A stretch of DNA of 26,897 bases from Archangium sp. (lineage in GTDB: Bacteria; Myxococcota; Myxococcia; Myxococcales; Myxococcaceae): positions 1 to 26,897 of the forward strand of contig JANLPS010000548.1 in assembly GCA_031367385.1 (NCBI GenBank), read 5' to 3'. Each line of letters begins with the position of its first letter. The first letter of the stretch is position 1. The notes under the pieces were generated by a model. It worked only from the letters and a program-made list of their open reading frames with translations, was not told the origin of the DNA and searched no databases. The translations under genes and the position numbers were made by a program. Below, one piece after another: positions 1 to 26,897 of the stretch.

Positions 1-1932
1 CTTCACCTCGAAGCGAAAGGCCGGCGTGTTGGTGAGGCTGGGCAAGACCAGGTCTTGCGAAATCTTGCCGACGCCGGTCTGAGGTGCGCTGCCAATCGGG
101 GCGCCGATCAACGCGGCGCAACGACCGGTCTGGGCCAGGCCCGCGCCGCTGACCACTTCGGCCTTGGCCATCGAGCCGGTCTGATTCGGCGTCCACCCGG
201 TGAGGGAGCAGCCGCCGGCCGCGTCTTCGAAGCCGCCGTTGACCAACAGCTCTTTGCGACCGCCGAGGTAGCCGGTGAAGTCGGCACCCGAGACCACATT
301 GCCCGCGGGGTCTTTGCCGCCACGAATCACGAAGCCGCCCGAGAGGTCGGTCGAGGCCGGTACGGTGATGGTCAAGGTGCCGCTGGTGTTGCCCTGGCTC
401 CAGGTGAACGACTGGGCCACGTTGGCGGCGGCGAAGCTGGTGAAGACCGGAGAGACCGCGGGGTCCATCGGCTCGCTGTAGGAGAGCTGGAGCGCGATGG
501 TCTTGGCGGTGAGCTCGTCGTTGATCGCGTCGACGGTGGTGTTCGAATAGACCGAGCCCGGCTGGGTCGCGGGCGCGATGTTGTCAGAGACCTGCACGCC
601 GGTGGCCGCCGAGGTCGAGCCGGCGTTGCCGTACGCGTCGACCGGCACCACCACGAAGGTGACCTTGTTGCCCTGTGAGAGCGGGTTGCCGTTGTTGAAC
701 GGCGCGTAGACCGACAGGGTCACCCGGCCCGCGCCGGGGGCCAGGGTGGTCTGGGCGACGCGCGCGAACGCCTGGTTGTTGCTCGTGTCTTTGGCGTACA
801 CCCAATAGGTGCTGATGCCGGTCAGGGTGTCGAAGCTGACTCGAAAATTGTTCGTGCTCCAGTCGAACCTCGAGCGGTCGACGTTGACGGGGTCGTTCTG
901 CACGGTCACGTTGGCGACCGGAGTGGCCGGGCCGGTGACGGTGGCCGAGCGAACCTGAAACGAGATCGCGGGGGTGCCGCCGGTGCCGCCGGTGGTGGTC
1001 TGCAAGTTGATCTGCAGCGTGTACTGATCGCCTTCACGCAAGGCCGAGGGCTTGATGGTGACTTCGGTGGGGCTCGTCCACGTCTGGTCGACGGCGACCT
1101 CGAGGCCCACGGTGTTGTCGGTGAGCACGAACTGGCGGCTCACCTGGCCGTTGTACCCGCTGGGGCGCGCCGGCACCGCGAAGGTCAGCTTGATGTCTTC
1201 GGTCGCGGCGATCTCACCGTCGAAGAGGTTGCTGGTGAGCACCCGCTGGCCGACCGTGCCGTAGGTGAGGAAAACGCGCGGCACATTGCCAGCGGCAAAG
1301 AGCACCGCCGAGGCAGAGGTGTATTGGTAATCGGCGAGCCCGTCGGCATTCTCATCGAACCACTGGGCGATCACGGTGTGGTTGATGCCGGTGGGCGCGG
1401 TGGCCAAGCCCTTGATCGAAAAGTTACCCGCCATGTCGGTGGTGGTGGTGACGACCGAGTCGAAGTTGCCGCTGTTGCGCTGGTCGACGTAGACGGTCGC
1501 TCCGACGGCGGGGGTGTTGTTGGGCAGGCGCAGCAGGCCCTTGATCTCGCCATCACCCTTGGCCATGCGCATGTCGCGGGTCGAGAAGCCCGCTGCGAGT
1601 GGAGAGTTGCCGGCGGTCGAGGGCACTGAGCCGTTCGTGATCGAGCGCAGGTAGCCTTCTTTTTCGAAGAGCAACGACGCGTTGCTCGAGACGGTGATGT
1701 CTTTGAGCTCGTAGAGGCCGTCGGCGCTGGTGGTGGCCTTGACGGTGCCGCCTCCGACGATCGCGGTGACCGACACGCCCTCGAGCGGAGCGTTGGTGGC
1801 GTATTCAGTGACGCGGCCGACGATCGAGCCCTTCGGGGTGATCGCCACCTGGGTTTGCTGCTGGTCGTACTTCGAAGACGAGCCACACGCGATCAGTGCG
1901 CTCACGAAGAGCGCGACGAACAGACGAGACAT
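1..1932 (-). CDS. Large surface lipoprotein with carboxypeptidase-regulatory-like/Ig-like beta domains (3' end outside window, >644 aa)
   Basis: Translated by hand because it is not in the ORF track. ATG at 1932 follows a purine-rich AAGGGGA. It begins MSRLFVALFVSALIAC (lipobox LIA-C), then GSIVGRVTEYATNAPLEGVSV...TTSADGLYEL and a second similar unit (PAVGATVYV...TTDMAGNFSIKGL). It has a DENADG motif and Thr/Val/Gly-rich beta domains, and LLVNGGFED...GW near the window edge. The frame is open to position 1. Confidence 0.85.
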   Translation of the reverse strand, partial: MSRLFVALFVSALIACGSSSKYDQQQTQVAITPKGSIVGRVTEYATNAPLEGVSVTAIVGGGTVKATTSADGLYELKDITVSSNASLLFEKEGYLRSITNGSVPSTAGNSPLAAGFSTRDMRMAKGDGEIKGLLRLPNNTPAVGATVYVDQRNSGNFDSVVTTTTDMAGNFSIKGLATAPTGINHTVIAQWFDENADGLADYQYTSASAVLFAAGNVPRVFLTYGTVGQRVLTSNLFDGEIAATEDIKLTFAVPARPSGYNGQVSRQFVLTDNTVGLEVAVDQTWTSPTEVTIKPSALREGDQYTLQINLQTTTGGTGGTPAISFQVRSATVTGPATPVANVTVQNDPVNVDRSRFDWSTNNFRVSFDTLTGISTYWVYAKDTSNNQAFARVAQTTLAPGAGRVTLSVYAPFNNGNPLSQGNKVTFVVVPVDAYGNAGSTSAATGVQVSDNIAPATQPGSVYSNTTVDAINDELTAKTIALQLSYSEPMDPAVSPVFTSFAAANVAQSFTWSQGNTSGTLTITVPASTDLSGGFVIRGGKDPAGNVVSGADFTGYLGGRKELLVNGGFEDAAGGCSLTGWTPNQTGSMAKAEVVSGAGLAQTGRCAALIGAPIGSAPQTGVGKISQDLVLPSLTNTPAFRFEVK

Positions 1933-2219
1933 GATTGGGTTCCCCTTGGGTTCAGGCGATGGACGCGGCGAAAAGTGTGCGGACTGTAGCCGCGTCTTGC
2001 TGACTTGCAACGGTTCTGACCAACGCACGTGGTCGACGCGCGGCGGCCGAGTGCCTGTCGCAGGTGCTTCGGGTGCCCGCTTGGCTCAAGTGCTTTTCGA
2101 AGGTCGCCCGCGGTGATTGAGGTAGGGTTCGCGCCAAAATGAACCCGCGGTCGATCGTCGAAATGCCTACGCTGCAATATATCGCCGAGCCCACGACGCC
2201 TCGAGGAGCACTCTAAATC

Positions 2220-2951
2220 GTGTGGCGAGCCCTTCTTTTCGCGCTGACCGTTGGCTACGTGATGCCGGCTTTTTCGATTCTCAAGCGGCTGGCGAACCAG
2301 CGTGACGAGCTGACCCTGACCGCGCTCAAGCTCGACGGCCTCGGGGCGGCGAGCCCGACGCTCTCACGAGAGCTCTCGGCCGCGATGGGCACCAACTGGG
2401 TTTCAGGTGAGCTCTCATTGACCGCGACGGTGTCGATGCGGCTGCCAGGGCGCTGCCGGCTCGACCTGACCTCGACCGAGTCGACCAAGGCGATCTCGGT
2501 CATCTCGAACAATGGCAAGCGACGGGTCGAGGGCCCGGCGTTCGCTCCGGCGCAGGTCGCGTTGGAGCAGGCCTGCGCGCTGCTCGCCCTGCACTCAGGC
2601 ACCGAGGGAGAGACCCGCGGCGCGCTCGACCGGCACCTGTCGGCGCTCAAGGTCGATACGCATCAGGTGAGCCTCGAGCGGTTCGCCGGCACGGTGGCCT
2701 TCGTGTTGGGCAATCGCAAAGAGGGCTCGCCGCAGTTCTGGGTCTACAAAGAGCGGTTCTTGCCGGCGCGGGTGCGCTTCACCGACGACGCTGGAGCGGA
2801 GTGGGACGTGCGTTTCATCGACTACACCTCGCAGGCCACCGGAGACTGGTTTCCCCGCGTGATTGAGGTGTACGGCGGCGAAGAGCTGCAGTTTCGAATG
2901 TCGATACTCGCGAGCGACACCAGGCCGAACGTCGACGCGATGAAGTTTTAG
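2220..2951 (+). CDS. Hypothetical exported protein, possibly LolA-like/lipoprotein-sorting fold
   Basis: 243-aa ORF with GAGGAG upstream of the GTG start and a hydrophobic N-terminus. The beta-rich pattern (PGRCRLDL, PQFWVYKERFLPARVRF, WDVRFIDY, WFPRVIEV) resembles LolA-like folds; the fold is an inference. Confidence 0.65.
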   Translation: MWRALLFALTVGYVMPAFSILKRLANQRDELTLTALKLDGLGAASPTLSRELSAAMGTNWVSGELSLTATVSMRLPGRCRLDLTSTESTKAISVISNNGKRRVEGPAFAPAQVALEQACALLALHSGTEGETRGALDRHLSALKVDTHQVSLERFAGTVAFVLGNRKEGSPQFWVYKERFLPARVRFTDDAGAEWDVRFIDYTSQATGDWFPRVIEVYGGEELQFRMSILASDTRPNVDAMKF

Positions 2952-2971
2952 GCAGGCCAAGCCGTCACCCT

Positions 2972-5900
2972 TTAAAGACACAGGCCGAGCAAGACGCTCT
3001 GGTAGGTCTGCACCAGCTTGGGCCCGATGCCGGTGACGTTTCGCAGCGCGGCCGGGGTGGTGGGCCGGGCGTCTGCGAGCGCGACCAGGGCCCGGTTGGT
3101 CAGCACTCGAAATGCGGGCACCCTGCGGCGACGGGCCTCTTCGAGTCGCCACGCGCGCAACCGCTCGACCAGGGCTGCACTGGGCCCGCCGGTGGGTAAG
3201 GTCACCGGGCGAAGGGCTCCTGCTGTCTTCACTCGCTGGCGCCGGTTCGACTTTGGTTTTCGCGCCGCCCGCTTGGAGGGTTTGGCCAAGGGCACGGCGA
3301 GCTCGACGCCCCGGGCGCCGTGGGCTGCGCGGCCCACCGGGTAGAGGCGGTGAAAGCCGATGGTCTGCCCGTTCTTCTCGAACGTGGCGTCTTCGACCCG
3401 CACCAGCCCCGCGCGGCGCAGCCCGGTGACGAACCGCTCGAATTGAGGCCGTGCGGTGGGTGCCTCGCCCAACACCTCGCGGCACAGCCGGCCGCTGGCC
3501 TGCCCCGGGTCATCGACGATTCGGCGGAGCACCTCGTCGAGCTGCGCGTGCTCGGCGGGCGACGGGGCGGCCACGAGCGCGCCGATGCACGCTTTCGGGG
3601 CGCAGACATCACAGCGCCCGCAGGCACCGGCCGTGTCGGCGTCGTCTCCGAAGTGGCGTACCAACGCGACCATGCGGCACCCGTGGCCCGAGGCGAACCT
3701 GGCGACCAGGTTGAGCTGCTCGACGCGACGCGCGCGCTGTGCGGCATACGGCGCCGGCCAATCGTCGTGGCCTTTGACCAGCTGATCTTCGGCGACTCCG
3801 TGAACGCCGCCGTGCACCCAGAGCTTCTCGAGCGCTTTTTCGAAGTCGTCGACCTTGACCCGGGTGCGCTTGCGGAGCGCCTCGGCCTGTTGCGGCACGG
3901 CATCGAGCGCGCGGGCCAACGTGCGCAACACCTTCGGGTCGGGGTAGTCGCGTTGCAGAAAAAATTCGTGGGTCTTGCGGTCAGCGAAGTGGTGCATCAG
4001 CAGCGCGCGAGAGGGCTTGGCGTCGCGACCGGCGCGGCCGATCTCCTGGTAGTACGACTCGATGCTGCCTGGCAGGGCGAGGTGCACGACGGTACGAATG
4101 TCGGCTTTGTCGACCCCCATGCCGAACGCGACGGTGGCGACGACGACGTCGAGGGCGCCCGACAAGAACGCCGTCTGCACGGCGTCGCGCCGCTCGGCCG
4201 ACAGGCCCGCGTGGTACGCCTCGACCCGGTGAGCGCCAGACAGCTCGTCGGCCACCGACTGGGCGAGCTTGCGGGTGGGTGCGTAGACGATGGCGGGCAA
4301 CCGGCCGGGCCCCGCGAGCCAGCTTCGGGTGAGCGCGGCGCGCTGGGTGGGGCTCACTTCGACCGCTTCGATCGCGAGGTTCTCGCGTCGAAACCCGTGA
4401 ATGAAGCGCTTGGCACCGGCACCGAGGCCGAGCTGCTCGATGATGTCGTGCTGAACGATGGGTGTGGCTGTCGCCGTCAGCGCGACCACGGGGGCCGGCC
4501 GCAACGAGGGCAAGCGTTGACCCAGCAAGCGGTAATCGGGCCTGAAGTCATGGCCCCACTGCGAGATGCAGTGCGCCTCGTCGATGGCGATCAACGCGAG
4601 CGGCCGCTTGGCCAGGAGCGCCGAGAAGCCGGGCACCCCGAGGCGCTCGGGCGCGATGAAGAGGTAGTCGAGGCGACCTTCGAGGTAGTCGGTGCACACC
4701 GCGCGAGACTCGAGCCGGTTCCGGCCGGAGTGAATGCGCTCGGCGCGAAGCCCCAATGACTGCAGGCGAGCGACCTGGTCTTCCATCAAGGCGATCAGGG
4801 GGCTGACGACGAGCGTGGTGCCGCCTCGGGCCAGACCGGGCAGCTGGTAGCACAGCGACTTCCCCGCGCCGGTGGGCATCACCAGGAGGAGGTCATGACC
4901 GTCGGCCGCCGCCTCGCAGACGGCGCGCTGGTGGGGGCGAAATGAAGAGAACCCGAAGGTGCGCCGGAGGTGCTCGTCGAGCGAGACATTCGGCGGGCGG
5001 GCTCGATCGGTGCTCTGTGAGGCCGCGGCGCCGAGGCCGGGTTTTGCTTCGAGCCCCGGCGCGGTGACTCGTGGCGTCGCGGCAGGGCCAGTCGTGCTGG
5101 TGTCGCGAGCGCCCAATTGCACGGCGCGTGAGCCCGACAGTTGAGCGACCTCGGCGACTCGAAGCGTCGCGCCCGTGCCAGTCGTGCTGCTTTCTCTGTC
5201 AGCGGATTGCAAGGCGCGTGACCCGGGCGCCTGAGCGACCCCGGCGACTCGAAGCGTCGCGCCCGTGCCAGTCGTGCCGGTTTCGCGAATGCCGAATTGC
5301 ACGGCCCGTGACCCCGACGGTTGAGCGATCGCGGCGGCTGTTCGCGCCCGACTCACGCCAGCACCGCCCAGGGCTGGCGTCGCATTCGGCACGCGCGAAC
5401 CGCTCGCCGAGCGCGGGGCTCGAGGAGGGCCGCCCGGGGGCGCACCACCCAACGGCGGCAGGGTCGGAGGCACCCGGCCAACCACCGCCCTCACATACGC
5501 CTCGACCCGCTCGACGAAAGGCCCCAACGCTTCGTGACCTCTGGCGATGCGTTGAAGCCGCGCCTCCCATTCGCCCGTCATCGCGGCGCTCTTCACCTCG
5601 GCGTCGACCACCGCAATCAACCCGATGCCCCGTTCGGTTGGCTGCAGCACCTTGCCGTCGCGACACACGTACTGCCGGGTGAGCAACGTCTCGATGATGC
5701 TCGCCCGTGTCGCAGGGGTCCCCAGACCGCTGTCCTTCATCGCGTCGGAGAGCTCTTTCTCGTCGAGCGTCTTGCCGGCGGTCTCCATCGCGGTGAGGAG
5801 CATCGCGTCGTTGAACCGCGGCGGAGGCCTCGTACGCCGCGCCAGCACCTTCGCGTCGAGCACCCGCTGTACCTGGCCCTCCGCGAGCCCAGCCGGCAGC

Positions 5901-7288
5901 ATCGCCTCGTCACCCTCCTCGTTCTTCTTCTCACGCGGAGGCTTCGCGTCGCCCAGGTCGAGCACCTTCCACCCGAGGTGCTCGATGGCGGTACCGTGAC
6001 TTCGGTAGTGGTCAACCAACCCCGCATCGTGAAGGTCGGTCACCACGACCGTCGCCGCCCAGACGAAGTCGTCATGCCAGGCCTGCAACAGCCGCCGGCA
6101 CACCAGGTCGAATACCCGCCGCTCGTCAGCGCTGAGCGAACGGCCCGCCGCCGACACCGTGGTGGGTATGATCGCGTGGTGATCACTGACCTTTGCGTCA
6201 TCGACGAAGCGCTGGCTCAGAGCCCTCACGCCCGTCTGCGGCGCGAGGTTTGCCTCATACGGAGCCCGAATGACCGCGACCACCGCCGGCAGCGTGCCCC
6301 CCACCTCGAGTGAGAGGTGGCGGCTGTCGGTGCGCGGGTAACTGATGACTTTGTGCCGCTCGTAGAGGGCTTGCGCGACCTCGAGCGTGTGTTGGGCCGA
6401 AAACCCGAAGAGCCGGTTGCAGTGCCGTTGCAGCTCGGTGAGATCATAGAGCAGTGGCGCCGGCATCTTCTTGGTCTGCGAGCTCACCGACGCGACCCGC
6501 GCCTCACCGCGGAGCGCCCGAGCGACGATGTGTTGCGCCCGTTCACCACTTTCGGGCAACCGGGTTGGGTGCTCGGTGGCCTTTGCGTCGAACCAGGTGC
6601 CCTTGTACGCGCTCGTCGTATTCGCCGCGAAGGTCGCGACGACCTCGAGATACGCCTGGGGCACGAAGTCGCGAATCGCCAGCTCTCGCTCGACCAGCAT
6701 CGCCAGCGTCGGAGTCTGCACCCGCCCGACTGACAACGGCGCGGTCAGCGCGAGACCGTAGGCCCGCGACAAGTTCATGCCCACCAGCCAGTCGGCCCTG
6801 CTCCGCCCGGCGGCAGCGTTCGCGAGCGCGTCGAAATCAGCGGCGGGGCGCAGCGCCCGAAACCCCTCGCGAATCGCGTTCTCGGTGAGCGACGAGACCC
6901 ACAACCGTTGCACGGGTTTTCGGCAGCCGGCTGCCTCGGCGATGAGCCTGAAAATCAGCTCGCCTTCTCGGCCCGCGTCGGTCGCGCAAATGACCGAGGT
7001 GACCTGGGGGTCGTTGAGCACGCGGCGCACCACCTCGAACTGGCCTCGCGTCGCCTCGAACACCGTCAACGGCCACCGAGAAGGCAGCATCGGCAGGTCT
7101 TCGCGCCGCCAGCGCCGCCATTCGGGGCGAATGCCTTCGGGCTCGGCCAACCCGACCAGGTGGCCAATGGCCCAGGTGACGATGTAGCCGTTGCCCGTGA
7201 GCGTACCCTCGCCGCGGCGGGTGGCGCCGAGCACGGCCGCAAGGTCGCGGCCAACGGAGGGTTTTTCAGCGAGAACGGCGATCGTCAT
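2972..7288 (-). CDS. topB: DNA topoisomerase III (type IA) fused to RecQ-family ATP-dependent helicase with Zn-binding and HRDC domains
   Basis: Topoisomerase motifs: LAEKPS, ATDAGREGE (TOPRIM), GRVQTP, ISYPRTDS (catalytic Tyr), HHAIIPT, GLGTPATRA. RecQ motifs: MPTGAGKSLCYQ, DEAHCISQWGHDFRPDY, TATA, ATVAFGMGVDKADIR, YYQEIGRAGRD, CR...CGRCDVC. C-terminal HRDC: LRAWRLEEARRRRVPAFRVLTNRAL...GIGP. One uninterrupted 1438-aa frame. Confidence 0.95.
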   Translation of the reverse strand: MTIAVLAEKPSVGRDLAAVLGATRRGEGTLTGNGYIVTWAIGHLVGLAEPEGIRPEWRRWRREDLPMLPSRWPLTVFEATRGQFEVVRRVLNDPQVTSVICATDAGREGELIFRLIAEAAGCRKPVQRLWVSSLTENAIREGFRALRPAADFDALANAAAGRSRADWLVGMNLSRAYGLALTAPLSVGRVQTPTLAMLVERELAIRDFVPQAYLEVVATFAANTTSAYKGTWFDAKATEHPTRLPESGERAQHIVARALRGEARVASVSSQTKKMPAPLLYDLTELQRHCNRLFGFSAQHTLEVAQALYERHKVISYPRTDSRHLSLEVGGTLPAVVAVIRAPYEANLAPQTGVRALSQRFVDDAKVSDHHAIIPTTVSAAGRSLSADERRVFDLVCRRLLQAWHDDFVWAATVVVTDLHDAGLVDHYRSHGTAIEHLGWKVLDLGDAKPPREKKNEEGDEAMLPAGLAEGQVQRVLDAKVLARRTRPPPRFNDAMLLTAMETAGKTLDEKELSDAMKDSGLGTPATRASIIETLLTRQYVCRDGKVLQPTERGIGLIAVVDAEVKSAAMTGEWEARLQRIARGHEALGPFVERVEAYVRAVVGRVPPTLPPLGGAPPGGPPRAPRSASGSRVPNATPALGGAGVSRARTAAAIAQPSGSRAVQFGIRETGTTGTGATLRVAGVAQAPGSRALQSADRESSTTGTGATLRVAEVAQLSGSRAVQLGARDTSTTGPAATPRVTAPGLEAKPGLGAAASQSTDRARPPNVSLDEHLRRTFGFSSFRPHQRAVCEAAADGHDLLLVMPTGAGKSLCYQLPGLARGGTTLVVSPLIALMEDQVARLQSLGLRAERIHSGRNRLESRAVCTDYLEGRLDYLFIAPERLGVPGFSALLAKRPLALIAIDEAHCISQWGHDFRPDYRLLGQRLPSLRPAPVVALTATATPIVQHDIIEQLGLGAGAKRFIHGFRRENLAIEAVEVSPTQRAALTRSWLAGPGRLPAIVYAPTRKLAQSVADELSGAHRVEAYHAGLSAERRDAVQTAFLSGALDVVVATVAFGMGVDKADIRTVVHLALPGSIESYYQEIGRAGRDAKPSRALLMHHFADRKTHEFFLQRDYPDPKVLRTLARALDAVPQQAEALRKRTRVKVDDFEKALEKLWVHGGVHGVAEDQLVKGHDDWPAPYAAQRARRVEQLNLVARFASGHGCRMVALVRHFGDDADTAGACGRCDVCAPKACIGALVAAPSPAEHAQLDEVLRRIVDDPGQASGRLCREVLGEAPTARPQFERFVTGLRRAGLVRVEDATFEKNGQTIGFHRLYPVGRAAHGARGVELAVPLAKPSKRAARKPKSNRRQRVKTAGALRPVTLPTGGPSAALVERLRAWRLEEARRRRVPAFRVLTNRALVALADARPTTPAALRNVTGIGPKLVQTYQSVLLGLCL
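5061..5330. repeat. Three degenerate tandem 90-nt repeats (30-aa units) in the TopB-RecQ linker
   Basis: Units are 5061-5150, 5151-5240 and 5241-5330. Copies 2 and 3 share an identical 36-nt stretch, cggcgactcgaagcgtcgcgcccgtgccagtcgtgc. The protein unit is roughly VAQxxGSRAvQxxxRexxTTGtgATlRV. Confidence 0.9.
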
Positions 7289-7453
7289 ACGTCGCGCAGG
7301 TGTACCTCAGGGGTCTGACAGGTGCTCTTCAGACATCGACACCGAACGACACCGAACCCGGGCGCCGGCCACCGAGGGGCTGGCTGGTTCTCCCTTCGCC
7401 GCGCCGCGCGGGCCCATGGTCAGGCTCCCCCGGCTGGGCGGAGCACCCGCGCT

Positions 7454-7520
7454 TTGACATGTCGAATTTTATAATCATGATTATAATCATACATGCCATA
7501 TGCATGACTTATTTATGCAA
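7454..7520. promoter_or_regulatory. AT-rich palindromic element, copy 1, in the divergent topB-recQ / MBL intergenic region
   Basis: Perfect 18-bp palindrome TTATAATCATGATTATAA (7469-7486) overlaps a perfect 14-bp palindrome ATGATTATAATCAT (7477-7490), followed by ATATGCATG (7498-7506). It stands out sharply against the GC-rich background. The regulatory role is inferred. Confidence 0.6.
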
Positions 7521-7564
7521 GCAGATGAGCCGGCCCGCTTCGCTTGGGGTAAACACCTCTTCGC

Positions 7565-8323
7565 ATGCGGTTGAACCGCCTCGACGACTACCAATCGTGG
7601 CTGCTCGAAGTCGCCGGGCGTCGCATCGCCATCGACCCGTGGCTCACGCACGAACTGTCATTGCCGCCTGGGCACTGGTTGTTCGGCCGACGTCGCGACC
7701 TGGTGCCCACCGCGAAAGAGGCGATCGCCGATGTCGACGCGCTTCTGCTGACGGGGCCCTTCTCAGACCACTGCGACCCCCAGACCCTCTCGGTATTGCC
7801 TCGTGACCTGCCGGCGTTCGCGAACGCTCCAGCGGCCCGGCGGCTCCGTGCGATGGGCTTCACTCGGGTGACGACGCTTCATGATGGAGAGACCGCGGTG
7901 CCGTTTGCCGGGGTGAAGATCGAGGCCGTGCGGCCTGGCTTCCCCTATCGGCACAACTCGCTCGGGTACCTCATCAGCGAGCCCAGCACGCGGCTGTACT
8001 TCGAGACCCACACGGTCGACGTCCAACGCCACGCGGCGCGAATCTCGGGTGTCGATGTGGCGGTCATGCCGGTGCAGGGCGTGTGGTTGTTCGGCATACC
8101 CTTCGTGATGTCTGCCGAGCGGGCCCTCGCAGTGACGCAGGCGATCGCCCCCAAGGTGGTGGTGCCGACGGGCAACGACCCGCACAAAGCGCACGGGCTG
8201 ATGTCGACCGCCATGTTGTCTACGCGCGGCACCATCGCCGACTTCGCCGCACTGCTCGCCCAGTCAGGGTCAACGACCAGATTTTCGAACCCAGGCCCTG
8301 GCGAATCGGTGACGGCGGCCTGA
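7565..8323 (+). CDS. MBL-fold metallo-hydrolase (Lactamase_B_3-like)
   Basis: Contains SWLLEVAGRRIAIDPWL, a degenerate metal motif LLTGPFSDHCD, LGYLI, LYFETH and PKVVVPT. Confidence 0.8.
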   Translation: MRLNRLDDYQSWLLEVAGRRIAIDPWLTHELSLPPGHWLFGRRRDLVPTAKEAIADVDALLLTGPFSDHCDPQTLSVLPRDLPAFANAPAARRLRAMGFTRVTTLHDGETAVPFAGVKIEAVRPGFPYRHNSLGYLISEPSTRLYFETHTVDVQRHAARISGVDVAVMPVQGVWLFGIPFVMSAERALAVTQAIAPKVVVPTGNDPHKAHGLMSTAMLSTRGTIADFAALLAQSGSTTRFSNPGPGESVTAA

Positions 8324-8346
8324 ACGCGCGGTAAGCACGGCCGGCG

Positions 8347-9633
8347 ATGCTGCTCACGTTTCCTCCTGACTTCACTTTTGGCGTGGCCACGTCGTCGTAC
8401 CAAGTCGAAGGCAACATCGAGAACGACTGGTCGGTGTGGGAGCGCGCCGGTCACCTCAAAGAGCCCGAGGCCCGCTGCGGCCCGGCCTGCGATCACTGGA
8501 ATCGATTCTTCGAAGACATCGACTTGATCGAGCAGACCGGCGCCACCGCCTACCGAATGTCGATTGAATGGGCGCGGGTCGAACCCGTGCGCGGCCAGTG
8601 GAATGAGGAGGCCTGGGAGGGCTACCGAAAACGCCTCGAGGCGCTGCGGGCCCGGGGCCTGCGCCCGATCGTCACCTTTCACCACTTCACCCACCCGCAG
8701 TGGTTTCACGATGAGACGCCGTGGCACGAGCCCTCATCGCTCGTCTCGTGGGAGCGTTACGCCAAACGCTGCGCCGAGCTGCTCGACGGCCTCGACGCGG
8801 CAGTGATCACCTTCAACGAGCCCAACGTGTTGCTGCTCGGAGGCTACCTGACCGCGATGACCCCGCCCGGCATCGCCAGCGGCAAGCTGGGGTTCGAGTT
8901 CTACGCGAACCTCGCCCGTGCCCACGTCATCGCGCGGCAGGCGGTGATCGATCGCGCGAAGGGCAAGCCGGTCACCGTCGGCATTTCGCAGAACATCATG
9001 ATGTTCGCGGCCGACCGAATCTGGAACCCGCTCGATCACGCGCTGGTGAAACTGACCACCGGCAACTACAACCACGCGTTCATCGAGTCGCTGGTCACCG
9101 GCACGCTCGACATCTCGATGCCCGGCGTGATGACCGGCAGGGCGACCATCGACGGCGGCGCCAACTCGATGGAGTTCGTCGGCGTCAACTACTACACGCG
9201 CACGCACCTGCGCTTCATCACCAAGCCGCCGTTTCTCGAGTTTCGCTACAAAGACCCGAACGCGCGCGGCCTGACCGACATCGGGTGGGAGTACTACCCC
9301 GAGGGGTTCGGCACGCTGCTGCGCCAGCTCAAGCGCTACAAGCTCCCGGTGTGGATCACCGAAAACGGGCTCGATGACCGCCTCGGCACGCGGCGACCGC
9401 AGTTCTTGTACGACCACCTGAACCAGGTACTCAACGCCATCGCCGACGGGGTGAACATCACCACCTACCTGCACTGGTCGCTGATGGACAACTTCGAATG
9501 GCTCGAGGGCTGGGGGCCGCGGTTCGGCCTCTACCAGGTCGACTTCAAGACGCTCGAGCGCAAGGCCACGCCGGGCCGCGACTACTTTCGGCAGGTCGCG
9601 ACTTCGCGCGTGCTCTCGCCACCGACGCCGTAG
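8347..9633 (+). CDS. Glycoside hydrolase family 1 (beta-glucosidase-like)
   Basis: Contains FPPDFTFGVATSSYQVEG, YRMSIEWARVEP, TFNEP (acid/base Glu), GVNYY, ITENG (nucleophile Glu), WSLMDNFEW and RFGLY. Confidence 0.95.
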   Translation: MLLTFPPDFTFGVATSSYQVEGNIENDWSVWERAGHLKEPEARCGPACDHWNRFFEDIDLIEQTGATAYRMSIEWARVEPVRGQWNEEAWEGYRKRLEALRARGLRPIVTFHHFTHPQWFHDETPWHEPSSLVSWERYAKRCAELLDGLDAAVITFNEPNVLLLGGYLTAMTPPGIASGKLGFEFYANLARAHVIARQAVIDRAKGKPVTVGISQNIMMFAADRIWNPLDHALVKLTTGNYNHAFIESLVTGTLDISMPGVMTGRATIDGGANSMEFVGVNYYTRTHLRFITKPPFLEFRYKDPNARGLTDIGWEYYPEGFGTLLRQLKRYKLPVWITENGLDDRLGTRRPQFLYDHLNQVLNAIADGVNITTYLHWSLMDNFEWLEGWGPRFGLYQVDFKTLERKATPGRDYFRQVATSRVLSPPTP

Positions 9634-9705
9634 CCTTTCGGCCATAAACAAATCGAACGATTCGCCGCGTGCCCCAAGGTGAACCTTTCGCTGTAGGGTT
9701 CGGTC

Positions 9706-11469
9706 ATGTCGAGCGCTCCTCCGGTCGTGCCCCAGTCTTCATTCATCGCGCAGCTCTGCTTCGGAGCGATCGAAGAAGACCTGATCGTCCCCTACCCGAA
9801 GATGAAGGCGTCTGATCAAGACACGTTCAAGCAGGTTCGCTCGGCGATCGACCAGCTCCTCAAACCCCACGAAAAAGATTTTCGAACGTGGGACGCGCGG
9901 GGCGAGCTGCCTCCGGAGTTCATCGAAGAGCTGCGCCAGTTCGGGCTGTTCTCGTTGGTGATACCCGAGTCGTATGGCGGCATGCAGATGTCGACGACCG
10001 CGTACTCGCGAACACTGCAAGAGCTCGCCAAGTACGACGGCTCGGTGGCGGTGACCATCGGCGCCCACTCGTCGATCGGCATGCGCGGGTTGTTGTTGTT
10101 CGGCAACGACGAGCAGCAGAAGCGCTTTCTGCCCAAGCTGGTGACCGGAGAAATGATCGCGGCGTTCTGTTTGACCGAGCCCAGCAGCGGCTCAGACGCT
10201 GCGTCGATCAAGAGCACCGCGGTGCGCGATGGTGACGACTGGGTGCTCAACGGCAACAAATTGTGGATCACCAACGGCGGCATCGCTCAGTTCTTCACCG
10301 TCTTCGCCAAGACCGGGCCGCAGGGCGACCGCGGCAACGTCACTGCGTTCATCGTGACCAAAGACATGCCCGGCGTCTCGGTCGGGCCGCACGAAGACAA
10401 GATGGGCCTGCGGGCTTCATCGACGACGACGGTGCACTTCGACAACGTTCGGGTGCCCGCCGCCAACGTGTTGGGTGAGGTCGGCAAAGGGTTCAAGGTC
10501 GCGATGAAGATCTTGAACTCGGGTCGCACCGGTCTGGGCGGCGGCTCGGTCGGGTCGATGAAGCGCTGCATCGCGCTGTGCACCAAGCAGGCGAAAGAAC
10601 GGGTGCAGTTCGGCAAGCCGATCGCCGAGTTCGGCCTGATCAAACAGAAGATCGGCCACATGATCGTCGACTGCTACGCGACCGAAGCGGCGGTGAACAT
10701 GGTTAACCACCTGATCGACAGCGGCCAGCAAGAATACGCCGTCGAGGCGGCCATCACCAAGGTGTTCGGGTCTGAGGCGCTGTGGAGAACCTGTGACGAG
10801 GCGCTGCAGATCGCCGGTGGCAACGGGTTCATGAAAGATTTTCCCTACGAGCGCATCATGCGCGACGCGCGAATCAACCGAATCTACGAAGGCACCAACG
10901 ACATCTTGAGGCTGTTCATTTCGCTGACGGCGATGAACGAGGTCGGCGGTGAGCTCAAAGAGTTGAGCAATTCACTCAAGGGCATCTTCGACAACCCGAT
11001 CAAAGGCTTTGGGGTCATCTCCGAATACGCCCGCCGAAGAGCGTCGCTCGCGACCAACGTGGTCAAGCGAGAAAAGTCTGAGTTCACCAAGCTGCACCCG
11101 GCGGTGCAGGTGCAGCAGGTCGTCTTTCAAGAGCTGACCCGCGACCTGGCGACCTCGGTCGACCGGGTGCTGCGAAAACATGGCAAAGAAATCATCGGCA
11201 AGCAGTTCGCGAGCCGGCGCCTGGCCGACATGATGATCGACCTGTTCATGCTGGCCTGCACGCTCTCGCGTGTCTCGACCTCGGTTTCTGAGAAAGGAGC
11301 GGCGGCGGTCACCAAAGAGCTCGAAATTCTCGAGGTTTTGACGGGCCAGGTGCGGCGCCGGGTGAGATCGAATCTCTCGAAAATCGATGAAAATGACGAC
11401 GAGCTGATCAAGTCGCTGGCCGACCATGCCCTCGACGCCGAGGCCTATATCTGGGACAACGTTTCGTAA
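9706..11469 (+). CDS. Acyl-CoA dehydrogenase, long form (ACADVL/ACAD9-like with C-terminal extension)
   Basis: Contains AFCLTEPSSGSD, LNGNKLWITNGG, EDKMGLRAS, ERVQFGKPI, ALQIAGGNGF and RIYEGTNDILR. At 587 aa it carries an extra C-terminal helical region. Confidence 0.95.
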   Translation: MSSAPPVVPQSSFIAQLCFGAIEEDLIVPYPKMKASDQDTFKQVRSAIDQLLKPHEKDFRTWDARGELPPEFIEELRQFGLFSLVIPESYGGMQMSTTAYSRTLQELAKYDGSVAVTIGAHSSIGMRGLLLFGNDEQQKRFLPKLVTGEMIAAFCLTEPSSGSDAASIKSTAVRDGDDWVLNGNKLWITNGGIAQFFTVFAKTGPQGDRGNVTAFIVTKDMPGVSVGPHEDKMGLRASSTTTVHFDNVRVPAANVLGEVGKGFKVAMKILNSGRTGLGGGSVGSMKRCIALCTKQAKERVQFGKPIAEFGLIKQKIGHMIVDCYATEAAVNMVNHLIDSGQQEYAVEAAITKVFGSEALWRTCDEALQIAGGNGFMKDFPYERIMRDARINRIYEGTNDILRLFISLTAMNEVGGELKELSNSLKGIFDNPIKGFGVISEYARRRASLATNVVKREKSEFTKLHPAVQVQQVVFQELTRDLATSVDRVLRKHGKEIIGKQFASRRLADMMIDLFMLACTLSRVSTSVSEKGAAAVTKELEILEVLTGQVRRRVRSNLSKIDENDDELIKSLADHALDAEAYIWDNVS

Positions 11470-11497
11470 GACCTATCTCTTTCAATCGAGCATCGCC

Positions 11498-12292
11498 GTG
11501 TCCAACGTTTCCCTCCCCGCTGCGCGCGCCTTGTTGGGCACGATCAGCAACCCCGAAGATCGCGCCAAGCTCGACCAGCAGATTCAAGCCGCGATCGCAG
11601 CCAAGGCGGCCACGGTCGAGGTCTCATGGGTTCACTCGGTGAGCAGCGACGAGTCGATTCGACTCGCTGCCGAGAAGGGCGACACGTTCACCCTGGCCGA
11701 CGGCCCCACGGTGAACCTGAACAAGTGGCTCAGGGCGCTGCCGTTGATCAAGGCAACTCCGTCGGCCAAGCTTGCCGACCAAATGGCCGAAGCACAGGGT
11801 CTGCTAGGCACCTCTGGGCTCAGCTCCCTCGAGCAGGCCAGGCTCCATCTGTTCGTCGCTGGCGCCGGCATCGAGCTCGCCGGCCGAAACGTGTCGGTGA
11901 AAGACAACGCGGTCGCCTCGATTACGTCGCTCATCACCGCGGTGAAATTGGCCCCCACCGATATGCCGGTGGTGGTCGCGTACGCCCAAGCGATGCACAC
12001 GATGGCGCATCTGCCCTTCTACACCCGGGTGCCCGCGAACCTCTGGCTCTCCGGCACCTTCAAGGCCGGCATCGACAGCCGCGAGGCCGAGGCGCTCTCG
12101 TTGCTCAAGAAACTGCCCGCTTCACCGTCAGCCGGGGTCGGCATTCGGGTGCTTGGTGCCCACCTCAAAGACCCCGCCAGCGCCGAGCTCGCGCAGAAGC
12201 AATTGGCCGCAGTACCCGACGATACCGTCAAGCTCCTCGAGGGCGAGTACGCCGAGCTGATCAACCGCACGAAGGAAGTCAAAGAGCGGTAA
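11498..12292 (+). CDS. Hypothetical protein, Ala/Leu-rich and probably alpha-helical
   Basis: Part of ORF 11426..12292. I chose the in-frame GTG at 11498 to avoid overlap with the dehydrogenase. Third codon positions are GC-rich. No motif recognised. Confidence 0.65.
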   Translation: MSNVSLPAARALLGTISNPEDRAKLDQQIQAAIAAKAATVEVSWVHSVSSDESIRLAAEKGDTFTLADGPTVNLNKWLRALPLIKATPSAKLADQMAEAQGLLGTSGLSSLEQARLHLFVAGAGIELAGRNVSVKDNAVASITSLITAVKLAPTDMPVVVAYAQAMHTMAHLPFYTRVPANLWLSGTFKAGIDSREAEALSLLKKLPASPSAGVGIRVLGAHLKDPASAELAQKQLAAVPDDTVKLLEGEYAELINRTKEVKER

Positions 12293-12344
12293 GCGCGAGC
12301 CAGTGAGCCCCGTGACGTGCTCCAAGCCTGGCCCGGTACAACAC

Positions 12345-12392
12345 CCATGCATATAATAGTCATGATTATAACCTTGATTATTATATGCATGG
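12345..12392. promoter_or_regulatory. AT-rich 48-bp imperfect palindrome, copy 2 of the element at ~7470
   Basis: CCATGCATATAATAGTCATGATTATAACCTTGATTATTATATGCATGG has 21 of 24 symmetric positions complementary, centred on TTA|TAA. It shares TCATGATTATAA-N11-ATATGCATG with copy 1. The regulatory role is inferred. Confidence 0.65.
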
Positions 12393-14266
12393 CGATTCAT
12401 TCTGCATCGCAGGGGCTGCGCGCGCTTTCACGAAGGCGTCTGCTCTGGCCGTTCGCCCTCGCGCTGCTGACGCACTGTGGGTCAACCGATGTGTCAATCA
12501 ATGCCGGGTCATGGGCCGACTCGGGCCACGACGCCGGGAAGATCGACGGAGGGCCCCGCGTGGCCGACGCTGGGTCAGCGACTGACGCCGGGCCCGCCTC
12601 ACCGGCCGACGCGGGGCCTGCCACTGCGCTCGACGCAGGGTCGTTCACGCCCATCGACGCCGGAGGGACCACCACCGTCGACGCCGGGCTCGCCTGCGGC
12701 ACGCTGGGGCTGGTTTGCTGCCGGAGCGCCACGTGCACCGCAAGCGGCCTGGTGTGTCTGAACAGCACCTGCCAACAAGCGGTGCAGCCATTCGACTGTG
12801 CGGGTGCGACGGGCGCCGTGTTCGTCTCCGAAGAGGCTCCTCCGGCGTCGATGGAGCCGTCGCAGCCGCTGAGCACCAGCGTGACCTTCGCCAATTGCAC
12901 CGCCGAGCTCTGGGTCGCGACGGCCGCCGGCGCGCCTGACGGGTTCAAGCTCGGGTTCGATGCTCCGAGAGACTCCGCAACCTGGGGCCCTGGGCGAATC
13001 GCACTGCCAGGTTCTGTCGCCCCCGGGCACACGGTCACGGTTCACATCAGCGGGCGTGCGACGCCGCTCACCGGGCCTGCGCCCTACCGCTGGGCCATCG
13101 TGCACGAAGGGTTGGCCTGGCTCACCGCCTCGAGCCCGCTGCACACCGTCGACGTTCAAGCCGGGCCGAAGACGGTCGCGCTGTGCCCCGGCGTGACCGC
13201 AGACGCGAGCGGAGCGGCCCCGGCCTCGGCCGCGATTCAAACCTGCATCGACGCCACCGCGGCGGGTGGCACCTTCTGGCTCCCCGCGGGCGTGTACCGA
13301 ATCACCTCAGCGCTGCAATTCACCAAGCCCATCACCGTGCGCACCACTGGCACCGAAGCGGCCCCCGAGAACTGCCTCGAGCTGCCCGCACCCGGCTGCG
13401 CGATTCTGCGCGCTGACGACAACCTAAACGTACCTCGGGGCTTCATTCGTTTCGGGGCCACCACCAACGTGACGCTCGACCACCTGGTACTCGACGGCAA
13501 CCGCGGGGCCCGGCTCTCGAGCGCCGTCGCAGCCACCTGCGCGTCGGGCACCAACGGCCCCGGGTTCAACGCAGCCACTGGGGGGTGCATCGGCTGCTCG
13601 TTCACCAACAGCGTCTCGGCGCGGGCGCTCTGCGGCACCGGCTGGGAGTGGCGCGGCGACCAGGCCACCATCACCAACTGTGTGTTTCGCGAGAACGGGG
13701 CTCACGGGGTCGCCAACATGTGGTCAGACGGTTTGACCATCAGCCAGTCAGACAGCGCGGTCATCACCGGCAACCGCTTCGTCGACAACAGCGACGTCGA
13801 CCTCATCACTGGTGGCGGCACCAACAGCGTCATCAGCAACAACACCATCGCCCACGTGACCCAGGCGGCCTTCGCCGGGTTGATGCTCGACAACTTCAAC
13901 GGCGGCACCTCGGGCGACTTCACCGGCGCCCAAATCGAGAGCAACACCGTGACCTGCGGAGCGCAGCAGTGCGACTTCGCGATCGAGCTCGGGCCGCACG
14001 CCTGGTACCTCTCGCCGAACACCATCGGCGGCACGCTGCGAGGCAATGTCGCCGTCGGCGCGAAGATCAACATCAACGTCGAAGGCGGAGGCACCGACGA
14101 GGCACCGCTGGTGCTGATCGACAACGTCATCGGGGCGGCTCCGGCCAAGGCCGCGTTCAACTGCGGCATGCACGACACCACCGCGTTCAACGTCAGCCCT
14201 GACTCCCGCGTTCAAGTCACAGGCTCGATGCCCACCGGCTCGGTCGAATTTCACATCTGCCCCTGA
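12389..14266 (+). CDS. Lipoprotein with DAG low-complexity repeats, NBR1-Ig-like domain and right-handed parallel beta-helix (pectin-lyase-like fold)
   Basis: Signal RRRLLWPFALALLTHC, then repeated DAG motifs (~12520-12690) and a Cys-rich segment. SVTFANC...W...LPGSVAPGHTVTV...YRWAIVHEGLAW resembles NBR1-Ig-like domains. AAIQTCIDA...GGTFWLPAGVYRITSAL is followed by Asn-rich repeats (ITGNRFVDN, ISNNTI, IESNTV). The start is uncertain; the in-frame ATG at 12389 was chosen. Confidence 0.8.
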   Translation: MAIHSASQGLRALSRRRLLWPFALALLTHCGSTDVSINAGSWADSGHDAGKIDGGPRVADAGSATDAGPASPADAGPATALDAGSFTPIDAGGTTTVDAGLACGTLGLVCCRSATCTASGLVCLNSTCQQAVQPFDCAGATGAVFVSEEAPPASMEPSQPLSTSVTFANCTAELWVATAAGAPDGFKLGFDAPRDSATWGPGRIALPGSVAPGHTVTVHISGRATPLTGPAPYRWAIVHEGLAWLTASSPLHTVDVQAGPKTVALCPGVTADASGAAPASAAIQTCIDATAAGGTFWLPAGVYRITSALQFTKPITVRTTGTEAAPENCLELPAPGCAILRADDNLNVPRGFIRFGATTNVTLDHLVLDGNRGARLSSAVAATCASGTNGPGFNAATGGCIGCSFTNSVSARALCGTGWEWRGDQATITNCVFRENGAHGVANMWSDGLTISQSDSAVITGNRFVDNSDVDLITGGGTNSVISNNTIAHVTQAAFAGLMLDNFNGGTSGDFTGAQIESNTVTCGAQQCDFAIELGPHAWYLSPNTIGGTLRGNVAVGAKININVEGGGTDEAPLVLIDNVIGAAPAKAAFNCGMHDTTAFNVSPDSRVQVTGSMPTGSVEFHICP

Positions 14267-14283
14267 ACGAACGCACCGCGGCG

Positions 14284-16413
14284 TTACAGGTGCTCCTTGA
14301 AGGCCCGCGCAATGCGCTCCCATTGGCGCTGCATCACCAGCGGCTCGGGCACCATGTGGGTCAAGTTCGCGAGCGGCAGCAGGTCGTGCGCCAGCCCGGC
14401 CCGAAACAGCGCGTCACTCAGCTTGAGCGAGTGCGAGAAATACACATTGTCATCGGCGGTGCCGTGCATCAACAGCAGCCCGCCCATCGACGCCTTCAGG
14501 TGCGACATCAGAGAGCTGACCGCGTAGGCCTTGGGCGCGTTCTGCGGCACGCCCAGGTACCGCTCGGTGTAGTGCGTGTCGTAGTCGAGCCAATCGACCA
14601 CTGGAGCCCCCGCCACGGCATAGCGAAACGTCTGCCCATGCTCGAGCGCGAGCAGCGCGGCCATGTACCCACCGAAGCTCCAGCCGTACACGCCGACGCG
14701 CTTCACATCGAGCTCAGGGTGCAGCGCAGCGAGGGCCTGCAACCCCGCGAGCTGATCAGCCATCGGCACGGTGGCGAAGTCGCCCGAAATCGCGCGCTCC
14801 CACGCCCGCCCTCGCCTCGGAGTGCCTCGCCCATCGAGCTTCACCACCACGAAGCCCTGGTTCGCCAGCCACTGCATCGCGAGGTTCGCGCCCATCGCGT
14901 GCGCCACGGTCAGCACGCCCGGCCCGCCATACACCCAGAGCACCACCGGGTATTTCTGGCCCTTCACGAAGTCGCTCGGGCGAATGAGCTGGGCCCAGGG
15001 CCGCGAGCCCGCATCGAGCTGAAAAATCTGCGTCGACAACGCGAGTGACGGCTCGAGCGCCACCGACGGCAGCTGGGCGACCATTTGCCCGTTCGCCCGC
15101 AGCACCACGGTCTTCGGCATCGCCGCCAGGCTCGTCACCGTCACGAGCATCAGCTCCGCCCGCTCATTGGTCGACGCCGAAAACGACACCGGCCCCTCCC
15201 ACGGCATCGTCACCTCGGCCAGCGCGCCCCCTTCGCTCACCCTGCACAGCCGAGACTGGGTCGGGTCAACCGAGGCCTCGACCAGCAACGTCTTGTTGCC
15301 CGCGTCGTACCCCACCAGGTGCCCGAAGCCGCTCTCTGGCAAAACCCACGTCGAGACGAAGTGCCCGTCAGCCCCGCGAAGCTCGACCTCGGGGCCTCCG
15401 TGCCGCTCGGTCAACCAGAAGAACCCGCTGCCATCAGGCAACCACTTGGGAAATGCCTGAACGGTGTTCACCCACGCGGCATCTTCTTCAGTCACCAGCA
15501 CGCGGCTCGACCCGCTCGATGCATCGACCGCCAGCAGCTGCGTCATGGTCTGTGCGCGGTTCTGCACCAGCACGCTCAGCGGGCCGGCGCGGGGCCACCG
15601 CACCGTCGCCACGTACGGAAAACGCTCACCCTCCCACGACACCGGCACGACCTGGCGGCTCGCCACCGTCGCCACATGCAACGTCACCGTCGCGTTTCGC
15701 TGCCCCGCGCGCGGGTAGAAAAATCGGTTGGGCTCGGCCTCGGGGTGCATCGGGTCTGAAATCGCCATGCGCTCGACGCCGGTGTGATCGGTGGTCTGAA
15801 AGACCACCTGCTTCGAGTCAGGCGACCACCAAAACCCTTCGAAGCGGTGCATCTCTTCTTGCGCGACGAACTCAGCGAGCCCATGCGGCCGCGTCTCGGT
15901 GCCTCCGCGCGTGACCGCCACCTCGACGTTCTTCGACACCTCGACCACATAGACGTCGTTCTCTCGCACGTAACCGACCCACTGCCCGTCGGGCGAAAAC
16001 TTCGCGTCGAGGCACACGCCGGGCCCGCTGTTCACCGCGGTCACCTGCCCCGTCTTGCGCGCGAGCACGTACGGCCGGCCCGACAGCGTCACCAGCACCA
16101 TCGACCCATCAACCGAGAGCCGAAACGAGCCGAACCCGCGCGCCGAAGAGCGTTGCCGCTCGAGGGCCGCCTTCTCGGCAACCGAGAGCGTCTCCGCCGC
16201 TCCGTTGAGCAGCGACTCCGGCGTGAGCAGCTCGCGGGTCACTCCGGTCGCGAGGTCGAGCTCGAACAGGGTCTGTCGAACATCAGTGGGCGGCGAGCGC
16301 AGAAACAGCACCGCCGTCGAATCAGGAGTCAGCACGGCCGCGACGGGCCTCCCGGCCAGGTAGCGGCGGGTCTGTGCGAGCTCGATCAAAAAATCAGTGG
16401 TCATGGCGCTCAT
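14284..16413 (-). CDS. S9B family dipeptidyl-peptidase IV-like serine peptidase
   Basis: N-terminal DPPIV propeller motifs AEFVAQEEM, FWWSPDS and YPRAG. Catalytic domain has VYGGP, DGRGT, GWSFGG (Ser), HGTADDNV (Asp) and THM (His). Start is ATG 16413 or 16404. Confidence 0.93.
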   Translation of the reverse strand: MSAMTTDFLIELAQTRRYLAGRPVAAVLTPDSTAVLFLRSPPTDVRQTLFELDLATGVTRELLTPESLLNGAAETLSVAEKAALERQRSSARGFGSFRLSVDGSMVLVTLSGRPYVLARKTGQVTAVNSGPGVCLDAKFSPDGQWVGYVRENDVYVVEVSKNVEVAVTRGGTETRPHGLAEFVAQEEMHRFEGFWWSPDSKQVVFQTTDHTGVERMAISDPMHPEAEPNRFFYPRAGQRNATVTLHVATVASRQVVPVSWEGERFPYVATVRWPRAGPLSVLVQNRAQTMTQLLAVDASSGSSRVLVTEEDAAWVNTVQAFPKWLPDGSGFFWLTERHGGPEVELRGADGHFVSTWVLPESGFGHLVGYDAGNKTLLVEASVDPTQSRLCRVSEGGALAEVTMPWEGPVSFSASTNERAELMLVTVTSLAAMPKTVVLRANGQMVAQLPSVALEPSLALSTQIFQLDAGSRPWAQLIRPSDFVKGQKYPVVLWVYGGPGVLTVAHAMGANLAMQWLANQGFVVVKLDGRGTPRRGRAWERAISGDFATVPMADQLAGLQALAALHPELDVKRVGVYGWSFGGYMAALLALEHGQTFRYAVAGAPVVDWLDYDTHYTERYLGVPQNAPKAYAVSSLMSHLKASMGGLLLMHGTADDNVYFSHSLKLSDALFRAGLAHDLLPLANLTHMVPEPLVMQRQWERIARAFKEHL

Positions 16414-16439
16414 GGTCAACAGTGTGAAAGAGAAGCTGC

Positions 16440-17816
16440 ATGGCTTCGACGACAATGCCCCGCCAAGTGCCCTTCATCATCGGAAACGAGGCGTGCGAAC
16501 GCTTCAGTTTCTACGGCATGCGAAACATTCTCACCGTCTTTTTGATCGACTACCTGCTGACCAACGAGGTGCCTGGCCAGGTCGCGCGTGAAGGCATCGC
16601 CAAGGCGCACTTTCACGACTTCGTCGTCGGCGTCTTCTTCTTCCCGCTCCTCGGCGGGTATCTGGCCGACCGGTACCTGGGCAAGTACCGAACGATTCTG
16701 TACCTCTCGTTGGTGTACTGCCTGGGCCAGCTGCTGCTGGTCTTCAGCACCACCAACGCCACCGGGTTCTACGCTGGCCTGTTTCTCATCGCCCTCGGCT
16801 CGGGCGGCATCAAGCCCTGCGTCTCGGCGATGGTCGGAGATCAATTCGACGAAAGCTCGAAGCACCGCGCCAAGAACATCTTCGCGGCCTTCTACTGGAG
16901 CATCAACTTGGGCTCGTTCTTCGCCTCGCTCTTCATACCCAAGTTGCTCAAGCTCTACGGCCCCAAGGTCGCCTTCGGCTTACCCGGCGTGCTGATGCTG
17001 ATCGCGACGATCATCTATTGGGCAGGCAGCAAGTGGTACGTGATGGTGCCGCCGACCGGCCCGAACCCCGACTCGTTTCTCGCCATTCTCTGGTCGGCCC
17101 GCCGCGGAGGCCTCGAGGCCGCCAAAGCCCGCCACCCCGCCGCCAAGGTCGATGGCGTGCGCGCGGTGTTGCGAGTGCTGTTGGTGTTCGTGCCGATACC
17201 GGTCTTCTGGGCACTGTTCGATCAAAAGGCCTCGACCTGGGTCGTGCAAGCCAAAGCGATGAACGGGCACCTCACCCTCTTCGGCCACGATTTTCTCTTC
17301 GAGCCCTCGCAGATGCAGTTCATCAACCCGGCGCTGGTGATGATCCTCATCCCCCTGTTGACGGCGGTGGTGTACCCGAGCCTCACCCGGTGGGGTCTCG
17401 AGCCGACCCCACTGCGCCGAATGGTGACCGGCATGGCCATCGCCGCGGCCTCGTGGGTCGCCGCCGGGCTCGTGCAACGGCAGATCGACCAAGGTCAATC
17501 GCTGAGCATTCTCTGGCAGTTCGGCCCCTACGTGCTGCTGACCTTGGCCGAGGTCTTGGTGAGCACCACCGGCCTCGAGTTCGCGTACAGCCAGGCGCCC
17601 GCCGACATGAAGAGCACGTTGATGAGCTTCTGGTTGCTCACCGCCGCGATCGGCAACCTCTTCGTCGCGCGGGCCTCGACGCTGCTCACCATGACCGGGG
17701 CTCCGCTGTTCTTCTTCTATGCGGGGTGCGCGGTGCTGGCCACCCTGGCGCTGGCGGTGATCGCCCGCGGCTACGTGGTGGTCGATCACTACCGCCCCGC
17801 GCAGCAACCGGTATAA
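16440..17816 (+). CDS. POT/PTR family proton-coupled oligopeptide transporter (MFS), paralog 1
   Basis: Has the EACERFSFYG (ExxERF) motif, GGYLADRYLG, GSGGIKPCVSAMVGDQF, FYWSINLGS and EFAYSQAP, with about 12 hydrophobic segments. Confidence 0.95.
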   Translation: MASTTMPRQVPFIIGNEACERFSFYGMRNILTVFLIDYLLTNEVPGQVAREGIAKAHFHDFVVGVFFFPLLGGYLADRYLGKYRTILYLSLVYCLGQLLLVFSTTNATGFYAGLFLIALGSGGIKPCVSAMVGDQFDESSKHRAKNIFAAFYWSINLGSFFASLFIPKLLKLYGPKVAFGLPGVLMLIATIIYWAGSKWYVMVPPTGPNPDSFLAILWSARRGGLEAAKARHPAAKVDGVRAVLRVLLVFVPIPVFWALFDQKASTWVVQAKAMNGHLTLFGHDFLFEPSQMQFINPALVMILIPLLTAVVYPSLTRWGLEPTPLRRMVTGMAIAAASWVAAGLVQRQIDQGQSLSILWQFGPYVLLTLAEVLVSTTGLEFAYSQAPADMKSTLMSFWLLTAAIGNLFVARASTLLTMTGAPLFFFYAGCAVLATLALAVIARGYVVVDHYRPAQQPV

Positions 17817-17826
17817 GCAGGCGGCA

Positions 17827-18291
17827 ATGAAACGCACTCTGACGGCCCTCGTTGCGCTGGTGATCAGTAGCTGTACTCCGACTGACATGCTCGTCGGCTC
17901 GTACAACGTCACCTTGAGCGGGCTCGACACCACCACCGCGCCCGGCATGTCGACCTCGACGCCGTCAGGCACTGGCACGGTCGCGATCACCCACGGCATC
18001 GCCGCCGACTACGTGATTCTGATCGGCCAGACGACCGCCACGGCGTGCACGCTCAGCGGCAAGAAAAACAAAGACAAAGCGCAGGTCATCGACATCGCCG
18101 CCGGTCAGGTCTGCCAATTTTCGTACTCGACGGGCAGCGTGACCGCCACGCTCACCTCGGGCTCGGTCACGCTCGACGCGAGCACGATGAACACGATGAG
18201 CCTGGCGCTCGCCTACTCGTACACGGGCAGTGTCTTGGGCATCAACTACGCCGGCACTGGCAACCGCACCTACGCAGGGCCGCGCTTCTAA
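17827..18291 (+). CDS. Small beta-rich lipoprotein, hypothetical
   Basis: MKRTLTALVALVISSC is a lipoprotein-type signal. The mature part has Thr/Ser/Gly-rich strands and two further Cys. Confidence 0.75.
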   Translation: MKRTLTALVALVISSCTPTDMLVGSYNVTLSGLDTTTAPGMSTSTPSGTGTVAITHGIAADYVILIGQTTATACTLSGKKNKDKAQVIDIAAGQVCQFSYSTGSVTATLTSGSVTLDASTMNTMSLALAYSYTGSVLGINYAGTGNRTYAGPRF

Positions 18292-18302
18292 GCGCTTTGG
18301 CT

Positions 18303-18764
18303 TCAGCTCAGCGTGACCACGTCGCGGTAGCTGGGCGTGATGCCGAGCGTCTCGAGCCAGACGGTGGCGCGATCTTCACACTGGCGCTGCCGAAACGAGT
18401 GCCAGCGGTCGAGCTCATCGGGCAACCAACCCAGGGCTGCACGAAACCGGCGGTCGGGCCTCGGCGCCGAGAGCGCCAGGTCGAGTGATTCTTTGAGCTG
18501 CACATCGGTCAGCTGGGCCGCGAAGGCCTGCATGTCGCCGAGCATGTCGGCCGGAGCAGCCGATGGAACTTGCCGAAATCGCTGCGTATTCTGCTCGAGG
18601 TCGCTCACCGTGAGCCCGGCGTTCTCTTCGGGGTCGTACTCCACGTTGACCAGAATCACGTCGCCGTTGGTGACATCGAGAAACCAGCGCAGGTCGGCCG
18701 GCTCCGCCTCGAGCGCGATGCACAGCTCCGACATGTCGACCGGCAGTGGCGCGAGTTGCTTCAA
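18303..18764 (-). CDS. UPF0158 family protein
   Basis: Pattern ELCIALE...WFLDVTNGDVI...RFRQVP...MQAFA...L..AL...RRFRAAL...RWHSFR...WLETLGI is typical of UPF0158. TTG start at 18764 follows GGGGGA; the alternative is ATG 18734. Confidence 0.8.
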   Translation of the reverse strand: MKQLAPLPVDMSELCIALEAEPADLRWFLDVTNGDVILVNVEYDPEENAGLTVSDLEQNTQRFRQVPSAAPADMLGDMQAFAAQLTDVQLKESLDLALSAPRPDRRFRAALGWLPDELDRWHSFRQRQCEDRATVWLETLGITPSYRDVVTLS

Positions 18765-18870
18765 GAAGGTTCCCCCGCGGGGCTGTACGACACCTTCAAA
18801 GGGCGTTGCAAGACAACTCAAGTGCGCACCTGTTCTGTAGCGGGGTGAAGAATGGTAGGTGCGACGACCC

Positions 18871-20544
18871 ATGACGCCAGCCAGCGCAGTCGCCCCGGTC
18901 GCCGAGGCCAAAGACAGCAAGATGCCGACCAGCATCTGGTTCATCATCAGCAACGAGTTCGCCGAGCGGTTCTGTTTCTACGGCATCAACTCGATTCTGG
19001 CCGTGTATCTGGTGCAGAACCTTCAGTTCACCAACGCCAACGCGGCGTCGTGGCAGTCGATGTTCAAGGCAGGCGCGTACCTGTTCCCCATGATGGGGGC
19101 GATTGTCTCAGACGTGTTCTGGGGCAAATACCGCACGATTCTGGTCTTCTCGACCATCTATGCCATCGGGTGCCTGTTGCTCGCCTTGCTCGGGCGCACC
19201 GAGCTCGCCCTGGCCTGCAGCCTGGGCCTGGTCGCGGTCGGCACCGGCGGCATCAAGCCCTGCGTCGCCACCAACGTCGGAGATCAATTCACCTCGAAGA
19301 ACCAGCACCTCGTCGAGCGCGCGTTCTCGCTCTTCTACGCGGCGATCAATGCCGGCTCGTTCATCTCGATCTTCACCTGCCCCATCATGTTGCAGCCAAT
19401 GGCCAAGCGCCCGATGGACAGTGCCTTCACCTCGTTTCTGAGCACCCACCTGCCCGAGGGGCCGGCCTGGGCCTTCGGTATACCCGGGGTGATGATGGCG
19501 CTGGCCACGGTGGTGTTCTGGCTCGGCCGAGCTCGATATGCGCGAGTGCCGCCCGCGGGCAAGACCTGGCTCAAAGACGTGCTCAGCCCGGAGGGCCGCT
19601 CGCTCGTGCTGCGCCTGGCCACCATCTACTTCTTCGTCATCTTCTTCTGGATGCTGTGGGACCAGTCGAACGGCAACACGTGGACGCTGCAGGCCCAGTC
19701 GACCTTGATGGACAAGAACCTGGGCTTCGGCATCACGCTCTTGCCGGCGCAGCTGCAGGTGGTGAACGGTCTCTTCATTCTGATCTTCTCGCCGCTCTTC
19801 GGCTTCTTCGTGTACCCGATGATTTCGCGCTTCACCGCCGTGACCCCACTGCGAAAGATCGGCGCCGGGCTGTTCGTCACCGCGTTCTCGTTCGTCATCG
19901 TCGGCTTGATCGAGAAGCAGCTTCAGGCTGGCCATCGGGTCAGCATGTGGTGGCAGATTCTGGCCTACGCGGTGCTCACCGTGGGCGAGGTGCTGGTGTC
20001 GATCACCGCGCTCGAGTTCTCGTACAAGCAGGCGCCGCTGCGCATGAAGAGCTTCATCATGGCGTGCTTCTATCTGTCGATCAGCCTCGGCAACTTCGCG
20101 ATCGCCGGCGTGAACAAGGCGATGACCAAGCCGATGGTCGTCAGCAGCATCGAGACGGGGCCCTCGACCTGGGTCGACCTCGAAGACACCACCGGCTTCG
20201 AGGCCAGCCAGCGCATCGACTTCACCGGCGAGAACGGGGTGTTGATCGCCGCCGCGACCCCCGACGCGAAGGCCGAGCCGCTTCAAGGCACCTACATGGT
20301 GGGCGCCATCGAGCAAAAGCGGCTGCAGCTGCTCAACGCGGTCGACCAATCACCCATCGCCACCAGCGGGCGCTACGCCCTGACCCCAGGCGCTGCGGTG
20401 TCGACCTCGTACCTGGTCGGGCCGACGTATTTCTACTTCTTCACCGGGGTGATGGTGGTGATGGCGCTGATCTTCATCTTCGTCGCGATGCGCTACAAAG
20501 AGCAGTCGTTCATGCGCACCGACGAGGCGCCCGCAACGAGCTGA
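18871..20544 (+). CDS. POT/PTR family oligopeptide transporter (MFS), paralog 2, with a large loop insertion before the last TM helix
   Basis: Contains EFAERFCFYG, GTGGIKPCVATNVGDQF, FYAAINAGS and EFSYKQAP, plus a ~100-aa soluble segment at ~20122-20418. Start is ATG 18871 or GTG 18859. Confidence 0.93.
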   Translation: MTPASAVAPVAEAKDSKMPTSIWFIISNEFAERFCFYGINSILAVYLVQNLQFTNANAASWQSMFKAGAYLFPMMGAIVSDVFWGKYRTILVFSTIYAIGCLLLALLGRTELALACSLGLVAVGTGGIKPCVATNVGDQFTSKNQHLVERAFSLFYAAINAGSFISIFTCPIMLQPMAKRPMDSAFTSFLSTHLPEGPAWAFGIPGVMMALATVVFWLGRARYARVPPAGKTWLKDVLSPEGRSLVLRLATIYFFVIFFWMLWDQSNGNTWTLQAQSTLMDKNLGFGITLLPAQLQVVNGLFILIFSPLFGFFVYPMISRFTAVTPLRKIGAGLFVTAFSFVIVGLIEKQLQAGHRVSMWWQILAYAVLTVGEVLVSITALEFSYKQAPLRMKSFIMACFYLSISLGNFAIAGVNKAMTKPMVVSSIETGPSTWVDLEDTTGFEASQRIDFTGENGVLIAAATPDAKAEPLQGTYMVGAIEQKRLQLLNAVDQSPIATSGRYALTPGAAVSTSYLVGPTYFYFFTGVMVVMALIFIFVAMRYKEQSFMRTDEAPATS

Positions 20545-20627
20545 AAGCCATTGATTTCACTGAGCTTCAAGGGTTTCAACCGCTCGCCTTGAAACTCCGA
20601 ACAGCCTGAGCGCATTGTGCCGCCAGC

Positions 20628-21227
20628 GTGTTGCGACTGCTCACCAGAACGCCGGCCATCACTCCCGAGACGCCCGACGATTCGCTCGTCGGCCGCGCCC
20701 AGGCGGGTGAGACCGCGGCGTTTCGCGCCCTGTTCGAGCGCCACGTGGTCTCGGTGCGCCGCTTCTTGCGAGACCTGTTGCGCGACTCGCACGCCGCCGA
20801 TGACGCGACCCAAGAGGCCTTCGCCCGGGCGCACGCGCAGCTGCCCAAGCTGACCGAGAAAGAGCGCTTCAAGCCCTGGCTGCTCGGCATCGCCCGCAAC
20901 GTGGCGTTCGAGGCGCGGCGGGTGCGCGTGCACGACGTGTACGATCACGACAGCGACGAGAGCGACGTGCCTGACGCGGTCATCCCTTCTCCGAACCCCG
21001 AGGCGCTGCTGCTCAACCAGGAGCTCGCCAAGCAGTTCAACGAAGCCTTGAGCGAGCTGTCACCGAATCGCCGCGCGGCCCTGTTGATGCGGCTCGATCA
21101 CGGACTCTCGTACGATGACATCGCCGCCAACTTCGGCTGGTCGATACCCACCGTGAAGAATGAAATTCACCGCGCACGGTTGAAGCTGCGCGCGTTGCTG
21201 TTGCCACACCTGGGGAGGCTCCCATGA
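20628..21227 (+). CDS. ECF (sigma-70 group 4) RNA polymerase sigma factor
   Basis: Region 2: AQAGETAAFRALFERH, AADDATQEAF, FKPWLLGIARN. Region 4: LSPNRRAALLMRLDHGLSYDDIA...TVKNEIHRAR. Confidence 0.93.
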   Translation: MLRLLTRTPAITPETPDDSLVGRAQAGETAAFRALFERHVVSVRRFLRDLLRDSHAADDATQEAFARAHAQLPKLTEKERFKPWLLGIARNVAFEARRVRVHDVYDHDSDESDVPDAVIPSPNPEALLLNQELAKQFNEALSELSPNRRAALLMRLDHGLSYDDIAANFGWSIPTVKNEIHRARLKLRALLLPHLGRLP

Positions 21228-21700
21228 GCAAGTGCGGGCGCACCCATCTGCTCGACGCGATGACCGCGGGAGAAGTCGCTCCCGCGCTTGAAGTTGAGCT
21301 CCGTGCACACGCTTCGGCCTGTGCGCGCTGCCGCCACGAATTGAATTGGCTCGAGTCTGAGCAGCGCTTGTTTCGCCACCGCGCCGGCCGCGATGAAGTG
21401 CAGCAGCTGTGGCAGGGCATCGAGCAGCGCACGCCGAGGCTCCAGCCCTCGGCCATGAATCGCATGTTGGTCGCGCTCGCCGCGGCGCTGCTGCTCGTGC
21501 TGGGCGTGGGCCGCCTGACCGTCACGGGGGCCAACCCCACGGCCGGTGGGGGCACCACCACCGACGCCGAACAGCTGCAATCGGTGGAGTGGGCCAGTGA
21601 GCCGATGTCGTTTGAAGACCCACAGGCCTGCTCGAAGCTGACCCCTGGGTTGGGCTTTCACTGCGGCACCGTGCAGACCAGCGTCTTGGCCTCGCGCTGA
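21224..21700 (+). CDS. Membrane-anchored anti-sigma factor with zf-HC2 zinc finger
   Basis: ATGA overlap with the sigma gene, HASACARC (HxxxCxxC), one TM segment (MLVALAAALLLVLGVG) and a short C-terminal tail. Confidence 0.85.
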   Translation: MSKCGRTHLLDAMTAGEVAPALEVELRAHASACARCRHELNWLESEQRLFRHRAGRDEVQQLWQGIEQRTPRLQPSAMNRMLVALAAALLLVLGVGRLTVTGANPTAGGGTTTDAEQLQSVEWASEPMSFEDPQACSKLTPGLGFHCGTVQTSVLASR

Positions 21701-21768
21701 CATTTTCCCACACGCTTTCGTCAGTTGTTTCGTTGGGCCTCAGCCGATCCGCTAGTCTACAACGACCG

Positions 21769-22872
21769 ATGAGAACGTCCGCGTTGTTGTGGGTCGCGAT
21801 CTCCAGCCTGGCCATGGCGGCGAAACCGGCGAGACCCGCGCAGAAGGCGGCCCCGCCTGTTCCCGAGACCCGGGTCACTCCCGCGACCAAGGCCCCTGAG
21901 AAAGGGTCGCCCGCTGACCTCAAGTTGGCGTCGCCGGCGCTGCTCGCCAAAACCCAGGAGCTCTACTCGTCGCTCGAGTACGACCAGGTCATACCGCTCT
22001 CGACCGCGCTGCTGGCGCGTGACGACTTGACCATCGATCAACGGCTCGAGGCGTATCGGCTGCAAGGCTGCGCCAAGGCGATCGTCGAAGACCCGGTCGA
22101 TGCCGAGAAGCCGTTTCGCCTCTTGTTGCGCGCGCGCCCTGACTACGACCTGCCCAAAGACACCACGCCGAAAATTCTCTCGGTCTTTCGCAAGGTGCAG
22201 ACCGAAGAGCAGGCGCTGGCGAAGCAGCTGCGAGAGGTCGATCGCTCGCGCGTCATCGCCAACCTGCGGCTGATCGGAGAGCCCCCCAAAGAATTCAAGG
22301 GTGGTCGCCCGATGAACTTTTCGTTTCGGTTGAAAGACCCGACCGGCGCGGTCGAGGCGATTCGCCTGCCATACCGTCGACAAGGGCAGAAGGTGTTCTC
22401 GTCGCTGGCCCTCGAGCGTAACGAAGCGGGTGATTGGCGCGGCGCGATACCCGGGGAGTTCACCGCCGACGACCACGGGTTCACCCTCGAGTACTACGTC
22501 GAGACGGCCGACACCGAGGGGCCCCTGCTCTCGCTGGGCACGGTGCTGATGCCGAAGACGCTGCCGATTCTGCCCGGAGAGCTCTTCACCGAGCGGCCCA
22601 AGCCCGTCTCTCGCGGTGTCTTCATCGCCAGCGCGGTCACCACCGGGGCGCTCGGCATCGCAGGCGGCGTGCTGGCGATCTTCTTCAACGTGAGCCAGGC
22701 CAATTACCGCACGATGGCGCAGGGCCAGGTCGACGGCGCGAAGCTGGTCGCGGCGGCGAGGTCGGGTGACACTCTGGCGCTGGCGACCAACGTGGTGCTG
22801 ATCACCGGCGGTGCGGCGCTGCTGACCACCATCGTTCTCTCGACCCTGACCAACTTTTCACCAGAGCAATGA
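21769..22872 (+). CDS. Exported TPR-like protein with a beta domain and C-terminal hydrophobic segments
   Basis: Signal peptide MRTSALLWVAISSLAMA, then a TPR-like helical region (YSSLEYDQV...AYRLQGCA...FRLLLRARPDYDL...PKILSVF), LEYYVETAD, and two hydrophobic C-terminal stretches. Confidence 0.75.
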   Translation: MRTSALLWVAISSLAMAAKPARPAQKAAPPVPETRVTPATKAPEKGSPADLKLASPALLAKTQELYSSLEYDQVIPLSTALLARDDLTIDQRLEAYRLQGCAKAIVEDPVDAEKPFRLLLRARPDYDLPKDTTPKILSVFRKVQTEEQALAKQLREVDRSRVIANLRLIGEPPKEFKGGRPMNFSFRLKDPTGAVEAIRLPYRRQGQKVFSSLALERNEAGDWRGAIPGEFTADDHGFTLEYYVETADTEGPLLSLGTVLMPKTLPILPGELFTERPKPVSRGVFIASAVTTGALGIAGGVLAIFFNVSQANYRTMAQGQVDGAKLVAAARSGDTLALATNVVLITGGAALLTTIVLSTLTNFSPEQ

Positions 22873-22881
22873 TCAGCAGTC

Positions 22882-24672
22882 ATGGCTGACCTGATCTTCG
22901 GCAAATACGAAATTCAACACCGCCTCGCCATCGGCGGCATGGGCGAGGTGTTCTTCGCGACCCAGAAGGGCGTACCGGGGTTCGAGCGACCGGTGATTCT
23001 GAAGTCGCTGCTGCCTGATCTGGCGCAGCAAGAAGGCTTCATCGATCAATTTCTCGACGAAGCGCGAGTGGCCGCGACCCTCAATCACCCGAACGTAGTC
23101 TCGATCTACGAGGTCGGGTTGTGGAACGGCACGTACTACATCGCGATGGAATACATTCGCGGCCGCAACCTCTCGCAGCTCTTGCGTAAGGCGATCGAAC
23201 AGCAGATCGCGGTGCCGCCGCACGTCGCCGGGCGAATCATTCACGACGCGGCGATCGGCCTCGATCACGCGCACCACGCCACCGACAACAACGGCACGAT
23301 GCTGAACATCGTTCACCGCGACATCAGCCCGCAGAACATCATGGTGCGCGAAGACGGCGTCACCAAGGTCGTCGATTTCGGCATCGCCCACGCCTCGAAC
23401 CGCGCCGCCAGCCGCACCGCCACCGGAGCGCTCAAGGGCAAGCTGGCCTACATGGCGCCCGAGCAGATCATCGGCCAGACCTCGGCGTTGGTTGATCAAT
23501 TCGCGCTGGGCATCGTCTTCTGGGAGCTGCTGGCCAGCCGCCGCCTCTTCAAAGCTGAGAGCGATATTCTGATCGCTCGCAAGGTGATGGAGGAGCTCAT
23601 TCCTCCGCCGTCGTCGGTGTTTCCCGACATACCGCGGTCGGTCGACGCGGTGGTGATGCGCATGCTCGAGCGCAACACCACCAAGCGCTTCGCCTCGTGC
23701 GCCGACGCAGCCTCGGCGATCGACCAAGCGCTGGTCGGCTTGACGCCTTCGGGCGGGTCACCCGTCACCGCGTTCATGCGGCGGCTCGGCACCGAAGACC
23801 TGACCATCAAGGTCAAGTCGAACACCGGGTCTCCAGCCAGCAACTTCGTCATTTCGCTCAAGCAGAACGTCGAAGGCGCGGTACCTGTCGAGGTCGACCT
23901 CTCGACCCGAACGCCCATTGGCGCGCGGCTGGGCACCACTGGCGTGTTGACCGGGCCACTGGGCAGCGAGACTCAGGCCCCTGAGCCGAAGCGCAACCTG
24001 TTGCCGATCATGCTGGCCGTCATCACGCTGCTGTTGCTGGCGTTGGTCGGTCTGGTGGCGCTCAAGATCTCGAACGCCGAGCCAGATCAGGTGACCGTGA
24101 TACCCACGGTGAGCGCACCGGTCGTCATCGAACCCCCCACCGAGAGTGCACTCGATGCGGGCCCGGTGAGCGCCTCAGTCGAGCCAGTGAAGCTGGCCCA
24201 CGTGCGAATCGACACCACGCCTCCCGGTGCGACGGTGCGCCTCGACGGGCGACCCTTGGGGCCCGCGCCTCAGCTCGTCGAGGTGACGGCCGACACCGTT
24301 CACTACGTGCAGGTCGAGCGCTCAGGGTATCGCCGCGCAGAACAAGAGGTCTCGGCGCCGCTGGGCGAGACCAAAGACGTGATGATCAAGCTGACTGCGT
24401 TCGAGCGCTCGGCGACCACCTCGGTTTCGACTCCGGTCGCGGCGGCGCAACCGACCGCGCTGCAGCCCGGCTTCTTGACCCTCGACACCAAACCGTGGAC
24501 GAAGGTGAACATCGATGGCGACCCCTTCGGCGTGGTGCCGCTCTCGCGCAAGCGCCTGACCAGTGGCAAGCACACGCTCGAGCTCATCAACGAAGGCGAG
24601 AACATTCACGTCACCCGGGTGGTCGAAATTTCACCCAACAAGCTGACGAAGCTGCAATTGACCTTGCCGTGA
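22882..24672 (+). CDS. Membrane Hanks-type Ser/Thr protein kinase with C-terminal PEGA-like domains
   Basis: Kinase motifs GGMGEVF, VILK, FLDEAR, HPNVV, HRDISPQN, DFG, YMAPEQ and DQFALG. TM segment LLPIMLAVITLLLLALVGLVAL. PEGA-like IDTTPPGATVRLDG and LTLDTKPWTKVNIDG. Confidence 0.95.
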   Translation: MADLIFGKYEIQHRLAIGGMGEVFFATQKGVPGFERPVILKSLLPDLAQQEGFIDQFLDEARVAATLNHPNVVSIYEVGLWNGTYYIAMEYIRGRNLSQLLRKAIEQQIAVPPHVAGRIIHDAAIGLDHAHHATDNNGTMLNIVHRDISPQNIMVREDGVTKVVDFGIAHASNRAASRTATGALKGKLAYMAPEQIIGQTSALVDQFALGIVFWELLASRRLFKAESDILIARKVMEELIPPPSSVFPDIPRSVDAVVMRMLERNTTKRFASCADAASAIDQALVGLTPSGGSPVTAFMRRLGTEDLTIKVKSNTGSPASNFVISLKQNVEGAVPVEVDLSTRTPIGARLGTTGVLTGPLGSETQAPEPKRNLLPIMLAVITLLLLALVGLVALKISNAEPDQVTVIPTVSAPVVIEPPTESALDAGPVSASVEPVKLAHVRIDTTPPGATVRLDGRPLGPAPQLVEVTADTVHYVQVERSGYRRAEQEVSAPLGETKDVMIKLTAFERSATTSVSTPVAAAQPTALQPGFLTLDTKPWTKVNIDGDPFGVVPLSRKRLTSGKHTLELINEGENIHVTRVVEISPNKLTKLQLTLP

Positions 24673-25508
24673 ACCTCGATGCACTGCTGGCGCAGGCGCC
24701 CCGCTTTCCCCAGCGAATCGTGTGCCTGACTGAAGAGACCACCGAGACGCTGTACCGCATCGGCTGCGGTGAGCTGGTGGTGGGTGTGAGTGGCTTTACC
24801 GTTCGGCCCCCCGAGGCGCGAAAGAAGCCGAAGGTGTCGAGCTTTCTCGACGCGAACTACGAGCGCATTGTCGAGCTCAAGCCCGACCTGGTGCTGGGGT
24901 TCTCCGACCTCCAGGCGACCCTGGGCGCCGAGCTCGCAAAGCGCGGAGTGCCCGTCGTGTTGTTCAATCAGCGCTCCATCGCCGAGATTCTGCAAACGAT
25001 TCGGGTGATTGGCGCACTGGTGGGCCACGCAGACGAGAGCATCGCGCTGGCGACCGAGCTCGAGGCCAACGTGCGCGCGGTCGCCGCGAAGGCGCAGACC
25101 CTGCCGAGGCGACCGAGAGTCTTCTTCGAAGAATGGCACGAGCCGCTGATCTCCGGCATTCGCTGGTGCTCGGAGCTGATCGAGGTGTGCGGCGGCGAAG
25201 ACGTGTGTATCGAGACCCGCTCGCAGCAGGGCGCGAAGGGGCGAATCTTCGAGCCTGCCGAGGTGGCTCGGCGCAGGCCTGAAGTGGTGATCGCGAGCTG
25301 GTGTGGGCGCAAGGTGAAGCGCGAGAAGATCATCAATCGACCGGGGTGGAGCGAGGTGCCGGCGGTTCGCGACGACCAGCTCTACGAGATCAAGAGCCCC
25401 ACCATCTTGCAACCAGGCCCCGCGGCGTTGACCGATGGCATCGCCCAAATGGCGCGAATCATCACTGCCGTCGCTCACGGCGAGCACCTGCCTTCTCGCT
25501 TGGCCTGA
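24669..25508 (+). CDS. Cobalamin/metal-chelate binding protein (BtuF/TroA-like helical backbone)
   Basis: Contains PQRIVCLTEETTETLY, VVGVS, IVELKPDLVL, RPRVFFEEW, ELIEVCGG and LQPGP. The GTG start overlaps the kinase stop (GTGA). Confidence 0.85.
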   Translation: MNLDALLAQAPRFPQRIVCLTEETTETLYRIGCGELVVGVSGFTVRPPEARKKPKVSSFLDANYERIVELKPDLVLGFSDLQATLGAELAKRGVPVVLFNQRSIAEILQTIRVIGALVGHADESIALATELEANVRAVAAKAQTLPRRPRVFFEEWHEPLISGIRWCSELIEVCGGEDVCIETRSQQGAKGRIFEPAEVARRRPEVVIASWCGRKVKREKIINRPGWSEVPAVRDDQLYEIKSPTILQPGPAALTDGIAQMARIITAVAHGEHLPSRLA

Positions 25509-25517
25509 GGGGCACAA

Positions 25518-26237
25518 ATGCGCGCCCGAACCCGCCCCGGCCGCCTGGCCGTCATCGACCGCTGGCTCACGCTTCACGAGCCACAGCTGATCACCGCGGG
25601 CACCGCCGTCATCGACTTTGGCTTCGGCGAAACACCCGTCACCACCCACGAATGGGCTCACGCCATCAGCGCGAAGGTCATCGGCGTTGAGCGAGACCTC
25701 TCGTTGATCGAAGCCGCGCGTCGCACCCACCCCACCCTTCAGCTCGTTCACTGCGGCTTCGAGGCCCTCGCCTCCCTCGCCCCAGCCACCGTCGTGCGGG
25801 CGATGAACGTGCTGCGGGGCTACCCGGCCACCGCCATCGCCTCAGCGCACCAGGCCCTCGCCGCGCCGCTCATCGACGGCGGGGTGCTCCTCGAGGGCAG
25901 CTGCGACACCGAAGGCCACGTCACCGTCGCCCACGTCTTGCGAAAGCGCGGGCCTCAGCTGCTGCGCGAAGCCCTCGTCTTTCACACCACCTTCGAGCGT
26001 GGCTTCTCGCCGTGGCTCTTTCGAGATTGGCTGCCCCGCGACCTGCGCCGCTCGGCCACGCCAGGCACTCCCATCTTCGACTTTCTCGCTGCTTGGCACG
26101 CGGTGTTCGAAACGACCCGCGGGCCAATCGAGACCCGCTTCGCCGAAAGTGTCACACGCACGCCTGAGCTCACCCTGTGGGAAACAGGAGGCGCGCGCTG
26201 GGCTCCCGCCGCGGGAGTGCCGCTCGGCGAAGCCTGA
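25518..26237 (+). CDS. Putative class I SAM-dependent methyltransferase
   Basis: Motif-I-like VIDFGFG, then VIGVERD, VVRAMNVLRGY and GGVLLEG, consistent with Rossmann methyltransferase topology. Confidence 0.7.
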   Translation: MRARTRPGRLAVIDRWLTLHEPQLITAGTAVIDFGFGETPVTTHEWAHAISAKVIGVERDLSLIEAARRTHPTLQLVHCGFEALASLAPATVVRAMNVLRGYPATAIASAHQALAAPLIDGGVLLEGSCDTEGHVTVAHVLRKRGPQLLREALVFHTTFERGFSPWLFRDWLPRDLRRSATPGTPIFDFLAAWHAVFETTRGPIETRFAESVTRTPELTLWETGGARWAPAAGVPLGEA

Positions 26238-26304
26238 GGCGTACATGGCGAGGGTCGAAGCCAGCAGCTACGCTTTGGCCGCGTTGAGCAAGAGGGAGCG
26301 ACTG

Positions 26305-26897
26305 GTGAGCTTCGAGAGTGAGAGCCATGAGATCACCACCAGCGCGGTGCGCATCGTCGGTGCGAGCGGCTTGGCGGTGCCAAGGCTCGTCGTCACCCAC
26401 TGCAGCACCCCAGGCGTGATTGGTCGGGTGGTGCAGCTCGACGCCGAAGAAGTGACCATCGGTCGCGCGCCTGAGACGACCTTGTTCATCGACGAAATCG
26501 GGGTATCGCGGGTGCACGCGCGCATCGTGGCGCAGCCCGAAGGCGGCTTCGAGCTGATCGACGAGCGCTCGACCAACGGCACCTTCGTCAACGGCGAGCG
26601 CATCACCCGACAGCTGTTGCGCGACGGCGACATCGTGCAAGTGGGCTCGGCCACGGTGCTTCGGTACACGAGCCGAGACTTCGTCGATCGCAACGAGGCC
26701 GCGCTGCGCCAGGCGCTGGTCGCCGCCCACGTCGGCATCTGGGACTTGACCCTGCTCACCGGCCGCATCATCTGGTCTGAGCAGGCCGACCGCGCCCTCG
26801 CTGCCCCTTCGGGCGCGTTGAGCCACCGCCGCACCACGTTGGTTGAACAGGTCGCACCCGATGACCGCGAGCGACTCGAGCAGGCGCTCGCGGCCGC
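26305..26897 (+). CDS. FHA-domain + PAS-domain signalling protein (3' end outside window)
   Basis: Translated by hand because it is not in the ORF track. FHA motifs: VTIGRA, VSRVHARI, STNGTFVNG, LRDGDIVQVG. It continues into LRQALVAAHVGIWDL..LTGRIIWSE...VAPDDRERL (PAS_3-like). GTG 26305 follows AGAGGGAG; the alternative is ATG 26245. Confidence 0.88.
   Translation, partial: MSFESESHEITTSAVRIVGASGLAVPRLVVTHCSTPGVIGRVVQLDAEEVTIGRAPETTLFIDEIGVSRVHARIVAQPEGGFELIDERSTNGTFVNGERITRQLLRDGDIVQVGSATVLRYTSRDFVDRNEAALRQALVAAHVGIWDLTLLTGRIIWSEQADRALAAPSGALSHRRTTLVEQVAPDDRERLEQALAA

Follow-up and report, generated by a model that had tools for sequence, protein, structure and literature searches.

A topoisomerase III–RecQ helicase fusion in Archangium and its relatives, with a candidate DNA-damage promoter

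A topoisomerase III and a RecQ-family helicase are encoded as one chain in Archangium sp., and the fusion is real, as confirmed mainly by its orthologs. The gene lies in a window of 26,897 nt (NCBI GenBank assembly GCA_031367385.1, contig JANLPS010000548.1), a term used here for the whole stretch of DNA that was analysed. Sequence comparison indicates that the fusion is old and common among the host's relatives. The protein is a member of both the TopB and the RecQ families and would work like the RecQ–topoisomerase III partnership. The favoured explanation, held with moderate confidence, is an accessory, probably damage-induced, tethered unlinking enzyme for DNA repair, in which a RecQ-family motor is leashed to topoisomerase III.

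The first-pass annotation had described an intact type IA topoisomerase, a low-complexity linker of about 165 aa, a RecQ core, a Cys4 zinc motif and an HRDC domain in one frame of 1438 aa. Profile searches in Pfam and NCBIfam bore out this architecture, and the measured linker length was the one proposed (Table 1). The Pfam matches are Toprim (aa 5–133), Topoisom_bac (153–588), DEAD (784–942), Helicase_C (999–1088), RecQ_Zn_bind (1183–1229) and HRDC (1371–1435). Among the NCBIfam models, the fusion passes the cut-offs of two topB families (TIGR01056, 552 against 515.75 bits; NF005829, 653 against 597) and of recQ_fam (TIGR00614, 358.5 against 219.8). It scores below those of the topA model (178 against 456) and of the canonical-RecQ equivalog (TIGR01389, 442.6 against 640.2). 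GC3 is 0.71 in the linker and 0.84–0.90 in the folded domains.

Table 1 Features of the fused gene and its promoter (positions are those of the window)
Feature	Position	Strand	Basis or remarks
Whole gene, TopB–linker–RecQ–HRDC	2972..7288	(-)	ATG start, 1438 aa, no stop in the frame
TopB catalytic core, aa 1–606	5471..7288	(-)	Pfam, NCBIfam, alignment to E. coli Topo III
Low-complexity A/P/S/R/G/T linker, aa 607–771, 165 aa	4976..5470	(-)	Composition
Three in-frame 90-nt (30-aa) repeats inside the linker	5062..5339		76–83% identical to the reference copy
RecQ-family SF2 helicase core, two RecA folds, aa 772–1112	3953..4975	(-)	Pfam, NCBIfam, model
Subfamily insert, aa 1113–1185	3734..3952	(-)	Three helices and a hairpin
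Cys4 zinc-binding subdomain, C1204, C1223, C1226, C1229	3590..3733	(-)	Pfam, conservation
RQC-type winged helix, long beta-wing, F1303 near the tip	3314..3571	(-)	Predicted structure, conservation
Basic K/R-rich flexible segment, net charge +11	3188..3313	(-)	Low pLDDT
HRDC domain	2978..3187	(-)	Pfam
PafBC-type promoter element TGTCAG-N10-TA (-26 element and start of the -10 box)	7303..7320	(-)	14 nt upstream of the ATG

Misassembly and read-through were rejected as explanations of the single frame. Every one of the 23 single-contig genomes with a match has the frame open (lengths 1304–1748 aa), and the catalytic residues of both enzymes, which had been taken as conserved from the start, do not vary across the 51 divergent fusions compared. 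Therefore, the fusion is not an assembly artefact. The full architecture was found in all seven of these single-contig genomes that were fetched. More broadly, a frame of at least 1200 aa is open in 110 of 124 fusion-clade genomes (counted from the listed rows, with the unpublished genome G186 left out); contig ends, a frameshift and a truncation were seen among the inspected cases of the remaining 14. The topoisomerase and helicase Pfam families occur in all 120 homologs listed, one of which is identical to the query, and HRDC in 119. Read support across the linker, named as a check in the first-pass annotation, was obtained in part. In public contigs from four runs (two studies), the gene is covered, no indels are present and both linker borders are bridged, but none of the contigs listed spans the whole linker. 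Because these contigs break at the three diverged in-frame repeats, the reality of the fusion rests mainly on the orthologs, and the exact length of the linker lacks independent proof. All four public runs carry an A>G difference at position 4528, which is synonymous (TTG/CTG).

The topoisomerase half is matched in 144 of 301 genomes of the phylum and in 113 of 140 of the host's family (both tallies include G186), nearly always as a single copy. The fusion was not found in 27 of the 140 host-family genomes, nor in most other families searched. Similar fusions had been suspected in myxobacteria; this proved correct, and the spread reaches beyond the phylum. Named loci place the family also in Acidobacteriota and Oligoflexus, and at least three phyla retain the fusion, with identities falling to about 40%. 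In databases, these proteins are simply called 'DNA topoisomerase 3'.

The history of the two halves was followed in quick LG+G4 trees with small outgroups. The 52 fused topoisomerases and three derived forms make up one clade against 14 other TopB proteins (SH-aLRT 100). On the helicase side, 54 fused proteins, 38 stand-alone relatives, some of which may be frameshift pieces where context is lacking, and three other rows make up one clade as well (SH-aLRT 99). The unrelated helicase L028_12357 was left out of the 38 and belongs to the outgroup. Canonical RecQ and the host's second RecQ are excluded from the helicase clade, in which proteins with and without the topoisomerase are intermixed. 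The distances from one tree correlate with those from the other (rho 0.85). A single clade for each half suggests one old fusion with repeated losses of the topoisomerase, which is the best fit. At stand-alone helicase loci with upstream DNA, no topB was found upstream. One genome retains only the topoisomerase and the winged helix. Moreover, helicases of the same subfamily occur in other fusions, with protein kinases and with DUF790. A mobile-element origin was rejected: no plasmid among the best 5000 records and no phage among 67 records covers 80% of the protein, and no conserved neighbours were found beyond synteny in close genera and within the family.

In the topoisomerase half, the claim of an intact type IA enzyme in about the first 600 residues is upheld by aa 1–606, which pass the topB cut-offs. 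This half aligns lengthwise to E. coli Topo III with an E-value of 3e-88, against 4e-24 for Topo I. E8, D104, E108, Y317, R319 and H370 are invariant in the 51 divergent fusions. The TOPRIM acidic residues noted at first thus stand as E8, D104 and E108, with the refinement that the motif reads D-A-G-R-E instead of DxD; its second Asp is replaced by Gly, likewise in 13 of 14 stand-alone TopB comparators. The catalytic tyrosine of the YPRTDS motif, Y317 (6338–6340), is followed by P318, and a proline after this tyrosine is given as the mark of topoisomerase III (PMC10969213). An insert matching the E. coli decatenation loop is present at about aa 503–520 (5729–5782) with the same length. It is neutral to acidic, with a net charge of -2 here and a range of -3 to +3 across the fusions. 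For E. coli Topo III, a positively charged loop is described, without which decatenation fails (PMC8191776).

The helicase half is conserved to the same degree. K810 (Walker A), D903/E904/H906 of the DEAH box (903–906), the aromatic-rich loop (W911–R916), motif VI and the four zinc cysteines are the same in every one of the 51 divergent fusions. An AlphaFold2 model of this half (pLDDT 92.9, pTM 0.84) has a bacterial RecQ, 4tmu, as its best Foldseek match. Of the features of the RecQ family, the SF2 motifs, the aromatic-rich loop, the Cys4 zinc site, the winged helix and HRDC are present. The winged helix is of the RQC type; it was missed by Pfam and is present in the predicted structure. Residue 1303, near the wing tip, is Phe in 45 of the 51 divergent fusions and a gap in six. 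An aromatic wing tip recalls WRN, and the wings of bacterial RecQ are reported not to unwind DNA (PMC4212688). Between RecA2 and the zinc site lies a helical insert of about 70 aa, which is missing from solved bacterial RecQ and is winged-helix-like as judged by the secondary-structure pattern alone. The insert is retained in the stand-alone helicases of the subfamily. The winged helix is absent in 83 of 120 close homologs, and the insert is kept in all 83. By family score and tree placement, the helicase falls in a subfamily of its own and not with canonical RecQ.

Linker length ranges from 27 to 296 aa (median 88.5) in the 120 homologs listed, with no conserved sequence, and the homologs' linkers are rich in Ala, Pro, Ser, Arg and Gly. 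This range argues that the linker is a tether or leash, not an interface. The first-pass annotation held that the protein hard-wires the partnership of the two enzymes. This is correct as regards covalent tethering, given the variable linker without conserved sequence, whereas a rigid coupled machine has no support; the alignment for inter-domain covariation was shallow (Neff 44 for 1200 columns). The elevenfold variation in length and the lack of conserved sequence would also fit a fusion of convenience, i.e., two active but independent halves which share one damage promoter and a 1:1 ratio. The common stand-alone helicases interleaved with the fusions, and the attachment of the same helicase to protein kinases and DUF790, point in the same direction. 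Against it stand the retention of the fusion in at least three phyla, to about 40% identity and with correlated trees, and the cooperation documented for RecQ and Topo III as separate proteins (PMC11894792; PMC8191776). Independence of the halves is hence judged unlikely.

Tighter coupling was also considered. In a true single-chain dissolvasome, the domains would be docked and allosterically coupled, and the double Holliday junction would be the main substrate, handled without RMI1. HRDC and the long, aromatic-tipped beta-wing recall WRN and BLM, not bacterial RecQ (PMC4212688); docking might take place on the conserved insert, and the promoter type is common to the gene and to recombination genes (see below). 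These points are countered by the variability of the linker, the retention of the insert in stand-alone helicases and the frequent absence of the winged helix. RuvC was found in five of five genomes tested, and a Pfam search of the fusion chain returned no RMI1-like domain. A docked dissolvasome is therefore rated as distinctly improbable.

In the host genome, which is 98% complete, a check for stand-alone recQ and topB genes returned a second RecQ and no topB besides the fusion. Since TopA, two type IIA A subunits and RuvC are present beside this second RecQ, the fusion appears to be accessory. Its status as the sole TopB-type gene, along with its presence as one copy in almost every family member that has a match, could suit a housekeeping replication decatenase that clears precatenanes or finishes converging forks in every cycle, and E. 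coli Topo III is described as acting at forks (PMC10969213). This role is difficult to reconcile with the 27 of 140 family genomes, and most other families searched, in which the fusion was not found. Furthermore, two type IIA A subunits are present in five of five genomes tested, with or without the fusion, and the PafBC-type promoter suggests a part in repairing damaged DNA and not in routine decatenation. A housekeeping function is thus regarded as very unlikely.

The occurrence of a PafBC-type promoter element before the fusion gene is new here. The element fits the PafBC consensus tGTCgg(N10)tA(N3)T (PMC8635444) save for the final T (TACACC here), the consensus being mycobacterial and thus from another phylum. 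In the host's sites, the final -10 T is often missing, and T or C stands at that position in most. The transcript is presumably near-leaderless. A LexA-box reading was rejected, as the spacing is 6 here against 4 in the M. xanthus consensus; a perfect palindrome of the LexA-box type is present at only one host site.

Several counts support the association of the element with the gene. Among 54 genomes of the phylum, which as kin are not independent, 35 carry it no more than 250 nt ahead of the fusion-clade gene, against 0, 1, 0 and 1 for control spacers of 8, 9, 11 and 12 nt. It was found upstream of none of 13 other topB genes and at none of seven Acidobacteriota loci. Within the host, a gene start follows 8–16 nt on in 19 of 47 TGTCAG-N10-TA sites, compared to 9 of 191 for other spacers. 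Repair genes, by the author's classification, account for 10 of 27 other genes behind this motif and for 3 of 36 controls (p=0.01), with the A-only form of the motif chosen after the data had been seen; for the A and G forms together, the counts are 11 of 43 against 3 of 36 (p=0.07). The controls were 37 sampled genes, of which one was dropped as a duplicate of a motif gene. The ten repair genes encode RecN, RecJ, RadA, SSB, DprA, an ImuA/RecA-like protein, a Mre11-like nuclease, and PD-(D/E)XK, GIY-YIG and DEDD nucleases. In a second genome (G006), radA, dprA and the exonuclease are once more preceded by the motif (three of eight scanned). In the closed genome G132, none of ten translated motif-led frames matches a core repair family, in a test limited by crude start calls.

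A candidate regulator is also encoded. The host carries an overlapping pafB/pafC-like WYL pair (G000:C47), and the structures that match it best are those of PafBC. M. smegmatis PafB (7p5x) can be aligned to the PafB-like protein with an E-value of 2e-21, the RxFER recognition helix with its DNA-reading arginines being kept, and tandem WYL pairs are present in five of five genomes. In M. xanthus, the pair MXAN_1359/1360 is reported to be raised by mitomycin C and under LexA control, and was left uninvestigated there; myxobacteria are described in the same source as known for LexA-independent responses (PMC12288472). No study of a PafBC regulon in Myxococcus was found in the literature search. 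The promoter looks like a DNA-damage switch, and it is predicted from it that the unstudied myxobacterial PafB/PafC-like pair runs a damage regulon. A 'RecQ', MXAN_1950, is likewise listed as raised by mitomycin C (PMC12288472). It was not equated with the fusion and is left out of the evidence here, since no architecture is stated in the paper and RecQs of about 700 aa exist as separate proteins in closed relatives. In an M. xanthus damage-proteomics supplement, no 'topoisomerase' entry is present.

Unwinding by RecQ-family helicases is ATP-driven and proceeds in the 3'-5' direction. In the favoured explanation of a damage-induced, tethered unlinking enzyme, single-stranded DNA derived from damage would activate the PafBC-like pair, and the gene would be switched on with recN, recJ, radA, ssb and dprA. 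The helicase would bind a branched intermediate (D-loop, Holliday junction, stalled or converging fork) via its winged helices and HRDC, and unwind it 3'-5' with ATP. Meanwhile, the leash would hold topoisomerase III beside the exposed single strand. The topoisomerase would cleave this strand via Y317 and pass the other strand or a duplex, leaving the molecules unlinked with no crossover. The tether may thereby play the co-localising role that SSB plays for the separate E. coli enzymes, whose joint resolution of converging forks is reported to run through SSB (PMC11894792).

This explanation is supported by the invariant active sites, the single clades, the correlated distances, the variable linker, the promoter element with the repair genes behind its motif, and the pafB/pafC-like pair. 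The SSB-mediated cooperation of the E. coli enzymes and the neighbouring recQ and topB genes of Listeria are also counted in its favour. Several observations count against it. The decatenation-loop equivalent is non-basic, and the two halves are frequently separated, as the 38 interleaved stand-alone helicases indicate. The promoter lacks the final T, the element is absent at the Acidobacteriota loci, the G132 result is weak, the A-only motif was chosen with the data in view and the M. xanthus supplement has no topoisomerase. In addition, for one phenotype scored in vivo, E. coli topB is reported to have worked together with recG and not with recQ (PMC13244152), which speaks against an easy transfer from E. 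coli.

Two further identities were tried and rejected. Reverse gyrase also joins a helicase and a type IA topoisomerase in one chain (PMC7245102), so that ATP-driven supercoiling was considered as an activity of the fusion. The contrast with reverse gyrase drawn at first is borne out: the domain order is opposite, the score for TIGR01054 is 98.5 against a cut-off of 471.7, and no latch-sized insertion is found in the RecA folds relative to RecQ. The linker is also long and variable, and a supercoiling enzyme is considered highly improbable. The second candidate was a DpdF-type helicase of a deazaguanine DNA-modification or defence system, suggested by a match of 1656 bits to a PADLOC model of 1499 positions labelled DpdF (PDLC02865). 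The NCBIfam DpdF model gives 216 against a cut-off of 550, and DpdA was found in none of five fusion-carrying genomes. No PADLOC match was obtained in three neighbouring frames, nor were there conserved neighbours beyond family synteny. The DpdF identity is largely refuted.

The first-pass annotation knew of no biochemical characterisation of such a protein, and the literature search agreed: no study of a TopB–RecQ fusion was found in the open literature. RecQ goes unmentioned in two surveys of type IA C-terminal domains (PMC10969213; PMC9369019), and an in-text search of the latter did not return the word 'helicase'. Reverse gyrase is called the unique helicase/topoisomerase fusion (PMC7245102), and in a 2021 review the mutual stimulation of RecQ helicases and topoisomerase III is called elusive (PMC8191776). 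The fusion family offers a natural 1:1, single-chain version of this partnership. Its natural variants, with linkers of 27–296 aa and with forms lacking the winged helix, the topoisomerase or the helicase, open the coupling question to direct tests by biochemical, single-molecule and cryo-EM methods. A bolder proposal, speculative and rather unlikely as a whole, is that nature has, beside reverse gyrase, a second independent helicase–type IA topoisomerase machine in this protein. It would be a one-chain dissolvase of double Holliday junctions and D-loops, working without RMI1 or SSB bridging. As an effector, it would belong to a damage regulon of the PafBC 'sigma adaptation' type, so far undescribed and common to myxobacteria and actinobacteria.

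Compared with known systems, the promoter resembles the mycobacterial PafBC (RecA-NDp) promoters in its GTC-containing hexamer, 10-nt spacer and TA, and in heading repair genes; adjacent PafB-like and PafC-like WYL proteins are also present in the host. It differs in TGTCAG in place of TGTCGG, in the often missing final -10 T and in the phylum. In Listeria, recQ and topB are adjacent, 23 bp apart, and represent the same two families. In contrast to the fusion, they are separate genes in the opposite order, and the pairing is regarded as independent because both Listeria proteins fall outside the fusion clades. E. coli RecQ and TopB with SSB belong to the same two enzyme families; the whole topoisomerase core can be aligned, and the helicase fold is RecQ-like. 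However, the E. coli enzymes are two proteins bridged by SSB, whereas the fusion is one chain. It also has a PRK07726-type TopB with the D-A-G TOPRIM motif and a non-basic loop, a distinct helicase subfamily with the insert of about 70 aa, and the PafBC-type promoter.

With BLM-TOP3A-RMI1/2 and Sgs1-Top3-Rmi1, the fusion shares an HRDC-bearing RecQ helicase joined to topoisomerase III through a disordered segment; in Sgs1, the disordered N-terminus is described as holding topoisomerase III (PMC3905885). A RecQ helicase is physically joined to topoisomerase III in the fusion too, here within one chain. Unlike the eukaryotic dissolvasome, the link is covalent, the topoisomerase is a bacterial TopB, and no RMI1-like OB-fold was found in the chain. 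Reverse gyrase is likewise a natural fusion of an SF2 helicase and a type IA topoisomerase. In contrast to it, the protein described here has the opposite order, a family score far below the cut-off, a flexible tether and no latch, and keeps the zinc, winged-helix and HRDC domains of RecQ intact.

The arrangement of a topoisomerase III ahead of a RecQ-family helicase was found to vary among homologs of the fusion. The RQC winged helix is missing from a large branch of fusions (P0017, P0022, P0032 and 80 more proteins, many named Polyangiaceae or Myxococcales), in which the insert, zinc site and HRDC are still present. An 861-aa derivative in another genome, G009, lost the entire helicase and HRDC and retained the topoisomerase, promoter element and winged helix. 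In P0266 and P0269, a Ser/Thr protein kinase replaces the topoisomerase ahead of the same helicase subfamily, with Sel1 repeats also present in P0266, while P0298 carries DUF790 ahead of a related helicase core. In Listeria monocytogenes, recQ and topB are neighbours separated by 23 bp; the record that contains them is classed as plasmid DNA yet includes chromosomal genes, e.g., guaB. Since the PADLOC model PDLC02865, labelled DpdF (1499 positions), matches the fusion at 1656 bits, the fusion may be mislabelled as DpdF in defence-system annotation.

Locations of the features discussed (G000, host genome; C, contig; L, locus)
Feature	Location	Strand
Sigma-70-like promoter, within AT-rich patch	window 7454-7481	+
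PafB/PafC-like WYL pair (L271)	G000:C47:42521-44457	
861-aa fusion derivative (G009)	L161:5363-7945	
Listeria recQ and topB	L172:3477-7426	
SMODS gene (L288)	G132:C1:6937104	

In the window, the sigma-70-like promoter is directed at divergent genes for a metallo-beta-lactamase-fold protein and a glycoside hydrolase family 1 protein.

A PafBC-type damage regulon is probable in myxobacteria. Genome-wide, the PafBC-type element TGTCAG-N10-TA heads recN, recJ, radA, ssb, dprA, an imuA-like gene and parA in the host. One such site also lies in front of a gene situated some 2.6 kb upstream from the pafB/pafC-like pair. In the compared genome G132, a SMODS gene (cGAS/DncV-like nucleotidyltransferase) begins directly after the element, possibly representing a damage-linked CBASS promoter. 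Three host transposase genes (contigs C410, C475 and C92), two assigned as IS91-like (Y2) via Pfam and the third via a similar N-terminus, begin 10 nt after the element, which suggests damage-induced transposition.

Upstream of the fusion, CTGAAC-N4-TGTCAG overlaps the PafBC-type hexamer in six genomes (L109, L110, L114, L116, L120, L124), and similar CTGAAC-N4 palindromes stand alone, without overlap, in six others (L017, L129-L131, L136, L145). Dual or swapped control is suggested by the likeness of these sequences to the presumed M. xanthus LexA box.
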